Part shown: positions 1-64,000 of the stretch, in pieces
Layout: each line of letters opens with the position of its first letter
Position numbering within the stretch: the stretch's first letter is position 1
Assembly (NCBI GenBank): GCA_036339735.1
Contig: JAYZAL010000019.1
Location: 1 to 64,000, forward strand
Direction: 5' to 3'
DNA: 64,000 nt
Source of the DNA: Candidatus Poribacteria bacterium
GTDB lineage: Bacteria > Poribacteria > WGA-4E > UBA9662
The notes under the pieces: model-generated
The model's input: the letters and a program-made list of their open reading frames with translations, nothing else
Databases searched by the model: none
Told to the model about the DNA's origin: nothing
Program-made: the position numbers and the translations under genes

Positions 1-70
1 GACAGGAAACCAGATTGATTTCTTGGTCAGAGACAAAAGCCGTTTTGTAACTGTAATCAGCTATAATCAC
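1..70 (-). pseudogene. Fragment resembling the C-terminus of T4-like phage clamp-loader subunit gp44 (runs off the window edge)
   Basis: Minus-strand translation from GTG at 70 gives VIIADYSYKTAFVSDQEINLVSC, like the 'IIA.YQY..AFVADQEINL.AC' stretch of T4-like gp44 as I recall it; in-frame TAA two codons upstream. Confidence 0.6.
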
Positions 71-219
71 CCTTTACCTGTGTTAGTTTCTTTATTTATG
101 CCAGCATGACATTACTTATCGGTCATTATATTCATGGAAAATTGTCTGTCGGCGGACTTGCTTCTAGGACTTCCAAACAATTTCCAAATTCAACTTTTTT
201 ATTGCTTCGTTTTTCTCTG

Positions 220-483
220 CTAATTCTTATAGTAGGTCCAGTTGTCCTTGTCTGACTGATCTCTATCTTTCTTGGGGGGATCTTTTATCAGACCTTTTCG
301 TATTAGAATTTCTTCTCGTTTCTTATTCAACTTTTCCCTGCCATCTTTGTCAATCAGAATATCTCTGAAAAGCTTAATGTGGATTAATCCAAAATCTTCA
401 AAATTGCGAGTCCTGATTGCTTCGTGTAACTCTGCCCAAAGAAAAATGACAACCAACCCGAAAATAACCGTAAGAGTCTCCAT
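220..483 (-). CDS. Small hypothetical protein with N-terminal membrane anchor
   Basis: 87 aa ORF, hydrophobic N-terminus, charged tail, AGGGA upstream of ATG. Confidence 0.55.
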   Translation of the reverse strand: METLTVIFGLVVIFLWAELHEAIRTRNFEDFGLIHIKLFRDILIDKDGREKLNKKREEILIRKGLIKDPPKKDRDQSDKDNWTYYKN

Positions 484-652
484 GAATTTCCCTAGTATTT
501 GATGATTTAACTAATTGATTTAGCTTGATACTGATTGCCACGTTCATTTACATAACCAAGACTATCCTGAAATGACTTTTCGACAGTAAGTATTTAATGT
601 AAAAGACGTCTAAATCTAGGAAAAAGATAGTAAAAAACGGGGGGGATGGTTA

Positions 653-680
653 ATGTCTGATAATGACACTTATCGGACCT
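653..680. other. 11-6-11 imperfect palindrome, dif/Xer-like site
   Basis: ATGTCTGATAA-TGACAC-TTATCGGACCT with ATAA-N6-TTAT core; related arms at 116-126 and 760-770. Confidence 0.35.
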
Positions 681-794
681 TAATCCCCCAACTGGCATCC
701 TCTAACCACAACCCCTTGTAGAGAGATTGTCATTTTTCAGACTCAAAACCCCAAAATAAACGTCCGATAACTAGTGCCAGACTGGTATTTGGGC

Positions 795-899
795 CTAAGA
801 TTTATTTTTCAATCTGTCTAATGCTTCTGCTGCACTGCTACGAACAACACTATTTTCATCACCTAACAATCCGACGTATCTTCTGAAAACATCTAACAC
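795..899 (-). pseudogene. HEAT-repeat remnant
   Basis: Translates to VLDVFRRYVGLLGDENSVVRSSAAEALDRLKNKS*; LxDxxxxVRxxAAEAL is a HEAT/PBS-lyase repeat signature; in-frame stop just upstream. Confidence 0.5.
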
Positions 900-1080
900 G
901 CATCATTACCAGTAATCCCTCCAGGAAAGGTGATTGTATTGATTCACGACTAATTTCGATGTGCGTGCAGGCTGAGATTGGTTCGTTAAAAATTTTGCGA
1001 AATCTTGATAGAGGGGACGATCTATAGACAAATAATTAAAGAAATGCCTAGCGAATCGGATTAGACTCTTCGTTAGTATA

Positions 1081-1162
1081 AAAAAATACTGGGTAGAAGA
1101 TGAGTGCTACAACTACCCAGTGGTCTGTTGATCGTTGCACATAAAGGAGACACATGCAACGA
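1081..1162 (-). ncRNA. Candidate two-hairpin small RNA with intrinsic terminator
   Basis: Stems TCGTTGCA/TGCAACGA (1132-1162) and ACTGGGTAG/CTACCCAGT (1088-1121), followed by a U-tract on the minus strand. Confidence 0.3.
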
Positions 1163-2008
1163 CGAATTTATACCTTTTTTAATGTGAGTTTAGGCTTATA
1201 AATGTGTATCTTTTAATTGATTTATGGTTAAGAAATAGTTAAGGGATTAAAAAACTGCCTAAGAAGATCAGGCTGAATACTCTTTAACCAACCATTTCTT
1301 AGGCGTAGATCAAATGTTCAATACTTACAACCTGCTTGGTGGGATTACACCAATATCTATGGGATTCAATTCTAGAGTGGTTTAACAAAATTCTAAATAG
1401 GCTGTTTAAAGAACAACTAGCCTAAATATAATAGCAAGTGAACCCCTTGTTTTTTGAGTAATCTGGGTTAAGTGCTAAGTAGCTACAATGAGACTAATCA
1501 AGGATGAGTTGAAAGTGCAAATGCACCTTCTAAGTCAGCATTTAACAACTCGTATTTCAGATATGCAGAAAACTAGGAAACACTCTTGGAGATGACCCTG
1601 CCTAATTTAGCGAAACCTCATTCTTTGATGTTTTTTCTAATATTAATCAAGGAATATTATGACTTTGAATACCCGATCAGATTCATTAGCAGATATTACC
1701 CGAGTTTTAATTAATAATCTTTATCCAACTTATAAATGGTGGAGCAAGGGAAAAAGCTTATATCAAGCGATACAAAGATATAAACAACGCAGTAGTCATT
1801 CCATTCCGATAGTTAAAACCACCATGTACATGCCTGCATCACCTACGCCCCCAAACATAGCAATTAGGCATATAACTTCCAAAAGCCAATCGCATTAATT
1901 GTCTCTTTATGTGCCAAATTCACCTTAAAGTCTGTACCTAATTTTGGCCCACAACCAGATAAACAGACTCGCTACATAGATACAGCTATCCAGTTGAACA
2001 AATCTTAT

Positions 2009-3022
2009 TCAGTGTCCCAGTTTCTCTTTGGTCTTGTCAGTTAGTCGGATGTGCGGCGGAGACATGCCCTTTAGTAATACAGAAGAGTCACTATTCACCT
2101 GCGCCAGTGGGTGGAGCTTTGTCAAGGATGGGTTAGCAGAATAGTCTTTGTCTTCTCTAGGCTCGTTAAACCAACATGGAGAAAATTCCAAAATGCGTTT
2201 CTGACGCTCAGTGAGTTCAGGGTCGTTGGTATCATATGCAACATCACCATGGTGCATGCCAAAAGGAACATATTTATAGAAGAGTGTACGACGCTCACCT
2301 ATACCTGACCATGGGATTGTGCCGTGTGTAAGCTTTTCGGTAAACAAAATACAGTCTCCAGCCTTGGCGGCGACTCGGTGTACTGGCACATCTTCATCCC
2401 AGTTTGGAAGTTGCAACGTCCATTGAGTATTACACCAGTTTCGCCTCCAGTCGCCTTCAATGTTCCGCATCTTTTTCTCATTAGCTGGCTTATGTGTACC
2501 CAGAACACAACCAAAGCCACCATCATTTGGTCCGACTGTCTTAAGTTCATAAACACAAGTAATATGAAAATTACTAGAACCTCCATGTAATGTTCCACCT
2601 TTGTCTTCACCTTCTGTCACTTTTCGGCTAGGCTTGTAATGTATATTGTCATGATCTAGCCGGAACAATGGTCGAAGATCTGCTGGCATGTGCGCCGGGG
2701 CATGGCCCCACGATGGGTCCCCAAGAATCTCTTCCAAGATAGGTAGCATGACCTCATTGTCGATTAGGTCCCTGTAAGCTTTACTCCAGAATCTTCTTCC
2801 TGCGTAGGTGTTTCCGTGCCGGTCTGTTGTCTGGTAAGTGCTACGTCCCTGGATGGAGAATCGAATTTTTTTATCTGTACTACTCTTAGATCGTATTTCT
2901 TCTTGCTTTTCGATTTTCTGATCATATACTTCATTGAGTTCGTCGAGCTGATCTTGATCAAGCACGTTGGGTACGATTATATAGCCTTGTTGTGCGAATG
3001 TGTCGCGCATCATGTCGTTCAT
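2009..3022 (-). CDS. Phytanoyl-CoA dioxygenase (PhyH) family protein
   Basis: 'FAQQGYIIVPNVL' N-terminus, 'AKAGDCILFTEKLTHGTIPW..RRTLFYKY' C-terminal motif; AAGGAG RBS. Confidence 0.85.
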   Translation of the reverse strand: MNDMMRDTFAQQGYIIVPNVLDQDQLDELNEVYDQKIEKQEEIRSKSSTDKKIRFSIQGRSTYQTTDRHGNTYAGRRFWSKAYRDLIDNEVMLPILEEILGDPSWGHAPAHMPADLRPLFRLDHDNIHYKPSRKVTEGEDKGGTLHGGSSNFHITCVYELKTVGPNDGGFGCVLGTHKPANEKKMRNIEGDWRRNWCNTQWTLQLPNWDEDVPVHRVAAKAGDCILFTEKLTHGTIPWSGIGERRTLFYKYVPFGMHHGDVAYDTNDPELTERQKRILEFSPCWFNEPREDKDYSANPSLTKLHPLAQVNSDSSVLLKGMSPPHIRLTDKTKEKLGH

Positions 3023-3688
3023 CTTCTAATCTCCTTTACATGTAAGAATTACACAGAACATTTATTGCACACGGGATAGATGATAAAAATGAGTTTTTGG
3101 CAGTGATTGTCAATCGTTTTTTACAAACATTTAGCCAACTTATGCTACCGAGTTAAACTGAAAGTTTGGTTTACTGGATTACCCGGATTGGGTCATTATG
3201 AAATCTGAAAAACAAAAGTTGCCTTATCTTAGCACGATCCCGGTTATGATTCTATTTTGGGCTAAGTAGATCAATCAATTTGAGAGTATAAATAACGGAA
3301 TAAAAACAAAAGGATCGGTGATGAATGATAGACATACATCTTCAGAAAAATAGCTTAGTAGGAAGGTGAAAAAGAAATAAGAAATTTGAGGGGGATGTGG
3401 ATTTACTTCGATAAGTTCAAGCAAATCGGGCATGTAAAAATTAGGGAACTTGTGGTTCTAAAGCGATTTTATTAAATCTATTGTACAATCTAAATATGAA
3501 CAAAATATGGTAACAGAGGTATTCTTCCAACCAAAAAATGAGTAAAACTCGGCGACAATAGTATTTCTACCCCTTTCTGTAAATTATGTCGACTCCTCTA
3601 TTTCGCTTTATGGCCTTCATCCCAAAAGCATGATCTGATTTTTGTCGTTTCAGATAAAATAGGATCGATTGGCAAAATTCAGTTTGAT

Positions 3689-3880
3689 CTAGTTATTTGG
3701 AGGTGAGTGTCTAGAATCAGAAAAATGGCTAACCAAACTTAGTAAACCAACTAGACCAATAAAACTAAAAAGGGTAATTTCACGAAATTCTAATGGAACT
3801 AAAGATTCAACCACACCCAAACAGGACATAATAACGAATAAGCCAAAAGCTAAAAAAGGTAATCTTTTGAAAAAGTGCAT
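3689..3880 (-). CDS. Small two-TM hypothetical membrane protein
   Basis: 63 aa, two hydrophobic segments, AGGA upstream. Confidence 0.45.
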   Translation of the reverse strand: MHFFKRLPFLAFGLFVIMSCLGVVESLVPLEFREITLFSFIGLVGLLSLVSHFSDSRHSPPNN

Positions 3881-4074
3881 AAGATGTTCCTATATAAAAG
3901 GTTTACTGAAAAAAGATTTGAGTACTAAAAATGTATTGTTTAAATTTAATGTTTTCAAGTAAACAGGAGGGTATGACTTTTAGTTTTCGGATATGACTTT
4001 CAAAAATTTACTGATTAACTTCGGTTAGTCAATTAACATAATTCTATCAGTTCAGAACCATATCCAATAAATAT

Positions 4075-4332
4075 TCAACCATCGGTTCGAAATAACAAGG
4101 AAAGGCGATTAATGGATTGATACTCATGTATTAACTGAAATCTAACGTCATAGAATGCCGATAATTCTGAGCTAATCTTTTTGTCATTATGCTTTTTTTC
4201 CTTTTCTAACCTATCTATACGCGAGTTCAAAATCTCGATTGCTATCTTAAGGTCTGAGAGCTGTGTATCATTATCTATCTTTTGACCAATTTTGCATCTT
4301 TGAATTAGACCGCCGGCAATTTTGAGTATCAT
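4075..4332 (-). CDS. Hypothetical protein (coiled-coil-like)
   Basis: 85 aa ORF with GAGGG upstream; no recognisable motif. Confidence 0.35.
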   Translation of the reverse strand: MILKIAGGLIQRCKIGQKIDNDTQLSDLKIAIEILNSRIDRLEKEKKHNDKKISSELSAFYDVRFQLIHEYQSINRLSLLFRTDG

Positions 4333-5139
4333 ATTTCCCTCTTCAGTATATGACTTTTGATCACAAAAAGGGCTAAAGACCAGAATAATAAACAGTGAAA
4401 ATTAACTCTGATCAGATTGATATTAGGTGACCAAGTAATAATACTGCATGACCCTTTCGCACTTTAGGATCGTACAATTAGCACAATTCTCAAAACTTAC
4501 CTTCGCCACTACTTTACATGTATCGACAGAAAGATCAAAAACTTGGACAATTCACGCGTATATTCAATAAATTTATAATCGAAGTTGTGAGAAATTACTT
4601 TTACAAATAATTGGAATTGTCTCGAAACTTAATCCAGTGTTGATTTAATCAACAATCATGGTTTGGATTGGTTATTTCCAAATAAGCAAAAGAATACTGA
4701 CTTTTATTTCGGACTCAAAAGTTGCAACGAACTAATTACAAGAGAATTAGGCTCACACAATGTATTGTATTTCTTGGTATAGGTTATAAAAAATTGAGTT
4801 TGCAAATTACCATTTTAAAAAAATTAGAATATATGTAGAAACAAGATTTTGTTAGAGTTAATTTTTAACTATACGGAGATAGATAACTTTGACCTAGAAA
4901 GATCAAGAAACAAGCAGTAGTTGTCAGTCTTAAATGAAACTTTCTTAAGTTTTCCACTAAAGAAAGAGCGACAATCGGATTAGTACACTGTAAACTCACA
5001 TTTGTTGATAATTCAAACAGTAAAAAATTCAGAAGCGAATAAATATTTTCTTAATTTATACACACTGAATAATATAATTTAGTCTGTGAAAAACTAGACT
5101 CATACCTGTATTTATGCGTGAGCCATATTACTCCATAAT

Positions 5140-5469
5140 TTGCAATCTAATACAAGTAAGGCCAGTTTGTTTGATGGGAATAACTTGGCTGTCGATATAT
5201 TATTAAGCTCCTTATCACAAAAAAACAGATTTTTTGTGACTTTCGTTTCAGGATACTTTTTCGGGGTTTTCTCTGTGTGGTGTTATTGGTACTTTGCAGC
5301 CAAGTTTGCACCAACAGAAAAGATCGCGGCGGAGATCTTAAGCAAAGATGGATCACCAATGATTATTGCACCCCTTGTAATACCAATTTATCTAGTAGGT
5401 TATTTTATAATAGTGTGGCCGGTGGTATTCACCATAACTAAATTGTACCCAAATGGTAAAATTAAATAA
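5140..5469 (+). CDS. Hypothetical two-TM membrane protein (start uncertain)
   Basis: Two hydrophobic helices in a 109 aa ORF. Confidence 0.45.
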   Translation: MQSNTSKASLFDGNNLAVDILLSSLSQKNRFFVTFVSGYFFGVFSVWCYWYFAAKFAPTEKIAAEILSKDGSPMIIAPLVIPIYLVGYFIIVWPVVFTITKLYPNGKIK

Positions 5470-5719
5470 ATAAAGTTCACCCTTAATTATAAAAACGTAA
5501 TCACAGAATCATACGAGTTCACAATTCAAGTATTTGTAACCATAGGAATAATGTAGTTAGATAAACTCATTGAGCCGTACCAACACTCATATGATTGAAT
5601 ATATAAACATTATAGGATAAAACTAGAGACATAGCCTGAGTTTTTCGCTACACTTTTTTTGAACTGGCACGAGCAATACACTAATATTCATAATATTATT
5701 CTTGAGGCTAAACCTAATA

Positions 5720-7030
5720 ATGAAAACTACACCTTTGTTTACTAAAATAGTATTTTTCTTTTTGACAATTTTGTTAACATCTTTTTTGATGACACCAACT
5801 ATAGGTCAAGAAGCTGACCTATCTGTCATTTTACAGAGGGATGGTCAACTCAATATTCTAACTCAATCCTTAAAAACGGCTGATCTGTTAAGTGTTTTGA
5901 AATCAGAAGGACCATTTACTATATTCGCTCCTACTGACCAAGCATTTTCAAAATTACCTAAAAGAGCTTTAGAAAACCTTTTATCTGATACTAGTAAATT
6001 AGAGGAAATACTTCTATACCATGTCATAAATGGCCTCGCGGTAGCTGATGATTTTGTTCGACTCAATCAACTTGGAATTAATGAATTTAAAACCTTGAAC
6101 AAGAAAAATGTCGAAGTCAGCGTGAATAGCGAAGGTCTTTTTATAAATCAAAACTCAAATGTTATACAAACAGATATTTTAGCTCGAAATGGGGTAGTTC
6201 ACGTAATTGATACGATATTACTACCCCTCGAATCTAATTCAAAAGAAAGGGAAGGTGATAACACCAATACAAAAATAGATGAAGTAAGGTCGTTAATTCA
6301 ACAAGCTATAAGCCTGGGAGTCCCACTTTACAATTCGGGCTCCTATATGGCTTGCGAATCTATTTATAGAATCACTTTGAAAGCAATAGGAACATTGACC
6401 GATGGTGTTACAGATAACAATTTGATTAAAAACGCAATCAGAGAATCAGAATCAATAGATCCAAAAGATGGTGCTTGGGTATTAAGATATATGCTTGATG
6501 AAATCTATGCTTCAACTACAAATAACTCTATGCTTGAAGCAGAAAAAACTATATTTGACTTTTCTGGTAAAGATAATTCTGATTGGTATTTGCTCAACGA
6601 TAACGTCATGGGTGGAGTATCAAAAGCTCGGGTCTCAAAAACCACTGAGAAAACAATGAAGTTTAGAGGACGTTTATCTCTAAAGAACAATGGAGGCTTT
6701 AGTTCTACTCGGAGCCAAATACCTGATTTTTCTCTGGCTGGCTACGATGGATTAATGCTTAAAATACGCGGTGATGGTCGATATTACTCATTATTAGTTA
6801 GTAATCAACAACGGAGAGGAACATGGCAAACTAAATTTAAGACAAACAAAAAATGGGAAATAGTGAAAGTCCCTTTCAATCAAATGCAAATGTCAATCAG
6901 GGGTTGGCGTCCGAGATCTGCTCCAAAGATCATGGGCGATCGAATTAAAACAGTAGGTTTTATTATCGCCGATAAAAATGAACAACCTTTTGAACTAGAA
7001 GTTGATTGGATTAAGGGCTATATTGACTAA
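5720..7030 (+). CDS. Secreted fasciclin (FAS1) domain + CIA30 domain protein
   Basis: Signal peptide; FAS1 motifs 'GPFTIFAPTDQAF' and 'NGVVHVIDTILLP'; CIA30 motifs 'NDNVMGGVS', 'NNGGFSS', 'RGDGRYY'. Confidence 0.9.
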   Translation: MKTTPLFTKIVFFFLTILLTSFLMTPTIGQEADLSVILQRDGQLNILTQSLKTADLLSVLKSEGPFTIFAPTDQAFSKLPKRALENLLSDTSKLEEILLYHVINGLAVADDFVRLNQLGINEFKTLNKKNVEVSVNSEGLFINQNSNVIQTDILARNGVVHVIDTILLPLESNSKEREGDNTNTKIDEVRSLIQQAISLGVPLYNSGSYMACESIYRITLKAIGTLTDGVTDNNLIKNAIRESESIDPKDGAWVLRYMLDEIYASTTNNSMLEAEKTIFDFSGKDNSDWYLLNDNVMGGVSKARVSKTTEKTMKFRGRLSLKNNGGFSSTRSQIPDFSLAGYDGLMLKIRGDGRYYSLLVSNQQRRGTWQTKFKTNKKWEIVKVPFNQMQMSIRGWRPRSAPKIMGDRIKTVGFIIADKNEQPFELEVDWIKGYID

Positions 7031-7780
7031 AGGCAAAGTCCCTTAGATTATTTTAGGAGATCTAAACTTTTTCTGTAACAAAATCAAAAAGTACGACTCA
7101 ACATACCTAGAGATAGTGTGAATACATTAATCAAAGAGACGGCCAGAGCTACAATAGCAACCTTGGAGAATCGGCCCATTCAGTACTTTTTTAAGAGTAT
7201 TTGCTGATTGATACAATCAACGATCAAAATAATCGGTATCTGAAAAATCTTTTCATCGATGATTCAATTGCACCAACATTCGGGTCTAATTGAATGTGCT
7301 GCTTCTCAGTTACCTCTCTTTGAGTGAGATTTCACACTATATGGTATTCACAGCATCGGATGAAAGTATCAACTAAGTCTAAAGAAAAAATCGAATAAGA
7401 ATAATCAAGACCCGCGATCAAGTTCAATTTTTTTGCTTCGACTCAAATTTCAACTAGTACTCAATATCTTCATACCTTTCTACTGAAAGGTAAGTTGATA
7501 CTTCTAGCTTACTTCTTTTTTTCAGTATTTTATTTATACTCAGTTCTTAATCAAGTATTGAACATGATGTTCAAGTAAATTTATGCATAAAACGTGCTAA
7601 TATATTTGAGATACGACTTGAACTCTATCTATTTGTGGAAAGTATACGATCGAAAGAAATAGAGTTTCGTCCATACGGTCATCAATCAATTTGGATATTT
7701 GGTTAAATTCGCTGAATTTAGATCGTACAATTCCGCCATACCGCCAAATCTAAAATTATCAAATCAGAAACAGGTTAAGT

Positions 7781-9181
7781 ATGATTAACACAGAACAAAA
7801 AGCACTCAGTATCAACTTGAATAATGATATTTATGGAACTTTTGCTGAAATTGGTGCTGGACAGGAAGTTGCACGGTACTTTTTTAAAGTTGGTGGTGCC
7901 GCAGGTACTGTTGCGAAAACAATGTCGGCATATGATATGGCTGTTTCTGACTCAATATATGGAAGAGGAGAAAGTGGTAGATACGTTTGCGAAGAGCGTC
8001 TCCAAAGGATGCTAGACCGTGAATTTTCACTACTTGAAAATCGCCTAAGACAGGATCGGCCCTCCGCACAATTCTTTGCTTTTGCTAATACGGTAGCTGC
8101 AAGTAGTTTCAAAACAAAAAGTACTGGTCATGGTTGGTTGGGAGTACGATTTCAAAGTAAACCAAACGAACCACCAAGTGACGTAATCCTTCATGTTCAG
8201 CTACTAGATAATCAAAATTATCTACAACAAGAAGCTCTTGGTATTATTGGAGTAGATTTAGTTTATGCTTGTTTTCATTATATAGAAAAATCGGAGAAAT
8301 TCATTTCTTCTTTAATGGCAGATTTAAGTCTCAATAGAATTGAAATTGACATGATAAAAGTCAAAGGACCTGCATTTGCGAAAAAAGATCCACGTTTATT
8401 GAATTTAGAACTAATAAAAAATAATTTTTCCCAAGCAATTATATTTGATGAGAATGGGCAAATCTTGCAGACTTCTGAGGCTTTATATAAATCACATCCA
8501 TTAATATTAAGAGGAAGTTTCAGGCCACCCACCCACGTCAATTTTGATATGATTAATTCGGGTCTTGATGCTTTCAAAAGAGACATTCCAAAAAATCAAC
8601 TTGATCATTTATTAATCTTACCAGAGATTAGTATGAGTAAATTATTGGAACCCGGAGGCTTAGAAAATGAAGATTTCCTTGCGAGGGTTGATCTACTTTC
8701 AGCTCTAGGCCATAAGGTTATGATTAGCAACAAAAATTCATTTCATGATTTAAATAGTTACTTGATGAAATTCACGTCTGGTAACATTGGTTTTGTTGTA
8801 GGGATCTACAATCTGGAAGCCTTATTCGATGAAGAAAACTATGAGGAAGACAAATATGGAGCACTAAGGTTGATCGGAACTTTATTTTCAAGACAAACTA
8901 AGCTTTACGTTTATCCTGCAGAAAAGAAAGGTAGAGGTATTTTCCATTCAGCCGATGCTAATATATCTAATTCACTAATCCTGTTAAGGCAGATGCTAAT
9001 CGAAGAAAAAAGGATCATTGATCTGACGAATTACCACCCAGACCATTTTAATATATGGTCGCGTGATGTCATTAAAATGATCGAGAATGGAAACAATAAT
9101 TGGCAAGATATGGTTCCTCAATTGGTAGTTGATACTGTAATTGAAAAAAACTTATTTGGTCATAAGAATCAACCAATCTAA
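7781..9181 (+). CDS. Nicotinate/nicotinamide-nucleotide adenylyltransferase-like conserved protein
   Basis: Family motifs 'YGTFAEIGAGQEVAR', 'KTMSAYDM', 'RGSFRPPTHVN' (HxGH-like). Confidence 0.7.
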   Translation: MINTEQKALSINLNNDIYGTFAEIGAGQEVARYFFKVGGAAGTVAKTMSAYDMAVSDSIYGRGESGRYVCEERLQRMLDREFSLLENRLRQDRPSAQFFAFANTVAASSFKTKSTGHGWLGVRFQSKPNEPPSDVILHVQLLDNQNYLQQEALGIIGVDLVYACFHYIEKSEKFISSLMADLSLNRIEIDMIKVKGPAFAKKDPRLLNLELIKNNFSQAIIFDENGQILQTSEALYKSHPLILRGSFRPPTHVNFDMINSGLDAFKRDIPKNQLDHLLILPEISMSKLLEPGGLENEDFLARVDLLSALGHKVMISNKNSFHDLNSYLMKFTSGNIGFVVGIYNLEALFDEENYEEDKYGALRLIGTLFSRQTKLYVYPAEKKGRGIFHSADANISNSLILLRQMLIEEKRIIDLTNYHPDHFNIWSRDVIKMIENGNNNWQDMVPQLVVDTVIEKNLFGHKNQPI

Positions 9182-9312
9182 CTCATGTTGTCTAAGAAAC
9201 ACAATATGGGAGAAATAGATCAAAATATAGACAATTAAAAAACTTTTATGAAGATAGAACATTATCCTCATCCGTATCAGATTTTTGATTATTGAATTTA
9301 ATATCTTTCGCA

Positions 9313-11373
9313 TTAAACTGATTCTTCACACAAAAACAAATCAAGTTTTTTTTCTGCTGCGACAATAGAAATCTGTTCTTCAACTTGAGCATTTGGATAT
9401 CTTAGTGCCGCAGCCACTCCCATTAGGAGTGTCTCATAAGGCAAACCTTCTTGTTTACATAAGTTAATCGGTCCTAGTAACCGCTCGAATTTGCCCAACT
9501 TTCTCACCGGATCTCTTGCATTCCGTTCGATAGTATCACGGATGCTTTCATCCTGATACTTTGCTAAGGCTCGACGACACCATACCTCCTGATCGTCAGC
9601 ATCAAACCTATAAGCTGACACTAAAGCAGCGGAAGACTCCATTCCTGCCTGAAGTGCAATTTTTGCAATTTTGGAGTCATTTGCAGCGTCTGACAACCAT
9701 TGATACCCTTTCAGGTAACCTATGTAGGAAACCATAGCATTAACACAATTATATGTGAATAGTTTTCGGGTCAATTCTCTTTCGAAATCTGGCAAGGGTT
9801 CAAACCCTAAAACATCCGGCGTCGTTAATAGTGCATTACCATCCATAGGTAGAGTCCAGTGGTTTTGGATTTGAACCGTCATTGGAGGTTGGCTAGATGT
9901 CGGCTCAATACAAGAACGTAACACTTGAGCCTGAGAAACACCTAAGTTTTTTTCAATTAGTTGTTTTTCTTCATGATTAGCACCATCTAGAAGTGTTGTG
10001 CGAACTAATTCAGCAGGTCTTGGGTGATTCTCAGCGGTAATGATATCAATGGGACCATTACGAAGACGTTTACACAACATAGATCGAATACTATGTGCCC
10101 ATGTCTGCAAATAATTAGCTCCCATTGAAGTCATAAGCAAGGATGATTTCAACATCAAACTATCAATTTCTTGTGTGCTATGAATTACATCTTTGACTTT
10201 GACTTTTTGGAATTGTTGTGTGGATAAGTTATATACTTCCCATTGTTTCGATTGACTTAATTGCTTTACAGTAGGTAAATGAGAATCGACCAGTATTGTT
10301 TCCCAGCCGGACCTCATCAATAACTGTGCTAAAAACCCTCTACCTACTTTACCTGATCCGAATATAATTGCCAGCTTTGGTACCTTCGCCAGCTTGGCAA
10401 TTCCCAGAGCACTTACTTCCGATCCTGCCATAAATTTCGAATTCCTTGAACTAACAATCTCTGGTATGTTTGCTAGACCTCCACCAATCCACATTTCTAA
10501 TTTCGCAAATTGATCTCGGATGTTCATGATCGGTTGATTTATAACTTCTAAGCCTAAACTGACCTTAGCAGATGGTGTAGCGTTATAACTCAGAGATGGC
10601 AGTCGACCTATTGGAGGCAACCAACTCATTCCTTTGATATGTTTGCCTCCAACTTGTCCTACATGTTCAGTGGTATTGGCCAAGTTGAATAACACACCTT
10701 CGTGTGCCCCCAAACCTATAACACCTGCAGTAAGATCGTCACAACCACAAATCACTTCGGCTTTATGTCTAATACCAGATAGTCTTGCTCCTTCTGGTGA
10801 AACAGTTCCGATCACTTCCTCCGGTAACTTATAATGGCCTTCACCTGCGAAACCACGCATGGAACGAGAATCTCTAGCAACTACTCCTGTGAGCTGCCAG
10901 TTGTACATATCTTTCAGTTGGACTGCTACACCGTCTCCAATAGGACCATTTTCTTTTTCCCATTGTGCTACTCTGGAAGGAACCCAAAACCGAGTATTCG
11001 GCAAAATATGTTCTCCTTGAATCTCTCTAATACATTCGTCAGGTAATGGCTCAAACCAATTGATTATTCTCCCTTGAATTTGATTATCCCTAATCACAAC
11101 TACCGAAGGTCCATGTGTAGTTATACCTACACGGTCAATCTTTTCGCCTCTATTTCCTAGCCATTTCCTTAGGTTTTTCCAAAGTCCTTCTTCTGAAGGC
11201 CAAGAATGTAATTGCCAACTAGAATCATCAGCCAGTAGCAAAACTTTTGTAGCCGTTGTTCCGACATCGATTCCTAATGTTAAACGACCTTCTAATTTTT
11301 TTGAGGATATGGATTGGTTCTTTTTCATATCTTGGTAATAGCCATCATTATTTTTACTTTCTCTTTTCACCAA
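9313..11373 (-). CDS. Fusion of compact FGGY-type carbohydrate kinase and mannitol-1-phosphate 5-dehydrogenase-like domain
   Basis: N-terminal 'LGIDVGTTATK', 'GGGLAN', 'EVSALG'; C-terminal 'FGSGKVGRGF', 'RKLFTYN', 'RDPVRKL'; GGAGG RBS before TTG start. Confidence 0.8.
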   Translation of the reverse strand: MVKRESKNNDGYYQDMKKNQSISSKKLEGRLTLGIDVGTTATKVLLLADDSSWQLHSWPSEEGLWKNLRKWLGNRGEKIDRVGITTHGPSVVVIRDNQIQGRIINWFEPLPDECIREIQGEHILPNTRFWVPSRVAQWEKENGPIGDGVAVQLKDMYNWQLTGVVARDSRSMRGFAGEGHYKLPEEVIGTVSPEGARLSGIRHKAEVICGCDDLTAGVIGLGAHEGVLFNLANTTEHVGQVGGKHIKGMSWLPPIGRLPSLSYNATPSAKVSLGLEVINQPIMNIRDQFAKLEMWIGGGLANIPEIVSSRNSKFMAGSEVSALGIAKLAKVPKLAIIFGSGKVGRGFLAQLLMRSGWETILVDSHLPTVKQLSQSKQWEVYNLSTQQFQKVKVKDVIHSTQEIDSLMLKSSLLMTSMGANYLQTWAHSIRSMLCKRLRNGPIDIITAENHPRPAELVRTTLLDGANHEEKQLIEKNLGVSQAQVLRSCIEPTSSQPPMTVQIQNHWTLPMDGNALLTTPDVLGFEPLPDFERELTRKLFTYNCVNAMVSYIGYLKGYQWLSDAANDSKIAKIALQAGMESSAALVSAYRFDADDQEVWCRRALAKYQDESIRDTIERNARDPVRKLGKFERLLGPINLCKQEGLPYETLLMGVAAALRYPNAQVEEQISIVAAEKKLDLFLCEESV

Positions 11374-11733
11374 ACACTAAACCTCCATTTTTCGTCTGCC
11401 AAATCTTATTGAATTACTATGTACGCCGTCTCAGATTAAACCTCTAGTTTAATTTTATTAAAGAAACAAATAACGCACACATTAAACAGCCCAATACCAA
11501 GCAAATCTAGAAATACCAAACCAATCGAAAAAATTTCGCTATAAGAAAAATTCACTAACTATTCATAAACAGGTATTGAGAATACTCAATTCTTTTGGAT
11601 AAAATTTCTCTTAGCCAATATTCATTCTGCATACATCTTATAACAACAGCAACCAATATAACTACTAGGATAGCTATTTAGAATTGAAGCCGTCATTTTA
11701 CAATATAAGATGATACACATCAAAAGGAAAACA

Positions 11734-12183
11734 ATGAGAGCTATAGTACAACGAGTAAAATCAGCCAATGTTCAAATAGATGAACAATTAGTAGCAGAAA
11801 TTGAAAGTGGATTATTAATTTTTCTGGGTATTTCAATAGATGACCAACAATCGGATATTGATTACTTAATAAGCAAAATCGCCAATTTACGAATTTTTCG
11901 CGATGATGATCTGCGTATGAACAAATCCTTGCTCGACGTTGGTGGGCAAGCTTTGGTTGTTTCCCAATTCACTTTGTATGGTGACTGTCGAAAAGGTCGC
12001 CGGCCAAATTTTAGCCAAGCGGCAAAACCTGAACAAGCCCACCAGTTATACCAAGTTTTTATTAACCAACTACGACAACTGGGAGTTGATGTAGAAACCG
12101 GAGTGTTCCAAGCAACAATGGATGTCGGATTAACTAACGATGGCCCAGTCACCATTTTACTAGATAGCAAAAAGTTATTCTAA
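11734..12183 (+). CDS. dtd: D-aminoacyl-tRNA deacylase
   Basis: MRAIVQRV start, 'SQFTL', 'KGRRPNF', 'NDGPVT'. Confidence 0.97.
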   Translation: MRAIVQRVKSANVQIDEQLVAEIESGLLIFLGISIDDQQSDIDYLISKIANLRIFRDDDLRMNKSLLDVGGQALVVSQFTLYGDCRKGRRPNFSQAAKPEQAHQLYQVFINQLRQLGVDVETGVFQATMDVGLTNDGPVTILLDSKKLF

Positions 12184-13313
12184 GATTTTCTTCTCAGGTG
12201 GTAGACTGAAATCGTTTGCCACTTTTTATTACTTCGGTGGGTAGAGACTCGAGCCTTATACTGTTCATGACTCTTAAAGCCAAAATGATCAATCAAGTCC
12301 GTTAATTTTTTGATAGCGTTCGGGCCTGAATGATCAGCGTAACCCAAGAGTAAATCACCATTCGGTTTCAAATGATTACCGACTTGCTCAAAAAAACTGG
12401 TAAGTATCTTTTGTTTTTCGTCGTTGGTGGGTAATTCTGATCGACTTCTACTCCGAGCTACCACCCAAGGCGCATTAAACAAAATAACATTAAATATTTT
12501 ATCTGATATCCCCTGAAATAAATCGCTGTGATAAACGCTCACTAGATCAAATTTTCGATGATTTTTCAGATTAATCTTTGCTGTAGCAAGAGCTTCAGGC
12601 ATAATATCAACGGCAGTAACTTGAGCCTTTGGGAACTCGGTTCTAGCCATAATAGTCAATACACCTGAACCACATCCCAGATCCAGTATTTGATCAGGAT
12701 ACGATAGACTTTTTAAACCTTGTCTAAACAAGTCTGTAGTTTCTTGGGATTTCGGCGGTAGAACGCACCGACCTGCCAGAAAAGGAAATTCAAATCCTTC
12801 TAGCATATACTCAACTGATAATGCACTTTGTATATCAGTTAGTTGCTCCCAAGATAACAAAAATGGAAATTCACCGTTAGCTCCCTCTAATTCACCAATC
12901 AACTCGATCAGAAACGGCAGTTCAGGAGAAGGATCTAACTGCAATTTACCCTCTGAATCTGCCACAACCATCAACCTTTTTTGTGGCTCAATCCCAGTTG
13001 GTTTAGTACGTTCCCTTCTGGCAGAAGTTCTATTACGTCGATCTCTTTTCCGATCGTAAGTCGGTTTTTCATACGAAACGAGTTCATTCCGTCTCCTCTG
13101 CAAATATTCTGCTAATCGCTGAATTTCATTCTGTGCCCCTGAGACCAGTGCCAATCCTCCCCTCTTTAAATGGGTAAAAATGCGATTAGGTTGTCGTATA
13201 TCTGAATCATCAAAGAACTTGATTGAGTTCGATTCGACAACTAAGGGTCTAGAATTCGCTGGTAAATATACTTCACCAATCGGACGAATATGATGTGTTG
13301 AATTGCTTTCCAT
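12180..13313 (-). CDS. Class I SAM-dependent methyltransferase (HemK/MTS-like)
   Basis: 'ILDLGCGSG' motif I and 'FNAPW' motif IV. Confidence 0.85.
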   Translation of the reverse strand: MESNSTHHIRPIGEVYLPANSRPLVVESNSIKFFDDSDIRQPNRIFTHLKRGGLALVSGAQNEIQRLAEYLQRRRNELVSYEKPTYDRKRDRRNRTSARRERTKPTGIEPQKRLMVVADSEGKLQLDPSPELPFLIELIGELEGANGEFPFLLSWEQLTDIQSALSVEYMLEGFEFPFLAGRCVLPPKSQETTDLFRQGLKSLSYPDQILDLGCGSGVLTIMARTEFPKAQVTAVDIMPEALATAKINLKNHRKFDLVSVYHSDLFQGISDKIFNVILFNAPWVVARSRSRSELPTNDEKQKILTSFFEQVGNHLKPNGDLLLGYADHSGPNAIKKLTDLIDHFGFKSHEQYKARVSTHRSNKKWQTISVYHLRRKS

Positions 13314-13317
13314 TATC

Positions 13318-16300
13318 TCAACAAAAATAGAACGGTTTCAGGAATTTTCCAGTGTGTGAAGCTTCGGTCTGCGCAATTTTATCTGGAGGTCCAAATGCCA
13401 ATAATTCTCCACCACCTTTCCCACCTTCAGGACCTATGTCTATGACCCAATCCGCACAACGGATTACATCTAGATTATGTTCAATAATAACCACAGTATT
13501 ATCTTTCTTGATTAATTCATTGATAACTTTCATCAATTGAGATACATCAGCAGGATGTAGGCCTGTAGTTGGCTCATCCATGAGATATAGAGTATGTCCA
13601 CGACTACGACGGACCAACTCTGAGGAAAGTTTTATGCGTTGAGCTTCCCCACTAGACAATGTCGTACTGGGTTGTCCCAGCTGCATGTAGCCCAAGCCTA
13701 CATCTCTAACAATTTGAAGCGGATTCAAAATATTAGATTGATCAGAGAAAAAATCACAAGCCTCGTCGACTGTCATCCGTAAGACTTGAGCAATATTTTT
13801 CCCCTTATATCGAACCTCCAATGTTTCTCGATGATAACCAGTACCATCACAAATATCACATTTGACCCACACATCAGGTAGAAAGTACATCTCAACCTGA
13901 TTATATCCCAACCCCAAACAAGCTTCGCATTGACCAACAGTCATGTTAAAACTAAACCGGAGTGAATTATATCCGCGTGTTTGCGCACTATCCAGAGATG
14001 CAAATAAGTTTCGAATTTTAGTAAAAATATCAGTATAAGTAGCCAAGTTAGATCTTGGACTTTCCCCAATTGGCGCTTGATCGATGTTAATTATGGTATT
14101 GATGTTTTCAATTCCTTGTACTTTTCTGGCCAAAGTCTGCTCTGGAATACGACTATGATTTATATGTGCGGATACTATTGGAAAAAGTGTGTGCTCTATC
14201 AATGAGCTTTTTCCACAACCGGATACACCAGTTACACAAGTCAATGCCCCAACCGGAACCGAGACGTTGATATCTTTCAGATTATTTGTGTTTACTCCAA
14301 TTAGGTCAATTGTACGCTGCCCAGAATCACCTAAATTTACCTTAACCTTCTTTCGATCAGGTAAGAACTGGCTAAGTTTATCATCAGATAAATACCTACC
14401 AGTCTGTGAATCAGGATTATTTTGAATTTCGCTGGGAGTTCCCTGGGCCACGATCCTTCCACCTTTTACTCCTGCTCCTGGACCAAATTCAATCAAATGG
14501 TCAGATTGATTAATAGTCGAAGTATCATGTTCAACGACCAAAATACTATTACCCAAATCACGTAAGCGCTTCATTGCGTTGATTAGTCTTTGATTATCTC
14601 TTTGATGCAAACCGATTGTTGGTTCATCTAAAATATAGGTTACACCAGTTAACCCGCTACCGAGTTGATTGGCAAGCTGAATACGCTGCAATTCACCACC
14701 AGAAAGTGTAGGCGCAATATTGTTTAATGTAAGATAATGAAGCCCAATATCATCCAAAAACTGGAAGCGTTTTTTAATTTCGATTAGTAGTTCACCTGCA
14801 ACTTCCTGATGATACTTATTTAGTTCAAGTTGCTGAAAGAACTGATTTGCTGAATCGATGGATAAATTCGTCAATTCAGGAAGTGTAAGGGAATCAACTG
14901 TGACATGACGAAAAAAAGGTTGTAATCTCGTTCCTTCACACTCGGGACAGGGAGATGCTGACTGCCCTATTACCCCGAGGCCAGTACAAGTTGGACATTG
15001 ACCAATAGAACTATTAAAGGAGAATTGTTGAGGTACGAGTTCAGGAAAGACTATATCACAGGATAGACAAACAAACTGAGTTGTAAATGATTGATAATTC
15101 GGTTGTCCTGAACTTGATTCAGGTTCAATTCGAACAGTCAATGAACCCATACTTTTAGAAATAGCTACTTCAACGGCCTCTGCCAGGCGACTTTTTTCTA
15201 GGTGTTTCTTATCAAGCACCATACGATCAACCACCAAGTTTATTGTCTTTGAGCTAGAAATCAAATCCAACGGAGCTTGATCCAAAGAATAAATTTGCTG
15301 ATTAACTTCTATCCGTGCGTAACCTTCTCGTAACAGATTTTTGCAGATTTCCTCGCTATTATGATCAGGAAACAGATCTAGCAAATTCAAAGGAGAAAGA
15401 ATATGAATGCGAGATCGATTTGGCATCAATTCTATACTACCCACAATTTCTTGGATAGTTTTTGCCTGAACTGGTTGGTGGCAATGAAAACAATGCGCTT
15501 TTCCAATCCTAGCATATAGAACCCGTAGGTAATCGTAGATCTCGGTTATTGTCCCAACGGTCGACCGAGGATTTCTATTCTGATCTTTTCGTTCAATTGC
15601 AATAGCAGGAGATAAACCTTCAATGCGTTCCACCTTTGGCTTGTTCACTTGCCCCAAAAACTGCCTAGCATAAGAAGATAAAGATTCTATATACCTGCGC
15701 TGTCCTTCTGCGTATATCGTATCCAATGCTAGTGATGACTTGCCTGATCCACTGACTCCTGTAAAAGTCGTCAGTTTTCCGTGTGGAATTTCAACCGTAA
15801 TCTCTTTCAAATTATGCTCACTGGCACTAGATACTCTAATATGACTATCGGAAGTAAAATTTGTTCTTTTTGTTGACTCTAACAGCAACTGTGAGACCGA
15901 TCGATCTAAATGCTTCGTGTTAGCTAAAATTTTAGTACGAGAGAAAAGGTCTTTCAGAGCCTGGCCAGTGTAGGAGATGTCGGCTTCGGTAATTTTTTCT
16001 GGCGTACCCGTGGCAACAACTTGTCCACCATTTTCTCCACCATCAGGCCCCAGATCAATAATATGATCCGCTGTTTTGATGACATCTAGATTGTGTTCAA
16101 TCACGACAACTGTATTACCCGAGTCTACCAATTTATGCAAAGAAAGAAGTAATTTTTGTATATCATCAAAATGAAGTCCTGTGGTTGGCTCGTCCAAAAT
16201 ATATAATGTCTTACCCGTACTTCTCTTAGATAATTCACGAGCTAATTTGATACGCTGTGCTTCTCCTCCAGATAAAGTCGGCGATGGTTGTCCTACTTTC

Positions 16301-18846
16301 ATGTATTCCATTCCAACATCTTGGAGTGTTTGTAATATTTTAGCAATTTTAGGAATAGCGCTAAAGTGTTGTAGTGCCTCTTGAACATCCATCTCCAAAA
16401 CTTCAGCAATTGACTTATTTTTGTATTTGATCGATAGGGTTTCCTGATTGTATCTAGACCCGTTACAAATATTGCACTTTACCCAAACATCTGCTAAAAA
16501 TTGCAGCTCAATTTTTTTGGCACCGTTTCCCTCACAAGCTTCACAACGACCTCCTTTAACATTGAAACTAAATCGACCGGGCTTATAGCCCCGCAATTTT
16601 GACTCTGAGATCCCGGCATAGAAAGTGCGGATGTGATCAAACAACTTAGTATAAGTAGCTGGGTTCGAACGAGGAATACGACCAATAGGAGTTTGATCAA
16701 TAGCTATCACCTTGTCGACTGCTGCCCGTAGATCAGATACGAGTTGATCACCTGCTACAATTTTTATATCTTGGTGGTTTCCAGGAACAGCTTGCGCTCT
16801 CATTAGGTCTCGGCTTAGTGCTGGATGCAAAATGTCATTAACCAACGAACTTTTCCCTGATCCACTAACGCCGGTGACACATGTAAACGTACCAATTGGA
16901 ATTTTGACAGAAATATTTTTCAGGTTATTTTGTGTTGCACCTTGAATTTGAATATGTAATGGTTGTCCTTGATCATTGACTTTGGCTTGGCGTCGCTCTT
17001 GGGGAATTGATATTTTTAGTTCTTGGCGCAGGTACTTAGCTGTCAGAGATTGAGCCGTCTTTGCTACCTGAATCGGTTTGCCCATCGCCACAATCTCACC
17101 ACCTTTTACTCCTGCTCCTGGACCAAAATCAACTAGTAAATCCGCATTCCACATAGTATCTTCATCGTGCTCAACAACAATCACGGTATTTCCTTGATCG
17201 CGCAATTCATTCAATGTAGACAATAAGTGGTTATTGTCCCGAGGATGTAAACCAATACTAGGTTCATCCAAAACATAAATCACATTTTGTAATCCTGCAC
17301 CGATTTGAGACGCAAGTCTAATTCTTTGGGATTCACCTCCTGACAGCGTTTGAGCTTTTCTATTCAACGATAAATAACCAAGCCCAACATTGACCAAAAA
17401 ACCTAATCGCCCCTTGATTTCTTTCAACAATTCGCCTGCAATTAACTCCTGTTTATCTGTAAGAATCAGGCCTTCAAAGAAAGATAAACAATCGTTAATT
17501 GTTATATCTGTAACATCAACGATCGACCGATTTTCGATAGTTACAGCTTGGACCGATCGTTTAATTCGTTTACCATTACAATCAGGACAAGAAGCCGAAG
17601 CTAAATATTTTTTGGCTGATTGTAACCACTTTTGATTTCCTTGTTCCTGTGCATAAATGATCTCTGAAGCCAAGTCAGCTAACACACCATCGTAAGACCT
17701 ACGACGCTTATGTCGCCGACTGCGATACCACCGATAGATGATCGGAATTTTTTCTCCTTGAGTACCATGTAACACTATCGACCGATGCTTGTCAGTTAAC
17801 TCTGACCAGGGTTGATCCAAACTAAACTGGTAATAATCCGCTAGGCTATGAGCTAAAAACCGATCACTATCTCGTTCTAATTTTTTCCAAGGTAAGACTG
17901 CACCCCCTGAAATAGATAATGAGTTATCTGGTACTACCAGATCTGGTTGGACCGTTTCAATAGTGCCTAAACCATTACAAGTTGGACACATACCAGATGG
18001 ACTATTGAAGGAGAAATCTTTAGGGGTTGGAGGCTCAACACTAATTTGACAAGCAGAACAGGTAAGATTTTTACTAAAAAATATATCTTCTGTAGACTGT
18101 TGCGACCCATCCACAATACTAAGAATCAAGTTTCCAGTTCCCATTTTGAGAGCGGCATTAACCGAGTTGGCTAGTCGTGTCCTAATATCAGCTTTCCGAA
18201 CTAGGCGATCAGTCACAATTTCTATGTTATTACGTTGACGTGTATCAACAATAATCTCCTGACCTAATTCATGTATTTTGCCGTTGATTCTTACTCTGAC
18301 ATACCCAGCTCGGAAAGCATCATCCAATTCACGCCGATGTCTCCCTCTGCGACCACGAACTATAGGAGCTAAAATCAAAAATCGGGTTTCTTCCGGCAAG
18401 GACATGATTTGATCAATAATCTGATCGGCTGTTTGAGACGTCAGAGGATTACCACATTCAGGACAGTGACATTTTCCGACATTCGTGTACAAAACACGCA
18501 TATAATCATAAATATCAGTGATAGTAGCAACAGTCGATCGCGGATTATTAACGACCGATTTTTGATCAATAGATATGGAAGGAGAAAGACCACTGATGGA
18601 TTTCACTTCAGGCTTCTCTATCTGCCCTAAGAATTGACGAGCATAGGAAGACAAAGATTCAATGTAGCGACGTTGACCTTCGGCATAAATAGTATCGAAG
18701 GCTAGAGAAGACTTACCTGAACCGCTTACACCTGTAAATACAATCAGTTTATTTTTGGGTAATTGAAGATCCAAGTGACGTAGGTTGTGCTCACTGGCTC
18801 CTCGTACCTCTATAAAAGGGGTAGTAGTATTTTGCGTCTTGGACAC
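13318..18846 (-). CDS. uvrA: Excinuclease ABC subunit A, tandem-duplicated form
   Basis: Two UvrA units, each starting 'EHNL...TGVSGSGKSSLA.DTIYAEGQRRYIESLSSYARQFLG'; four Walker A motifs; Zn-finger CxxC pairs. Confidence 0.97.
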   Translation of the reverse strand: MSKTQNTTTPFIEVRGASEHNLRHLDLQLPKNKLIVFTGVSGSGKSSLAFDTIYAEGQRRYIESLSSYARQFLGQIEKPEVKSISGLSPSISIDQKSVVNNPRSTVATITDIYDYMRVLYTNVGKCHCPECGNPLTSQTADQIIDQIMSLPEETRFLILAPIVRGRRGRHRRELDDAFRAGYVRVRINGKIHELGQEIIVDTRQRNNIEIVTDRLVRKADIRTRLANSVNAALKMGTGNLILSIVDGSQQSTEDIFFSKNLTCSACQISVEPPTPKDFSFNSPSGMCPTCNGLGTIETVQPDLVVPDNSLSISGGAVLPWKKLERDSDRFLAHSLADYYQFSLDQPWSELTDKHRSIVLHGTQGEKIPIIYRWYRSRRHKRRRSYDGVLADLASEIIYAQEQGNQKWLQSAKKYLASASCPDCNGKRIKRSVQAVTIENRSIVDVTDITINDCLSFFEGLILTDKQELIAGELLKEIKGRLGFLVNVGLGYLSLNRKAQTLSGGESQRIRLASQIGAGLQNVIYVLDEPSIGLHPRDNNHLLSTLNELRDQGNTVIVVEHDEDTMWNADLLVDFGPGAGVKGGEIVAMGKPIQVAKTAQSLTAKYLRQELKISIPQERRQAKVNDQGQPLHIQIQGATQNNLKNISVKIPIGTFTCVTGVSGSGKSSLVNDILHPALSRDLMRAQAVPGNHQDIKIVAGDQLVSDLRAAVDKVIAIDQTPIGRIPRSNPATYTKLFDHIRTFYAGISESKLRGYKPGRFSFNVKGGRCEACEGNGAKKIELQFLADVWVKCNICNGSRYNQETLSIKYKNKSIAEVLEMDVQEALQHFSAIPKIAKILQTLQDVGMEYMKVGQPSPTLSGGEAQRIKLARELSKRSTGKTLYILDEPTTGLHFDDIQKLLLSLHKLVDSGNTVVVIEHNLDVIKTADHIIDLGPDGGENGGQVVATGTPEKITEADISYTGQALKDLFSRTKILANTKHLDRSVSQLLLESTKRTNFTSDSHIRVSSASEHNLKEITVEIPHGKLTTFTGVSGSGKSSLALDTIYAEGQRRYIESLSSYARQFLGQVNKPKVERIEGLSPAIAIERKDQNRNPRSTVGTITEIYDYLRVLYARIGKAHCFHCHQPVQAKTIQEIVGSIELMPNRSRIHILSPLNLLDLFPDHNSEEICKNLLREGYARIEVNQQIYSLDQAPLDLISSSKTINLVVDRMVLDKKHLEKSRLAEAVEVAISKSMGSLTVRIEPESSSGQPNYQSFTTQFVCLSCDIVFPELVPQQFSFNSSIGQCPTCTGLGVIGQSASPCPECEGTRLQPFFRHVTVDSLTLPELTNLSIDSANQFFQQLELNKYHQEVAGELLIEIKKRFQFLDDIGLHYLTLNNIAPTLSGGELQRIQLANQLGSGLTGVTYILDEPTIGLHQRDNQRLINAMKRLRDLGNSILVVEHDTSTINQSDHLIEFGPGAGVKGGRIVAQGTPSEIQNNPDSQTGRYLSDDKLSQFLPDRKKVKVNLGDSGQRTIDLIGVNTNNLKDINVSVPVGALTCVTGVSGCGKSSLIEHTLFPIVSAHINHSRIPEQTLARKVQGIENINTIINIDQAPIGESPRSNLATYTDIFTKIRNLFASLDSAQTRGYNSLRFSFNMTVGQCEACLGLGYNQVEMYFLPDVWVKCDICDGTGYHRETLEVRYKGKNIAQVLRMTVDEACDFFSDQSNILNPLQIVRDVGLGYMQLGQPSTTLSSGEAQRIKLSSELVRRSRGHTLYLMDEPTTGLHPADVSQLMKVINELIKKDNTVVIIEHNLDVIRCADWVIDIGPEGGKGGGELLAFGPPDKIAQTEASHTGKFLKPFYFC

Positions 18847-18864
18847 AAGCAGTAATTTTTCAAT

Positions 18865-19740
18865 CTACTTTTTCAATTCATCAATCATCTGAAATAGGTT
18901 TTGTAAGCAAATACGCGAAGCTTCCTCACCATCTTGAGAGAATTGACTACCTCCAGGAGTATGAACAATATCGTCTGCCAATTTAACCTGAGGTCGCCAG
19001 TGAGTCTCCAACGTGAGGTGTCCTTCATAACCATCATCAACATAAGCTTGTAGTTGGCCCGGCCAATCAATTATACCTTCACCAACTGGTACTGACTCCA
19101 TTTCGTTAGTCTCTTCATTAAGGGCTGCATCTTTAAGGTGAGCATGAACCATAAATGGCCTTAGTCGATTATAGGCGTCCGGATAGGGGGTTTCACCTTC
19201 TTCTCTAGCATGAGCCTCATTAGCTGGATCCCAGATAGCTTTAACACTCGGACTATCAATTTGGCGAATGAATCTCTCAGTCAACAATGCTGTCGCTAAC
19301 GAAGTAGAATATTCATTCTCTAAGCCTAATATAACCCCTTCACCTTCAGCAATCCGAACTGGTTCGTCGTAGGCCGATATTATCTCATCCCATCGTTGTT
19401 CTAGGTTATCAAACTTCCAAAAGGCAAAAGTCCGAATAATTTTGGCATCAAATTCATGTGCCAACTGAATGCAGTCTTTCAAAATCTGCAAGTGTTCTTT
19501 TCGAGCTTTACTATCATCAATATCACATTTAAAAAAAGGTGATGCTATACCTATAATCTGTAGGCTCGTCTTATCCAAAATCTTCTTCATTTGATCAATA
19601 TCGTTCTTGGTCAGCTCTTGCGGAGCCTTATCCCAAACGGATCGAATTTCGATTGAATCAAGATTAAACTCATTTGAAACGTTCACTACTGTTTGAAAAT
19701 CTTGCGAGACTTCGTCGCCAATAACACCAATTTTAAACAT
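18865..19740 (-). CDS. Sugar phosphate isomerase/epimerase (xylose isomerase-like TIM barrel)
   Basis: 'LGLENE', 'WDPAN', 'HAHLKD', 'TLETH' metal ligands. Confidence 0.9.
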   Translation of the reverse strand: MFKIGVIGDEVSQDFQTVVNVSNEFNLDSIEIRSVWDKAPQELTKNDIDQMKKILDKTSLQIIGIASPFFKCDIDDSKARKEHLQILKDCIQLAHEFDAKIIRTFAFWKFDNLEQRWDEIISAYDEPVRIAEGEGVILGLENEYSTSLATALLTERFIRQIDSPSVKAIWDPANEAHAREEGETPYPDAYNRLRPFMVHAHLKDAALNEETNEMESVPVGEGIIDWPGQLQAYVDDGYEGHLTLETHWRPQVKLADDIVHTPGGSQFSQDGEEASRICLQNLFQMIDELKK

Positions 19741-19771
19741 CCAAGACCCCTTATATCTTCATTTAAGTTTA

Positions 19772-20557
19772 CTATTCGTAAGTATGGTTTGAATCAGGGA
19801 AGGTATTTTCTCTTACTTCCCTCTTATAATTTGCAATTGCATCCTTAATCGTTATTCCTAGTTCCGCATAGTGTTTAACAAAGGTAGGCTTGAATCGATC
19901 AAACAAGCCCAACATATCATTAAGAACTAAGATTTGACCATCACAATCCGAACCTGCTCCGATACCAATTGTCGGTATGTTCAGGGATTTAGTGATCTTA
20001 CTGGCTAATTTTTTGGTTATTGACTCAAGAACCAACGCAAAACAGCCAGATGATTCTAGTTGCCTTGCTTGTTGTGAAATCAACTCTGCTTCTTGTACAG
20101 ATCGACCATACACTCTAAATTTATCCGCAGTTTGTGGTAATAAACCTAGATGCCCAACAGTAGGTATATTGTGTTGAGTCAAAGATTCAGTAATTTGCGG
20201 ATAACACCCCTCCAATTTGACCGCATCAGCACCAGCTGATATTAGCAATCTAGCGTTTTCGATTGCTAACTTTTCCGTAGTATAAGATCCATAAGGCAAA
20301 TCTGCCACAATCAGACAAAAATCATTTCCACGAGCCACAGCCTTCGTATGATGAACAATATCGCTCACAGTTACTTTTGATGTTGTATCATAACCCAAAA
20401 CAACCACACCTAATGTATCCCCAACGAGAATCAGGTCCACCTGAGATTGACTCAAAATTTGGGCCATTGGGTAATCATAAGCAGTCAATGCTACAATTTT
20501 TTCCCCGGTTGACTTCATATTTTGGATGCTCTCAACAGTTTTTTTTAACGAATGCAT
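19772..20557 (-). CDS. panB: 3-methyl-2-oxobutanoate hydroxymethyltransferase (start approximate)
   Basis: 'LTAYDY', 'ILVGDTLG', 'AVKLEG', 'GHLGLLPQ', 'IGIGAG..CDGQILV'. Confidence 0.97.
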   Translation of the reverse strand: MHSLKKTVESIQNMKSTGEKIVALTAYDYPMAQILSQSQVDLILVGDTLGVVVLGYDTTSKVTVSDIVHHTKAVARGNDFCLIVADLPYGSYTTEKLAIENARLLISAGADAVKLEGCYPQITESLTQHNIPTVGHLGLLPQTADKFRVYGRSVQEAELISQQARQLESSGCFALVLESITKKLASKITKSLNIPTIGIGAGSDCDGQILVLNDMLGLFDRFKPTFVKHYAELGITIKDAIANYKREVRENTFPDSNHTYE

Positions 20558-20741
20558 TTTTTGTATGATATCAACCTCAAGGTATGGATACAATTGTTCC
20601 TCGACAAGCCGTGAGTATATCAATTGGTTTCTAAAACTGTCAAGCTTGGCAGTAGAACCATCGAGTTGACATAGACTGTTTTTCAGTTCACATAAGTGTG
20701 CTAAAATAGTCTGCGTCTGATTAATGTGAAAAGGAGTAGAA

Positions 20742-21071
20742 ATGTTTTTTGAATTGAGACAGTATGTACTTAGAGCAGGACAAAGAGAAAACTGGGTTAA
20801 ATTGATGGAGGAAGAAATTCTACCCTTTCAATTATCCAAGGGAATGGTAGTTGTAGGAAGTTTTCTAAGTGAGCAAGAAGGCAACGAAGATGGACTTTAT
20901 ATCTGGATCCGCCGCTTTGACAGTGAAGCTGAGCGAGAAAATTTGTACACTGCAGTTTATGAGACCGACCATTGGAAAAATGTTCTAGCCCCACAGGTTG
21001 CCAATATGATTGACCGAGAACAAATTTCAGTCACTCGGATCATTCCAACAGAAAAATCAATCTTGCGATAA
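20742..21071 (+). CDS. NIPSNAP family protein
   Basis: 'FFELRQY' start, 'YIWIRRF'; AAGGAG RBS. Confidence 0.85.
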   Translation: MFFELRQYVLRAGQRENWVKLMEEEILPFQLSKGMVVVGSFLSEQEGNEDGLYIWIRRFDSEAERENLYTAVYETDHWKNVLAPQVANMIDREQISVTRIIPTEKSILR

Positions 21072-21139
21072 TTTTATTTGTGTGAAAAAGGGAAACAGAG
21101 CTCAAGGTGATTTATTAGCTACTTCAGCCTGGTAGAAAC

Positions 21140-22396
21140 CTAGAAAACAATAGCTGGCAGATGTCCATCTCCATGCAACTGGCTTTCACGTCGAATGTCA
21201 GCGCCTTGGTCATGGATTTCTGTTACGCTTTGTACACCAACAATGCGCATCGCTCGGTCAAGATCCGATTTCATGATTTCAAATGCGCGAGTCAGGCCGA
21301 CATGTCCTCCGGCTCCTATTCCGGCCGCTGTTACACGACCAATTCCCACGGCTTTGATACCATAGGATAATGCAATCAAAACATCAGTACCATTCCGAAC
21401 CCCACCATCCATCATAAAGTCAAGTTGAGTATCGCCCATGAGTGGCATTTCTTGTGAGACTATGTGAAGTGTTGGAGGAACACGGTCTTGTTGCCTTCCA
21501 CCATGATTGGACCAAATAACTCCCGAAGCCCCCATTTCTTCGGCTTTTCGAGCATCATAAGCACAATGCACCCCCTTAACAATCAAAGGTTTATCGTCCC
21601 CCCAAGCTTCTTTAATCCACTTTAAATCGTCCCAAGTGACAGCTGATGCCGCGAGTTGTACCCCGATATCTGCATATGGCATTGGTTGGCCGTTCTCATC
21701 AAGTATGTTTACAAACTGCATTAATCCACCATCACGAAAATGATCCATAACCCACGACAAGCGGGGAAGCATCTGTGGCGCCAGCATTAGTTTACGAAAA
21801 GCAAGCTTCAACATTTCTCCTAATCCTAAACCGCGAAAAGGTCCGGTCACTTGCATAGGCTTCATTTTTGCGTGTAAAGCTCGTAGTCCCGAGACACCAG
21901 TATCAATTGTTAAAACAAGTGCTGTAAAGCCTGATTTTTTTGCTCTTTCAATACCTCTTAATGCTGTCTCTCTCCCACCACATAGATAAAGCTGAAACCA
22001 GCAATCTCCCTCGGAGGCTTCCGCGACAGATTCCATCGGTGTTCCCGAAAGTGTCGACAGTGTCATAACAGTACCAAATTCACCAGCTACTTGTGAAGCA
22101 ATAGCGTCTCCCATTGGATACAATGCTCGTAAACTTCCCACTGGAGCTATATACCAAGGAACATCAAAACTGTGTCCTACTACTTCGGTACTTATATCCA
22201 AAGAAGAAAAGCTTAGAGCTCCATACGCAGTTGTCATAGATTGCTGAAATGCACGTACATTTCCACGTAAGGTTGTTTCTTCATCAGCACCACCTCGGAA
22301 ATATTCAGAAACAATTGGTGGAACACGCTGCATCATTAATTCCCAAAGATCTGCTGTCGTTAAGCACTCTGAAATTTGTTTATCTCGTTGACTCAT
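21140..22396 (-). CDS. FMN-dependent alpha-hydroxy acid dehydrogenase/oxidase
   Basis: 'WFQLY', 'IVKGV', 'SNHGGRQ', 'DGGVRNGTDV'. Confidence 0.93.
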   Translation of the reverse strand: MSQRDKQISECLTTADLWELMMQRVPPIVSEYFRGGADEETTLRGNVRAFQQSMTTAYGALSFSSLDISTEVVGHSFDVPWYIAPVGSLRALYPMGDAIASQVAGEFGTVMTLSTLSGTPMESVAEASEGDCWFQLYLCGGRETALRGIERAKKSGFTALVLTIDTGVSGLRALHAKMKPMQVTGPFRGLGLGEMLKLAFRKLMLAPQMLPRLSWVMDHFRDGGLMQFVNILDENGQPMPYADIGVQLAASAVTWDDLKWIKEAWGDDKPLIVKGVHCAYDARKAEEMGASGVIWSNHGGRQQDRVPPTLHIVSQEMPLMGDTQLDFMMDGGVRNGTDVLIALSYGIKAVGIGRVTAAGIGAGGHVGLTRAFEIMKSDLDRAMRIVGVQSVTEIHDQGADIRRESQLHGDGHLPAIVF

Positions 22397-22647
22397 AATT
22401 TAGTTAACGGACTATCGACAATGAAATTCGCCATCTAACTTCTACACCAGAAGCAATGTGCGCTAATTGTCAATAAAGTTTCTCCATCTTGAATATTAAA
22501 GGCAAAAATACAGTAACTGTTGTTCACAATTGATAATTTAAGTTCTATAACCTGGCGTCCAGAATGTTTTGCAAATAATGCTAATATAGCCATCGAAAAT
22601 CTAGACTATTATGTCAATATGTCAATGCTGATTTCATAGGTGAATAA

Positions 22648-24072
22648 CTAATATTTAAATTCTGGGGGCAAGGCCTGTTCCGTTGTTACACGACCTTTTG
22701 AATCCTGTTTTACTAAAAACGTAGTTAGCCGATGAACTAATTGATCGCGGATGCCTCGATGTCTATCGCTAAACCATAGGTTGTTCATTTCACCCGCGTC
22801 ATCATCTAGATTAAACAGTTCTCCAGGACAGTCATTTGGGCCCGGGGCTGGGCTATGGTAGATGTTAAGTTTATAATTATCCTCTCGCCACATGGAGACG
22901 TGAAGTTCTGGATCGTAATAGCCACCATGTCCAATGCTGGAGTTTCGATGCATACAAACCGCATAGCCCCGTTGGTTGAGGCTATGATCATCAAGCAAAT
23001 TACAAGAGTCGATCATTCCACTCGGCTTCTCATAGCTACCAATAGCCAATGATGTAGCCGCAATATCATGTAACTGGCAAGGAATATCAACTATTCGGCC
23101 CTTCTGCTGCTTAGGATGTTGGATAATCATCGGAACTCGGGTACAAGGATCGTACATAAATGCTCCTTTTGTACTTAAACCGTGATCACCGAGCATATCG
23201 CCATGGTCACTGGTAAAAATGATGACAGTATTACTATCCAAACCGAGGTCCCCCAAAGTCTTCAAAACACGACCAACCTGCTCATCAATTAAGGCTATTG
23301 AAGCATGATAACCAGTCCGGTTTTCAATTAGATCAGATCGATCATACTTTCGAGCCTCTCGTTGGTGGGAGATGGGACGATGATTAAATGGTTCATCGAA
23401 AGCATGGATGTCTGGCAAATCTTCGATAACAAGTTTCTGTCGATATTGCCGGGGGTAATTAGTATAAGGGTTGTGTGGATCAAAAATACTCATACAACAA
23501 AAAAAAGGCTGGCTAGCTCCCTGCATTCGTTGAAGATAATCAATAGTACGGTTAGCTGCCCAGGTCGTGAAATGGGCTTCCACTGGTACATGACCAATTT
23601 TATTTCCGTACCGTTTCCAACGATCCAAAATAGCTGGATGATGAATAGCTAACCAACGTGAGTATGCTGTTTCACAACCACGATATCCATTCGGATCAGG
23701 CGCCCATTCATAAGTATTAAATCCATCAAACTGATGTCGGTATTTTGCCTCCCAAATGTGCCCTGCCACGTGAAGTTTACCAAAAAGGGCTGTATCATAA
23801 CCAGCTTCTCGAAGGAAATAAGGGAAAAGAATTTCGTCAGAGGGTAATACATCATGAAGTTTATAAACCCCATGCCCTGGTAAGTGCTTACCAGTCCACA
23901 AACTGGCTCTACTAGGTGTACTAATTGGATTGTTAACATAGCACTGTGTATAACGCGTCCCTACACTAGCCAAACGGTCAAGATTCGGAGTGTGAACACC
24001 CGTTGTCCCATAACAACCAAGTGAATCCCAGCGTTGTTGATCAGTCAAAATTAGTAAGATATTATCAAGCAC
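22648..24072 (-). CDS. Sulfatase, Ser-type signature
   Basis: 'NILLILTDQQR', 'STPSRASLWTG', 'GKLH', 'FTSDHGD'; GTG start with GGAG RBS chosen. Confidence 0.92.
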   Translation of the reverse strand: MLDNILLILTDQQRWDSLGCYGTTGVHTPNLDRLASVGTRYTQCYVNNPISTPSRASLWTGKHLPGHGVYKLHDVLPSDEILFPYFLREAGYDTALFGKLHVAGHIWEAKYRHQFDGFNTYEWAPDPNGYRGCETAYSRWLAIHHPAILDRWKRYGNKIGHVPVEAHFTTWAANRTIDYLQRMQGASQPFFCCMSIFDPHNPYTNYPRQYRQKLVIEDLPDIHAFDEPFNHRPISHQREARKYDRSDLIENRTGYHASIALIDEQVGRVLKTLGDLGLDSNTVIIFTSDHGDMLGDHGLSTKGAFMYDPCTRVPMIIQHPKQQKGRIVDIPCQLHDIAATSLAIGSYEKPSGMIDSCNLLDDHSLNQRGYAVCMHRNSSIGHGGYYDPELHVSMWREDNYKLNIYHSPAPGPNDCPGELFNLDDDAGEMNNLWFSDRHRGIRDQLVHRLTTFLVKQDSKGRVTTEQALPPEFKY

Positions 24073-24074
24073 AC

Positions 24075-25496
24075 CTACGCCACTCCCCAACCTAAGTATT
24101 GGTCAGGATCAGCAAATTCCTGACCAACATCTAGGAAGCCACGTTCACCTCTCTTTCCATACTCAAATGGGTCTTTCGTAGCTTCCATCCACCTGTGCAA
24201 TCGTTCTTCCATTTCTTCAACTATCGGCCGAGCTGATTGGGTGTTGGCTAAATTTACCATCTCTAGCGGATCAGTTTGCCGGTCAAATAACCAAGGACCT
24301 TGCTCATTTGCATACCATCGTGCGTAAGTCCAGCGTTGAGTACGTACCCCTCTCCATCTACCAACCCAACCGTTCCTATTCGGCCATCCATGAGCCATAT
24401 TTTGCAGATAGACTGAATCTGCACCTATAGGATTTTGTGAGTGATTTTGGTGTGTTTCTTGATTGAACCAGATGTCAGACACATCTCGACCTTGTAATCC
24501 ATCCGGCAGCGAAATGTCACAAGCTCCCAGCAAAGTGGGCATAATATCAATAGCCCCCATAAAAGCATTACATCTTTGGTCAGCTACAATTCGTTGCGGC
24601 CACCGAACAACAAAGGGAACGTGAATTGACTCTTCGTAAGGTGTAGCTTTAGATGCTCTCATCGATTCTGGCATCCAGGTGTCATAAGGTTTGCCAAATC
24701 CATGACTAGACAAATGGTCGCCATGATCTGACGTGTAACACACAATTGTATTCTTTTCTACACCAAGCCGCTCTAGTGCAGATAATAATCGTCCCATCTG
24801 AGTATCTAAGCCTGTACAACAACCATAGTAATCGGCAATTTCTTGCTGTGCAAAATGCCTCATTTGCTCAGGTACGTTCTCGGGTACCTCTATATCTTTC
24901 AAGTCATATACAGCATGCTGTTTAGGATATTGGGGATAGGGCCAATGTGGAGGACGCCACGAAACAAACAGAGCAAAAGGGTCATTTGGACGACGGTCGA
25001 GATGGCGTTCCATGAATTGGATAGACAGATTGGTTTCAACCTCTGGCGCCCACCCTTCAAACATAGTTGGACCATCCTCATTTTGATAATAAGAACGGTT
25101 AAAAAAACCACTTCCACCGTGTAAAGCGGCCAAATAATCGATACCGTATCGGTCAGCCTCTGTGTAGGGCCCCTTACCTAGATGGAATGTCCCAACATGA
25201 GCGGTACCGTATCCGTTTTCCTTTAAGGTACCAGGAAGTGTAGGGATATCTCGTCGTGGTCGATATTCATTATCAATTACTCTGTTCTGCCAACCATATC
25301 GACCTGTCAATAAAATGGCCCTGTATGGTGAACACAATGGATGATTGGAGAACATATTGTCACAAACTAGTCCTTCTTTAGCCATGGAATCTATGAAAGG
25401 GGTTCGAATGACAGGATTGCCATTTGCTCCTAGAGCAGAATAGCGTTGTTGATCTGAAAACACAAATAAGATGTTTGGGCGTTGAACTGAACTCAT
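24075..25496 (-). CDS. Sulfatase, Cys-type
   Basis: 'RPNILFVFSDQQR', 'CSPYRAILLTG', 'YTSDHGD'. Confidence 0.95.
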   Translation of the reverse strand: MSSVQRPNILFVFSDQQRYSALGANGNPVIRTPFIDSMAKEGLVCDNMFSNHPLCSPYRAILLTGRYGWQNRVIDNEYRPRRDIPTLPGTLKENGYGTAHVGTFHLGKGPYTEADRYGIDYLAALHGGSGFFNRSYYQNEDGPTMFEGWAPEVETNLSIQFMERHLDRRPNDPFALFVSWRPPHWPYPQYPKQHAVYDLKDIEVPENVPEQMRHFAQQEIADYYGCCTGLDTQMGRLLSALERLGVEKNTIVCYTSDHGDHLSSHGFGKPYDTWMPESMRASKATPYEESIHVPFVVRWPQRIVADQRCNAFMGAIDIMPTLLGACDISLPDGLQGRDVSDIWFNQETHQNHSQNPIGADSVYLQNMAHGWPNRNGWVGRWRGVRTQRWTYARWYANEQGPWLFDRQTDPLEMVNLANTQSARPIVEEMEERLHRWMEATKDPFEYGKRGERGFLDVGQEFADPDQYLGWGVA

Positions 25497-25562
25497 TTCG
25501 AACTCCTACTTACCAAGCTGAAATTACGATGAAGTTTCTATCTAAGACTAGTTAACTTGTTA

Positions 25563-26501
25563 CTAAGAACCAGTATTCGATGGAAACCCGTGTTGGTCTC
25601 TATGATACTGAGAATCGTAGTGCTGAGTGCTCTTGAACCATTCATAGCGCCCATCACCTGATCCTTCATAGGAGATTTTTTCTAATTCTCTTTTTTCTAA
25701 TTCTGTCATCGGTTGAAAATTTCGACCAATCTCGAGGTCTTGTTCCAATGCTTCAAGCGAATCAATACCGCAAGATAAAGTACTTATAGGTAAAGACAGT
25801 GCATATCGACGACACTGGCTAGCACTTAAGCCAAGCCCTTGTACCAGTTGTCCTGCGCCTCCTAGACTTTTCATTCCAATTACGCCGATGTTTCGGTCGT
25901 TTAATTGAGGTAAGATTTCTTTCTGAAAACTACGATAGTGGAAGTCAGCTATATTAATTGGTAGTTGGCAAGTATCCCAATCGAAATCTTGGTCTAACAT
26001 AGATTGCAAAATGTGCGGACTTTTATGACCAGTGAAACCAATAAAACGAATTTTACCTGCATCACGAGCAGAAATTGCAGCCTCAATAGCTCCACCTGAT
26101 CGAAATATTAACTCAGCATCATTATCGTAATTTATTTCGTGAAATTGCCAGACATCAATAACATCTGTTTTTAATCGATCTAGACTTTCATGCAGTTGCT
26201 CTTCAGCAGTCTTAGCATCTCGGCTACACACCTTAGTCATTAAAACCACCTTTTCTCGACGGTCTTGTAAACCCAGCCCCATCCGGCGTTCTGATTCCCC
26301 TTGGCCATATTCCCAAGCCGTATCCATGAAGTTCATACCCTCGTCGATAGCATGATGTAGCAATCTTATAGATTCTTGTACTTCCAGATTTTTGCTAACA
26401 AAATGTCCCCCACCAAAACTGACAATCGACACCTGCAATCCAGTCTTGCCTAGTTGGCGTAGGGGTAACTCATTCTTATTACTTCTTATTTCGGATAGCA
26501 T
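25563..26501 (-). CDS. Aldo/keto reductase
   Basis: 'LGKTGLQVS', 'DTAWEY..GESE', 'GKIRFIGFTGH'. Confidence 0.93.
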   Translation of the reverse strand: MLSEIRSNKNELPLRQLGKTGLQVSIVSFGGGHFVSKNLEVQESIRLLHHAIDEGMNFMDTAWEYGQGESERRMGLGLQDRREKVVLMTKVCSRDAKTAEEQLHESLDRLKTDVIDVWQFHEINYDNDAELIFRSGGAIEAAISARDAGKIRFIGFTGHKSPHILQSMLDQDFDWDTCQLPINIADFHYRSFQKEILPQLNDRNIGVIGMKSLGGAGQLVQGLGLSASQCRRYALSLPISTLSCGIDSLEALEQDLEIGRNFQPMTELEKRELEKISYEGSGDGRYEWFKSTQHYDSQYHRDQHGFPSNTGS

Positions 26502-26863
26502 GCATATAACCTTTGAATTCCTTTTCTTTTCAGCTCAATAAGCCTGATGTATTCTAAATCATTGAGTGAAAAATGTAAAATACCGGTTCTTAAGATAATC
26601 TTCGGTATTATTTCCGGGAGAAATCAAGATAAAATCTCCCCAGAATCAAAACGACAGAAAAGTTTCAGGCCAACCAAGAAGTTAGCTATAACTGCCAGAT
26701 AAAATACAACTAGTTTAGATACTCTGGTGTTCAGTTTTGAAATAATTTGTACTGGGTTGTTGCAAATTGGATGGAATCGAAATGATGACGTTAGCCAAGG
26801 GGGTAATTTTACTTGTTACTTAGCGAGACTTAGAAGGATATCGTTTGATGAGTTCATTCCAGC

Positions 26864-27979
26864 TTAATCGCTCTGTAATGTATGATATTCGGATAACTTT
26901 TTAATTGCTCTTTTTTCTATTTGTCGGACACGCTCACGAGAGATATTAAATTTACTTCCAATTTCTTGCAGGCTGTGTACTGGGTTGTTATTCAAACCAT
27001 ACCTAAGTTTAATAATGCTGCGATCCCTTTCGGTTAATGTTTGCAGAGCCAACGACAAGTGGTAGGTTAGATTTTCTATTTGTAATTTTCGAATTGGGTC
27101 TTCAATTGACTCATCAGGTAACCGATCTTCCCAACTGACAACTCGTTGGCTGTTGGAGATGTCTTCGTCTAATGAAACCATCGCCATATTGGATCGCAAA
27201 AGGAATTTTATTTTTTCTAATGGGAAGTCAACCTCCTGCGAAATTTCGGTTGCAGTTGGAGAAGAATAGCCCTTTTGTTCAAGAGTTTTTTTTGTCTTAT
27301 TGATTTTCTGAAGGTCCCTAATAACATGAACAGGCAACCGAACAGTACGTCCCATTTTAGCCACTCCTAAACCGATGGCCTGCTGAATCCACCAAGATGC
27401 ATATGCACTGAAACGAACCCCCCTTCGCCAATCGAACTTATCTACGGCTTTGATTAAGCCTAGGTTAGCTTCCTGAATTAGGTCAGGTAGGTCTAGCCCA
27501 CGATCTTGATAACGTTTAGCAATGTATACTGCCAATCGCAGATTAGAGGAAATAATTTGTTCTTTAATCTGGTCAATTCGTTTTTGTAGTGGTGAGATTA
27601 AAGAACAAAATAGGTCAGATAAATCCAAGTCTTTTTGGCAAGATTTCCGGTGATCATCGATTTGCTCAAAATAGCTATCAATCTGTTTGAAAAGTCTCAA
27701 CTCATCACTGAAGGAAAGTAACGAATATTGACCAATCTGATCCAGGTAAAGGTCCAAAGTTCCATTGGCCGTACCAATGTATGTTTTTTTATATGGTAAT
27801 TTTTCATCAGTTGTGGCTTCTGGTGGAGATACAGGTAACGCAGAAATTTCTGCGTATATAGACAGGTCAGTTGGTGCTGATAAGAACGGAAAATCATTGG
27901 TTTCCGTTAAATCATTTAGGGACCAATTATCGGCCGAATCAATTGATATTTGAGGAGAATAAGTTTCCAGCATAAACAT
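26864..27979 (-). CDS. RNA polymerase sigma factor, RpoD/SigA family (non-primary; start uncertain)
   Basis: Region 1.2 'LYLDQIG', 2.1 'NLRLAVYIAKRY', 2.2 'DLIQEANLGL', 2.4 'WWIQQAI', 4.2 'SRERVRQIE'. Confidence 0.95.
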   Translation of the reverse strand: MFMLETYSPQISIDSADNWSLNDLTETNDFPFLSAPTDLSIYAEISALPVSPPEATTDEKLPYKKTYIGTANGTLDLYLDQIGQYSLLSFSDELRLFKQIDSYFEQIDDHRKSCQKDLDLSDLFCSLISPLQKRIDQIKEQIISSNLRLAVYIAKRYQDRGLDLPDLIQEANLGLIKAVDKFDWRRGVRFSAYASWWIQQAIGLGVAKMGRTVRLPVHVIRDLQKINKTKKTLEQKGYSSPTATEISQEVDFPLEKIKFLLRSNMAMVSLDEDISNSQRVVSWEDRLPDESIEDPIRKLQIENLTYHLSLALQTLTERDRSIIKLRYGLNNNPVHSLQEIGSKFNISRERVRQIEKRAIKKLSEYHTLQSD

Positions 27980-27987
27980 TTCTACAA

Positions 27988-28003
27988 AGCAGATAATATG
28001 CCA
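27988..28003 (-). promoter_or_regulatory. Sigma54 (-24/-12) promoter upstream of the sigma70-family gene
   Basis: Minus strand TGGCATATTATCTGCT: GG-N10-GC, close to TGGCAC-N5-TTGC. Confidence 0.7.
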
Positions 28004-28061
28004 GATATTAAACCGTTTTTTTTATGATTCCGTGATAATCAGCCTAAATTAACCTTCCAGT

Positions 28062-28087
28062 GTGACATAAAAAAGAGACAGTGTCAC
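28062..28087. promoter_or_regulatory. Candidate upstream activator sequence
   Basis: GTGACA-N14-TGTCAC inverted repeat about 85-110 bp upstream of the predicted sigma54 start site. Confidence 0.4.
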
Positions 28088-29529
28088 TTTTGGGGTTCAC
28101 CTTTTGGCGGCGTAATTCTTAGTCGATTAATTTTTCTATGAAGTGATTGACGACGAATTCCGACTTGTTCAGCCGTTGCTAAAATATTCCAATTATTCTC
28201 TGCTAATTTTTGCCTTAAAAAAAATCGCTCAAATGATTCGGTTGCTTCTTGAATCTTGTCTTGCTGGAGAATATCAGTCAGTGGATTCAGGTTATCAGAA
28301 TCGATAAAACTAGAGGTATCGTTGTCAAACCAAGGTGGTAAGTCGTCTTCAGTTATGCAATTACCCTGACAGGTTACAGTTGCATATTCAATGACCTTCT
28401 CTAACTCTCTAACATTTCCCACCCAAGAACTTGTTTGTAGGCGATCTATTAGGCCTGAAGATAAAGAAAGAGTTACGTCAGCCCTCTTACTAGAATAGAT
28501 TCCAAGAAAATATTGCGCTAGAAGTGGAATGTCTGATTTACGAGCCCTAAGCGGTGGTAATTCAATCATAAAACTGAGTCTATAAAACAAATCTGAACGA
28601 AACTGTTTCTGGGATACCGCGTGTGACAAGTCCCGATTGGTTGCGGCAATGACTCGAACATCAACTCTGCGTGGTGTTTGTCCTACCCCCTGTATTTCTT
28701 TGTAATCCAGAACCCGCAATAACTTAGGTTGCAAATCGAGATTTAAATCACCTATCTCATCCAGAAAAATACTTCCACCATGAGCTTGCTCAAATTTTCC
28801 TTTCCGGTGGTTAACTGACGTCGCAACGCCTTTACCAATACCAAATAATTCTGATTCGATCATTTCTGAGGGAATCGCACTACAATTTACAACTATGAAA
28901 GGACCATTACTCCGTGGACTATATTTGTGGATAGCCTGAGCAATTAAATCCTTACCCGTCCCAGTTTCACCGTAAATCAATACATCAGAATCCGAATTAG
29001 CTATCCGCCCCACCTTTTTGACGACATCGATCATCAAACGACTTTTTCCGATAATTTTTCGAGTTTCTGAAGTCGGATTTTTAGGATTATTCTTCTGTTG
29101 TCGTTCCAACAATATTTTTTGAGTCAATTCCATCAAGCTGCGAAAATCAATTGGTTTACTAATGTAGTCGTAAACACCCAACCCACTAGTTTCCAATGCC
29201 GTTTGAATTGAACTATTCGCAGTGATAGTTACGGCCACTGGTGGTTCTTCTTTTGGATGACTCGATTTTTGACTAAGGGCGTATTTTAAAACCTTGATTC
29301 CTGCTTCTTGATCTAAATGCCCATTAATAGATGGCATCCAAAGATCAACAAATAAGATATCATAAGGTGAATTTGTATCTATTTTGCCAATAGCTTCTTC
29401 TACATTATGTGCAAAATCACAAGTAGTTATCAGATTTTCTTCCATTTGCAAGTGTCGGTCAATATACTGGCAAGTGGTTACTTCATCATCAACAATCAAA
29501 ATACGAGCAGTTAATTTCTCATTACTCAT
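28084..29529 (-). CDS. NtrC-family sigma54-dependent response regulator (REC-AAA+-Fis HTH)
   Basis: 'ILIVDDE', 'VDLWMP', 'GETGTGKD', 'FLDEIG', 'FRSDLFYRL', 'GNVREL', C-terminal HTH; GAFTGA loop reads GVATSV. Confidence 0.95.
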   Translation of the reverse strand: MSNEKLTARILIVDDEVTTCQYIDRHLQMEENLITTCDFAHNVEEAIGKIDTNSPYDILFVDLWMPSINGHLDQEAGIKVLKYALSQKSSHPKEEPPVAVTITANSSIQTALETSGLGVYDYISKPIDFRSLMELTQKILLERQQKNNPKNPTSETRKIIGKSRLMIDVVKKVGRIANSDSDVLIYGETGTGKDLIAQAIHKYSPRSNGPFIVVNCSAIPSEMIESELFGIGKGVATSVNHRKGKFEQAHGGSIFLDEIGDLNLDLQPKLLRVLDYKEIQGVGQTPRRVDVRVIAATNRDLSHAVSQKQFRSDLFYRLSFMIELPPLRARKSDIPLLAQYFLGIYSSKRADVTLSLSSGLIDRLQTSSWVGNVRELEKVIEYATVTCQGNCITEDDLPPWFDNDTSSFIDSDNLNPLTDILQQDKIQEATESFERFFLRQKLAENNWNILATAEQVGIRRQSLHRKINRLRITPPKGEPQK

Positions 29530-31496
29530 TCTTTATACTTCAGATTTTTATTGTTTGAAAGTAAGCAGATAGTAAATTCTGTACCTTGTTGTATCTGACT
29601 AGAAACGAAAATTTGACCCCCATGAGCTTCAACGATATTTTTCGCATTCAGCAAACCTAACCCTAAACCTTTTGGTTTAGTCGTATAAAAAGCTTCAAAA
29701 ATACGATTTAAATCATGGGGGGAAATTCCATATCCGGTATCTCTAATCGAAATACTTATCTTATCAGATGCCGTTTTCTGAGTTACAGATAAGGTAAGTG
29801 TTCCACCAGTCAACATGGATTGGCAAGCATTTTTCATCAGATTAATCAAGGCTAATTGGAATTGGTTTTGGTCAACAACAATAGTTGGTAGCTCATCAGG
29901 GTAATTGAATTTGACTCGTATCCTGTTGTCCTCCACCAAGGAACGAGTGGCTTCAAGTGCAGATTCAATAATTAGTTCAAGGCTGCAAGCTGTTAAATCT
30001 AGACTTTGATTCTGGAAAAAGCTCAAATCTCGCTCAATCATCTGATCAAGTTGGGACAAAGCAGTAATAGCTGAATCCATTTCTGACACGATTAAATCGG
30101 GCTTTTGCTTAAATTTGAGAGGATCCCCTTTTCGGAAATTATTCTTTACCATTTCCAATGGAGCTTGTACAAGATTCAGAGCATTTCGAAGCTCATGCCG
30201 GACACGGGCGGCCATTATACCAAAAACTGCTTCTTTTTCCGATCTTACAAGTTGTTGTTGGGTCAATTGTAGTTGAATCAAAGTCGAACGTAAACGGAGA
30301 TAACCAAGCAGTAATATAGTCAAAATCCCTGCTGATAAAATAGATAAAGATAACGCCGTAATATTGACCCAAATTTGGAATAGAGTTAATAGCAAAATGG
30401 CTAACATCCCATGTCCCATCAAAAGACCCATTAAACCTATTATGAATAGCTGTTGTTGATCTAGATGATATGACCAACTTGCTATAACAAATAACAAGAT
30501 ACAGAATATGGCAAAATAACAACCAGTCACTAATGGTGTCATCTGCCAAACGTAGCGCTTGCATAGTAGAGCATTCATTAGATTAGCTCGTAAGCCGAGT
30601 GCTGTCACTGCACCAACAGTTGTTTGTGCAGTGGGTTGATTATTTGAGGCAACACCAATCAGGGCGATTTTATCAGTAAATTGTTGACCAGATTCTACAG
30701 ATTTCAGAATATCAACAAAACTAGATGTAGGGTAATGATTGTTATCCAAGTATGGAAAAAAACAACGACCGCTAGTACTAATGGGTATGGAAATAGGACT
30801 TGGTTTTGCTGCAATCTGCAGGTATGGCCCCTTCCACCAACTTTGTTTTAGTTGAACCTGGCTAATCGAAACACCTAAGGATTGGCAGAGCAAGTGAATT
30901 TCGATGGAGTATTGGTAATGTTGATCTGGAAGCTCTGTTAAAACCAGTTGAGCCGAACGGTAAACTCCATCTGTGGAACCGCGATGATAGCGGCTGAAAC
31001 TAGATCGGTTGGTTAATCTGCTAAAAGAATTCGGCAGTTCAGCCCAAGATGAGATTGTAGGCAAACCTTCAGCCGATTGAGATTGATTGAACTCAACATA
31101 AGTTTGAATTAAGAATAAGTTATCTATTGGTTGTACTTTATCCAATTCCACTACGTCCCATTCTTGATTGAATCTCATGATAATTGCAATAGCCTCAGCT
31201 GCAGATATAGAATCAATCAAAGTTTGATAAATATACGCGGCCCAAGGTAGAGGACCAATCCCATTTTCTGATTGACTTTTTTCATCAATACTAATTAGTC
31301 TAAGTTTTGGATGTGCTCGATCAGGTGTGATTAGACGCAGTCTAGCATCTAGTGTTTTTAGTTCAATCAAGTGGATTAAGTCAAAATCACGTACTAAAAA
31401 GAAAAGTAGAAATGGAAACAGACAAACCAGTTGTAGATAACACCAAGTCTTTACTGATTTGAATCGTAGAGGATTTAACCGATCAACGGTGTCCAT
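29526..31496 (-). CDS. CHASE2-domain sensor histidine kinase
   Basis: 'ELKTLDARLRL..LISIDEKS' CHASE2 start, 3 TMs, H-box 'RHELRNAL', N/G boxes 'NLMKNA', 'DTGYGI', 'GLGLGL'. Confidence 0.9.
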   Translation of the reverse strand: MDTVDRLNPLRFKSVKTWCYLQLVCLFPFLLFFLVRDFDLIHLIELKTLDARLRLITPDRAHPKLRLISIDEKSQSENGIGPLPWAAYIYQTLIDSISAAEAIAIIMRFNQEWDVVELDKVQPIDNLFLIQTYVEFNQSQSAEGLPTISSWAELPNSFSRLTNRSSFSRYHRGSTDGVYRSAQLVLTELPDQHYQYSIEIHLLCQSLGVSISQVQLKQSWWKGPYLQIAAKPSPISIPISTSGRCFFPYLDNNHYPTSSFVDILKSVESGQQFTDKIALIGVASNNQPTAQTTVGAVTALGLRANLMNALLCKRYVWQMTPLVTGCYFAIFCILLFVIASWSYHLDQQQLFIIGLMGLLMGHGMLAILLLTLFQIWVNITALSLSILSAGILTILLLGYLRLRSTLIQLQLTQQQLVRSEKEAVFGIMAARVRHELRNALNLVQAPLEMVKNNFRKGDPLKFKQKPDLIVSEMDSAITALSQLDQMIERDLSFFQNQSLDLTACSLELIIESALEATRSLVEDNRIRVKFNYPDELPTIVVDQNQFQLALINLMKNACQSMLTGGTLTLSVTQKTASDKISISIRDTGYGISPHDLNRIFEAFYTTKPKGLGLGLLNAKNIVEAHGGQIFVSSQIQQGTEFTICLLSNNKNLKYKE

Positions 31497-32403
31497 TGGA
31501 TTGGGAAGCCGAGTACCAACCGGTGGTGAAATTCCAGTTGGGCGAAAATTGGATAGCTAACCAAATACGATCTTTAGGTAAAGAATTGGGAGGTTTGTGC
31601 TGAACTAGAGACGTATTAGCAGAAATTTTTTTCCATTCAGCAGGCTGTAGACCACTATCAAACAGAATTTTTAGATTGCCACTTTGGTCTACATCCAGTT
31701 GTGTAGGTATTTTGAAATAGTACAGAAGTTGTGCATAGAGAAAACCTAAATTTGAGAAATCTGAATGAACTCCCTGGGCAATATCTACTTTGGTACAAAA
31801 TGGATAAAGAAGTTGTGCTAGCTGAATATTATGAGACGGATAGTTGCCCATGCTTCCACTGAATGTTGGGGATGGAAACTGAGTTATAATCTCAATCGGA
31901 AGATCGCCTAAATGCTGACGGAATTGTGCCAATTTTTCCCGATCAATCGACTCTAGATATTTGCTCTTTTTTCTTGTCTCAGACGGTATCGGTTTGCTTT
32001 CTAAGGGTAATACATCCAAAGCCGGTTGGCCACTCAAACTTTGATTAATATTTCGGCTTTTCCGCCTTCGGTCAAATCCTGACCGAATTAGGTCAATAAC
32101 TTTACTTTCCCGCCCACCTGGTAATGTCGGTAATAAATCTTGGTCATTATATTTGAGGCGTAATAAACCACGTGGGGGAATTCGGACAAGATCCTGATCA
32201 TTGACAAAATCTCCCCGACGAAGGAATACCCAAACCTTATTTTCGGTTGGATCACTAGCCTGAAGGACCTCAATTTTACCAAAAGTAAAAAGAATTCGAT
32301 GAGAAGCAATTGCCGAAGAAGAAATTAATAGAAGAACCATAACTATCAATAAATAGCAAAAAACCATAAAGCCATTCTTCGGTTTGGACATCGATAATAT
32401 CAT
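31483..32403 (-). CDS. Exported protein: FecR-like N-terminal segment plus degenerate transglutaminase-like domain
   Basis: Signal peptide, 'GKIEV..W..LRRGDFV..QDLVRI' beta-rich segment; C-terminal part aligns by eye with the neighbouring transglutaminase-like domain. Confidence 0.55.
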   Translation of the reverse strand: MILSMSKPKNGFMVFCYLLIVMVLLLISSSAIASHRILFTFGKIEVLQASDPTENKVWVFLRRGDFVNDQDLVRIPPRGLLRLKYNDQDLLPTLPGGRESKVIDLIRSGFDRRRKSRNINQSLSGQPALDVLPLESKPIPSETRKKSKYLESIDREKLAQFRQHLGDLPIEIITQFPSPTFSGSMGNYPSHNIQLAQLLYPFCTKVDIAQGVHSDFSNLGFLYAQLLYYFKIPTQLDVDQSGNLKILFDSGLQPAEWKKISANTSLVQHKPPNSLPKDRIWLAIQFSPNWNFTTGWYSASQSNGHR

Positions 32404-32405
32404 AC

Positions 32406-34673
32406 TTATTTCTCCTCAGAATTGAAATTAGAACTCATGTTTTGGTCGAAATAGTTTACCAAAGAGTGATTGAGATCAGACTCCATTCGGCTTTTTATCG
32501 TATCAAAGTCGAACGGAAAAATTGCTTCCGAATGATGTAAAGTGTTAGCCCCATACTTTTCCCATGCTTGGCCTACAGTCACGGAATTCGTCACTTCTAA
32601 CTGATTCAGTTGATTTAAGGCACCTTGCCATGCAGCAACAAAACCAGAATTAATTAAGGTCGTTTCAATTGGAATCCAAACAAAGCCGTTAATAGGCAAA
32701 TAAATATCGGGCAATGACATAGCTTGAGCCATTTCAATCGAAATATTGTCTAATTGGAATGCCATTAATACATGATTGGGTAATTGAATTAGAGCAGTTT
32801 TGATACCAACTGATTCAAGCAAGGTACAATATAGTACTGTACTATCATCGCAATCGCCGAAGATAACATCAGACTCTTCATTTCTACTGGTGTACATATT
32901 ACTATTTGATAGTCGTTCTAGCATTTCGAAAGGGTAGATGATCTTGTCTACCGTTCCACTTTCAAAAGGTATATTTGGGTCTTTAGTGTAGGAAAAACCG
33001 TATAAAGCATCAAATAATACTAAAGCCATTGACAGATCTGTGGGTAAAGAATTCGATTTTATCCTAGAACCAAAAGCTGTTTGTACCTGATCAATAAAAC
33101 TACGAATACCAGGGTCATCATAGGAAATGAAAGAACTAAGTTTCCCTATGTCATCTAGACGTGTTGATTGGTTTCCATGCAAGACTAATTGAGCCGATAG
33201 CAGACGATACGCGGTCCCACCGATTTCAGTCACTTTAATTTTAGCCTCCACGGTTTGCGCCTGACTCATCTGAATTGCTTGACGCGTTAGTACAATTTGT
33301 CTCAATGGGATCGACATGCGCTTGAGTGGTGGAACCACGACCTGGCTAGCAACTTCTGAGCCACTTTCACTTATGAATTCAGGGACAAACAATTCGACCC
33401 GAACTTCTTGTGGCTTTGAACTTTCATTTCTGAGCCAAATTCGACCAATTGTGTCTTCAGGCATCATTGGATAGTAACGATCAAGATCTGCTACGCTCAA
33501 AATCGTGGGTTGGTTGGGATTATCCAAGACCTGCTCTGAAGCAAATCTGTTGGTTTGAGCATAAAAGTTATAGTGAACCGGATAAAGATGATTTAACCGC
33601 ACTTGTTCGATCTCAACTGGTAGAGTCCTACGATCCAAACGGAGTGAAAATTGGGCGTAGGTTGTGGGAGGCAGGTCACTTGGTATCAAATAAGCCCAAT
33701 CAAATCTGAAAGTCTTATATTGGAAGTGTACACCCATCGTTAATGTAGGTCTTAATTGACTTTGAGCCGAAAGCTGACGATACAAACCAGTACGAAACCC
33801 CAAATACGGGTTAGGTTTATATTCAATACCAATATTCAACCGATCAGATATGTCAGCAGAAAACTGTAATTGGGAGGAACGTTGATAACCCAAACCAAAG
33901 TGAAGTTTAGGTGAACGGTATTTTTCAACAACACCTGTGTCATGACGGATCCAAGTTCCCCAGATAGAATTAGGTTGTAAGCCAATATCTAAAATATCAG
34001 TCACCACGAAACCAAAAGCCCAACTAGGGTTAATTTTCGATTGAGTCCAGGTACGCTGAGGTCGATTTAGCAATCTAAACCAAATAGGCGACAATAAGTT
34101 CGTTCGAAACACGGACTGACGAACATGAAATAATACACCTACGTCTGTTCCCCACCCAATTTCCGATCCCCTTAACCTTCCGTCTAAGCTTGCTGTGTTA
34201 GTTAGATACTTAAGATTTAATCCTGCGGAGAACCAATTTGTTAATGAGTAACTATAAGAAAAATGAAAAAGATTCTTACTAACCATCAGTTCATCATCAT
34301 CGAGTGCTGTTTGATTCCAGTTGAGGCCAAGTGCTAATCGATCTGATAAAGGGAAGACACTAGAAAGTTGGTTAGTCTCCAAGATTTGAAACAAACGAGA
34401 CGGTGAATGTTCAAATCCTAGATAATATTGGCCGTATTTAGCCAAATTAGCGGGGTTCTTGAGGCTATTGGCATCTGAAAAAACGGCTATACCACTATCA
34501 CCTTTTCCGATTGTTGAGGCTTGACTAAGATAGTTAGCCTGAGCTAGAAAAACAGTTGATAATAATAAAATGAGACAGTACAGATACCTCGGCCATACCA
34601 GATAAAAAATCCGAAACCAATATTTCAGAAGATGTTGTGTGAAAATCGGTGAATCAGAAGTTAGATAGGACAC
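32406..34673 (-). CDS. PorV/PorQ-like outer-membrane barrel fused to a transglutaminase-like domain (start approximate)
   Basis: '[24 protein letters not shown]' barrel N-terminus and amphipathic strands; C-terminal 'GDCDD', 'PNHVLM', 'WIPIETT' (Cys-His-Glu). GTG at 34673 chosen to limit overlap with hemL. Confidence 0.7.
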
Positions 34674-35958
34674 GGTCAACGGCGGAAATCGTCGTCTCAA
34701 TGTCTTTTTCTGTATGGGCAATAGATACAAAAGCTGCTTCAAATTGGGAGGGAGCAATGTATACGCCTTGATTTAATAAACCCCAGAAGAACTCAGCGAA
34801 TCGGTCAGTGTCTGAAGTCTTAGCCGAGGCAAAGTCGGTAACAGCCTGATCAGTAAAAAAGCAACTCAGCATTGATCCAACCCGGCTGTGATAGCTAGGA
34901 ATTCGATATTTATGGCTAATATGTTTGATGCCTTCAGCTAGTATAGAAGATATGTTTTCTAATGTCTCATAAAAATTAGGAGATTTGAGTGCAGTTAAAG
35001 TTTCAATCCCTGCGGCCATAGCCAAAGGGTTCCCCGAGAGAGTACCAGCTTGGTAAACTTCCCCAACAGGAGCTACTTTAGACATAATTTCTCGTCGGCC
35101 ACCATAAGCACCGACAGGTAATCCACCACCAATGATTTTTCCTAAACAGGTAATATCAGGATTCACATCATATAATTCCTGTGCTCCACCATAAGACACA
35201 CGAAACCCAGACATTACCTCATCAAAAACCAACAACACTCCATGTTCTTCGGTGATTTCGCGTAACTCTTGCAAGTAACCATCTCTTGGCGGGATAACAC
35301 CCATGTTACCCGTTACTGGTTCTAAAATTATACAAGATACATCGTCAGAATTATCCTTGATTGCCTTTCGCACAGCTTCAGCATTGTTAAAAGGAACAGT
35401 CAGAGTAAGCTTCGCAAAATCTTCTGGTACCCCGGCACTATCTGACAAACCAAAAGTAGTTATTCCAGAACCAGCTTTAGCTAGTAGGTAATCTGCATGA
35501 CCGTGATAGCACCCTTCTACTTTAATGATTTTATCTCGCTTTGTATAGCCACGAGCCAATCGAATAGCGCTCATTGTAGCTTCAGTACCAGAATTGACCA
35601 TGCGTACCATCTCAATTGACGGAACTGCCGAAATGATTAATTCCGCTAATTGTGTTTCCAGCGGTGTTGGCGCTCCGTAACTTGTACCGTTTTGCATGGT
35701 TCTTTGCAAAGCTGATAAAACTGTTTCATTGGAATGGCCCAAAATCATCGGCCCCCAAGAGCCAATGTAATCAATGTAACTATTACCATCAACATCAACT
35801 ATACTTGAGCCTTTTGCGCTGGAAATGAAAGGGGGACTTCCACCCACAGATCGAAACGCTCGCACAGGACTATTGACGCCGCCAGGAATAAGTTTTTGGG
35901 CTGATTCCCACTCTTTTTCAGAAATTTTACTTTGTCGAATAGGTTGACTCACGATCAT
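34654..35958 (-). CDS. hemL: Glutamate-1-semialdehyde 2,1-aminomutase
   Basis: '[11 protein letters not shown]', 'NSGTEATM', 'GCYHGH', 'FDEVM', '[15 protein letters not shown]'. Confidence 0.98.
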
Positions 35959-36195
35959 TTCCTTTTCAGTTTACTCTTATAATCAGTTGTCGCCAGTACA
36001 TTCCAGCATATTATTTTGAATTAGTCTTTCTGAAGCAACTTAGCTTGTAGATAAAAACACCCTGATTGTAACTAAAAACCATCAAAGAAACAACAATTTA
36101 AAACTTTTCTAGTCGTCGTGAAATGAACAGATCCACACCATAGCAACCATACATAGATCTAGATAACCATTATCCAATAGGCTATAATCATTCTC

Positions 36196-38112
36196 ATGAT
36201 TAACCATTCACCAAACGATAAAAAGAAATCACTAGTTGGGAGTAGTTGGCGGTCAATATGCCTTGGCACACTTCTGATTATTCCCAACACATACTGGATT
36301 GTCGATTCAGGTGGACAGGGCTTTCCAACAACAGTTTCTCTCTATTACAACGTCATTTTTTGCATATTCTCCTTAGTAGGATTCAATTGGTTTATCTCTA
36401 AAATAAACTATAGCTGGGCCATGAAGCAAAGCGAATTATTGACTATTTACATGATGCTAGCAATCGCCTCCTCTCTAGCTGGTCATGATGTAATGAGAGT
36501 TCTAATACCCATGATTCCTTATCCTTTTTGGTATGCTACTTCAGAAAACGATTGGTCTGGTTTATTTCACCGATTTATACCAGACTGGATAGCCATCAAG
36601 GACAAAGAATTTTTAGTTGATTATTACAGGGGAGAATCCTCTTTTTACAGGTGGGAAATCATCGAAGTCTGGCTAACACCAATACTGGTATGGGGTGGAT
36701 TTTTAGCAGTAATGGTCTTTTTAATGATTTGTATAAACAGTGTAGTACGAAAACAATGGACCGAAAACGAAAAGTTAAGCTATCCAATTATCCAACTTCC
36801 GCTTGAGATGACTTATGGTGGTGGACTGACCGGTGTACTTAAACTAAAAACCTTATGGTTAGGTTTCCTTGCTGCTGGAACTATTGACATCCTCAATGGT
36901 TTACATCATTTATTTCCCTACGTACCTAGTTTGGGTGGAAAACTCTACGACCTAAAGCCTTTTTTTAGCCAGCGACCTTGGAGTGCCGTCGGTTGGACCC
37001 CGATTGCGGTTTTCCCATTTGCTGTTGGTTTGGCATTTTTCATCCCTTTGGATCTTTCTTTCTCATGTTGGTTTTTCTATTTATTTTGGAAAGTGGAAAG
37101 AATTGCAGGTGATGCGTTAGGCTTACGGACTATGCCAAATTTTCCTTTTGTTGATGAACAATCTTTTGGTGCTTACATCGGTTTATTTATAATTGCTGTC
37201 TACACTTCCAGGGAACACTTGAAAAGAATTTTTAGCAAAGTTGCTTTTAATGATCCAAGAGTAGATGATAGCAAAGAACCAATGTCATACCGGTTAATGG
37301 TCATAGGATCAACCCTCTCGATCTTGGCCATAGTTCTTTTCTGCAACGCAGCTGGAATGTCTATTTGGGTTGTTGTCATATTCTTTGGTATATACTACGC
37401 CGTTTCTACTGCTGTAACACGAATGAGAGCTGAACTTGGCTCACCCGTTCATGACCTACACTTTATTGGTCCAGATGAAATGATGCCACGTATATTCGGT
37501 ACCCGATTACTAGGTCCCAATAATTTAACTATGTTCGCTTATTTGTTTTTCTTTAATCGAGCTTACCGAGGTCATCCAATGCCCCATATTTTGGAAGGAT
37601 TTAAACTGGCCGAAAGATCAAACATGAAAAATCATCGCTTGATATTAGCAATGATAATTGCTATTTGCGTTGGCATTTTTTCAACCTTCTGGTCGTTTTA
37701 CCACGTTTCTTATTTGGAAGGAGCACTGGATTGGTTTGCTGATCGGCCATTTAACAGATTACAAAGTTGGTTGACAGTTCCACGTCCCCCTGACATACCT
37801 GCTATAGCCTCTATTTTCGTTGGTTTAGGTCTTACGTTTCTTCTTATGTTAATGAGGATGAATATATTCTGGTGGCCACTTCATCCCGCGGGTTTCGCCA
37901 TCTCTAGCAGTTGGTCAATGAATGTATTTTGGTTTTCAATCCTAGTTAGCTCTATCTTGAAATTGATAATCTTAAAACATGGGGGGATGGGAACGCACAG
38001 AAAGGTTACACCTTTTTTCCTAGGACTGATTCTTGGCGAATTTATTGTTGGTGGTATTTGGAGTTTGATCGGAATTTCGATCGACCGACCTATGTACCGA
38101 TTTCTATTTTAA
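36196..38112 (+). CDS. Multi-TM membrane protein, DUF6785/DUF6784 (OPT-like transporter) type
   Basis: 'RKQW.ENEKLSYPIIQLP', 'EPMSYR', 'RMRAELG', 'WWPLHPAGF', 'PFFLGLILGE'. Confidence 0.75.
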   Translation: MINHSPNDKKKSLVGSSWRSICLGTLLIIPNTYWIVDSGGQGFPTTVSLYYNVIFCIFSLVGFNWFISKINYSWAMKQSELLTIYMMLAIASSLAGHDVMRVLIPMIPYPFWYATSENDWSGLFHRFIPDWIAIKDKEFLVDYYRGESSFYRWEIIEVWLTPILVWGGFLAVMVFLMICINSVVRKQWTENEKLSYPIIQLPLEMTYGGGLTGVLKLKTLWLGFLAAGTIDILNGLHHLFPYVPSLGGKLYDLKPFFSQRPWSAVGWTPIAVFPFAVGLAFFIPLDLSFSCWFFYLFWKVERIAGDALGLRTMPNFPFVDEQSFGAYIGLFIIAVYTSREHLKRIFSKVAFNDPRVDDSKEPMSYRLMVIGSTLSILAIVLFCNAAGMSIWVVVIFFGIYYAVSTAVTRMRAELGSPVHDLHFIGPDEMMPRIFGTRLLGPNNLTMFAYLFFFNRAYRGHPMPHILEGFKLAERSNMKNHRLILAMIIAICVGIFSTFWSFYHVSYLEGALDWFADRPFNRLQSWLTVPRPPDIPAIASIFVGLGLTFLLMLMRMNIFWWPLHPAGFAISSSWSMNVFWFSILVSSILKLIILKHGGMGTHRKVTPFFLGLILGEFIVGGIWSLIGISIDRPMYRFLF

Positions 38113-38145
38113 AGTTGAAATATTAGAAAATAATCGGAGGTGTAG

Positions 38146-38955
38146 ATGACAACTCAAACTTCAGAAATTAAGTGTCGTTTAGAGATAGCTAAGTCAATCG
38201 CTCATCAAGCTGGAAAGGTTACACTTCAGCATTTCCAACAGACAAAACTGTCAGTTGAACGGAAATCCGACGACTCACCCGTCACTATTGCTGATCGATC
38301 TGCGGAACTTTTGATGAGACAGGAAATACAGTCCCATTTTCCCAAAGATGCTATTCTGGGTGAAGAATTCGAAAACATGTCAGGCAATTCGGGCTACCAA
38401 TGGATCTTAGATCCAATTGACGGAACAAAATCTTTCATCTGCGGCATACCACTGTATAGTACATTGGTTGGTATAGAGTACCAAGGTGCGGCGGTCATCG
38501 GAGTTATTCATCTACCAGCCTTGAATGAAACCGTCTACGCTAGTCGGTCTCAGGGGGCTTGGCATCTAATAGGAAGTAATGCACCTATACCGGCCAGAGT
38601 GTCAAATCGCTCTTTGGACAATGGTTGCTTAGTTACTTCACAAATTGATCTATTTGAACACACCAATCGGAAAGATGCCTACAGACAATTAGAACAAAAA
38701 GCTTATATTACTCGTACTTGGGGTGATGGTTATGGCTATCTGCTGGTCTCAACTGGCCGTGTAGAAGTAATGATAGATCCACTAATGGAAATATGGGATG
38801 CGGCGGCAATCCAGCCAATAATTGAAGAAGCAGGAGGTACTTTTACTGACTGGCAAGGAAACCCTGTCTTTACTAGTGGAGAAGGTATTGGTACAAATGG
38901 TTTAGTCGCCAAAGAAGTTCTTGAAATTACCCGTCAATACTCAAATAAACCTTGA
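38146..38955 (+). CDS. hisN: Histidinol-phosphatase, inositol monophosphatase family
   Basis: 'KSDDSPVTIADR', 'GEE', 'WILDPIDGTKSF', 'WDAAA'. Confidence 0.8.
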   Translation: MTTQTSEIKCRLEIAKSIAHQAGKVTLQHFQQTKLSVERKSDDSPVTIADRSAELLMRQEIQSHFPKDAILGEEFENMSGNSGYQWILDPIDGTKSFICGIPLYSTLVGIEYQGAAVIGVIHLPALNETVYASRSQGAWHLIGSNAPIPARVSNRSLDNGCLVTSQIDLFEHTNRKDAYRQLEQKAYITRTWGDGYGYLLVSTGRVEVMIDPLMEIWDAAAIQPIIEEAGGTFTDWQGNPVFTSGEGIGTNGLVAKEVLEITRQYSNKP

Positions 38956-38987
38956 GATCTTAATGTTGGCGAGCTCCATCCTTAGTT

Positions 38988-40094
38988 ATGAATACTTCAC
39001 TACTTCAATTTCAGAAAAGGTTATTGGGTTGGTTCTCTATTCACCAGCGAAATCTACCTTGGCGCCAAACCAATGATCCTTATTGCATTTGGGTTTCTGA
39101 GGTAATGCTTCAGCAAACTCGAGTTAATACTGTTATTGATTATTATCATCGATTTTTAGATAAATTTCCAACCATCAAACATTTGGCTGATTCTGATCTT
39201 GATGATGTGCTTAAAATTTGGGAAGGTCTTGGTTACTATGCTCGCGCCAGAAATTTAAAACGGGCCGCCGAAATCGTAGTTTTCGAACTGGAAGGATGCA
39301 TACCAAATAACTATCGCCAATTTCAGCAATTACCAGGTGTTGGAGACTATATTGCGTCTGCGGTTCAAAGCATTGCCTTCGGTAAACCTGTAGCCGCAGT
39401 AGATGGAAATGTGAAACGTGTCCTGGCTCGTCTATACCGTCGAACTGAACCCACCAATGTCGCTAAATTCAATAAAATATTTCAGGAATTAGCAGATAAA
39501 CTACTTGTAACTAATCAACCTGGTACACATAATCAAGCCTTGATGGAATTAGGTGCAATGGTTTGCCGTCCGAAATCACCGACTTGCCTAGTGTGCCCAG
39601 TACAGAATTCGTGCGATGCTCATCAAAAATTAGAGGTTGGTCTTTTTCCTGTTCGTCAAGCTAAAAAGAAAAGGCCAGAACAACGGTTGGTTTCTAGTAT
39701 TTTTATCAACTGTAACAATGAAGTTCTCGTTGTTCAACGTCCACTAAAAGGTTTGCTCGGTGGCCTCTGGGAGTTTCCTAACCATCATATTGGCCAGTCG
39801 GCTGATTTAGTGAGAGCTTGTAAAGAATTGGCTGTTGACCTGTTCAACATAAAAGAAGTTTCATACTCGCTGACTTATCTAACCCAAATAAAACATGCCT
39901 ATACTCACTTTCAAGTGGTTGTTGATGTTTTCTTCTGCTATCTTAGTACAGATCCGAGTCTTCAGGCTTTAGACTTCAAAAACTGGACCAGTGCTCAGTG
40001 GAAAACTATTGAAGAGTTAGATCAATTAGCACTTACCGGTATTTCTAATAAATTGATCCCTATACTCAAAAAATCATCCCACCTTAATTCCTAG
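38988..40094 (+). CDS. mutY: A/G-specific adenine glycosylase
   Basis: 'WVSEVMLQQT', 'GLGYYARARNL', HhH 'LPGVGDY', Fe-S motif CX6CX2CX5C, NUDIX-like tail. Confidence 0.97.
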   Translation: MNTSLLQFQKRLLGWFSIHQRNLPWRQTNDPYCIWVSEVMLQQTRVNTVIDYYHRFLDKFPTIKHLADSDLDDVLKIWEGLGYYARARNLKRAAEIVVFELEGCIPNNYRQFQQLPGVGDYIASAVQSIAFGKPVAAVDGNVKRVLARLYRRTEPTNVAKFNKIFQELADKLLVTNQPGTHNQALMELGAMVCRPKSPTCLVCPVQNSCDAHQKLEVGLFPVRQAKKKRPEQRLVSSIFINCNNEVLVVQRPLKGLLGGLWEFPNHHIGQSADLVRACKELAVDLFNIKEVSYSLTYLTQIKHAYTHFQVVVDVFFCYLSTDPSLQALDFKNWTSAQWKTIEELDQLALTGISNKLIPILKKSSHLNS

Positions 40095-40102
40095 GCAAAG
40101 AC

Positions 40103-42061
40103 TTGGACACGAATACCAAAATAGATTTTTTCAATTCAGTCCGATATCATCGAATTTTGCCGATAACCTTGACATGGATTATTTTACAAACCTGCTTGTA
40201 TGGTTATATTCATCTGAATGGTTTTGGTCAATTCATTGCTAATCACTTGCCAGTGGGTAGCGTCTTCTTTTTAGCACTTTTATCTTTTGTGGTTAACCCG
40301 TGCCTAGCACAATTTGGTAAAAGTGCTCATTTCTCTACGGCGGAGCTAACCCTTTCTTGGGCTATGGTCACTGCAGCTGCATCAGTTCCAGGTTATGGAT
40401 TAATGGAATTTATTTTCCCTTATGTTGCTGCTCCAGTTTACTTTTCTACGCCTGAGAACCAATGGTCGGAGCTGATTTTTCCTCATTTGAAGAGTTGGTT
40501 ATATGTTTCTGACCGATCAGCACTAGATAAATTCTGGATCGGTATCGGCCGGTACGACCTAATTCCTTGGTCAATATGGTTTAAACCTGTTTTTATTGCT
40601 ACCATTTTTGGTTTGTCATTCTTCTTGTCTGTATGCTGTTGGGCCGTTATCTTACGGCACCACTGGGTTGACAAAGTTCGCTACACCTTTCCATTAGTTC
40701 AAGTTGGTGCAAATTTAACTCAGGCAGATATCGGACAATACAAGTTCCAACCATTCTTTCGTAATCGGTTATTTATCTTCGGTCTCGCTCTTGCATCAAT
40801 GATTCACTTAATCCGAGGACTTCATTCGTTTTACCCCTTTTTACCGAGTATTCCACTTGACTATCCCATTCGGCATCTATTCCCTAACAAACCATGGCGT
40901 TCGATTGTAGAAGGATGGCCATTGCTGTTCCGGTTACGTTTGTCAGTAGTTGGTATCACCTATTTTCTACTTCCTGATGTAGCTGTTAGTATTTGGTTTT
41001 TCTTCCTGTTTTATAAAATTCAAGAGGTCGTAATTTCAGCTTTCTCCATCAATCGAGTAAATACTCAACAACAGGTTATGGGTGCCGTCTTAGTTTTAGC
41101 TTTGGTTTCAGCATGGCAAGCACGACGGCATCTTTATTCAGTTTGGCGAAACACATTTATACCGACAATACACAAACGTCTTTTCAACGATGATGATGAG
41201 CCATTGTCTTACCGAACCGCCGCATTAGGAATGATTAGTGGTTTTTTATTTATGGGTGGATTAGGGGTTGCTATGGGATTATCCGTTTGGATGGCATTAT
41301 TATTTGTTTTGTTGATGTGGATTCTAGCAACAACAGCTGCTTGGCATGTATCTAATGCCGGTTGCTTATTAGTCAATGTTGGTTTTACACCGTTTAATTT
41401 CTTCCGCATGATTTTCGGCAGTCGTATCCTAGGTGTACAAAATTTGATTTTATTAAGTTTCGATCGATCATCGATTCCAAATTGGTCCTCACAATCGCTA
41501 ATGGCCTACTCTATCCAAAATTTCCGTTTGGTCAATGTGCATCAACTCTCATCTAGAAAAATGAGATTACCCCACTGGATGTTAATAGCAGTAGTAATTT
41601 CGGCGATAGTCACCTTTTTTAGCACACTGACTTGGATTCACCATCGAGGTGCCATCAATTTAACTCCTTGGATTTTCAACGTTGGCCCCGGTGCTATGCG
41701 ACGAGCAGTTGGTGAAATACTGAACCCATCTACACCGAATTTCTCTGGTATATTAAGTGCTGGTGTTGGTGGTGGTATTATGTCATTATTACTCTTTATG
41801 AGACAACGATTTTTGTGGTGGCCACTTCATCCACTTGGATACGCATTAGGAGTCACTTGGGCTCCCTCTAGACTCTGGTTTTCTACCCTAATTGGTTGGG
41901 CCATAAAATTTCTCATTTTACGCATCGGAGGTTTTCGTGCTTTTCAGCGAGGCCAACCTTTTTTCTTGGGGCTAATCATAGGTGAATATTTCATGACAGC
42001 TATCTGGCAGATATCAGCTTTGAAAACGGGTATTGGCTACTGGGGCGGGCCACCAAGCTAA
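40103..42061 (+). CDS. Multi-TM membrane protein, DUF6785/DUF6784 type (paralogue of 36196-38112)
   Basis: 'RHHW..RYTFPLVQV', 'EPLSYR', 'WWPLHPLGY', 'PFFLGLIIGE'. Confidence 0.75.
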   Translation: MDTNTKIDFFNSVRYHRILPITLTWIILQTCLYGYIHLNGFGQFIANHLPVGSVFFLALLSFVVNPCLAQFGKSAHFSTAELTLSWAMVTAAASVPGYGLMEFIFPYVAAPVYFSTPENQWSELIFPHLKSWLYVSDRSALDKFWIGIGRYDLIPWSIWFKPVFIATIFGLSFFLSVCCWAVILRHHWVDKVRYTFPLVQVGANLTQADIGQYKFQPFFRNRLFIFGLALASMIHLIRGLHSFYPFLPSIPLDYPIRHLFPNKPWRSIVEGWPLLFRLRLSVVGITYFLLPDVAVSIWFFFLFYKIQEVVISAFSINRVNTQQQVMGAVLVLALVSAWQARRHLYSVWRNTFIPTIHKRLFNDDDEPLSYRTAALGMISGFLFMGGLGVAMGLSVWMALLFVLLMWILATTAAWHVSNAGCLLVNVGFTPFNFFRMIFGSRILGVQNLILLSFDRSSIPNWSSQSLMAYSIQNFRLVNVHQLSSRKMRLPHWMLIAVVISAIVTFFSTLTWIHHRGAINLTPWIFNVGPGAMRRAVGEILNPSTPNFSGILSAGVGGGIMSLLLFMRQRFLWWPLHPLGYALGVTWAPSRLWFSTLIGWAIKFLILRIGGFRAFQRGQPFFLGLIIGEYFMTAIWQISALKTGIGYWGGPPS

Positions 42062-42108
42062 AAGATTTTCTTACCCTAAAAGCCAACAAGTGTCTTAATA
42101 GCTTGATC

Positions 42109-42137
42109 TTGACAGTCTTTATGGCCAGTGCTATACT
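42109..42137 (+). promoter_or_regulatory. Sigma70 promoter
   Basis: TTGACA-17-TATACT with extended TG. Confidence 0.8.
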
Positions 42138-42174
42138 TGCGAAATGTCATTTTTTCACAAAGGAAACTAATCGA

Positions 42175-43188
42175 ATGAAAGTATCAAAGACAGTACCATT
42201 TATCACCATTTTGGCCATATGGCTGGTTATTTTAACCCCAAGTTGGTCCGGTCAATGGGAGACTCTTCAGCCAGTAGGTGACTTCGACTTTTTCTCAGTT
42301 GCTTTTATCAGTGCTACTGAAGGATTCGCTGTCGGTTCTGATCCCTTTGAATACGAAAAACCTGGGGCTATTGGGCATACTACTGACGGAGGGAAAACTT
42401 GGAAAAAAGTTGACAACGTCGCTTTCGAAAGTGACCTAAAATCCGTTTTTTTCGTTAACGAGAAAAACGGATGGGCTGTTGGAGCCAACGGTTTAATCGT
42501 CGCAACTGATGATGGGGGAAAAACTTGGGATCTCCAAACCAGCAAAGTCGGTAATGGTTTATCATGCGTAAGTTTTGTCGATACCAAAATTGGCTTCATT
42601 GGTGGTGAAGGTGAGACAATTCTAAAAACTACCAATGGTGGCCGAACTTGGAAGGTCTTGACTGGTGGTCAAGCAGCTAGCGGTTTTGGTGATGATGATA
42701 CCAGTGTTTTTAGTGCAATTCATTTTGCCGATGCTAATACTGGCTATGTAGCCGGTGTCAGAATCACACCATCCAATCAAGGTCAAGAAACCCTGATCCA
42801 GAAAACAACTGATGGAGGACAAACTTGGGTAAAACAGCCTACTAACACCGAGGATATTCTGGAAGATATGTACTTCATTAACGGAACTACGGGGTGGGCT
42901 GTTGGTGAGAACGGCGTTATTTTCACCACTACCGATGGTAATAGTTGGAAAGCTTTGGATAGTGGAAGTGAGGAAAAGCTAAGAAGCGTTCGCTTTGTCT
43001 CTGCTAATACCGGTTGGGCTGTTGGTGGAGATATGGGGGTGAATGTCATATTACAGACTGAGGATGGAGGAACGACCTGGACTGAACAAAGTAGTGGTAA
43101 ATTATTCGCTTACGACGTTTTTTCTCTTGACGCTAACAACGTATGGATTGCTGGACAAAATGCCATCATCATGAAATATACTAAATAG
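42175..43188 (+). CDS. YCF48-related BNR-repeat beta-propeller, exported
   Basis: Signal peptide; repeated 'GWAVG..G.I..T.DGG.TW'; start set at MKVSK with AAGGA RBS. Confidence 0.92.
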   Translation: MKVSKTVPFITILAIWLVILTPSWSGQWETLQPVGDFDFFSVAFISATEGFAVGSDPFEYEKPGAIGHTTDGGKTWKKVDNVAFESDLKSVFFVNEKNGWAVGANGLIVATDDGGKTWDLQTSKVGNGLSCVSFVDTKIGFIGGEGETILKTTNGGRTWKVLTGGQAASGFGDDDTSVFSAIHFADANTGYVAGVRITPSNQGQETLIQKTTDGGQTWVKQPTNTEDILEDMYFINGTTGWAVGENGVIFTTTDGNSWKALDSGSEEKLRSVRFVSANTGWAVGGDMGVNVILQTEDGGTTWTEQSSGKLFAYDVFSLDANNVWIAGQNAIIMKYTK

Positions 43189-43199
43189 AACTTGATATA

Positions 43200-44363
43200 A
43201 TGGTTTTTGCAACACGAATGGATCAGTTGGGAACAGAATCAGCTTTTGAAGTTCTCGCAAGAGCTAAAGCATTAGAAGCTGAAGGACGAGATGTTGTTCA
43301 TTTAGAGATAGGGCAACCCGATTTTTCCACACCTGATAATATCTGCCGGGCTGCCTATGAAGCCATGAAACAGGGACATACTGGATATGCTCCTTCTGCT
43401 GGCTTAGACGAACTAAGAAATACTGTCGCTGATCATATAACCCAAACACGTGGCGTTCTAGTTAATGCATCAGAAGTTACCATAACGCCTGGCGCAAAAC
43501 CCATTATTCTCTTTACGATGCTAGCGTGTGTCAATGCTGGTGATGAGGTAATATACCCAGATCCTGGTTTCCCCATTTACCGCTCTCTTGTTGATTTTTT
43601 GTCTGCAGTACCCCGGCCTTTACCACTAAGAGAGTCAGTTGACTTTCGATTCCGAATCGAAGACTTAGTAGACCTAGCATCTGATCGTACGAAACTCCTG
43701 ATTATTAACTCTCCACAAAATCCCACCGGCGGTGTTCTAACAAGGGAAGACTTAGAAATTATTGCTGAGCTAGCCAACCGTCACGATTTTTATGTTCTGA
43801 GCGATGAAATCTATGCAAACTTGGTTTATGAAGGGCAACACGAAAGTATACTATCAGTGCCTGGTATGAAGGAGCGAACCATTTTACTAGATGGCCACTC
43901 CAAAACTTATGCTATGACTGGCTGGCGATTGGGCTATAGCGTGTCAACTTCAGAAATGTCGGAGAAAATAACTCGACTAATGATTAACTCCAATTCTTGT
44001 ACAGCAACCTTCACACAAATAGCAGGTGTAGAAGCACTGAAGAACTCTTCTGATTTTGTAGATCTGATGTTTGGCGAATTCCAGCGTCGTCGTGAAGTAA
44101 TTGTTGATGGCCTTAATTCTATTGAAGGCATTAGCTGTATCCGACCACAGGGTGCTTTTTATGCATTTCCTAATGTTAAAAACTTACCTTTACCTTGTAG
44201 TGAACTTTCTAATTACCTTCTCAATGATGCTGGCGTGGCTGTTTTATCGGGCGATTCTTTTGGAGAGATGGGAGATGGATACTTGAGAGTATCCTATGCT
44301 AACTCAATAGAAAATATTCAAATTGCCTTAGATCGAATACAGGAATCTTTAGCAAAGTTGTAG
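43200..44363 (+). CDS. PLP-dependent aminotransferase class I/II (aspartate aminotransferase-like)
   Basis: 'INSPQNPTG', 'SDEIY', 'SKTYAMTGWRLG'. Confidence 0.95.
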   Translation: MVFATRMDQLGTESAFEVLARAKALEAEGRDVVHLEIGQPDFSTPDNICRAAYEAMKQGHTGYAPSAGLDELRNTVADHITQTRGVLVNASEVTITPGAKPIILFTMLACVNAGDEVIYPDPGFPIYRSLVDFLSAVPRPLPLRESVDFRFRIEDLVDLASDRTKLLIINSPQNPTGGVLTREDLEIIAELANRHDFYVLSDEIYANLVYEGQHESILSVPGMKERTILLDGHSKTYAMTGWRLGYSVSTSEMSEKITRLMINSNSCTATFTQIAGVEALKNSSDFVDLMFGEFQRRREVIVDGLNSIEGISCIRPQGAFYAFPNVKNLPLPCSELSNYLLNDAGVAVLSGDSFGEMGDGYLRVSYANSIENIQIALDRIQESLAKL

Positions 44364-44364
44364 T

Positions 44365-45339
44365 ATGGCAGAAATCTACCTGTCGGCCACAGCGAAAATT
44401 CCGGCCAGTACAACTAATCTGGGTCCTGGTTTCGATGTATTAGGGATTGGTTTATCACTATATAGTCAGGTTATCTTGGAAGAGAAAGCTAGTGAGACTA
44501 AAATCATCTGTCTAGGTAAAGATTCAGAAAAAATTCCTATAACTCCAGATAACATTGCGTATCAGGCTGTGATGAAAATTTTCGATCATTTCGACTATCA
44601 TCCGCCAGGTATTCAACTCACTATTAATAATGGAATCCCTGCAATTCGAGGCTTAGGTGGAAGTGGTACAGCCATTCTTGGTGGTTTACTAACGGCAAAC
44701 TTGATTTGTCATAAAAGACTTGGAACTGAATCACTGAGTAATTCAGAAATTTTGTCTTTTGCCACTGAGTTTGAGGGGCATCCCGATAACGTGGCTGCGT
44801 CTTTATTTGGTGGAGTCGTCGTTTCTGCAATGGAACATTCAAATAAAGATCGTCTTCCATCAATCAAGAGTATCAAGTTACTGCCCCCATCCGATTTACG
44901 TCTAATAATAGCTATTCCTGACTTCACACTCCCAACCCAAAAAGCTCGTAACATACTACCGAATTCGGTTAACTTCTCGGATGCGGTTTTCAATATTGGT
45001 CGATCATCTCTACTAGTAGCAGCATTAGCGACTGGTAACTTAGATCTACTAGCAACAGCTATGCAAGATCAGTTGCATCAGCCATACCGTGCAAAGCTTA
45101 TTCCTGGTTTTAACGAAGTTATTGAGGCAGCTATGTCCGCAGGAGCTTTAAGTGTTTCTTTGAGTGGTGCAGGACCGACAATGATCGCATATGCACGTTC
45201 TTCATCAAATACTAACGAAATCTCTGAAAAGATGGCATATGCATTTAAAAATAACGGTCTAAGCAGCCAAACACAAATACTTTGTGTGGATACGAATGGT
45301 GCAGAGGTAGGTTCACCTTCTATAAAATCCAGTCGTTGA
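44365..45339 (+). CDS. thrB: Homoserine kinase
   Basis: 'PASTTNLGPGFD', 'RGLGGSG', 'EGHPDNV', 'LHQPYR', 'SGAGPT'. Confidence 0.96.
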   Translation: MAEIYLSATAKIPASTTNLGPGFDVLGIGLSLYSQVILEEKASETKIICLGKDSEKIPITPDNIAYQAVMKIFDHFDYHPPGIQLTINNGIPAIRGLGGSGTAILGGLLTANLICHKRLGTESLSNSEILSFATEFEGHPDNVAASLFGGVVVSAMEHSNKDRLPSIKSIKLLPPSDLRLIIAIPDFTLPTQKARNILPNSVNFSDAVFNIGRSSLLVAALATGNLDLLATAMQDQLHQPYRAKLIPGFNEVIEAAMSAGALSVSLSGAGPTMIAYARSSSNTNEISEKMAYAFKNNGLSSQTQILCVDTNGAEVGSPSIKSSR

Positions 45340-45413
45340 TTTCTGTACAAACAAGTAACAAATCCACTCATCTTCTAAGCTTTTGCTATATTTAATTTAA
45401 ATTGCGATCTGAT

Positions 45414-48218
45414 ATGATAGACTGGTCTACAAAGACAATCCCTAATCTCCTACATGATTTAGATACAGACATAGACAGGGGGCTGTCTGCCGACGAAGCG
45501 GCGAAAAGACTTATACAAAATGGCAAAAATAGCCCAGTTGGTAAATCCTTTATTGGTGAAAGTTTTTTTAGTTGGTGTGTGAATCAACTCCCACTTTTAT
45601 TACTTTACTCAGGGGCACTTTTCCTTCTTATTATTCCTCATTTTTTGGCAAAATCAGAACAATTATCTTTAGAAGTCATCTCGAGTACTATTTTTATTAG
45701 TATTGTCTTTTTTGTAAAAATCTCACTTCGAATTTATCAAAGACAAAAAATAATATCAAATAGACAAAAAATATGGTCAGCCTCCGAAGTTCAGGTGCCT
45801 GTGATGCGAGATGGAACAATTGTTTGGTTACTACCCCATCTGGTCGTTCAAGGTGATTTACTATTGCTATTTCCCGGTGGATATGTCGCAGCAGACGCGC
45901 GAATTGTTGAAACTGAAGAAATGGTCTCAGATGAAAGTCCGATTTTTCGTCGATCGGTATTTAGCACTAAAACAGCTGATGTTTTAGAACAGAGTAAACC
46001 TTTGACGGAACAAAGAAACATTTTATTCGGTGGAACTTATGTGATCGATGGACAAGGACGAGCCATAGTAGTAGAAACTGGTAAGAACCTGCAAATCAAT
46101 CAAAGACATCAGCAATCTAACTTGGAAAACGATGAATTAGAATCAGATGCTGAAAATACTGGCAATTTCTTGACAAACAGCTTCACTATAATAGGCGTAC
46201 TGATCTCATTGTTCTTTTTTGCCCTTTACTATTTTGCTCAACCATTTAGTTTTTGGTCTAGCCAAAGTCTATCGGAAATATTGATCAAATTGGCCCCAGT
46301 TTATAGCATTCTGTTAGTAGTAGTTCCGTTTGATCTTAAGCATTTGATTAATACAGGTTTAAACGAATCTGCTTACCGAATTTTTAAACATGGGGCTTCA
46401 ATCCGAAAGTTGATTGATGTTGAACGACTGAGCAATTTGACAAGTCTTTGTATACAGCAAGCTACCAACTTTACTATGAATACCTTTTCAGTTTCTCATA
46501 TCATAGTTGAGGGCCAATATATCGGCAAGTCAATTTGGAAACAGTTGAATTTAACAGAACAAGAAATTACCAATTTAGAAGAAATAGAAAATGAGACAGT
46601 TATTAAACCAATGAATGAAGAAATACCTTCAACATTTCCTTGGTTATTATGGGGGGCTAGCCAGTGTATTAAACACACTACTCACCCAATTTTATCTCAA
46701 GATGGGACTGTTTTCCCAGAGATTGATGACTCCTTGACTTTACTACTAGAAGACTCTATTCGAACAAATGAAATTGACCTGACGGAGTATGAGAACACCT
46801 ACGAGCGCGTGGCACAAATTCCACAAACTGAAGACCATCCCTACACTTCATTACTATTCATGGCTAATACAACAGATAACGCACCTGCGGGGCAATTTTT
46901 ACAACTCTCGTTCGGACCAATAGATGAAATTCTACATGCGAGCTGGGATATTCAGTTAAATCAAGGGATAAACCAGTTGACGGCTGACCAAAAGTTATAT
47001 TTGTCGCAGCTATCCCGACAATTTTCCGTTGAAGAGAATGGACTTCCAAAACCATCTTACACCCTAGGTTTTGGCTTCAGAAGCTTCGCAAACCGGCCCA
47101 CACAAGAAGACATGTGGTCGGACTTGACATTCTTGGGAGCAATTGCTTTTCGCCAACCTAATTATATGGGTATTGAATCATCAATTAGCGAATGTTTATC
47201 ATCAGGCATGAAAGTTATTATGATGTCAGACCAACCACCAGACCAAGCATCTGATGTTGCACATGAATTAGGTCTAATCCATGATTCGAACGCTGTCACA
47301 AGCGGCGAAGATTTGACAGCCATGGACGAAACCCAATACGATTCCATGGTTGAATTGTTATTAGTCTATTCCCAAACTTCAGCTGAGCAACGAAGGAACA
47401 TTGTTCAGCATTTAAGAAGGCGAGGACATAATATCGGTTTTTGGGGGCAAAGCAACGAAGATTTGAGGACAATGAGAACCGCTAATATTAGCTTCGTTAG
47501 CGCAAACAATGTACCACATTTACTACAACGCAATTCAGGTGTGGTCGTTAATCAATTAGGCTTCGATGTCATAGTGAAAACTTTGCTAAAGGCTAGACAA
47601 GCATATGCGAACCTCAGGAATTGGGTACGTTGGTACCTATCTTGCGTTGTAGCTCAGTCTTTGACACTTGTGGCAGGATTAAGTATACATATCTTTGATC
47701 CTAACCGTTTCCCTTTGGTATTAGACCTTCCCCATTTATTCTGGATCAACCTATTAGTTATTGCTTTTCCATGCTTAGCGATTATTTACAAAAAAGATCA
47801 TGGTAGCTTGATAAAAGACAAACCTGAAAAAACACCACCATTTCTGGTTAAGAATGTATATTCTGACTTTGTTATGCGGGGCATAATTATTTCACTGATA
47901 TCATTAGTCAGTTACGCATTCTCTGTCAATAGTAAGGGTGATTCAATTCAAACGGTTACTTGTACTACGTTGATTTTCAGTCAGTTATTCTCTGTGTTCC
48001 AGTGTTTTCGGCACAAAGATGACAGATTGATCGAAGTTCTTCAGTCAAATATCTGGGTGCTGATGACTATATTGTTTAGTGTCATCCTACACATAACTAT
48101 TATCAGCTTTCCATATCTACAAACGGCTATTGGCTTTACCAATATAACACACGAATGGCAGTGGATTATTCCCTTATCCATCTTGATGTTTCTACCTTTA
48201 AATCTTACGTCGCGATAG
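45414..48218 (+). CDS. Type II cation-transporting P-type ATPase homologue with degenerate catalytic motifs
   Basis: Overall architecture kept ('GLSADEAAKRL..GKN', 'V.RDG', 'ADARI', 'LTFLG', 'LFWINL'), but DKTGT, TGES, TGD and GDGxND are absent. Confidence 0.8.
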   Translation: MIDWSTKTIPNLLHDLDTDIDRGLSADEAAKRLIQNGKNSPVGKSFIGESFFSWCVNQLPLLLLYSGALFLLIIPHFLAKSEQLSLEVISSTIFISIVFFVKISLRIYQRQKIISNRQKIWSASEVQVPVMRDGTIVWLLPHLVVQGDLLLLFPGGYVAADARIVETEEMVSDESPIFRRSVFSTKTADVLEQSKPLTEQRNILFGGTYVIDGQGRAIVVETGKNLQINQRHQQSNLENDELESDAENTGNFLTNSFTIIGVLISLFFFALYYFAQPFSFWSSQSLSEILIKLAPVYSILLVVVPFDLKHLINTGLNESAYRIFKHGASIRKLIDVERLSNLTSLCIQQATNFTMNTFSVSHIIVEGQYIGKSIWKQLNLTEQEITNLEEIENETVIKPMNEEIPSTFPWLLWGASQCIKHTTHPILSQDGTVFPEIDDSLTLLLEDSIRTNEIDLTEYENTYERVAQIPQTEDHPYTSLLFMANTTDNAPAGQFLQLSFGPIDEILHASWDIQLNQGINQLTADQKLYLSQLSRQFSVEENGLPKPSYTLGFGFRSFANRPTQEDMWSDLTFLGAIAFRQPNYMGIESSISECLSSGMKVIMMSDQPPDQASDVAHELGLIHDSNAVTSGEDLTAMDETQYDSMVELLLVYSQTSAEQRRNIVQHLRRRGHNIGFWGQSNEDLRTMRTANISFVSANNVPHLLQRNSGVVVNQLGFDVIVKTLLKARQAYANLRNWVRWYLSCVVAQSLTLVAGLSIHIFDPNRFPLVLDLPHLFWINLLVIAFPCLAIIYKKDHGSLIKDKPEKTPPFLVKNVYSDFVMRGIIISLISLVSYAFSVNSKGDSIQTVTCTTLIFSQLFSVFQCFRHKDDRLIEVLQSNIWVLMTILFSVILHITIISFPYLQTAIGFTNITHEWQWIIPLSILMFLPLNLTSR

Positions 48219-48413
48219 CTGTCAATCTTATTCCAATAGAATCCAATAGGACTGATTAGAGACTAAATTAGATCTTGTTAGTCTAAATAAACATACGCGT
48301 ATTTTGATTTGTTTTTACACACTTCAATATTTCTTGGTTAATTTATTTAGTTATAATGCCGGAAAGCATCAAAACTTTATTTCTCATATTTCATAAGCAT
48401 CAAGGAGAAAGTT

Positions 48414-49172
48414 TTGACAATAACACCAACTACATTTAACATCCACCAACACTCTGAACTCCGGTCAAAAATTACATCTGAGCAGTCATTAGGAATGGTT
48501 AAAATCCCCTCTGGCCACTTCGATATGGGGAGTCTAGAAAAAGATAATGAAGAACCAATTCACAAAGTTGAAATTAGTTCTTTTTTAATAGATATAAGAC
48601 CTGTTACTGTAGGTGAATTTCGCAAGTTTGTTGAAGCTACTCAGCGTAAACCACCTAGCTGGGACCATATTCTGATAGATTCTCCAACGGACGACCATCC
48701 TATCATTTATATAAGCTGGCGGGATGCCATGTCCTATGCAGAATGGGTGGGTAAACGTTTACCCACTGAAGCCGAATGGGAATATGCCGCTGGTGGTGGA
48801 ATCAGTCAGTTAGATTTTAATTCGTTGGACAATATCAATTTCTATGGTCAAAAACGGATGACCAATGTCGCTGGTGAGTATCCACCCAACGGCTATGGTT
48901 TATATGACATGCGAGGGAATGTATGGGAATGGTGCCTAGACGCTTATATCAAGAACGCATATAATGATTGCAAGCGTCTAAACCCAATTATCTTGCCAAA
49001 AAGTGAGTTGGATAGAAAAGAATTAATGTTTACTAGCCTGTCAAGAGTGATCAGAGGTGGAAGTTGGAATAACTACGCGTTAGCAACTAGAATATCTTTT
49101 CGTGCTCATCAATCTCCACAACAATTCTATGATTACAACGGATTTCGCTGTGTCATGGATACTGACAGCTAA
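48414..49172 (+). CDS. FGE-sulfatase (SUMF1/EgtB/PvdO) domain protein
   Basis: 'F.MGS', 'RLPTEAEWEYAA', 'NGYGLYDMRGNVWEW', 'RGGSW', 'GFRC'. Confidence 0.92.
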   Translation: MTITPTTFNIHQHSELRSKITSEQSLGMVKIPSGHFDMGSLEKDNEEPIHKVEISSFLIDIRPVTVGEFRKFVEATQRKPPSWDHILIDSPTDDHPIIYISWRDAMSYAEWVGKRLPTEAEWEYAAGGGISQLDFNSLDNINFYGQKRMTNVAGEYPPNGYGLYDMRGNVWEWCLDAYIKNAYNDCKRLNPIILPKSELDRKELMFTSLSRVIRGGSWNNYALATRISFRAHQSPQQFYDYNGFRCVMDTDS

Positions 49173-49182
49173 GGAAAAAACG

Positions 49183-49917
49183 ATGCTAACAAATAAGCAA
49201 ATTGCTTCTTTTAAAGATGATGGTTTTTTAATTTTGGAAAATGCCATTGATCAGGATCTTCTCTCTAGTTGGCAAACAGAATTTTGGTATACTCTGGGTG
49301 GTAAATTTGAAGATGATGAAACTTGGCCTATAGACCAAACTTTCATCAGTAGATGGAGATTTACACCACCTTATCCAAATATAGCTACAATACCAGCTGT
49401 TCAAGCGGCAGCTTATGATTTGGGTGGTGAGAATTTCTTTGGTGGCGGTGGTGCCCCCATAATTAAATGGCCTTCTCAAAAGGCTAATTGGTCTATGCCT
49501 ATGAGTAGCCATATTGATGGCTATGGAGGACCAGCACAACATCCTGCTGGCGGATTAACCTTAGGCGCAACCATGTATCTCCATGACGTTGAAGAGAAAG
49601 GTGGTGGATTTATCTACTGGCCGGGTACTCACTTGAATGTACATGATTACTTTCGTGAGCGCCCAGAACATATTGATGGTAGTTTTCTAGATGCTGATGA
49701 TTGGAACCACACTAAATTTTCTCATGGATCCAAACCAGTTGAGTTTGTAGCAGCAGCAGGAACAGTATTACTTTGGCATGGATTTTTATCCCATAATGGT
49801 TCAACTAATGTTCAAAATACTCCTCGGATTGGAATTTTTGGTCGGTGGCATTACACCAAATTGCAAGAGATGCGGTACGACATATTAGATGATTTGTGGA
49901 AACACTGGTCGATCTAG
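49183..49917 (+). CDS. Phytanoyl-CoA dioxygenase family protein
   Basis: 'F.DDGFLILENAI', 'HIDG', 'AGTVLLWHGFLSH'; start at MLTNKQ with AAGGA RBS. Confidence 0.88.
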   Translation: MLTNKQIASFKDDGFLILENAIDQDLLSSWQTEFWYTLGGKFEDDETWPIDQTFISRWRFTPPYPNIATIPAVQAAAYDLGGENFFGGGGAPIIKWPSQKANWSMPMSSHIDGYGGPAQHPAGGLTLGATMYLHDVEEKGGGFIYWPGTHLNVHDYFRERPEHIDGSFLDADDWNHTKFSHGSKPVEFVAAAGTVLLWHGFLSHNGSTNVQNTPRIGIFGRWHYTKLQEMRYDILDDLWKHWSI

Positions 49918-49943
49918 CTGATGGTCTGTTTGAGTTTTGTTTG

Positions 49944-49972
49944 TTGACAAGATTTTAACATTGAAATATAAT
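49944..49972 (+). promoter_or_regulatory. Consensus sigma70 promoter for the LamG genes
   Basis: Exact TTGACA-17-TATAAT. Confidence 0.9.
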
Positions 49973-50010
49973 ACCACCCCTAAATTTATTATTTAAAATC
50001 AGGAGATTGC

Positions 50011-50814
50011 ATGAAAACATTCAGGTTTATTATTGTTGCTCTAGCTGTTTTGTTCGTGATCGCACCACTGCTTCACCTCGCACAAGCTAAATCAACAGGG
50101 GGTCCTGAACCTTCTCTGATACTCTATTTACCTTTCGATGAAGGCGAAGGAAATATTGCTGGAGATTCCTCAAGGTATGGTAATCATGGTAACCTACAAG
50201 GAATGAAACCAAATTTGCCTAATTGGGTCGATGGTAAATTCGGTAAAGCCCTCGAATTCAACGGTCAAAATAATTGGGTTGAAGTTCCACATAAAGATAT
50301 TCTATCTGTTGACAAGGCCGTCACAGTTATGGCTTGGATTAAGGCAAAACGCCATACAGGCGGATCAACCAAAGCTCAATGGGCCGGTGTTGTTACCAAA
50401 GGTAATAATCCAAGATCCTACAGTTTATATACTACAACAGATGGTGGTGGTGCCTTACACTTTAGCTCGATGGGCGGTTCTACCAGTGCATTGACAGTTG
50501 AGTTGAATAAATGGCAACACGTGGTCGCACAACACACTGGCAAATCACACATCTACTACGTAAATGGTGAGCTAGCAGGTGAATTTGATGGTAAAGCAGC
50601 ACTACCTGGTCTAAAAGACGATGCTAGTGTGATGATTGCTCGAAGCCACGAAGGTTCACGTGAATTTGAAGGCATCATTGATGAAGTCAAGATTTGGAAT
50701 CGTGTTTTAAGCGAAAAAGAAGTCAATCACCATATGAGCGTGGGTAAAGGTCAAGTCTCAGTTGAGCCGGAAGGTAAATTAGCAACAACTTGGAGCCAAC
50801 TAAAACGCCTATAA
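50011..50814 (+). CDS. Secreted LamG/concanavalin A-like domain protein
   Basis: Signal peptide, 'GKFGKALEFNG', 'WQHVV', 'GIIDEVKIWNRVLS', tail 'VEPEGKLATTWSQLK'. Confidence 0.92.
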   Translation: MKTFRFIIVALAVLFVIAPLLHLAQAKSTGGPEPSLILYLPFDEGEGNIAGDSSRYGNHGNLQGMKPNLPNWVDGKFGKALEFNGQNNWVEVPHKDILSVDKAVTVMAWIKAKRHTGGSTKAQWAGVVTKGNNPRSYSLYTTTDGGGALHFSSMGGSTSALTVELNKWQHVVAQHTGKSHIYYVNGELAGEFDGKAALPGLKDDASVMIARSHEGSREFEGIIDEVKIWNRVLSEKEVNHHMSVGKGQVSVEPEGKLATTWSQLKRL

Positions 50815-50828
50815 ACTAAAACCTACTC

Positions 50829-50859
50829 AAAACGCGGCTCATCTGAGTCGCGTTTTTTT
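50829..50859 (+). terminator. Intrinsic terminator
   Basis: AAAACGCGGCTCA-TC-TGAGTCGCGTTTTTTT. Confidence 0.8.
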
Positions 50860-50870
50860 ATGGGAGGAAA

Positions 50871-51650
50871 ATGAAAAGTAAAATCTTTATCTTATTTTTG
50901 TTGGTAATGATCGTTTTTGTATCTAATTTTGCTCTAGCTGCTGAGTTAGAGAAAAATTTAGTCCTCTATTTGTCCTTCGATGAACTAGATGGGAAAAAAG
51001 TTGAAGACCATTCGATTCATGGTAATCATGGCGAAATTGCTGGCAAGCCCACATTAGTTGACGGAAAATTTGGTAAAGCCCTAAAATTAAATGGTAAAAC
51101 GGACTGGGTCACGGTCGCACATGATAATAGCTTATGCGTCAGTAAAGCCGTTACAGTCATGGCTTGGATCAATGCTGAATCACATAAAGGGGCAGGAACA
51201 GCCCAATGGGCTGGCATTTTAGCCAAAAGCAATAACCCGCGTTCCTACAGTTTCTACACTACAACCGATGGCGGTGGAGCCTTACACTTTAGTTCCATGG
51301 GTGGATCTGTGTCCAATAAACCTGTAGAGCTAAAAAAGTGGCAACACGTAGTTGCACAAATGACTGAAAAGAAGGCTCATCGATACTATATAAACGGTGA
51401 ATTAGCCGGTGAATTTGCTGGTAAAGGGGCTTTACCGGGCAAGGTCGATAATGCTGATGTTTTTGTCGGAAAAACACATGAGGGTAATCGACAATTCGTT
51501 GGCACCATCGACGAGGTAAGAATTTGGAATCGTGAACTCAGCGCAAAGGAAGTCAAAGAACAAATGGAGTCGGGTCGACTGAAATTGTTGGGGGTGGATC
51601 CTCAACAGAAATTAACTTCGACATGGGGATTATTGAAGAAGGAAAAATAA
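50871..51650 (+). CDS. Secreted LamG domain protein (tandem paralogue)
   Basis: Shares long blocks with the previous ORF ('NNPRSYS.YTTTDGGGALHFSSMGGS'); tail 'VDPQQKLTSTWGLLK'. Confidence 0.92.
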   Translation: MKSKIFILFLLVMIVFVSNFALAAELEKNLVLYLSFDELDGKKVEDHSIHGNHGEIAGKPTLVDGKFGKALKLNGKTDWVTVAHDNSLCVSKAVTVMAWINAESHKGAGTAQWAGILAKSNNPRSYSFYTTTDGGGALHFSSMGGSVSNKPVELKKWQHVVAQMTEKKAHRYYINGELAGEFAGKGALPGKVDNADVFVGKTHEGNRQFVGTIDEVRIWNRELSAKEVKEQMESGRLKLLGVDPQQKLTSTWGLLKKEK

Positions 51651-51677
51651 CAGAAAAAGTTTCTCGCTTCGAAAGCA

Positions 51678-51712
51678 AAAAGGCCGTCTATATCTAGAAT
51701 AGGTGGCCTTTT
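51678..51712. terminator. Bidirectional terminator
   Basis: AAAAGGCCGTCTAT...ATAGGTGGCCTTTT between convergent genes. Confidence 0.75.
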
Positions 51713-51728
51713 CAATATGCACACACGA

Positions 51729-54338
51729 TTAATCTTCTATAGAAAATAGTACGTCTCCCCCGCCTGCTTTTTGATTGTAGATCTGCTTTAAAATAGTCAA
51801 CGAAGACAAAATCCAAATTGTTTTACTGGTTCTATCGGTTTCCCATTTGCGTCGACTAGAAAACCCTTTTTCTACATTGGAATCAGAATTCAGCATTTTC
51901 CTTAATCTTTTACTGAATTCTTTGAAGTCGCCTGTCCACTGATGATTTTGATCAGTTTTCTTAAGATAATCTCTGTACGAATTATAAACAAACTCTGTAT
52001 CTATAATTTCAGTTCCTTCTTTCCTGATTCGGATACTAGTACCAAACAAATCACTAGGTCCTGCAATCTCTTCCTTCTCAATACATTGTTCAAACCAACC
52101 TACCATTGGGTCACTTTCTCGTAATTGTTCATAATAAGTCAAAGTTATGACACGTTCCTTCGGAAAATCAAATCCATCTATATCCCTTCGCATCATTAGT
52201 TCGAAAAAAGCTTCTTTGCCTCCATTATTCCACTCATCGTCTATGGACTGAAAAAAATGGCTTTTTCTATCCGCTTGTTCCTTATTACGAATGTTTTCGG
52301 TCGCAAATTCTTCACTTACGTCAATAAATTGCCATCTACGGTCGCTCTCGGTTAAATACACAACCCAACTGTCATTAGAGGCACAAATTACCCTCGAATA
52401 ATTTGCATACTGAGTGGCATCAACAAATTTTTCCTCTACCGTTCGTTCACGTTCAGTGATCAACGATTTCATTTTTCCTACATCATTTCGATTACCACCC
52501 CAAACAGCTTCATCAGAAAATATCAGTAGGTTATCTCTCATCCAAGCATTAAATTTACCAGTTAATTTGTCAGCATCACCTGTTAAATGGAAATAGTGGG
52601 GACGAAATAACTTTCCTAACGTATCATTTATGAATTTCCCTTTACCTGTGCCTTCTTTACTCCGTAGTACAATACTACACACACGTGAGTGTTTCGCCGG
52701 ATTTTGAAACGCATCTGCTATCCAATTTAACAACCAGTCATATAACTTGTCGACTTTATGTGTATCTGTCTGATAAAAAGGTTCCCCACTGGTATCTGAA
52801 CCAACACGTTTTTTCTGATTTCCACAAATGACTTGTCGGATTAACTGCAAGTAGTTTTTACAATTATACTCAAGCTGTTGATTTGACAACCCTCTCATTC
52901 TTTGATAAATCTTAGGATTTAATTGCTTTACAAAACCACTCTTATCAGGATCCCCTCGCCAGTTATTATCTGGCGTTGCAGTTGACCAATCATCCCACAA
53001 ATTCCACTTATCTGAATTATTAGGGTTTTTCCTACCCGAAGGATCAAAAATGAGCCCCTGATAAGTTCGTCTTCCTTCCCAATCTAGCCACAAACTCGCC
53101 AATTTAGCTTTTCGGTTCTTATGTCTGACAGATTGTGGATTTAATAATTTAAAGTCTGACGGACGCATACCAACTCTTGGTACATGTGTTTGTTGAAGGT
53201 CATCATATTCTGTATGCATGATGCCAACTTTGCTACCTTGTTTTAAAACAGCATACTTATGATTCAACAATTGAAGTTGTTCTAAAACAATATCATCATA
53301 TTCAGTTTCGTTAGATGATTGCGTTACATCTCTATTTTTAATACCAAAATTTTGGCATAACTCATCTATAACATCTGGTAAAGACATATTGCTATTTTTC
53401 GCAATAAAGTCCATGGCATCTAGCACCTTACCGTGGCTACAACCAGAATGACACTTCCACTTATAAGTATCCATATTTATGTTTAAGGAAGGACGACTGG
53501 AACCTCGTCTTTCACCGTGTAAGGGACAAAACGTCACCATCCAATTACTACTGGTTATATTACCTCTCTCTACACCTTCAAAGATGTCTTCAAACTCTAG
53601 ATTAGATATCAAATTTTGATATCTCCATCCTTTTTGATAAGAGGATACTTGAAACTGAGTTATCTTTGGTGAGTTTGGTGATATTTTTTTCTGGTGTGAT
53701 TGGCTTGGTAAAATAGGTAATCGGTTATGTACATAATCCAAAATGGATTTACCTGATTGGTGAAAAATTTGGGCTTCAGTGATTTGATAACCAACTTCAG
53801 GAAAATCACCTGTAAAAATCCTAGCTAGATCTGTAGCATTTGTATCAAACCGTGAAATTCCATCCGGTCGACAATAGGATCCTACAATAGTTTGTATTGA
53901 TTGTTGATATTTATTTGGATCAGTTAACTCTTTTTGTAAGGGAAAATAAACATGAAACTTAGGTCTTGCAACACGTATACCTGAGTTACTACGCTTGTTT
54001 TTATTATGATTTTTTGATTCAACAATCCAAAACTCGTAATCTGAAAAATCTGTTTGAAATTGTTGAATAGTTGTCCAATCTTCAGGTTCATCCCATGCAG
54101 ATGTTGGTTGACCATCGTTGTCTATATCTAGTGCAATGACATCTGCACTTAGCCAATTATCAGTAGCACGTTCTTGGTTGTGGTAATGTCCCATCGCATG
54201 TACATAACGTACCGTTTCAATAAATTGTTCCTTTGTTTCTACTTGTTGTCGAACCGGCAATTGTCTTATATGCACAATATCGGTTTCATTTGCACGACAG
54301 AGATTAAAGGGAGTTATTGGCTTTGGGCTTGGAATCAT
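51729..54338 (-). CDS. Phage/plasmid-type primase-helicase (AEP-like + CHC2 Zn finger + SF3/DUF5906 helicase)
   Basis: 'IALDIDND', 'ESKNH', 'KFHVYFP'; 'CPLH..RPSL..WKCHSGC'; Walker A 'SKEGTGKG', Walker B 'IFSDE', 'EEKFVDA', 'DRRW'. Confidence 0.88.
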   Translation of the reverse strand: MIPSPKPITPFNLCRANETDIVHIRQLPVRQQVETKEQFIETVRYVHAMGHYHNQERATDNWLSADVIALDIDNDGQPTSAWDEPEDWTTIQQFQTDFSDYEFWIVESKNHNKNKRSNSGIRVARPKFHVYFPLQKELTDPNKYQQSIQTIVGSYCRPDGISRFDTNATDLARIFTGDFPEVGYQITEAQIFHQSGKSILDYVHNRLPILPSQSHQKKISPNSPKITQFQVSSYQKGWRYQNLISNLEFEDIFEGVERGNITSSNWMVTFCPLHGERRGSSRPSLNINMDTYKWKCHSGCSHGKVLDAMDFIAKNSNMSLPDVIDELCQNFGIKNRDVTQSSNETEYDDIVLEQLQLLNHKYAVLKQGSKVGIMHTEYDDLQQTHVPRVGMRPSDFKLLNPQSVRHKNRKAKLASLWLDWEGRRTYQGLIFDPSGRKNPNNSDKWNLWDDWSTATPDNNWRGDPDKSGFVKQLNPKIYQRMRGLSNQQLEYNCKNYLQLIRQVICGNQKKRVGSDTSGEPFYQTDTHKVDKLYDWLLNWIADAFQNPAKHSRVCSIVLRSKEGTGKGKFINDTLGKLFRPHYFHLTGDADKLTGKFNAWMRDNLLIFSDEAVWGGNRNDVGKMKSLITERERTVEEKFVDATQYANYSRVICASNDSWVVYLTESDRRWQFIDVSEEFATENIRNKEQADRKSHFFQSIDDEWNNGGKEAFFELMMRRDIDGFDFPKERVITLTYYEQLRESDPMVGWFEQCIEKEEIAGPSDLFGTSIRIRKEGTEIIDTEFVYNSYRDYLKKTDQNHQWTGDFKEFSKRLRKMLNSDSNVEKGFSSRRKWETDRTSKTIWILSSLTILKQIYNQKAGGGDVLFSIED

Positions 54339-54549
54339 ATCCTTTCTTTCTCGTTATCCGAGGTTTTTTCAAAATCAGATTTTGGTGTGATATATAAGGA
54401 TGAAAAAATCCGTCATTTTGTTTTAGGTCGTGGAGTGAAATTTTGCTAGTCGAACAAAACAACACTACATCGAATAACACTTTTCGGGATGTTAATTGGA
54501 AGGTTCTGTTTCTTTTCCGGGTCTGGCTCGTCTGTTTCTTTTGATGTCA

Positions 54550-54732
54550 ATTTAAACAAAATTGAGCCTTGAAGTCAAGGTTAAAAAAGAGCTCGGGTGA
54601 TATTTGGAAGGTCGATTTGGTTATTTAAAAGTTATCTAACCAGATTCTACAAGGGGATTTAAACAAAGTTGGGCTTTGAAGTCAAGGCAAAAAAATTCGC
54701 TTGCTCTATATGGAGGGTCGGTTTGGCTATTT
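54550..54732. repeat. Imperfect direct repeat, about 107 bp period, each copy with a palindrome
   Basis: ATTTAAACAAA(A/G)TTG(A/G)GC(C/T)TTGAAGTCAAGG at 54550 and 54657; TGGA(A/G)GGTCG(A/G)TTTGG(T/C)TATTT at 54605 and 54711. Confidence 0.85.
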
Positions 54733-54812
54733 TATTCTGTCACCTTACATCACAAACAGTTTTTGTTTTTTTTGTTTTCTTTAACCTTTTTTCGTAATAA
54801 AAATACGAAAAT

Positions 54813-54839
54813 TGATTGTGATGATTGTGATGATTGTGG
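54813..54839. repeat. 3 x 9-bp tandem repeat (iteron-like)
   Basis: TGATTGTGA TGATTGTGA TGATTGTGG next to a T-rich tract. Confidence 0.85.
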
Positions 54840-54869
54840 TCAGACCAGTAATATTGAGAAAAAGTTTAT

Positions 54870-55517
54870 CTACTGTAAAAGTATTCTACTAATTTGACTA
54901 GGGTTAAACTTATTTCCTTTTCCATTTGTATATCCCTTTTCTTCTAATAAATCGGCAATTTTCCTCAGTGAAAAGCTCTTCTTTCTTAAACACTTAACTT
55001 TTTCAACAAGTACCGTATCTATTTCTTTATAAGACTTTCTACCACCAACTTTCCCTCTTCCACGTAGATCTAAATTACCTTCCGTAACACTTTTCCTACG
55101 TCTACGTCTACGTCCAGTTTCCAGTTTTAGCCCAGGTTTTTGGTAGATGCTAATAATTTGCAAAAGTTGCTGAGTTTCTATATCTAGTTGGTCCTCACCA
55201 GTAGCGTAAATTAAAAAAAGCCCGTATTCTCTCAAAAGATTGGTAGCTAGTCCACGCTCTAAGGGATTTGGACAGAAAACCTTTGGGCTATGACAGACTA
55301 TTGTTGAAATGTTCTTTTCTTCGGTGAGTTGTAGTAAGTTACGAAATGTCTTTCTCTGTACTACAGCAACATTTTCCGCATCACGATCGATAAGATGTTT
55401 TCCTTGGGAAGTCCAACCGTGTTGCCTAAGGAATTTGTTAATCTGACGTTTTTGATCAAGTGGAATTTCGTTTCCTTGTGCTAAGGGATGGTAAACGATA
55501 ACTTGTTTATTAGCCAT
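54870..55517 (-). CDS. Degenerate resolvase/serine-recombinase-like protein with C-terminal HTH
   Basis: Resolvase-like layout ('R..F..LL', 'GR..VGGRKSY', 'SLRKIADLL..KGY...G.KF.PSQISRIL'); the YxRxS catalytic motif is replaced by 'YHPLA'; start at MANKQ with AAGGA RBS. Confidence 0.65.
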   Translation of the reverse strand: MANKQVIVYHPLAQGNEIPLDQKRQINKFLRQHGWTSQGKHLIDRDAENVAVVQRKTFRNLLQLTEEKNISTIVCHSPKVFCPNPLERGLATNLLREYGLFLIYATGEDQLDIETQQLLQIISIYQKPGLKLETGRRRRRRKSVTEGNLDLRGRGKVGGRKSYKEIDTVLVEKVKCLRKKSFSLRKIADLLEEKGYTNGKGNKFNPSQISRILLQ

Positions 55518-55600
55518 GTTGAATCTATCCTTACGGTTTTCTACCGACATATGGATACGACAACAACAAGTAAAAGGTTTCAGAAAAAGTTTCATATATA

Positions 55601-55637
55601 AAAAAAGGCCAATCTAGTTACTTTTAGATTGACCTTT
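55601..55637 (-). terminator. Intrinsic terminator of the upstream oxidoreductase gene
   Basis: Minus strand AAAGGTCAATCTA...TAGATTGGCCTTTTTTT. Confidence 0.75.
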
Positions 55638-55675
55638 CCAAACTCTGACCGAAATCAAATTTTTGTTTTAGCTCA

Positions 55676-56677
55676 TTACAAATCCGATATTAGAATTTCA
55701 CGTCCTTCTTTAGCACTCAGAACAGCAGCAAAAACCATAGACATAGACTTTAGATTATCTGCAGCATTACATTCAGGTTCTCGGTCCTCTTTAATCGCGC
55801 GAACAAATTCGTTAAGAACGGGATTTGGACCATCAATATCATCTAGATCGACTTGTTTGCGTATTGTTGGGTTTTGTCGATGATTAAGTGTCTGATAAAG
55901 ATCAAATCCTTCCCAAGTCAAAGTACCTTTTGGTCCTTCATATCGCCATTCACCGTTATGTCCAGCAGGAACATGTCCCATTGTACACCCAATACCTCGA
56001 TGGGTTGCAAATACACCATTTTCGAATTTAAAAAGAATTATCTGACAAGCATCGCCCTGATGCCAACCCCAAGGCAAATTCCAAGTGATGGCTTGGGCAC
56101 TAATTGGATCAACTCCTAATGTATATCTCATCATATCAAAATGATGAATTCCCATATCTGTCAGGAACATGTATGGTTCTGTCACATAATGGCTTCCTGG
56201 GCTATCAGCCCAATTTACATATAGTGAGACATCTAATTGTGCGATTTCACCAATTTTATGATCTTCTATTAATCTTCGGGTTGTACGAGGTAGAGCGTTG
56301 AACCGGTAGTTTTGAGTAATCATGTGTTTGACATTAGCACTTTCGCCTGCAGATACAATACGTTTAGCTGCATCAAAATCATCACTCAAAGGTTTTTCAC
56401 CAAGTAAGTGCAAACCTAGATCAAAAGATTTCATTGCAATAGCTTCATGTACAGATGGCGGAGTAACATCAACAACGAAATCAGCCCCAAAACTCTGGGG
56501 TACATCGTTCAGATCTGCGAAAATTTTATTTTCTGGTATTCCCCTTTGATCAATAGCTCTTTGACGATTTTTCTCCGATGCTTCCACGTAGGCAACAAGT
56601 TCCACTTCCTTATGATCTTCACAAGCCGATAACCAGTGGTAGCCTCGACCGCCAAGTCCGACAAGGATTGCTTTCAT
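55676..56677 (-). CDS. Gfo/Idh/MocA family oxidoreductase
   Basis: 'LVGLGGRG', 'GEKPL', 'DMGIHHFD'. Confidence 0.93.
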   Translation of the reverse strand: MKAILVGLGGRGYHWLSACEDHKEVELVAYVEASEKNRQRAIDQRGIPENKIFADLNDVPQSFGADFVVDVTPPSVHEAIAMKSFDLGLHLLGEKPLSDDFDAAKRIVSAGESANVKHMITQNYRFNALPRTTRRLIEDHKIGEIAQLDVSLYVNWADSPGSHYVTEPYMFLTDMGIHHFDMMRYTLGVDPISAQAITWNLPWGWHQGDACQIILFKFENGVFATHRGIGCTMGHVPAGHNGEWRYEGPKGTLTWEGFDLYQTLNHRQNPTIRKQVDLDDIDGPNPVLNEFVRAIKEDREPECNAADNLKSMSMVFAAVLSAKEGREILISDL

Positions 56678-56863
56678 AGTAACTCCTAAGTCCTAAGATC
56701 CATTTAAACAGTCAGCGATTATAACATCGATTCAAGCAACCAACAACAGCGAATTTAAGTAGAAAAGCTGGCAAATGTTTAAAAAAATCGTTATATTTCA
56801 TTGGGTCTATTTTAGAGAGTCAGCCATAGACATTTGTCTGCCTAAACACAAGAAGAAAAAATT

Positions 56864-59158
56864 TTGATTAGTGTAAAAAATAAAAGATTATTTATCATAT
56901 TTCTACTGTCATCAGTGATTGCCCTTGAAACCTATTCTAGTGAAATAAGGGGGAGAGTTCTTCGCCAAGGTTCACAAGAACTGGTTAGTGGAGTAATTGT
57001 GAAAGTTTTGGGAACGGATCAAAAATTTATAACCGATGATCAGGGAGAATTTGAAATAACTGAACTACCAACTGGAACTTATCAATTAACCTTGACAAGA
57101 TTCCGTTTTCGTTCAAAAACAATTGAAGTCTTGGTACTTGACGATCAACCCCTCGATTTAGACGTTCGGCTAGAAAGAATCGATTTCATCTTCGACGAAA
57201 TAGTTGTGAGGGGGCAGCTTTTAACCGAATCGGTCAGTCGTCAAAGTGTGACTGGATTAGAAATAAAGCGTATACCGGGTGCTGGTGGAGATGCGTTGAG
57301 AGCTATCCAAGCTTTACCAGGTATCAAGGCTGGTGCAGATTTCGGAGGTCAACTTTATGTCCGTGGTGGTGGACCAGAAGATAATCAGATCTATTTTGAT
57401 CGTTATCCCTTGGCTAATGCTTATCATTTCGGAGGTTTAGTTTCAACTGTAAGTTCTGAAATTCTACAACGGATTGATATCTATGCTGGTGGATTTGGAG
57501 CTGAATATGGTCAGGATTCGCAGGCAATAATAGATATTTATTCGCGACCTGGTAATCGTAAGAACTTCAGTGGCAAAGTGAATTTAAATATTCTTTATGC
57601 TGAAGGACTGATAGAAGGTCCACTAGGGGAATCAGGGTCTTGGTATTTTGCAGGTCGTCGTAGTTATTTTGACCTTTTTCCGTTAGAAAGAGTAATAACG
57701 GTTATAACAGCATTCCCTAGATTCTGGGATTATCAAACACGATTTAACTACGAAATAAACGAGAAATACCAAATAGATTTTACAGCATTTGCAGCTGATG
57801 ATTTTGCAGAATTGGCTTTTACAGAAGAACAGCAAGATGAAGAAGAACTAAGAGGTGCCTTATACATAAAGAATTCGGCACATGTTCAAGGCTTCCACCT
57901 CCGTGCTTTGCTTACCCCACGCCTAACCTACGATTTTAATCTTTCTCACAACAAACAATTAGTAAATTTCAAGATTGGTCAAGGATTCTTCCTTCGTATA
58001 CAACCTGACGTGTATGATGTTAGACATGATGTAGTATATGAAATTTCGCCCAATGTACGTTTAGAAACAGGTTTGTTAAATTCAATTGGTGACGTTGTCG
58101 TTCAGCTGTTTTTTCCTAATCCTCCGGAAGAGGGAGATCCGAATTACGATTTTTTAGAAGCCGAAAAGAATAGAGTTGATACACAACAGGAAGATTATCA
58201 AGTGGAAGGCTACGTTCAAACACGTTTTACTCTTGGGGAATACCTATCCTTTGCATTAGGAACTCGAGTCGATTATTCTGCAGATTTAACAGCTCAGCCA
58301 ACGCCTCAACCACGTTTAAGTTTTAATTTAACAATGCCAGGATTACCACAATTAAGATTAGCTTACGGCCGTTATATGCAAACACCGCAGCCACCTCAGT
58401 TTTTTGAACCTGGGGGGAATCCAGAACTTGAGGAAAGTCTCTCAGACCATTTTATCCTAGAAATCGAAAGAGCTTTTGAAAATGGTACAGTGCTCAAGGC
58501 TGCTGGTTATCGTAAGCAGTTGGATAAACAGATTGAACCTGATCCTGAGGAAAATCCAGTAAAAAATAAGAATTACCTCAATATTGGAGAAGGTTACGCA
58601 CAAGGTGTCGAATTCTTACTCCAATATCGTCAAGGAGATCGATTTTTCGGTTGGTTGAGTTATGCAAGGTCTGTTTCCAAAAGAAGGGACGATCCAGATC
58701 AAGATTACCGATTTTATTCCTATGACCAAACACATATTGCAACTATCATCGCCAGCTACAAATTTACCAAGACATTTGAGATTGGAGGAAGATGGCAGTA
58801 TGCCACGGGAAACCCCTACACACCATTAACCTGTGAAGAAAATATTAGCAATCCATGTTACGAAAATATTATCAGTCCGAGAGATGGAAAAACTAGAAAA
58901 GTACCTCTCTATGGATCAATAAATTCTTTCCGTGTAGAACCATTTCATCGTCTCGATGTGAGAATCAGCAAAAATTTTGTTTTTGATACTTGGCAAATTG
59001 GAACCTACCTAGAATTAATAAATGCCTATAATCGAAAAAATGTCCTTCAGTTTAGCTATGACGACGAGTATGAACGCGACAAGGATGGAGAAGTGAAGAA
59101 AGACATAGTAGGACAGTTACCATTGCTACCTTATTTCGGAGTAATCATTGAGTTTTAA
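56864..59158 (+). CDS. TonB-dependent receptor with N-terminal carboxypeptidase-regulatory-like domain
   Basis: Signal peptide, 'DEIVVRG', plug 'DALRAIQALPGI..YVRGG..DN', 'AGGFGAEYG', 'NAYNRKN', terminal Phe. Confidence 0.93.
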   Translation: MISVKNKRLFIIFLLSSVIALETYSSEIRGRVLRQGSQELVSGVIVKVLGTDQKFITDDQGEFEITELPTGTYQLTLTRFRFRSKTIEVLVLDDQPLDLDVRLERIDFIFDEIVVRGQLLTESVSRQSVTGLEIKRIPGAGGDALRAIQALPGIKAGADFGGQLYVRGGGPEDNQIYFDRYPLANAYHFGGLVSTVSSEILQRIDIYAGGFGAEYGQDSQAIIDIYSRPGNRKNFSGKVNLNILYAEGLIEGPLGESGSWYFAGRRSYFDLFPLERVITVITAFPRFWDYQTRFNYEINEKYQIDFTAFAADDFAELAFTEEQQDEEELRGALYIKNSAHVQGFHLRALLTPRLTYDFNLSHNKQLVNFKIGQGFFLRIQPDVYDVRHDVVYEISPNVRLETGLLNSIGDVVVQLFFPNPPEEGDPNYDFLEAEKNRVDTQQEDYQVEGYVQTRFTLGEYLSFALGTRVDYSADLTAQPTPQPRLSFNLTMPGLPQLRLAYGRYMQTPQPPQFFEPGGNPELEESLSDHFILEIERAFENGTVLKAAGYRKQLDKQIEPDPEENPVKNKNYLNIGEGYAQGVEFLLQYRQGDRFFGWLSYARSVSKRRDDPDQDYRFYSYDQTHIATIIASYKFTKTFEIGGRWQYATGNPYTPLTCEENISNPCYENIISPRDGKTRKVPLYGSINSFRVEPFHRLDVRISKNFVFDTWQIGTYLELINAYNRKNVLQFSYDDEYERDKDGEVKKDIVGQLPLLPYFGVIIEF

Positions 59159-59562
59159 TGGCTAAATTAACGTCGAGCAGACTAGTTTCCCGAATAACCT
59201 TTCTTTTTCTTTCATTTCAAATTTTTTGTTTGCTCTCCTGTTCTGTGTTTGGTGGAAATTCATGTGGGGGGTTAGAAGATTTGGGTCAGTCTGCCCCAAA
59301 TGATTGCTGCCCTTATCATACATCCAATTCCACAGAAAAGTGTTGTTGGAAAACTGTAGTTATTACAGATCAAAAAAAGCCTCTTAAAATCTCTACGTCT
59401 GGTAACCAAAAAGGGTCTACATTTTTAGCATCTAGTCAAAGTGTGTTGGAGAGACAAAAGCTTGAGGGTCAAATTTGTTTTGTTTTTGTTTTGATTCCTC
59501 ATATTTCTTCAAAAGAATCACTATCCTTACCAAATCGATCGCCTCCTATCTCCATAATTTGA
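59158..59562 (+). CDS. Cys-rich leader protein ending in RSPP (DUF2946/CruR-like putative arrest peptide)
   Basis: N-terminal hydrophobic segment, two CC pairs (DCCPYH, KCCW), C-terminal 'LPNRSPPISII'; ATG overlaps the receptor stop (TAATG). Confidence 0.75.
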   Translation: MAKLTSSRLVSRITFLFLSFQIFCLLSCSVFGGNSCGGLEDLGQSAPNDCCPYHTSNSTEKCCWKTVVITDQKKPLKISTSGNQKGSTFLASSQSVLERQKLEGQICFVFVLIPHISSKESLSLPNRSPPISII

Positions 59563-59621
59563 GTTTTGTTGATGAGTAAAATGAAAATTATGAAAAAACG
59601 ACCTAAGCTATTATGGAGATA
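59547..59621 (+). promoter_or_regulatory. Shine-Dalgarno-sequestering stem (translational attenuator)
   Basis: TATCTCCATAAT (59547-59558) is the exact reverse complement of ATTATGGAGATA (59610-59621), which contains the GGAG RBS of the ATG at 59626. Confidence 0.8.
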
Positions 59622-59625
59622 ATAA

Positions 59626-60681
59626 ATGAAAGATAGAAAAAAGTGGATCTTGTTGGCAATATTGTTTTTTATTTTAAATTCGATACCATATGTCATTGCT
59701 CAAGATGCTTGAGGTGCCTGAAGTAACCCCATAATCCCTGAAATGGGGCCGAGCCGTGAGCTCGATATAGAAACGAAGAAAAAATTTCGATTCACTTTTA
59801 ACGTCACACGTTCTTTCAATGCAGAAGGTGGACATAGTGAAACAGGCGGATTGACAACCGATGGTCGACTAATCGAAATTGGAAACCATTGGCATCACGT
59901 GTCTATGTCAATGAGCCGTTTTAATTTAGGACTGCATTACCAATTAAATCCTCGAACTAAGCTAGCACTAGTCTTACCATATAGTATTAAAAATCAGTCA
60001 GCTGAAATTGAATGGGAAGCCTCAAACCCAAGTGTGAGTGACCAGGATGCAGCTATCCGGAATGGTTATATCCATCATAGAGATGAAACATATCGTGGGT
60101 TTGAAGATCTGAATTTAACGACTAACTACCACTGGAATGGGTTTACATCTATAAAAAACGACAGAATTACTCTGTCTGCTGGGTTGTCTATACCAACGGG
60201 TAAAATTGAACCTGATCCATATAAGCTCGGCGACGTAGGAAAAAAACATTTACATCTGCAGTTTGGTACAGGAACACTAACTCCAAGTTTCCAAGTTATC
60301 TACATATTGCCAGTAAACGATTTGCTGTCGGTACAATCTCGGTTATCATTTCGACGTCCCTTCTACGAAAACAAGTATAGTTTTCTGTCTCCTCCAGAAA
60401 CAAGTACCTATTTTGGTATAGCATTAAAAGTCTCGAATATCCTGAGATTACATGGGTCTTGGATGGTATTTAGGCAAGGATTTGGGTATTGGGATGGAAA
60501 TAGAGATCGAAATACTGGTATGCAAATGCATGCTTTACAATTGGGAACAAACACAACAATTGGTCGAAAAACCCCTTTAAATATTAGCGTAATTGTACCT
60601 ATCCATCAACAAATGCTTAGTACGGGGGATACATTCGAGCATGGTATTCTATTGTCGTCTAGTGTTTCTCATGTCTTTTAA
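59626..60681 (+). CDS. Putative selenoprotein (UxxU) outer-membrane beta-barrel transporter, 351 aa
   Basis: GGAG RBS and ATG 59626 give MKDRKKWILLAILFFILNSIPYVIAQDA*GA*SNPIIPEMGPS..., in frame with the listed ORF at 59743; TGA at 59710 and 59719; 'GLSIPTG', 'LQFGTGT', terminal Phe. Confidence 0.8.
59727..59764 (+). promoter_or_regulatory. Candidate bacterial SECIS hairpins
   Basis: CCCCAT/ATGGGG stem (59727-59748) and CGAGC/GCTCG stem (59750-59764) just 3' of the two TGA codons. Confidence 0.45.
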
Positions 60682-60692
60682 AACTAACTAAA

Positions 60693-60722
60693 TTGACAGT
60701 CAGAGGTCTGAATTGTTAGAAT
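60693..60722 (+). promoter_or_regulatory. Sigma70 promoter
   Basis: TTGACA-18-TAGAAT with extended TG. Confidence 0.65.
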
Positions 60723-60784
60723 GGGATAGTTTATGGGAAGCCATTTGGCAGTTTAGGTCAGGCAATGAAAATTAAGGAGTTTCT

Positions 60785-61792
60785 ATGGCAGATGTTATTC
60801 GTGGTGGAGTGATAGGATATGGTGGTGCTTTTAATATGGGGCGTAGCCATGCTGGGAGTATGCAAAACACTGAAGGTATAGAATGCGTGGCAATTTGCGA
60901 CATTGACCCAGAACGTACTAAAGCCGCTAAAGAAGATTTTCCACAAGTTCGTACTTACAACGACAGTGATGATTTTTTTGCTGACGAAAGCATTGATTTA
61001 GTAACTATTGTTCTGCCTCACAATTTACATGCTCCTGTGGCTATTCAAGCACTTAATGCTGGTAAGCATGCAATAACTGAAAAACCGATGTGCATTACAG
61101 TATCAGAAGCGACTTCGATGATTGAGTCAGCAAAATCTAATGGAAAAATGTTATCGGTTTATCACAATCGGCGTTGGGATCAAGATTTTTGGACATTAAA
61201 GGGTATAATAGAGAGTGGTGTTATTGGTAGACCGCACACGATTGAAATGCGTGCTAGTGGTTATGGTCGGCCGAACCCAGATTGGTGGAGAAGTGTAAAG
61301 TCTGTTTCGGGTGGTATCATATATGACTGGGGGGCACACTATATCGACTGGCTACTAAACGTAGTTGATAATAAAATGATCAGTGTAACCGGATTTTATA
61401 TTGATAATGAAGTCTGGACAGATATTAGTAATGAAGATCATGCACGTGCGTTCATTCGATTTGACGGAGACTTAGTAGCTGACGTGGAATTTTCCCAGAT
61501 CGCTAAAATTGGAGGAGATCGATGGAAGATCTTAGGTACCCATGGGGCAATTCAATCCGCAGATGGCCATTTCAAAGTGTGGTCAGAAATCGAAAATCAG
61601 CAAAGTGAACAAGAAATCTCATATCAAGGTCGCCCAGGCCATAGTTTCTATCAAAATATTGTAGCTCACCTCAGAGAGAATGAACCATTAATAGTTACAC
61701 CAGAGTCTGCTCGACGGGTAATTGCTGTAATGGATTTGGCTGAGAGGTCAGCGAAGTCGCATCAAGCTGAAACCGTACCTTACGAATTTTAA
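60785..61792 (+). CDS. Gfo/Idh/MocA family oxidoreductase
   Basis: 'GVIGYGG', 'TEKPM', 'HNRRWD', 'DWGAHYID'. Confidence 0.93.
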   Translation: MADVIRGGVIGYGGAFNMGRSHAGSMQNTEGIECVAICDIDPERTKAAKEDFPQVRTYNDSDDFFADESIDLVTIVLPHNLHAPVAIQALNAGKHAITEKPMCITVSEATSMIESAKSNGKMLSVYHNRRWDQDFWTLKGIIESGVIGRPHTIEMRASGYGRPNPDWWRSVKSVSGGIIYDWGAHYIDWLLNVVDNKMISVTGFYIDNEVWTDISNEDHARAFIRFDGDLVADVEFSQIAKIGGDRWKILGTHGAIQSADGHFKVWSEIENQQSEQEISYQGRPGHSFYQNIVAHLRENEPLIVTPESARRVIAVMDLAERSAKSHQAETVPYEF

Positions 61793-61804
61793 AGTTTTAA
61801 AAAA

Positions 61805-61854
61805 TCGACATTGGGGTTCTGCCTGATATAATCTAAGCAGAACCCCAATGTCGA
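61805..61854. terminator. 18-bp perfect inverted repeat between convergent genes
   Basis: TCGACATTGGGGTTCTGC-N14-GCAGAACCCCAATGTCGA. Confidence 0.8.
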
Positions 61855-61888
61855 CTCTGCCCCTCTATCAAAAAGATTTCCAACCTTT

Positions 61889-63577
61889 TCAAATGTTCCC
61901 TGTTCCTCGGTGTTGACTAAGCCGGTTAACAGCGTAAGTTCCAATTGAAACTATAATAATAGCAATTACCCCTAAGCTCGCGCTTGGTCCTCTACCTGTA
62001 GTTTCTTGCATATACAAATATATGCCGTAAGAAATAGGGGCCATTTCATTTCTTGGTACGAGCATTAAAGTCGAACTTAATTCGACTGAAGAGCTAATGA
62101 AGGCCATGATTCCACCTGCTACAATACCTGGTAACATTAGGGGTAAAACGATTTTAGTAAAGGTAGATAGAGTATTTGCACCTAGATTTTTTGAGGCTTC
62201 TTCTAGAGATATGTGAATTTGTTGCAACGTAGCATAGCAAGATCGAACTGTGTATGGTAATCTGCGAACCGCGTAGACAATTACTAGGATCAACCAAGTC
62301 TCAGTCAGTGGTTTACCAATGACAGGCAAATCTATCGTGTGGAATATTCTTAGGTAGCCAATTGCCAAAACTACACCTGGGACTGCTAAAGGTAATGTGG
62401 CAATGAAATCCAAAATTGTTCGGCCTAGCATCTTTCCTCTAAGCAGTATGAAAGAAATTATGGCTCCTAGAAATATATCAATCAGAGCCGCCAATGCAGC
62501 GTATACAATAGTATTAAGTATCATTTTTGGGGCATCGGCAAAAACTCTGGTGAAATTGGTAGTGGTATAGATTTTGGGCAGAACTGTAAAGTTCCAAGAT
62601 TTAGCAATAGACATTAGAAAAATACCTATGTGTGGCAGTAAGCAAAAAGTTAACAAAATTATACAGAAACCACTAATCGTCCAACCTTTCCAACCAAAAA
62701 TTTGCAGTCTAGAAATGGAACTACCTGACTTTTGTTGTACATATTCCGATTGCTTAAGATAGTGCAGTGCAAGAACCAATGAGAAGAGAGATAACACAAC
62801 CAGAATTACAGAAATAACATATCCCATTGTACTATTGCCATTAATAGCGGTAATTTGTTGATAAGCTAGAGGTGCTAACAAATTATGATAACCAAGCATC
62901 AGGGGAGTACCGAGATCGTCTATACTTTTGATAAAAACAATTAGTGCACCAGCCATATACCCTGGTTGCATCAGTGGAAATGTGATTTGGCGAAACAGTT
63001 TCCATCCGGAAGCTCCTAGGTTTCTTCCAGCTTCTTCCAGGGAGAGGTCTGCGTTTTCTAAGGCTGATACAGAATTAAGTAAAATAAAGGGAAAGTAGTG
63101 TAATGTTTGAACTAAAACAACACCGGTTAATCCGTCCATGAAAGGAATGGTCGTACCAAAAAACATCCGGATAATTTGATTGATCATACCACTTCGCCCC
63201 AAAATTGTTTGTAGAGCAATAGCGCTAACAAAAGCTGGCATGACCAATGGTAAAACGCCCAGTGTTTGAACGATCAATCGACCTTTGAAGTTATAACGGG
63301 TGGTAAATAAAGCCAAAGGTAAGCTAATAATACTGCTAAAGAAAACTACGATAACACCTACCCATAAACTTCGCCACAAAGCCTCGTTTAGCGAAGGCTG
63401 CTTGAAAAAATTGACAAAGTGGGTTAGTGTTAGGCGACCATTTTCAGTAAATGCGACGTAAATCACTTGCAAAATTGGGAGTAGGATGAAAAAAGATAAG
63501 AGTACCAATAAGCAAATGAAAAGAAGGAATTGGCCAGGGGTTGATGAACCCCGTATTCGTCTGAAAAGTTCTTTCAT
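61889..63577 (-). CDS. ABC transporter permease, FbpB (Fe3+/thiamine-type) family
   Basis: Two EAA loops ('LEEAGRNLGA', 'LEEASKNLGA'), about 12 TMs. Confidence 0.92.
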   Translation of the reverse strand: MKELFRRIRGSSTPGQFLLFICLLVLLSFFILLPILQVIYVAFTENGRLTLTHFVNFFKQPSLNEALWRSLWVGVIVVFFSSIISLPLALFTTRYNFKGRLIVQTLGVLPLVMPAFVSAIALQTILGRSGMINQIIRMFFGTTIPFMDGLTGVVLVQTLHYFPFILLNSVSALENADLSLEEAGRNLGASGWKLFRQITFPLMQPGYMAGALIVFIKSIDDLGTPLMLGYHNLLAPLAYQQITAINGNSTMGYVISVILVVLSLFSLVLALHYLKQSEYVQQKSGSSISRLQIFGWKGWTISGFCIILLTFCLLPHIGIFLMSIAKSWNFTVLPKIYTTTNFTRVFADAPKMILNTIVYAALAALIDIFLGAIISFILLRGKMLGRTILDFIATLPLAVPGVVLAIGYLRIFHTIDLPVIGKPLTETWLILVIVYAVRRLPYTVRSCYATLQQIHISLEEASKNLGANTLSTFTKIVLPLMLPGIVAGGIMAFISSSVELSSTLMLVPRNEMAPISYGIYLYMQETTGRGPSASLGVIAIIIVSIGTYAVNRLSQHRGTGNI

Positions 63578-63695
63578 TGTCTATGATGATACCATTTGTT
63601 TCTGGATTTAGTCAGGTTTGAATGATGAAAATAGTATTTAGAAAGTTGAGCATTTTCTGTTCGTAAACAAGTGTTACAAAAACTTAGGTAGGTTG

Positions 63696-64000
63696 ATGGA
63701 AACAATTAATGGAGACTATGCCATCGCTTGGGGAGCTATAGAGGCTGGGGTATCAGTGGTAACTGGTTACCCCGGTTCTCCTGGAACTGGGACATTTAAC
63801 GTTTTATCGGAAACTAAGCTGAAGTTTGGACATCAAACTCAATGGTGTCTTAATGAACGAATAGCTCTTGATATTGCAGCTGGTGTATCTCAGGGAGGTA
63901 AGCGCTCCTTAGTTTGCCTTAAAAGTGTTGGTATGAACGTCGCTCTAGATACTCTAATGGTCTTGAATATGACAGGCATTCATTCGGGATTGGTTATTCT
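63696..64000 (+). CDS. iorA: Indolepyruvate ferredoxin oxidoreductase alpha subunit, 5' part (not in the ORF track; runs off the window)
   Basis: METINGDYAIAWGAIEAGVSVVTGYPGSPGT...NERIALDIAAG...KSVGMNVALD. Confidence 0.85.
   Translation, partial: METINGDYAIAWGAIEAGVSVVTGYPGSPGTGTFNVLSETKLKFGHQTQWCLNERIALDIAAGVSQGGKRSLVCLKSVGMNVALDTLMVLNMTGIHSGLVI

What the first reader, a model, noticed from the sequence alone, without database searches (positions are those of the whole stretch)
56864..60681. Candidate new system: TonB receptor, RSPP arrest leader and UxxU seleno-barrel as a metal-responsive outer-membrane uptake operon
Seen: three co-directional, closely spaced genes; the leader has Cys pairs and a terminal RSPP; a 12-bp stem links the leader's end to the next RBS; the last gene has two in-frame TGA codons in CxxC spacing and His clusters (GGHSE, NHWHHV, IHHRDE). 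Established: DUF2946 leaders such as Bordetella CruR and Rhodobacter CutF carry Cys motifs and a RAPP-type tail and control downstream copper-related genes. Inference: ribosome stalling, metal sensing and selenocysteine recoding together control one soft-metal (Cu/Ni/Hg-like) outer-membrane channel. I do not know of this combination being described.
Basis: partly seen in the sequence, partly recalled or inferred. Interest (0 to 1): 0.92.

Follow-up and report, generated by a model that had tools for sequence, protein, structure and literature searches.

The report
Two-selenocysteine outer-membrane barrel with arrest-type leader
A marine Poribacteria-like bacterium encodes an outer-membrane channel protein that starts with two selenocysteines. 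A small cysteine-rich upstream gene looks built to switch the channel on by stalling the ribosome, probably in response to copper-like metals.

Summary
Three co-directional genes are present. The 134-aa middle ORF has Cys pairs and RSPP, four residues before its stop rather than terminal. A 12-bp stem joins the codons just after RSPP to the next gene's Shine-Dalgarno. The third gene (59626-60681) has a signal peptide, then U-G-A-U from two in-frame TGAs.

The selenoprotein reading is strongly supported:
- The TGA pair is conserved across Poribacteria (80 of 80 loci keep the second TGA).
- Homologues elsewhere carry CxxC at the same positions.
- Two covarying hairpins follow the UGAs in Sec forms but not in Cys-only forms.
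- selA, selB and a Sec-containing selD are in the genome.

The protein models as a 12-stranded COG4313/FapF-like barrel with invariant histidines. It matches no Pfam or NCBIfam family. Relatives sit beside HMA-thioredoxin, MerT, ArsR and P-type ATPase genes.

The leader is a real family (invariant Cys and R-x-P-P) and is not DUF2946. In the same genome and in relatives it precedes multicopper-oxidase operons, as CutF does. Arrest itself is untested.

The TonB receptor is linked only within the genus, and uptake as the direction is not supported.

Earlier notes of this scan report what appear to be the same barrel family in other phyla. The leader coupling is new here.

The parts
56864..59158 (+). 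TonB-dependent-receptor-like gene (764 aa). Its stop overlaps the leader's start (TAATG).
   Evidence: Pfam CarbopepD_reg_2 6e-13 and Plug 5e-9. Weak TIGR01783 match. Orthologues adjoin the leader and barrel only in G001 and G002.
59158..59562 (+). Leader-type small ORF (134 aa). It has an N-terminal hydrophobic signal-like segment, Cys motifs and R127-S-P-P130, followed by ISII and the stop.
   Evidence: 24-member family alignment A3 with invariant C36, C50, C62, C63, R127, P129, P130. Found in 34 of 41 related genomes. No DUF2946 hit.
59536..59547 (+). Codons for R-S-P-P, the proposed ribosome arrest site.
   Evidence: Invariant R-x-P-P in A3. RSPP/RAPP/RGPP are rare in this genome: 6 in all six-frame ORFs of 100 aa or more. 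RAPP-like motifs as arrest cores: PMC12992588, passages read.
59547..59558 (+). 5' arm of the 12-bp stem (anti-Shine-Dalgarno), inside the last codons of the leader.
   Evidence: strand folding: MFE -18.5, z -3.0. In the duplex test 0 of 115 other leader windows pair as well.
59610..59621 (+). 3' arm of the stem, containing the barrel gene's Shine-Dalgarno GGAG (59615-59618).
59626..60681 (+). Barrel selenoprotein gene (351 codons including two Sec). Signal peptide 59626-59700.
   Evidence: Translation with TGA=U. Homologues in 32 of 41 related genomes. AF2 model pLDDT 78, pTM 0.75, 12 strands. Foldseek top hits FapF 5o67 and COG4313 channel 4rl8.
59710..59712 (+). First Sec codon (TGA, residue 29).
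   Evidence: Aligned to U in 60 and C in 20 of 80 Poribacteria loci. C in CPAC homologues.
59719..59721 (+). Second Sec codon (TGA, residue 32).
   Evidence: TGA in 80 of 80 Poribacteria loci. Cys in CPAC/CxxC homologues elsewhere.
59727..59748 (+). Hairpin 1 after the UGAs (CCCCAU / 10-nt loop / AUGGGG). Its loop starts 23 nt after UGA1 and 14 nt after UGA2.
59750..59764 (+). Hairpin 2 (CGAGC / CGUGA / GCUCG). In most relatives it is an 8-bp stem with a GUU loop.
   Evidence: RNAalifold compensatory pairs. CM alignment counts.

Best explanation
Gene 59626-60681 encodes a secreted 12-stranded outer-membrane beta-barrel of the COG4313/FapF fold class. After signal-peptide cleavage its flexible periplasmic N-terminus begins ...QDA-Sec-Gly-Ala-Sec-Ser-Asn-Pro. 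Both UGA codons are read as selenocysteine by SelB/tRNA-Sec, directed by one or both of two hairpins that follow them.

The Sec-x-x-Sec pair (CxxC in relatives) is a soft-metal-binding or redox-active tip. Together with a set of invariant histidines and acidic residues, whose position in the barrel I could not inspect, it lets the protein bind a thiophilic metal (Cu(I)-like here, Hg(II)-like in relatives that sit in mer-type clusters) and pass it across the outer membrane.

In this genus its synthesis is gated by the preceding 134-aa ORF. This ORF is exported, Cys-rich and ends in R-S-P-P-ISII. When a ribosome pauses at RSPP it covers the anti-SD arm (59547-59558) and frees the barrel's Shine-Dalgarno. 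When the ribosome finishes and leaves, the 12-bp stem re-forms and blocks initiation.

By analogy with CutF, metal binding to the nascent exported Cys motifs prolongs the pause. The barrel would then be made when periplasmic metal is high, and only if selenium is available.

Shown: gene structure, conservation, Sec/Cys pairing, Sec-specific RNA structure, fold class, gene contexts and the stem. Inferred: Sec insertion itself, arrest, the metal's identity and the direction of transport.
For: Selenoprotein:
- Of 44 full-length homologues in 41 related genomes, 39 carry 2 and 5 carry 1 in-frame TGA.
- 20 of 20 extracted genes read signal peptide + AQ[DE][SA]-[U/C]-x-A-U-SNP.
- 80 Poribacteria loci: UGAU 60, CPAU 16, CGAU 3, CSAU 1.
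- 67 metagenome loci: CPAC 21, UGAU 19, UPAU 15, CPAU 3, CSAU 1, no motif 8.
- Full-length database members show CPAC/CAAC/CAGC at the same place. Close members are truncated just after the TGAs.
- The genome holds selD (with its own Sec), selA and selB, all above the curated cut-offs.

RNA:
- Two hairpins follow the UGAs. The CM alignment of 82 sequences has 91.9% of cells paired, against at most 52.4% when the partners are slid. 8 of 14 pairs carry compensatory changes, and 0 of 500 shuffles reach the covariation score.
- Against synonymous-codon nulls the window has z -3.3 (1 of 200). The median z over 73 sequences is -1.9, against -0.6 for a control region.
- Sec forms (n=30) have median dG -23.2 and z -2.5. 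Cys-only forms (n=15) have dG -11.8 and z -0.1.

Fold: model; FapF, Pput2725.

Metal context:
- An HMA+thioredoxin ORF lies directly upstream in 35 of 59 metagenome loci (CPAC 20 of 21, UPAU 13 of 15).
- MerT-HMA, ArsR, CsoR-like, a pyridine-nucleotide disulphide reductase and a P1B ATPase lie nearby.
- P0016 is a barrel-HMA fusion.

Leader:
- The family has invariant Cys and R-x-P-P.
- A paralogue in the same genome (hhalign probability 90.9%) precedes DUF3347-like, OEP and Tat-multicopper-oxidase genes.
- The same gene order occurs in G020, where the gene products were scanned against Pfam; ORF sizes and order look alike in G029 and G039, whose gene products were not scanned apart from one unrelated ORF.
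- Stem.
- The CutF mechanism and RAPP-like arrest motifs are in print (PMC9973294 passages; 10.1101/2025.02.05.636593 abstract; PMC12992588 passages).

Expression: RNA-library contigs of three studies cover the locus, including the leader-barrel junction.
Against: - No tRNA-Sec was found. The best Rfam RF01852 hits fall below the gathering score and are tRNA-Ser/Leu. Aragorn finds only 34 tRNAs, so the assembly is incomplete.
- No Rfam family matches the hairpins.
- How two UGAs 9 nt apart are served is unknown. Hairpin 2 lies further from the UGAs than the spacing I recall for classical bacterial SECIS elements.
- The synonymous-codon test is moderate: only 11 of 73 sequences beat all 200 nulls.
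- The CM alignment is fitted to the structure it then counts.
- The leader adjoins the barrel in 24 of 81 loci only.
- The SD-masking stem is clear in 4 of those 24 (WIN, L038, L061, L084). It is missing in L039 of the same genus and in all 16 CPAU-type loci, which have 179-425-nt spacers.
- RSPP is described only as a partially permissive substitution in ApdA/ApdP (PMC12992588).
- In print, CutF's own proline-rich sequence alone was not a strong staller (PMC9973294).
- This genome shows no MerT and no HMA-thioredoxin fusion.
- I could not inspect where the histidines sit in the model.
- Contigs from RNA libraries cannot prove transcription or co-transcription.
Confidence: 0.6

Rival explanations
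1. The 134-aa ORF is a working periplasmic or membrane Cys-rich metal-binding protein (a chaperone or partner of the barrel and of the copper-oxidase operons), not a regulatory leader. On this reading R-x-P-P is a structural or sorting motif, and the stem is incidental or only couples translation weakly.
For: - The ORF is long for a leader (124-172 aa).
- It has six conserved cysteines.
- It is widespread as a single-copy-like gene: 38 matches in 34 of 41 genomes.
- The stem is absent from 20 of 24 barrel-linked copies.
- The Atlas feature search puts it near DUF6769 transmembrane proteins (score 0.95, 141 shared features, a lead only).
Against: - The invariant R-x-P-P sits 2-9 residues from the stop in very divergent members.
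- The motif is very rare in this genome.
- SD-masking stems that start at or just after the RxPP codons appear in three separate lineages or operons.
- CutF (reported not detectable in cells although required) is likewise a full-size exported protein (PMC9973294).
Confidence: 0.25
2. The barrel is mainly a redox protein or enzyme, such as an outer-membrane diselenide/disulphide oxidoreductase or a histidine-metal hydrolase that uses the Sec pair catalytically. On this reading it is not a metal conduit, and the metal-gene neighbourhoods reflect thiol stress.
For: - Most known bacterial selenoproteins are redox enzymes (PMC9312934, passages).
- The conserved partner outside Poribacteria contains a thioredoxin domain.
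- Seven invariant His plus Glu/Asp residues resemble an active site.
Against: - The partner also carries an HMA metal-binding domain.
- One barrel is fused to HMA.
- The neighbours are metal transporters and metal sensors.
- The fold class is that of channels.
- A UxxU variant of an HMA metal-binding protein is already catalogued (NF041115, in the table of PMC13188914).
Confidence: 0.12
3. The TGAs are true stops. On this reading a 28-codon mini-ORF (59626-59712) precedes a separate 312-aa gene starting at ATG 59743, or the gene is a pseudogene.
For: - This is what table 11 ORF calling gives.
- It is how public predictions read it: database entries of 288-313 aa.
- No tRNA-Sec is in the assembly.
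Against: - The 312-aa product would be an outer-membrane barrel without a signal peptide.
- Frame, signal peptide and the motif around both TGAs are conserved in 100 loci of the order/phylum.
- Cys stands at exactly these codons in other lineages.
- The hairpins are specific to Sec forms.
- ATG 59743 lies inside hairpin 1.
Confidence: 0.02

Closest known systems
COG4313 outer-membrane channels (Pfam PF13557 Phenol_MetA_deg; Pput2725, PDB 4rl8) and FapF (PDB 5o67)
   Same: Predicted 12-stranded barrel with N-terminal extension. Foldseek E 1e-12 to 2e-13, TM 0.59 (query) and 0.72-0.75 (target). One distant homologue, P0127, gives a sub-threshold PF13557 hit (E 0.0026).
   Different: The window protein gives no PF13557 hit at E up to 1; sequence identity to the structures is 10-13%. 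Conserved features of the barrel family here are the N-terminal Sec/Cys-x-x-Sec/Cys-[SRTGQ]-N-P tip and the invariant His set; I did not check the structures for them. The gene context is metal homeostasis.
CutF of Rhodobacter capsulatus and CruR of Bordetella (DUF2946 metal-sensing leaders)
   Same: [quoted passage not shown] The same leader family also precedes multicopper-oxidase operons, as cutF precedes cutO.
   Different: No detectable DUF2946 homology. The Cys pattern is different (C..C, CC, CC instead of CxxxC). Here the leader is the middle gene, start-overlapping a TonB receptor. The controlled gene is a selenoprotein barrel. No experimental data.
RAPP-type arrest peptides (ApdA, ApdP, SecM RAGP; RAPP/RGPP small uORFs upstream of TonB-related and Cu-related genes, PMC12992588)
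   Same: R-[AGSP]-P-P a few residues before the stop of a small signal-bearing protein, with a co-directional downstream gene.
   Different: The window has RSPP, described there only as partially permissive. The family members also use RGPP, RAPP and RPPP. Arrest is untested.
Catalogued bacterial selenoproteins with UxxU (HMA-type metal-binding protein NF041115; Prx-like; FmdB-like) and the outer-membrane barrel selenoprotein GSU2204/MtrB-PioB family NF041027
   Same: Two Sec in a UxxU motif that replaces a metal-binding CxxC. An outer-membrane barrel can be a selenoprotein (tables in PMC13188914 and PMC9312934).
   Different: Different folds and families. The window protein hits no NCBIfam model at E up to 1. 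The term searches I ran in the two reviews turned up no entry that resembles it.
PcoB/CopB-type outer-membrane copper-resistance proteins (recalled, not tested here)
   Same: An outer-membrane barrel encoded with copper-detoxification genes and presumably induced by metal.
   Different: No sequence or fold comparison was made here. This is a lead from memory only.

Membership tests
Bacterial UGA-Sec selenoprotein | In-frame TGA aligned with Cys in homologues | tested here: met
   CPAC/CAAC/CAGC in full-length database members. 21 CPAC loci against 38 Sec-bearing loci in metagenomes. First position U in 60 and C in 20 of 80 loci.
Bacterial UGA-Sec selenoprotein | Coding conservation on both sides of the TGA | tested here: met
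   Signal peptide upstream and SNP.IP plus barrel downstream in 20 of 20 and 80 of 80 loci.
Bacterial UGA-Sec selenoprotein | SECIS-type hairpin shortly downstream of the UGA | tested here: met
   Two hairpins with compensatory changes. They are stronger than synonymous nulls and are present in Sec forms but not in Cys-only forms. There is no Rfam match, and which hairpin serves which UGA is unresolved.
Bacterial UGA-Sec selenoprotein | Sec machinery in the genome (selA, selB, selD, tRNA-Sec) | tested here: inconclusive
   selD 359 bits, selA 579 bits and selB 362 bits are all over their cut-offs. tRNA-Sec was not found, and the assembly holds only 34 tRNAs at 92% completeness.
Bacterial UGA-Sec selenoprotein | Selenium actually incorporated | not testable with these tools
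   Needs 75Se labelling or mass spectrometry.
COG4313 / PF13557 channels | Match to the family HMM above the gathering score | tested here: not met
   No hit at E up to 1 for the window protein. P0127 scores 18.3 bits against a cut-off of 22.
COG4313 / PF13557 channels | 12-stranded barrel fold like Pput2725 | tested here: met
   AF2 model with 12 strands. Foldseek 4rl8: E 1e-12, TM 0.75 by target.
DUF2946 (CutF/CruR) | Match to PF11162 | tested here: not met
   No hit for the window ORF or for any of the 24 family members at E up to 1. No hit in the own genome at E up to 10. Weak hits in relatives lie elsewhere.
DUF2946 (CutF/CruR) | Signal sequence, Cys motif in the mature part, C-terminal proline-rich motif | tested here: met
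   Sequence. Invariant C36, C50, C62, C63, R127, P129, P130. The signal peptide is judged by eye only.
DUF2946 (CutF/CruR) | Upstream of metal-homeostasis genes, with a stem-loop masking the next SD | tested here: met
   Window stem. Paralogue before DUF3347-like, OEP and a Tat multicopper oxidase. The same order in relatives. The stem is seen in only 4 of 24 barrel-linked copies.
RAPP-type arrest peptides | Ribosome stalls at the motif | not testable with these tools
   Needs toeprinting, a PURE system or reporter assays.
TonB-dependent receptor (first gene) | Plug domain plus 22-strand barrel | tested here: inconclusive
   Plug PF07715 5e-9 and CarboxypepD_reg domains. No PF00593 barrel hit was listed at E up to 1. 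Only weak TIGR01783/01785 matches. No structure was predicted.

The most novel reading that the evidence does not exclude
Synthesis of an outer-membrane metal channel is an AND gate of two trace-element signals. Soft-metal stress is sensed co-translationally by an exported R-x-P-P arrest leader that unmasks the Shine-Dalgarno. Selenium supply is read at two UGA codons within the first 32 codons. The resulting periplasmic Sec-x-x-Sec tip acts as a selenolate trap that hands Cu(I)/Hg(II)-type ions to a histidine-lined 12-stranded pore. This would be the first dedicated outer-membrane component of thiophilic-metal handling and the first arrest-peptide-controlled selenoprotein.
Probability: 0.25. 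Interest if true: 0.85.

Novelty: new variant of a known kind. Interest (0 to 1): 0.72.

Why it matters
**A missed selenoprotein family.** The barrel family is widespread. There are 249 confirmed relatives in one-genome-per-species contigs, the best 80 of them all from Poribacteria, and 480 representative clusters at E up to 1e-3. Gene callers truncate it consistently. It is missing from Pfam and NCBIfam, and I did not find it in the two selenoprotein reviews I searched. Recognising it would correct many annotations and add a two-Sec outer-membrane protein to the selenoproteome.

**An outer-membrane step in metal handling.** Its neighbours (HMA-thioredoxin, MerT, MerA-like, ArsR, CsoR-like, P1B ATPase) point to an outer-membrane step in mercury/copper handling. 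As far as I recall, no dedicated outer-membrane protein is known for that step.

**A testable natural example.** The leader gives a case of an R-x-P-P arrest-type module outside DUF2946. In Poribacteria it controls both copper-oxidase operons and a selenoprotein. The idea that CutF-like sensing is a general, convergently evolved strategy can be tested with simple reporters.

Tried and rejected
- **DUF2946 membership of the leader: rejected.** Scans of the ORF, of 24 family members, of the own genome and of 40 relatives gave nothing at the locus.
- **Alternative genetic code (TGA as sense genome-wide): rejected.** TGA ends 404 of 1838 long ORFs, and only tRNA-Trp(CCA) is found.
- **TonB receptor as a conserved partner: rejected beyond the genus**.
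- **A universally conserved neighbourhood for Poribacteria barrels: not found.** The commonest neighbours are an aldo-keto-reductase-like ORF (22 of 81) and an ABC-type substrate-binding protein and permease (17 of 81). These are judged by eye only.
- **RNAalifold on the ungapped alignment.** It missed hairpin 1 because its register shifts between clades. A covariance model solved this.
- **Rfam scan of 59100-59900.** Only chance-level hits.
- **Promoter and terminator scans.** Uninformative: 11 promoter-like sites against 12 expected, and no terminator on the + strand.
- **tRNA-Sec search.** Negative in an incomplete tRNA set.
- **Own-genome search for an HMA-thioredoxin fusion and for MerT.** Neither was found, with this query and family, at 92% completeness.
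- **ESM Atlas on the full-length barrel.** The call was not accepted, so no Atlas view of the barrel exists. The Atlas view of the leader gives only a DUF6769-like lead.
- **First metagenome query.** The 12-sequence alignment had no stretch conserved enough. A 4-sequence alignment worked.
- **RNA-library contigs.** They show presence only, not expression level, transcript ends or co-transcription.
- **Not done.** No complex prediction was run. Supplementary files of the papers were not seen. The SSN and uORF tables of PMC9973294 and PMC12992588 might already list Poribacteria leaders.

Full report
**What is there.** The window holds three co-directional genes.
- A 764-aa TonB-receptor-like gene lies at 56864-59158. 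It has CarboxypepD_reg and Plug domains.
- A 134-aa ORF lies at 59158-59562. Its ATG overlaps the receptor's stop.
- A third gene follows 63 nt later. Under table 11 it is listed as 59743-60681.
- Read from ATG 59626 with TGA as U, the third gene gives MKDRKKWILLAILFFILNSIPYVIA-QDA-U-G-A-U-SNP.... This is a typical signal peptide followed by two in-frame TGAs, at 59710-59712 and 59719-59721.
- The small ORF has Cys pairs and R127-S-P-P130. ISII follows, so RSPP is near-terminal, not terminal.
59547-59558 pairs with 59610-59621, which contains the GGAG of the third gene. MFE is -18.5 kcal/mol, z -3.0, and 1 of 200 shuffles folds as well.

**The organism reads UGA as Sec at some sites and as stop otherwise.**
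- The window's assembly is 4.32 Mb, 107 contigs and 92% complete.
- It contains selD, selA and selB above their curated cut-offs.
- selD itself carries an in-frame TGA in SCAGUASK, followed by a small hairpin.
- No tRNA-Sec was found, but only 34 tRNAs are assembled.
- TGA terminates 404 of 1838 ORFs of 300 aa or more, so a recoded genome is excluded.
- Named relatives that carry the same gene are all Candidatus Poribacteria.

**The TGA pair is conserved and aligns with Cys.**
- In 41 related genomes, 32 have a homologue. Of the 44 full-length matches, 39 contain two TGAs and 5 contain one.
- All 20 genes I extracted read signal peptide + AQ[DE][SA]-[U/C]-x-A-U-SNP. 18 are UGAU and 2 have C at the first position.
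- In the 80 best loci from one-genome-per-species contigs the motif is UGAU in 60, CPAU in 16, CGAU in 3 and CSAU in 1. The second position is TGA in 80 of 80.
- A profile search of 1.84 billion representatives found 480 proteins at E up to 1e-3.
- The closest of these start just after the TGAs, which shows truncated gene calls.
- The full-length ones carry CPAC, CAAC, CAGC or CSGC at the same place.
- In 67 metagenome loci the motif is CPAC in 21, UGAU in 19, UPAU in 15, CPAU in 3, CSAU in 1 and absent from 8 partial loci.
- An independent DNA contig and RNA-library contigs from three studies carry both TGAs unchanged.

**RNA structure.**
- Immediately after the second UGA nearly every Sec form folds into two tandem hairpins.
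- In the window these are 59727-59748 (CCCCAU / 10-nt loop / AUGGGG) and 59750-59764.
- RNAalifold on the ungapped alignment recovered hairpin 2 with four compensatory pairs. It missed hairpin 1 because its register shifts between clades.
- A covariance model built from 20 sequences matched once in each of 80 sources and twice in L045.
- On that alignment 91.9% of 1148 cells pair, against at most 52.4% when the partners are slid.
- 8 of 14 pairs show changes on both sides, in 88 cells.
- 0 of 500 shuffles reach the covariation score. 22 of 500 reach the count of compensatory pairs.
- This alignment is fitted to the model, which favours the structure.
- Against nulls that keep the protein but redraw synonymous codons, the window scores z -3.3 (1 of 200). 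The median over 73 distinct sequences is -1.9, against -0.6 for a control region of the same genes.
- The sharpest control compares forms within the metagenome set. Sec forms (n=30) have median dG -23.2 and z -2.5. Cys-only CPAC forms (n=15) have -11.8 and -0.1.
- UPAU genes of other lineages build the same two hairpins from unrelated sequences.
- Rfam has no match.
- Hairpin 1's loop starts 23 nt after UGA1. This resembles the 21 nt I read off the same genome's selD. Hairpin 2 is further away.
- How the two UGAs share these elements is open.

**What the protein is.**
- No Pfam or NCBIfam family matches it at E up to 1.
- AlphaFold2 with the 20-sequence alignment gives a 12-stranded barrel (pLDDT 78, pTM 0.75). 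Residues 19-31 and 40-47 have low confidence, so the Sec tip is flexible.
- Foldseek places it with FapF and the COG4313 channel Pput2725, at TM 0.72-0.75 normalised by target.
- One distant member gives a sub-threshold PF13557 hit.
- H70, H88, H90, H150, H151, H208 and H210 and several Glu/Asp residues are invariant in the 20 homologues. Most remain invariant in the Cys forms.
- The C-terminus ends in Phe or Leu, as in outer-membrane proteins.

**Context outside Poribacteria.**
- 35 of 59 metagenome loci have, about 70 nt upstream, a secreted ~219-aa protein with an HMA domain and a thioredoxin domain. By motif type this is CPAC 20 of 21, UPAU 13 of 15 and UGAU 2 of 19.
- Nearby genes include a MerT-HMA fusion, an ArsR-family regulator and a CsoR-type repressor.
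- They also include a 448-aa pyridine-nucleotide disulphide oxidoreductase (MerA-like by position), a P1B ATPase and an ACR3-type (SBF family) carrier.
- One homologue is fused to a C-terminal HMA domain.
- This supports a thiophilic-metal role.
- The window's own genome shows no MerT and no HMA-thioredoxin fusion. It does have a P1B ATPase and small HMA proteins.

**The small ORF is a real, conserved family.**
- In 24 of 81 Poribacteria loci (window included) a 124-172-aa ORF lies just upstream of the barrel.
- Its only invariant positions are C36, C50, C62, C63, R127, P129 and P130.
- The tails read RSPPISII, RPPPLSYS, RAPPIFLS, RGPPFLQC and RAPPHSLLQSSHI.
- All 16 CPAU barrels have such an ORF.
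- A profile of the family finds 38 matches in 34 of 41 related genomes. Only 8 of these adjoin a barrel.
- A second copy exists in the same genome at C38:33520-33942, with tail PRSPPFSYLS and hhalign probability 90.9%.
- That copy precedes a DUF3347-like protein, an outer-membrane efflux protein and a Tat-signal multicopper oxidase.
- The same order occurs in G020 (Pfam-confirmed) and, judged by ORF sizes and order, in G029 and G039.
- In that operon too, the RSPP codons pair with the next gene's GGAGA in the MFE fold, although the whole 194-nt fold is not exceptional (z -0.8).
- R[AGS]PP occurs only six times in all six-frame ORFs of 100 aa or more in this genome. Two of the three small ORFs that have it near the C-terminus are these leaders.

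**Comparison with print.**
- The stem-loop that follows masks the SD of the multicopper oxidase gene cutO. Copper binding to nascent CutF prolongs stalling and opens the stem (PMC9973294, passages; 10.1101/2025.02.05.636593, abstract).
- RAPP and RGPP are versatile arrest cores, and RSPP is partly permissive.
- Such motifs cluster near the C-termini of small signal-bearing proteins upstream of TonB-related and Cu-related genes (PMC12992588, passages).
- The Poribacteria leader has this architecture and this association, but it is not a DUF2946 member by HMM.
- The stem is not universal. A pairing between the stall window and the SD that beats, or nearly beats, every other window of the leader is found in four loci. 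These are the window (0 of 115), L038 (0 of 107), L061 (0 of 136) and L084 (9 of 148).
- It is not found in the other 20 loci. These include L039 of the same genus and the CPAU group, which instead has 179-425-nt spacers and a conserved hairpin right after the stop.

**The TonB receptor.** Orthologues occur in all 41 genomes. They adjoin the leader and barrel only in G001 and G002 of the same genus. In G004 and beyond they are on other contigs or megabases away. The receptor is therefore a local neighbour, perhaps co-translated through the TAATG overlap. It is not a defining part of a system.

**Verdict.**
The barrel is a UxxU selenoprotein tied to soft metals and preceded by an arrest-type leader. 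The leader is CutF-like in design but is not DUF2946.
- The three-gene 'operon' is genus-specific.
- By the CutF logic the barrel should be switched on by excess metal. That fits detoxification or controlled passage better than uptake.
- Sec insertion, arrest, the metal's identity and the direction of transport are all inferred.

**Novelty.**
- I found no description in print. The searches were 'Poribacteria + selenocysteine', 'selenoprotein/outer membrane/UXXU', 'COG4313 + selenocysteine' and a five-term search.
- The passages my term searches returned from the tables of the 2022 and 2026 reviews list UxxU only for Prx-like, HMA-type and FmdB-type proteins. They list an outer-membrane barrel selenoprotein only for the MtrB/PioB family.
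- Supplements were not visible.
- Earlier notes of this scan report what appear to be the same barrel family in Marinimicrobia, Acidobacteria and soil and sediment bacteria. I did not compare sequences. On that reading the barrel is not new to the scan.

Noticed in passing
G000:C38:29875-33942 (locus L194), outside the window: A second leader-family ORF (140 aa, 8 Cys, tail PRSPPFSYLS) lies upstream of a DUF3347-like protein, an OEP outer-membrane efflux protein and a Tat-signal multicopper oxidase. This is a CutF/CutO-like copper operon in the same genome.
   Followed up: yes
G000:C5:30088-30264, outside the window: An HMA-domain-like frame (E 2.3e-4) has one in-frame TGA. It may be another metal-binding selenoprotein.
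   Followed up: no
G000:C70:27515-28441 (locus L001): The genome's selD is itself a selenoprotein (SCAGUASK) with a short hairpin about 14 nt after the UGA.
   Followed up: partly
L045:8019-8117 and 10590-10688: One Poribacteria genome has two barrel copies about 2.5 kb apart. Each has the UGA-hairpin element.
   Followed up: no
P0016 (database protein, 442 aa): A CPAC-type barrel is fused to a C-terminal HMA domain (PF00403, 5e-11).
   Followed up: partly
L064, L071, L078, L079, L086, L089 and other CPAU-type loci, just after the leader stop: A conserved hairpin lies directly after the leader's stop codon, followed by 179-425-nt spacers before the barrel and another conserved hairpin near its start. 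This may be a different regulatory device, such as termination control, in this subgroup.
   Followed up: no
L197, L198, L200 (G013, G022, G016): Here leader-family genes precede three secreted proteins. One has a sub-threshold (per-domain) YtkA-like match and one a weak FMN_bind hit. This is a third kind of operon under this leader.
   Followed up: partly
window 51729-54338 (-) and 54870-55595 (-): An 869-aa ORF that looks like a primase/helicase-type mobile-element protein and a 241-aa ORF lie a few kb upstream of the locus. Neither was analysed.
   Followed up: no
window 55676-56677 (-) and 60785-61792 (+): The three-gene cluster is flanked on both sides by what look like Gfo/Idh/MocA-type oxidoreductase ORFs (by eye, not scanned). 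A strong promoter-like site at 60693-60722 (11 of 12, with TG) precedes the downstream one.
   Followed up: no
window 56700-60800: Near-identical DNA is held by marine and seawater metagenome runs: 14 rows hold at least half of the sampled words. RNA-library contigs of three studies cover parts of all three genes.
   Followed up: partly

Follow-up and report, generated by a model that had tools for sequence, protein, structure and literature searches.

A predicted arrest-peptide switch over translation of an outer-membrane barrel gene in Candidatus Poribacteria

Background

The closest described systems are two proven copper-sensing leaders, CutF of Rhodobacter capsulatus (cutFOG) and CruR of Bordetella pertussis (Bp2923, a DUF2946 protein) (PMC9973294, PMC9426467). 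[quoted passage not shown] CruR has a signal peptide, a CXXC motif at a fixed spacing and RAPP three residues from its end; a TonB-dependent transporter is encoded downstream, and the read-out is by Rho-dependent termination (PMC9426467). The ligand has opposite effects on the two stalls: copper releases that of CruR (PMC9426467), and that of CutF is prolonged (PMC9973294).

Two other groups of arrest peptides are relevant here. SecM, MifM and VemP, which monitor and regulate Sec/YidC, combine an N-terminal export signal with a C-terminal arrest sequence and a stem-loop that sequesters the downstream Shine-Dalgarno (SD) sequence until a stalled ribosome disrupts it. For ApcA, ApdA and ApdP, small exported proteins with an R-A/G-P-P core near the C-terminus, structure prediction found no SD-sequestering hairpin (PMC7897499; see also PMC10951233, PMC12992588). 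The strongest arrest cores, both proven, are RAPP and RGPP, RSPP being only "partially permissive" in ApdA/ApdP; motifs of this type are found close to the C-terminal end of small exported proteins whose genes precede those for TonB receptors and copper functions, and RAPP-like tetrapeptides are among those that bacterial proteomes avoid the most (PMC12992588). Large catalogues exist of leaders with RAPP or RGPP ahead of metal genes, but the read-out has been worked out for few of them.

We present here the analysis of such a leader in a window of 64,000 nt of Candidatus Poribacteria (GCA_036339735.1, contig JAYZAL010000019.1, positions 1-64,000, forward strand, on which all features discussed below are located). 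The original prediction for this locus built on two general premises, and both have published counterparts: ribosome stalling by RAPP-type motifs is documented for RAPP and RGPP (PMC12992588), and the opening by a stalled ribosome of a hairpin over a downstream ribosome-binding site for SecM-type leaders and CutF (PMC9973294). We think that the ORF of 134 aa studied here is probably a regulatory leader of the CutF/CruR type, that is, a predicted arrest-peptide switch over the translation of a barrel gene. The kind of leader is already known; here it is a family spread throughout an order of Poribacteria, which may already be listed in the supplements of PMC12992588 or PMC9973294.

Results and discussion

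A small, putatively exported protein behind a TonB-receptor gene

The leader ORF (59158-59562, 134 aa plus a TGA stop) encodes a Cys-rich, putatively exported protein and follows a gene for a TonB-dependent receptor (56864-59158, 764 aa as listed, with Pfam CarboxypepD_reg and Plug domains), whose TAA stop it overlaps by one base (TAATG). This differs from cutF and cruR, which head their operons, and the genetic link to a TonB-dependent transporter is reminiscent of CruR. Residues 1-28 (59158-59241), read by eye, show a basic N-region, a hydrophobic core and a lipobox-like L-L-S-C28, and are taken for a signal peptide. The conserved cysteines (59263-59346) are C36 (59263-59265), C50-C51 (59305-59310) and C62-C63 (59341-59346). 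Near the C-terminus, R-S-P-P (residues 127-130) is encoded at 59536-59547 by CGA TCG CCT CCT, exactly as first reported, and forms a putative RAPP-like arrest core, followed by four codons (I-S-I-I) and the stop. Set beside the rules for CutF-like proteins (PMC9973294), the leader has fewer than 150 aa (134), its Pro-Pro at P129-P130 of 134 and a spacer of 63 nt to the next ATG.

A homologue is present in 147 of the 159 genomes of this Poribacteria order and in none of the 17 genomes from other families of the phylum. The family is rare, a four-sequence profile (A1) having retrieved 6 proteins out of 1.84 billion representatives, and it diverges widely: relatives are 124-152 aa long and share just 14-38% pairwise identity with the window leader. 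Despite this, M1, C28, C36, C50, C62, R127, P129 and P130 are invariant in the family alignment (A2), and a lipoprotein-type signal peptide (again read by eye), one Cys and two CC pairs are family constants. The second CC pair precedes the Arg by exactly 65 residues in 75 of 91 loci, across a linker that is not conserved in sequence; in the window leader the distance to R127 is likewise 65.

CruR, too, has a signal peptide (a putative one in our family) and, after it, cysteines whose spacing to a RAPP-type motif near the C-terminus is fixed, although the distance itself is not the same (45 residues in CruR; PMC9426467). The cysteines themselves differ, since CutF has CXXXC, and no conserved CXXC exists in our family, where alignment A2 has C36, CC50-51 and CC62-63. 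There is likewise no detectable sequence similarity to the DUF2946 of CutF/CruR: at E <= 10 the DUF2946 HMM (Pfam PF11162) finds no match among the 13 sequences of A2 or anywhere in the genome (G000), and DUF6769 gives E = 0.22, below any threshold. Conserved cysteines are also what sets the leader apart from SecM, MifM and VemP, whose architecture it otherwise shares in having a putative export signal, a putative C-terminal arrest sequence and an SD-sequestering stem-loop.

The tail is nearly universal, R-[AGSP]-P-P being present at the C-terminus in 93 of 94 loci, with exactly four residues after PP in 87 of these 93. In this respect the family resembles SecM, whose ...GIRAGP has four codons after the arrest Pro, and differs from CruR, whose RAPP lies three residues before the end. 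The core is RGPP in family f2 and RAPP in f3 and f4, in line with the R-A/G-P-P of ApdA/ApdP, and RSPP in the window itself. Across loci the Arg is encoded by CGA, CGC, CGG, CGT, AGA or AGG, and this synonymous variation argues for selection on the peptide. The codon of the second Pro also varies synonymously. For the first Pro, 81 of 92 loci use CCT, a codon whose share in the local background is 10-36%.

A helix over the Shine-Dalgarno sequence

The codons for the last Pro, Ile, Ser, Ile and Ile contain the 5' arm of a helix (anti-SD), TATCTCCATAAT (59547-59558), of which the 3' arm, ATTATGGAGATA (59610-59621), is the exact reverse complement over 12 bp. The arms are 51 nt apart; in the loop between them (59559-59609) are a small hairpin and, at 59560-59562, the stop codon of the leader. 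The helix buries GGAG (59615-59618), the SD of the barrel gene, 7 nt ahead of its ATG at 59626, so that the perfect pairing claimed in the original prediction, with the SD of the next gene hidden in it, is borne out to the nucleotide. When 59520-59640 was folded with RNAfold, the full 12-bp helix appeared both in the MFE structure and in the centroid (-20.9 kcal/mol; z = -3.2, a stability matched by one shuffle out of 200). By partition function the SD zone is paired with the stall window at p = 1.00; among 400 control gene junctions of the same genome the maximum is 0.90, 18 reach at least 0.5 and none reaches 1.00.

A mini-ORF in the loop (59581-59622) was considered as a second leader and set aside, its peptide not being conserved in L002. 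An Rfam scan of 58800-60900 at E <= 10 returned nothing but two sub-threshold chance matches. RNA-library contigs from two studies (59538-59843 and 59403-59719) span leader, spacer and barrel start, a weak support given that DNA carry-over is possible; stretches without such cover (for example 59168-59309) are uninformative.

One may ask whether the helix has a role in translation control at all: it might stabilise the RNA, terminate transcription or be an inverted repeat that arose by chance. Three distinct perfect 12-bp inverted repeats (loop 3-100 nt) are present in the 64-kb window, against 0.86 such seeds expected under a first-order Markov model for this composition. A perfect 12-bp repeat alone is not rare, but the position of this one and its conservation in relatives exceed chance. 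The helix lies exactly over the SD, it is AT-rich and it has no U-run, which is why the reading as a terminator was rejected. Furthermore, the same layout recurs with different arms and compensatory changes: pairing between SD zone and stall window reaches p >= 0.5 in 63 of 92 loci, a level attained by only 18 of the 400 control junctions. We therefore consider an accidental or otherwise translation-independent helix very improbable.

The loci with p >= 0.5 are distributed over several genera (10/10 in g7, 16/17 in g8, 30/35 in g4 and g18 together, and, among smaller genera, 2/3 in g16, 1/1 in g13 and 2/3 in g1), and the longest contiguous helices between SD and stall window reach 14 bp. (The contiguous-helix and partition-function measures used here were preferred to RNAduplex, which between the stall window and the following 460 nt predicted spurious long duplexes full of loops.) The covariation of the two arms, which the first reading of the locus had singled out as a check, is clear. 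Among 59 distinct arm pairs, several pair types occur at -1 and at +5 to +9, and pairing drops sharply at +10; L111 differs from the rest of its genus by a compensatory T>C / A>G exchange. When 58 sequences are aligned, the share of paired cells is 70.0%, compared with 64.8 +/- 0.7 after shuffling (0/500 as high), and 57 cells are double changes against 30.1 (0/500), although these tests, like the counts of loci, overstate independence because the loci are related; slid registers give 35.9-51.0% paired. This covarying hairpin sets the family apart from ApcA, ApdA and ApdP.

Some relatives lack the arrangement. In L003, the nearest relative and of the same genus, the SD does not pair with the stall window (p = 0.00) and pairs instead with a stretch that precedes the RPPP codons by about 60 nt. 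L004 shows no stall-site helix by partition function, nor does any of the 17 loci of genus g9, despite the motif and a downstream barrel.

Which read-out?

A ribosome covers about 13-15 nt 3' of its P site, and the 5' arm begins 5 nt past 59542, where the presumed P-site codon starts. Any ribosome at the last codons, stalled or not, would open the helix, which is consequently no proof of arrest by itself, and five of its pairs come free with a CCT-encoded Pro-Pro, since CCU-CCN is complementary to GGAGG. Plain translational coupling has to be weighed: the SD would stay closed as long as the leader, and with it the TonB-receptor gene, is not translated, passing or terminating ribosomes would briefly open the helix, with no programmed arrest, and R-x-P-P would serve the mature lipoprotein, for instance as a contact or sorting tail. 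A terminating ribosome does cover an arm located in the last five codons, the TAATG overlap suggests stoichiometric coupling with the receptor gene, and the position of the anti-SD in L003, inside the ORF and far from RPPP, fits opening by passage and not at a stall site. In addition, in a published reporter an arrest-defective leader still opened such a stem transiently (PMC10987492). What coupling leaves unexplained is the retention, at 14-38% identity, of Arg, a small residue and Pro-Pro, a kind of tetrapeptide otherwise avoided (PMC12992588), and the fixed distance of 65 residues to the CC pair; besides, at 108-130 nt in most genera, the spacers are rather long for coupling of the ordinary kind. 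We regard coupling without arrest as unlikely, though not negligible.

Spacer length, 108-200 nt in most genera, raises another question, namely whether the stalled ribosome mainly shields the transcript from Rho-dependent termination, the anti-SD helix being secondary or additive. CruR, the best-studied RAPP leader beside a TonB-dependent transporter, works in this manner and has the long spacer typical of such a mechanism (PMC9426467), a long structured spacer being something that most relatives of our leader have in common with it. In the window, however, the spacer is only 63 nt, mostly within the SD-masking helix; the covarying pairs fall exactly on the SD, and the RNA-library contigs (weak as they are) continue through the spacer. 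A predominantly transcriptional read-out is, in our opinion, rather improbable.

We thus favour a stall-controlled unmasking of the SD, the overall reading first proposed for this locus, which the comparisons of sequences support as a prediction. In the resting mRNA the helix would hide the SD of the barrel gene. If a ribosome stalls with Pro129 and Pro130 in its P and A sites, respectively, it would cover or unwind the 5' arm, freeing the SD and allowing translation of the barrel; once the stall is released, termination at 59560-59562 would let the helix re-form and barrel initiation would fall. Both the stalling at RSPP and the footprint over the 5' arm are what we infer from this arrangement. 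The duration of the stall would be set by what the exposed N-terminal nascent chain experiences, and metal binding and/or export by SecYEG are candidate signals because the two CC pairs would be kept 65 and 77 residues away from the peptidyl-transferase centre. A metal is the candidate ligand by analogy and gene context.

The likeness to CutF extends to the stem-loop over the ribosome-binding site of the next gene (melted upon leader stalling in CutF, predicted to be so here) and to downstream genes that concern the handling of metals in the envelope. In our family, however, the 5' arm adjoins or overlaps the arrest codons, and the spacer closed by the helix is 108-130 nt long in most genera. 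The regulated genes are not the same either: a multicopper oxidase for CutF, and here either a barrel with U-G-A-U or, in other genera, proteins with YtkA-like or DUF3347 domains and His-rich N-termini. These outputs, three classes of envelope proteins, are also unrelated to protein export, in contrast with those of SecM, MifM and VemP.

The family thus provides a clean case of a read-out supported by covariation, in an uncultivated phylum, with a predicted arrest core placed on the anti-SD. Since it combines this core with putative sensor cysteines at a fixed distance and three classes of outputs, the model is directly testable with E. coli reporters. One may go further and propose, more tentatively, a joint scenario that we consider somewhat doubtful as a whole: the Pro-Pro codons (CCU-CCN and flanks) would double as an anti-SD across a loop of 50-130 nt, so that a ribosome sitting on them would translate directly into an exposed SD, the 65-residue "ruler" would bring the CC pair, during arrest, to where the Sec translocon opens to the outside, and the leaders would be transmembrane nascent-chain sensors throughout the order, controlling in this locus a previously unrecognised outer-membrane channel with an N-terminal, diselenide-capable Sec-Gly-Ala-Sec. 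If this is true, an element with a dual role ties arrest-peptide sensing to the handling of envelope metals or chalcogens by selenoproteins.

The downstream barrel

The gene predicted to be regulated (59626-60681) has 351 codons, two of them in-frame TGA, and encodes an unannotated outer-membrane beta-barrel that carries a signal peptide. A conserved TGA-GGT-GCC-TGA (59710-59721) reads as U-G-A-U, a putative double selenocysteine directly past the region of signal-peptide cleavage. The protein has no match in Pfam or NCBIfam; its model is a 12-stranded barrel (pLDDT 76.5), FapF/COG4313-like. U-G-A-U is present in 18 of 20 loci, the other two (L005, L006) having C-x-A-U, the barrels of g9 carry C-P-A-U, and most barrel matches show "2 TGA". 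A conserved in-frame UGA, with Cys at the same position in some homologues, is a mark of bacterial selenoproteins. In the databases all versions of the protein begin after the UGAs, and the gene appears, from the sequences, to encode a mis-annotated double-selenocysteine outer-membrane protein. If so, it would extend the short list of envelope selenoproteins, as an addition precisely because the database versions all start too late.

As for the machinery, selB, selA and selD score above cut-offs in this genome; a tRNA-Sec was not found in the assembly, which is 92% complete, the best matches being tRNA-Ser. Two candidate SECIS-like hairpins, 59727-59748 and 59750-59764, lie 3' of the UGAs (59727-59764, folding z = -2.56). 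RNAalifold, applied to the sequence after the UGAs, missed the first of them, because its register shifts between lineages. Hairpins at this place recur, with different stem sequences and shifting registers, in all 20 loci L001-L020, and the second one contains three pairs with double changes.

The helix and its conservation

The leader lies in a forward-strand series formed by a TonB-dependent receptor gene with CarboxypepD_reg and Plug domains (56864..59158), the 134-aa leader ORF (59158..59562), whose ATG overlaps the receptor gene's TAA (TAATG), a 63-nt spacer, a 351-codon barrel gene (59626..60681) and a GFO/IDH/MocA oxidoreductase gene ending at 61792. [quoted passage not shown] The codons CGA TCG CCT CCT (59536-59547) encode residues 127-130, the segments 59547-59558 and 59610-59621 are exact reverse complements over 12 bases, 51 nt apart, and 7 nt separate the GGAG inside the 3' arm (59615-59618) from the ATG at 59626. 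When 59520-59640 is folded, the complete helix appears in both the minimum-free-energy (MFE) and centroid structures (-20.9 kcal/mol, z = -3.2; 1 of 200 shuffles as good). The loop of the helix also holds a 13-codon mini-ORF (59581-59622; M-K-I-M-K-K-R-P-K-L-L-W-R, ending TAA TAA), which passes through the 3' arm and directly abuts the barrel ATG in the same frame; in locus L002 the corresponding position has a mini-ORF in another frame, with an unrelated peptide.

Three distinct perfect 12-bp inverted repeats whose loops measure 3-100 nt occur in the window, at positions 27556, 59547 and 61805, and 0.86 such seeds are expected per 64 kb under a first-order Markov model; such a repeat is thus not improbable per se, and the case rests on position and conservation. 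The other two repeats are a 15-bp one with a 24-nt loop (27556-27570/27595-27609) and an 18-bp one with a 14-nt loop (61805-61822/61837-61854), the latter probably a bidirectional terminator, lying between the convergent oxidoreductase and ABC-permease (ends 61889) genes.

Conservation was measured in the 92 loci where a downstream start could be identified, first as the length of the longest uninterrupted helix that joins the stall window (the codons around the putative arrest motif R-x-P-P) to the SD window. This helix is 12 bp in the window, where the 5' arm covers the codons for the last Pro, I, S, I and I, 8 bp (Watson-Crick) in L002 (codons R-S-P), 12-14 bp in 8 of 10 loci of genus g7 (codons R-A-P-P-F), 9-11 bp in all 17 loci of g8, 9 bp in g13 and g16, and 5-11 bp in g4. 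The position of the 5' arm shifts among lineages yet remains at the arrest site. The second measure is a mean pairing probability between positions -13 to -6 and the stall window, calculated from partition-function folds that begin 30 nt 5' of the Arg codon and extend 12 nt beyond the start. In 63/92 loci this value is 0.5 or more (g1 2/3, g2 1/2, g3 0/1, g4 and g18 together 30/35, g7 10/10, g8 16/17, g9 0/17, g10 1/2, g13 1/1, g16 2/3, g17 0/1). As a control, junctions between same-strand genes were taken from the genome of the window, using crude ORF calls and requiring a spacer of 30-250 nt and an SD at least as strong as -5 kcal/mol. Of these 400 junctions, 18 reach 0.5 and one reaches 0.9 (maximum 0.90), and the window's junction scores 1.00. 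Two further junctions of the window in this control, at about 38109-38145 and 50811-50870, have a predicted SD that pairs with the upstream gene's 3' end (p = 0.79 and 0.75).

The arms also covary among homologous loci, as the original prediction would have it: in a MAFFT alignment of 58 distinct sequences, scored over a 16-pair helix, 57 cells are double changes against 30.1 +/- 4.7 in shuffles and 70.0% of cells are paired against 64.8 +/- 0.7 (0/500 shuffles as high in either case), the covariation score is 0.148 against 0.077, and slid registers give 35.9-51.0% paired, although the covariation, pairing and codon figures all overstate independence because the sequences are related. Five base pairs are automatic wherever Pro-Pro, encoded as CCU-CCN, faces GGAGG; of the 59 distinct arm pairs that share the CCUCC:GGAGG core, 36-47 are paired at each of positions -1 and +5 to +9, where two to four types of pair occur per position, and 2-4 are paired from +10 onward. 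In L111 both arms depart from its genus: the 5' arm by T>C, which changes Phe to Leu, and the 3' arm by A>G. Among the 92 loci, 81 use CCT for the first Pro, whereas the other Pro codons of the same loci are CCT in only 10-36% of cases (in g7, 9/10 against a 10% background). The helix is real; a chance origin, or a role as terminator or stability element, seems to us highly improbable.

The leader family

A profile of the four closest leader homologs gave weak matches, identical in architecture, in other families of the order. With a 13-sequence profile, a homolog was found in 147 of the 159 genomes of the order (families f1 4/6, f2 110/112, f3 10/11, f4 22/29) and in 0 of 17 genomes from other families of the phylum. 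Identity to the window's leader is 14-38%; M1, C28, C36, C50, C62, R127, P129 and P130 are invariant, and C24, C51 and C63 nearly so. The C-terminal R-[AGSP]-P-P is present in 93/94 loci, the sole exception (L096) being a truncated copy, and exactly four residues follow Pro-Pro in 87 loci (five in L004 and L055, two in L073, L080 and L082, none in L092). The motif is the canonical RAPP in f3 and f4 (SPRAPPF..), RRGPP in f2 and RSPP or RPPP in the window's genus. Its Arg is encoded by six codons and its second Pro by all four, which places the selection on the peptide. In 75 of 91 loci, the window among them (C62 to R127), the distance from the second CC pair to the Arg is exactly 65 residues, and the sequence in between is not conserved.

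The original prediction builds on the stalling of ribosomes by RAPP/RAGP motifs and on the opening of a hairpin by the stalled ribosome in SecM, and the literature agrees. SecM carries an export signal and arrests at a C-terminal RAGP, and the stalled ribosome disrupts the stem-loop in which the secA SD is otherwise sequestered (PMC10987492, PMC7897499). RAPP and RGPP are described as the strongest and most versatile arrest cores, refractory to EF-P, among the most avoided tetrapeptides, and enriched near the C-termini of exported proteins of 100-200 aa upstream of TonB-dependent receptor, YcnI, PCu(A)C and PepSY genes; the same account gives RSPP, the window's core, as only partially permissive in ApdA/ApdP (PMC12992588). 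In CutF, a stem-loop covering the RBS of the next gene melts when the ribosome stalls. "CutF-like" proteins are defined by rule in the same work (PMC9973294, bioRxiv 10.1101/2025.02.05.636593): fewer than 150 aa, PP among the 15 C-terminal residues, a Cys/His motif and a signal peptide. They form 29 clusters, mostly from Pseudomonadota and Bacteroidota; by these rules the Poribacteria leader family would qualify, with a putative signal peptide recognised by eye. For ApcA, ApdA and ApdP, no SD-sequestering hairpin could be predicted by their authors (PMC7897499). CruR (DUF2946) is reported to have a signal peptide, a CXXC 45 residues before RAPP and RAPP three residues from its end, and to lie upstream of a TonB-dependent transporter, copper relieving the stall so that Rho then terminates (PMC9426467). 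The DUF2946 model does not match the Poribacteria family. A Rho-based read-out like that of CruR is quite unlikely here, and it could coexist with unmasking of the SD by a stall.

It is well supported that the leader is an addition to the CutF/CruR/RAPP-leader kind, rather than a kind of its own. Among the papers searched, none joins Poribacteria with arrest peptides, and among those listed on the subject, none describes an arrest peptide whose CCUCC or proline codons pair as an anti-SD; the supplements of two survey papers may list family members. For specialists, three things are worth testing: the overlap of arrest codons and anti-SD, the ruler of 65 residues, and the output gene as a probable selenoprotein.

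Proposed stall-site unmasking and its alternatives

The switch put forward in the original prediction is the best available model, and we consider it fairly probable that the leader is a nascent-chain sensor whose stall frees the barrel's SD. On arrest, the P site would hold Pro129 (59542-59544) and the A site Pro130. Given the extent of the ribosome footprint, the sequence as far as about 59555-59557 would then be shielded or unwound by the arrested ribosome, which takes in most of the 5' arm; the leftover A-U pairs would not hold, the SD would become free and the barrel would be made. Release of the stall would lead to termination at 59560-59562, refolding and a return to the off state. The invariant cysteines and the 65-residue ruler suggest that the dwell time would be set by what the exposed chain meets; by analogy with CutF and CruR this could be a metal, and/or translocation force, 65 residues being about the length that would span the exit tunnel and translocon.

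Several loci do not fit this scheme. In L003, of the window's own genus, the pairing between SD and stall window is 0.00, and a wider fold joins the SD to a stretch that begins some 60 nt 5' of the RPPP codons. This fits better with opening by any translating ribosome than by a parked one, that is, with translational coupling independent of a stall, which we regard overall as unlikely. L004, with a 204-nt spacer, has no helix between stall window and SD. The helix is likewise found in 0/17 loci of g9, despite their RRGPP tail and downstream C-P-A-U barrel; the g9 spacers (L066-L082) are 170-200 nt long, with several conserved hairpins and without a clear SD or a Pro-codon:SD helix, and several MFE folds show a weaker CUAUCC/GGAUGG closure. 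This suggests that g9 leaders use a different read-out.

Transcription and output genes

In the window the leader is coupled to the receptor gene, unlike the leaders of g4, g9 and g16. In these genera a conserved promoter-like element, recognised by eye, lies upstream of the leader (L036, L069, L089); it consists of TTGCAA/TGGAAC and, beyond a spacer, TGTATAAT, and occurs twice in tandem in L089. The leader is the first gene of its own operon in these genera. The window's stretch is present in marine metagenomes from several studies, and a 77%-identical locus (L021) was found. RNA-library contigs from two studies span the leader, spacer and barrel start (run X17, 59538-59843; run X18, 59403-59719), both arms being identical to the window, with a single A>G at 59587 in the loop. 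They lend slight support to co-transcription of leader and barrel gene, since the ends of transcripts are not visible in contigs and DNA may have been carried over. In other genera the leader precedes, instead of the barrel gene, genes for His-rich secreted YtkA-like proteins (L053, L089) or DUF3347 lipoproteins (L095, L097, L107, L112), so that one leader family has three output genes.

Neither Pfam nor NCBIfam gives a match to the product of the 351-codon gene. Its AlphaFold model is a beta-barrel (mean pLDDT 76.5, pTM 0.73), with FapF and a COG4313 outer-membrane channel as top Foldseek matches (E 6e-13 to 2e-12, TM about 0.70 normalised to the target), so the word "barrel" in the original prediction is borne out by the predicted structure.

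Two in-frame TGA codons (59710-59712 and 59719-59721, forward strand) directly follow the signal peptide (...VIAQDA-U-G-A-U-SNPIIP), and the barrel gene probably encodes an unannotated double-selenocysteine protein. Barrel homologs occur in 32/41 related genomes, nearly all matches having two TGA codons inside. Of 20 loci compared, 18 have U-G-A-U and two (L005, L006) have C-x-A-U, and g9 barrel paralogs have C-P-A-U; across the order the U-G-A-U motif is conserved, with Cys at the first position in some homologs. The 16 database proteins all begin 3' of the UGAs and are thus mis-called (coverage 83-89% for the 15 clear homologs, 50% for the weakest match). The NCBIfam selenoprotein models do not match the barrel, and the table of a 2026 review lists UxxU only in other families (PMC13188914). 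In the window's genome, selB, selA and selD score above cut-offs, and tRNA-Sec was not found in this 92%-complete assembly; selD (contig C70:27515-28441, L128) has one in-frame TGA, so that SelD is itself probably a selenoprotein. Hairpins follow the second UGA of the barrel gene in 20/20 loci, with differing stem sequences and shifts in register.

Follow-up and report, generated by a model that had tools for sequence, protein, structure and literature searches.

The available text of two reviews (PMC13188914, PMC9312934) names a single kind of outer-membrane β-barrel selenoprotein, the GSU2204 family (MtrB/PioB-type, NF041027), so the protein described here has a predecessor in its class. The first of these reviews, in the same available text, also gives selenocysteine (Sec) proteins for heavy metals, namely, a UxxU HMA protein (NF041115), a MerT/CopZ fusion selenoprotein (NF045683), a Sec-containing MerT, and a Sec-containing P-type ATPase (PMC13188914). 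The COG4313 channels, such as Pput2725 (PDB 4rl8), are regarded as carriers of hydrophobic molecules, not of metals, and the first ~14 residues of 4rl8 sit in the lumen, entering from the periplasmic side (PMC4493636, available text). The figure legends of two mer reviews show no outer-membrane protein and give the diffusion steps as broken arrows (PMC8261052, PMC3466566). A search of the literature for Poribacteria together with selenoproteins gave one paper with terms for both, the title of which is about Sec variants of [NiFe] hydrogenases.

The gene studied here lies in a window of 64,000 nucleotides, the whole stretch of DNA that was analysed, from Candidatus Poribacteria (contig JAYZAL010000019.1, assembly GCA_036339735.1). 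Judged from its sequence, it very probably encodes a real selenoprotein, an exported 12-stranded outer-membrane barrel of about 326 residues in the COG4313/FapF fold class, with a (U/C)xxU-S-N-P N-terminus, and both UGAs would be decoded by SelA, SelB, and SelD with the help of two hairpins. The best reading is that this is an apparently undescribed selenoprotein family in which the N-terminal (U/C)xxU would bind a thiophilic metal. We regard the explanation as a whole, a selenoprotein barrel with a soft-metal role, as probable.

The features of the gene are collected in Table 1. The preliminary description had proposed a concealed start upstream of the listed reading frame, and the ATG, the GGAG, and the signal peptide are indeed found in frame through both TGAs. 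The frame is open except at these two codons, and its stop is the TAA at 60679–60681. Translation with TGA read as U puts the two codons at residues 29 and 32, as had been stated, and gives a mature N-terminus of Q-D-A-U-G-A-U-S-N-P; the final residue is Phe. The signal peptide, read by eye, has a basic N-region (MKDRKK), a hydrophobic core, and an AxA-like site, and this layout, with its end in A-Q-(E/D), is shared by all 20 homologues in the alignment.

Table 1. Positions of the gene, its predicted export signal, the two UGAs, the hairpins, and the barrel domain in the window.
Feature	Positions	Strand	Basis
Complete gene	59626..60681	+	351 codons and TAA; translation with TGA = U; full-length frame kept in relatives
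GGAG ribosome-binding site	59615..59618	+	7 nt 5′ of ATG 59626; read from the letters
Signal peptide, residues 1–25, cleavage predicted between VIA and QD	59626..59700	+	read from sequence
First UGA, Sec29, mature position 4	59710..59712	+	TGA 60/81, TGT/TGC 21/81; Cys in distant homologues
Second UGA, Sec32, mature position 7	59719..59721	+	TGA 81/81; Cys in distant homologues
Hairpin 1, CCCCAU / AUGGGG	59727..59748	+	single-sequence folds; 80-sequence pairing count
Hairpin 2, CGAGC / GCUCG, loop CGUGA	59750..59764	+	folds; 80-sequence alignment
12-stranded β-barrel domain, residues 54–351	59785..60678	+	AlphaFold2 model; invariant His-rich motifs, C-terminal Phe

The TGA sites were counted in 81 gene copies from 80 related loci, whose titles are all Poribacteria or uncultured bacterium. 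The second site is TGA in every copy, and also in 20 of 20 loci compared at the motif level, while the first is TGA in 60 copies and TGT or TGC in 21. The signal peptide and the motif 5′ of the TGAs are kept in frame in all 81. Among 61 genomes of the order, 46 have a match, often in two or three copies, and two in-frame TGAs are present in 61 of the 69 near-full-length matches and one in the other 8. Distant homologues have CxxC in the same two columns, and some Poribacteria paralogues (n = 21) have CxxU. An alignment of 14 distant full-length homologues with 23–48% identity has C29, C32, N34, and P35 invariant. The CxxC metagenome loci number 24, since one of the 25 counted is a spurious CSKC match in L167. 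All of the U-containing forms fall in a single clade with a support of 99 in a FastTree tree of 139 rows. This clade provides a natural Sec/Cys experiment, in which site 1 has switched to Cys at least six times and site 2 has never done so. Two independent metagenome contigs, X4 (59400–59796) and X8 (59400–59954), have zero letters that differ from the window. Contigs from RNA libraries cover parts of the gene, and one of them spans both TGAs; DNA carry-over is possible in such libraries, and these contigs are therefore not counted as proof of expression. The preliminary description had argued that the double TGA is unlikely to be random damage, and its conservation among the 69 matches, 20 loci, and 81 copies bears this out. 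The residue aligned with both sites is Cys, not Trp or Arg, and the independent assemblies have identical TGAs.

Could the gene be broken or misread, with nonsense mutations or sequencing errors and a start at ATG 59743, or with TGA read as Trp or Gly? Gene callers do truncate the protein, as 16 of 16 database matches have 288–313 aa, the database entry P0059 reads W at both sites, and the tRNA-Sec was not found in this assembly. However, damage or error would not explain an upstream signal peptide and motif in frame in all of the copies, identical independent contigs, and Cys aligned in distant homologues, and a barrel beginning at Met40 would be without a signal peptide. Furthermore, TGA is also an ordinary stop, ending 9 of 38 long ORFs in the window and 4 of 20 of the homologous genes themselves, which argues against a reassigned code. 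We consider this explanation extremely unlikely, and both a pseudogene and TGA reassignment are rejected on the comparative data.

The machinery for Sec that the preliminary description had looked to was recovered in part. SelA (579 bits), SelB (362 bits), and SelD (359 bits) are present in the genome, all exceeding the curated cut-offs, and the SelD gene itself has an in-frame TGA. The tRNA-Sec was not found in the 92%-complete assembly by Rfam, by ARAGORN, which gave only 35 tRNAs, or at the C49 site, which is syntenic with the flank of the tRNA-Sec of a relative, although it is present in five of five relatives tested, with 72.8–78.3 bits, two of which belong to the same genus.

The RNA downstream of the UGAs forms two predicted hairpins. 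Pairing was counted on a hand-drawn structure for 80 sequences after they had been folded one by one, because RNAalifold with 20 sequences missed hairpin 1, whose register shifts between clades. The inner helix of hairpin 1 is 90.6% paired, and its pair 30–36 is GC in 34, AU in 16, UG in 4, GU in 4, and UA in 3 of the 80 sequences. Hairpin 2, which in most relatives is GAAGUC-RGUUY-GACUUC, has 97.5% of the cells paired in the 80-sequence alignment, with a closing pair of CG in 55 and UA in 21, and it shifts along with codon insertions. Both hairpins are kept, with compensatory and partly synonymous changes, and together they have 89.4% of cells paired, compared with at most 48.7% when the partners are slid. 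No Rfam family was found in 59600–59850 at E ≤ 10.

Hairpin 1 begins 14 nt past UGA1 and 5 nt past UGA2, with a shorter alternative register that begins 13 nt past UGA2, and hairpin 2 begins 28 nt past UGA2. In the SelD gene of this genome, the distance from the UGA to a hairpin is 11 nt. The spacing of hairpin 1 suits UGA1, and UGA2 is suited only by the alternative register; from UGA2, neither hairpin 1 nor hairpin 2 matches the ~11-nt spacing of SelD. The two UGAs, 9 nt apart, could possibly be served by one hairpin that re-forms in a second register, which would use the same 3′ strand and a 5′ strand ~8–9 nt further on, as the ribosome moves three codons. All 80 sequences can form a hairpin whether the RNA is assumed to be free 14 nt beyond UGA1 or 14 nt beyond UGA2. 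The gene would also be a compact case of two UGAs decoded at a distance of 9 nt.

The AlphaFold2 model of the protein is a β-barrel, as the preliminary description had anticipated, with a pLDDT of 79.7 and a pTM of 0.76, and its DSSP strand pattern reads as 12 strands. Residues 18–46 have pLDDT < 50, so the placement of the N-terminal segment in the lumen is by analogy only. The top Foldseek match in the PDB is FapF (5o67, 5o65; E = 2.9e-13, TM 0.70), a likeness of fold class only, and the COG4313 entry 4rl8 is also matched (E = 8.6e-13, TM 0.76). The protein has zero Pfam families and zero NCBIfam matches at E ≤ 0.1, and the family profile, run against the PDB sequences, gave nothing but a chance match of 36 residues (E = 0.66). 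The family as a whole is without a Pfam or NCBIfam model and bears the database name "hypothetical". PF13557 is seen below threshold in 2 of 12 homologues (18.3 and 19.3 bits, with a 22-bit cut-off), and the nearest ESM-Atlas clusters bear it. The searches for the family gave 249 relatives in one-genome-per-species contigs and 472 cluster representatives. The metagenome scan was made with a 5-sequence alignment because the 14-sequence alignment is too divergent. The invariant residues of the family include six His plus Glu and Asp.

The fold similarity to 4rl8 and the traces of PF13557 would also fit a COG4313-like channel for hydrophobic or amphipathic molecules, in which the N-terminal pair only staples or shapes a plug segment and the metal neighbourhood is coincidental; COG4313 channels are implicated in the uptake of hydrophobic compounds in the available text of PMC4493636. 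However, the six invariant His with Glu and Asp, the Cys/Sec pair, and the HMA fusion and repeated HMA-thioredoxin and mer/cop adjacency described below are unexpected for a hydrocarbon channel. Furthermore, the unbroken retention of Sec at site 2 in all 81 copies would not be expected of a mere structural staple. We consider such a channel very improbable.

The link to metals comes from the gene neighbourhood of the relatives. Of the 41 metagenome loci that reach 7 kb, 19 have, immediately 5′ of the barrel gene and in the same orientation, a gene for an exported protein with HMA and thioredoxin domains, or in 2 of them with thioredoxin alone, and a 20th locus is cut at the barrel. Several of the loci with this upstream gene are near-duplicates of one another, which leaves about 13 independent ones. 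All five of the high-GC UPAU-type Sec loci have the upstream HMA-thioredoxin gene. Neighbours of the CxxC and UPAU homologues include MerTP (263.5 bits, cut-off 180) and MerA (493 bits, cut-off 454), along with ArsR, a CsoR-like repressor, an HMBD P-type ATPase, and CusAB-like genes. One homologue is itself fused to a C-terminal HMA domain (43.3 bits, cut-off 24.8). The Poribacteria loci (16 and the window) have no neighbour conserved beyond the genus level and no conserved one related to metals. One apparent neighbour family in these loci proved to be an antisense overlap artefact. The genome has four HMA matches, in open frames of 76–753 aa, and none of them resembles the HMA-thioredoxin fusion.

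What is the function of the selenol pair? On balance, and by analogy, we slightly favour a role in metal handling, in which the pair would be a soft-metal ligand in or next to the periplasmic opening of the channel and would pass metal to HMA chaperones. Since the Cys versions are located in mercury- and copper-handling operons, the window protein is probably a component of soft-metal transport in the outer membrane that has so far not been described; the label "transporter" in the preliminary description is itself inferred. If the N-terminus enters the barrel from the periplasm, as the first ~14 residues do in COG4313, the selenol pair would be at or inside the periplasmic mouth. There it would be a high-affinity ligand for Hg(II), Cu(I), or a similar soft metal, and it would pass the metal between the channel and periplasmic HMA-type metallochaperones. 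The invariant His/Glu/Asp cluster would lie on the extracellular half of the barrel. For the Cys forms, the upstream-encoded exported HMA-thioredoxin fusion may supply both the chaperone and the reductant that keeps the periplasmic CxxC reduced.

The upstream thioredoxin also suggests another function for the pair. The UxxU/CxxC could be a redox centre and not a metal ligand, cycling between diselenide or disulfide and reduced forms, in an outer-membrane oxidoreductase or redox-gated channel that is re-reduced by an exported thioredoxin; such a barrel might, for example, reduce Cu(II), selenite, or tellurite on the surface of the cell. Classical redox motifs have this spacing, a thioredoxin domain is encoded directly upstream in the 19 loci, in 2 of them without an HMA domain, and SelL is a diselenide-forming UxxU protein. 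Redox motifs are also found in most of the prokaryotic selenoproteins listed in the available text of the two reviews (PMC13188914, PMC9312934). However, most of the loci encode the thioredoxin as a fusion with an HMA metal-binding domain, one barrel carries an HMA domain of its own, and the neighbouring genes are metal transporters and metal sensors. We consider a purely redox function unlikely, but the two functions are not exclusive because a redox step may serve metal binding.

The metal-handling role can be taken a step further, to a more tentative proposal that we think is possible but would not expect to hold in full. The protein would give mercury/copper-type soft-metal systems their first dedicated component in the outer membrane, with a diselenol hook threaded into the lumen and a UGA pair read by means of a re-forming hairpin. 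The hook would take a thiophilic metal from the extracellular His cluster and hand it to the periplasmic HMA chaperones. With selenium in place of sulfur, the site may keep its reactivity in the oxidising periplasm and need no dedicated exported thioredoxin such as the Cys forms have.

The figure legends of the mer reviews leave open the route by which Hg(II) and other soft metals cross the outer membrane (PMC8261052, PMC3466566), and a barrel with CxxC/UxxU whose gene accompanies those of HMA-thioredoxin, MerTP, and MerA is a directly testable candidate for it. With no Pfam or NCBIfam model for the family, and with its Sec members systematically cut short in the protein databases, annotation pipelines overlook an exported protein found widely in the Poribacteria that were searched.

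How does the protein compare with the known systems? FapF is an amyloid-secretion barrel; it has only 11% sequence identity to the window protein, no fap genes are near the window gene, and by this comparison FapF has neither a Cys/Sec motif nor a His cluster, unlike the window protein. The COG4313/PF13557 channels, of which the 4rl8 type is monomeric, are closer in form, with a 12-stranded barrel, a similar size, and a short segment before strand 1. However, the window protein has no Pfam match, its family is marked by an invariant CxxC/UxxU-x-N-P start and by His-rich motifs of its own, and its gene neighbourhood points to metals rather than to hydrophobic substrates. The GSU2204 family has one Sec, in a CXXCH context, whereas the window protein has two, belongs to a different family, and gave no NCBIfam match, NF041027 included, at E ≤ 0.1. 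The mer transport proteins (MerT, MerP, MerC, and others) are linked to the Cys homologues of the window protein, which lie in clusters of the ArsR-MerTP-MerA type, and a Cys pair is common to MerT, MerP, and these homologues, although the Poribacteria gene is not adjacent to mer genes. In the Sec heavy-metal proteins, as in the window family, Sec replaces Cys of a CxxC-type soft-metal site, and UxxU is known in the HMA protein according to the available review text; moreover, HMA and MerTP genes flank the Cys homologues of the window protein. Those proteins are soluble or in the inner membrane, with a ferredoxin-like HMA or a MerT fold, whereas the motif in the window protein is at the free N-terminus of an outer-membrane barrel.

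Translation of the plus strand gives a single frame for the barrel gene from the ATG at 59626 to the TAA at 60679–60681, with the TGAs at 59710–59712 (site 1, residue 29) and 59719–59721 (site 2, residue 32) as its sole interruptions. An ORF listing with table 11 yields only a 312-codon ORF from the ATG at 59743, the product of which would be without a signal peptide. The preliminary description held that reading through both TGAs restores one, and this was confirmed in the frame from ATG 59626, where residues 1–25 read as a signal peptide: basic N-terminal residues, then a hydrophobic stretch, and VIA just ahead of Q26. Cleavage before Q26 would put the two TGAs at mature positions 4 and 7 (Q-D-A-U-G-A-U-S-N-P, with U for Sec). 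TGA is a normal stop in the window (39.2% G+C), since 9 of its 38 long ORFs end with TGA, along with 16 ending with TAA and 13 with TAG.

Of 61 genomes from the order to which the window belongs, 46 gave barrel matches in a six-frame search (6/6, 22/22, 11/11, and 6/21 per family). Among the 69 near-full-length matches, 61 have two in-frame TGAs and 8 have one. In all 20 loci that were extracted, A-Q-(E/D)-(S/A)-[U/C]-x-A-U-S-N-P comes after a signal peptide; 16 have TGA and 4 have TGC at site 1, and all 20 have TGA at site 2. Scanning one genome per species gave 249 relatives, and the titles of the best 80 read, without exception, either Poribacteria (Candidatus or uncultured) or uncultured bacterium. 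The 81 gene copies from these best 80, counted without two U..W pattern matches located in other frames, have the motifs UGAUSNP (60), CPAUSNP (16), CGAU (3), CSAU (1), and CAAU (1), with TGA at site 2 in 81/81 and TGA (60), TGT (12), or TGC (9) at site 1. Many Poribacteria genomes have 2–3 barrel paralogues, at times in tandem (G045:C1:6235492–6239085 and others); a UGAU form together with a CPAU form is typical of such pairs. As to sequencing error, contigs of two other metagenome runs do not differ from the window by a single letter over 59400–59796 and 59400–59954, both TGAs included. An RNA-library contig, which may be DNA carry-over, covers 59695–59961. The TGAs in the barrel gene are conserved and non-accidental, and the earlier argument that two chance nonsense mutations are unlikely holds.

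The genome of the window (4.32 Mb, 107 contigs, 92% complete) encodes SelB (362.3 bits, cut-off 242), SelA (579.2 bits, cut-off 268), and SelD (359 bits, cut-off 125). SelD has an in-frame TGA itself (S-C-A-G-U-A-S-K) and is a selenoprotein. The preliminary check for SelB and tRNA-Sec thus gave SelB, with SelA and SelD in addition; tRNA-Sec was not found in this assembly, where the top Rfam score for it, 45.2 bits, falls short of the cut-off of 47. There is also no tRNA-Sec at the site syntenic with the flank of a relative's tRNA-Sec (G000:C49:9500–11500, locus L210). ARAGORN found only 35 tRNAs in this genome, and these do not include Cys, Glu, Lys, or Ile tRNAs. A tRNA-Sec was found in 5/5 relatives (72.8–78.3 bits), one of them called as tRNA-SeC(tca) by ARAGORN; in the two relatives of the same genus, it sits close to a contig end. 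We read the absence as an assembly gap, and it remains a gap.

Searched with a profile, 1.84 billion cluster representatives yielded 472 barrel-family matches at E ≤ 0.001. Most matches close to the query begin at profile positions 35–60, and therefore gene callers cut the Sec forms off at the TGAs. All 16 matches from a word-based search are 288–313 aa, unnamed, and without a Pfam domain. The comparison with homologues that had been proposed shows CxxU in some Poribacteria copies and Cys at both sites in distant full-length matches from other lineages (e.g., Q-A-C-P-A-C-S-N-P, A-C-A-G-C-R-N-P, and A-C-A-A-C-G-N-P). An alignment of 14 homologues (23–48% identity to the first sequence, which gives the numbering) has as invariant positions both Cys/Sec, N34, P35, R152, E154, D161, several Gly/Pro, and six His: H71, H91, H150, H151, H207, and H209. 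Of 67 metagenome loci, 34 are UxxU, 25 CxxC (one a spurious CSKC), and 4 CxxU. The U-P-A-U-S-N-P barrels (metagenome loci L155–L169 and L172–L174) lie on contigs at 45–69% G+C; because most are at 52% or more, the double-Sec form probably extends beyond Poribacteria. A quick FastTree tree with several long branches, rooted by assumption on 8 distant CxxC rows, was made from 147 rows (139 distinct) after removing the motif and dropping rows <280 aa or with X. One clade (support 99) takes all 111 U-containing rows, and the tree requires at least six changes to CxxU and none at site 2. On the basis of the conserved TGAs, the Cys homologues, and SelA, SelB, and SelD, the barrel family is a real selenoprotein family, and the proposal of a UxxU selenoprotein is supported.

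Coordinates of features in the window and in related loci (G000, genome of the window; C, contig; L, extracted locus)
Feature	Position	Strand	Remarks
GGAG	59615–59618	+	read from sequence
Hairpin 1 (CCCCAU/AUGGGG)	59727–59748	+	predicted fold
Hairpin 2 (CGAGC/GCUCG)	59750–59764	+	predicted fold
134-codon Cys-rich ORF	59158–59562	+	between receptor and barrel gene; start overlaps receptor stop
SelD	G000:C70:27515–28441	+	locus L017
HMA lipoprotein, loop G-M-T-U-G-A-S-C	G000:C5:30073–30282	−	locus L203
Second HMA lipoprotein, CxxC	G000:C53:52941–53045
Methyltransferase	L146:5611–6222		Cys-form cluster
Csp1-like protein	L135:6959–7282		Cys-form cluster

The 91-nt stretch holding both predicted hairpins has a z-score of −2.26. 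Hairpin 1 is 14 nt from UGA1 and only 5 nt from UGA2; the former is close to the 11 nt between the UGA of SelD and its hairpin (AGAUC-CGGGC-GAUCU), the in-genome reference for SECIS spacing. Hairpin 2 is GAAGUC-RGUUY-GACUUC in most relatives and shifts along with codon insertions. In an 80-sequence alignment, the drawn pairs can form in 89.4% of cells vs ≤48.7% with the 3′ partners slid, counts biased towards the structure, as it was drawn by hand on the same, mutually related sequences. There, the pairing of hairpin 2 is 97.5%, and 55 sequences close it with CG and 21 with UA, swaps that are synonymous Val GUC/GUU changes matched by Leu UUG/UUA. Pair 30–36 of hairpin 1 is GC in 34, AU in 16, UG in 4, GU in 4, UA in 3, and unpaired in 19. 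A possible second register of hairpin 1 would use the unchanged 3′ strand with the next Pro codon, CCC, as the 5′ strand. When folding starts 14 nt past UGA1, and likewise when it starts 14 nt past UGA2, 80/80 sequences reach −4 kcal/mol or better (means of −11.4 and −7.8 vs −6.6 and −3.7 for mononucleotide shuffles), a value also reached by 41% of shuffles past UGA2. A SECIS re-registering for the two UGAs is possible, and we claim nothing more.

The AlphaFold2 model of the window protein, from a 20-sequence alignment, is a barrel (pLDDT 79.7, pTM 0.76), in agreement with the original assignment as an outer-membrane β-barrel; residues 18–33 and 41–46 have pLDDT <50. Read from its strand pattern, the barrel has 12 strands, with short turns on the periplasmic side and long loops on the outside. 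From the topology in the DSSP string, all the invariant His motifs of the family (GGH.E, H.H, IHHR.E.Y.G..D, and H.H.Q.G.GT..P) would lie in the extracellular half. The top Foldseek PDB matches are FapF (5o67; E = 2.9e-13, TM 0.70) and the COG4313 channel 4rl8 (E = 8.6e-13, TM 0.76); FadL/TodX come next, at far lower TM. In 4rl8, the first ~14 residues are described as entering the lumen at its periplasmic end (PMC4493636). The window protein has no Pfam or NCBIfam match, NCBIfam selenoprotein models included, and a sequence search of the PDB gave no relative of the family. PF13557 is found below threshold in 2/12 Cys homologues and is carried by 75% and 51% of the members of two of the three ESM-Atlas clusters nearest to the homologue P0021; the third is a cluster of Poribacteria ‘hypothetical protein’, the database name of barrel homologues throughout.

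What is the function of the Sec/Cys pair? No neighbour of the Poribacteria barrel genes is kept beyond genus level. In the window, a TonB-dependent receptor (56864–59158) and the small Cys-rich ORF lie upstream. This ORF, with a lipobox-like LLSC and conserved C36, C50, C62, and C63, has no Pfam match, is conserved only within the genus (35–38% identity), and may be a small metal-binding lipoprotein. In one Poribacteria group (L176, L177, L179, L180, and L183), a BlaI/CopY-type repressor (PF03965) and a BlaR1-like M56 peptidase (PF05569) are encoded ahead of the barrel gene, and ArgJ downstream of it. The Cys and UPAU homologues tell more about function. In 19 of 41 metagenome loci ≥7 kb, the barrel gene is immediately preceded, on its own strand, by a gene for an exported heavy-metal-associated (HMA) domain plus thioredoxin, the stop codon of which often overlaps the barrel start codon; several of the 19 are near-duplicates, for an independent count of about 13. 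The 19 include all five long UPAU loci (5/5) and two in which the thioredoxin has no HMA domain; a 20th locus breaks off at the barrel. Also nearby are a MerTP fusion (263.5 bits, cut-off 180), MerA (L134; 493.1 bits, cut-off 454.45), an ArsR regulator, a CsoR-like repressor that has CPG(N/D)CG, and HMBD P-type ATPase and CusAB-like RND genes. Cys-form clusters also contain a Cys-rich four-helix-bundle protein like Csp1 (sub-threshold at 47.7 bits, cut-off 100) and a SAM-dependent methyltransferase between the MerTP and CsoR-like genes. One barrel homologue has a C-terminal HMA domain (43.3 bits vs 24.8), which would be periplasmic, like the N terminus, because the strand number is even. The genome of the window encodes two HMA lipoproteins. 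In one of them the metal-binding loop contains an in-frame TGA; this one is likely an exported Sec-containing metallochaperone, and conceivably a periplasmic partner of the barrel. Reviews record Sec in proteins of the MerT-like, P-type ATPase, and HMA (UxxU) types and link the majority of such transport-related selenoproteins to metal resistance (PMC13188914). Because of these reviewed proteins, the HMA/mer/cop neighbours, and the HMA fusion, we favour a putative thiophilic-metal site over a pure redox centre. The thioredoxin partner indicates a redox step in the putative cycle of the Cys forms.

We found no description of the barrel family in the literature searched, and it is undescribed as far as could be checked; supplementary tables of selenoproteome surveys may list it. 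A 2022 preprint on eight new selenoprotein families touches only briefly on the outer membrane, and the figure legends consulted in the mer reviews contain no outer-membrane Mer protein. In the available parts of two selenoproteome reviews (PMC13188914, PMC9312934), ‘outer membrane’ occurs once per main text, and the one outer-membrane barrel selenoprotein named is of the GSU2204/MtrB-PioB type. That barrel has one Sec, whereas the window protein has two. The family is a COG4313-like barrel joined with a Sec pair of the type known in soluble metal-binding proteins.
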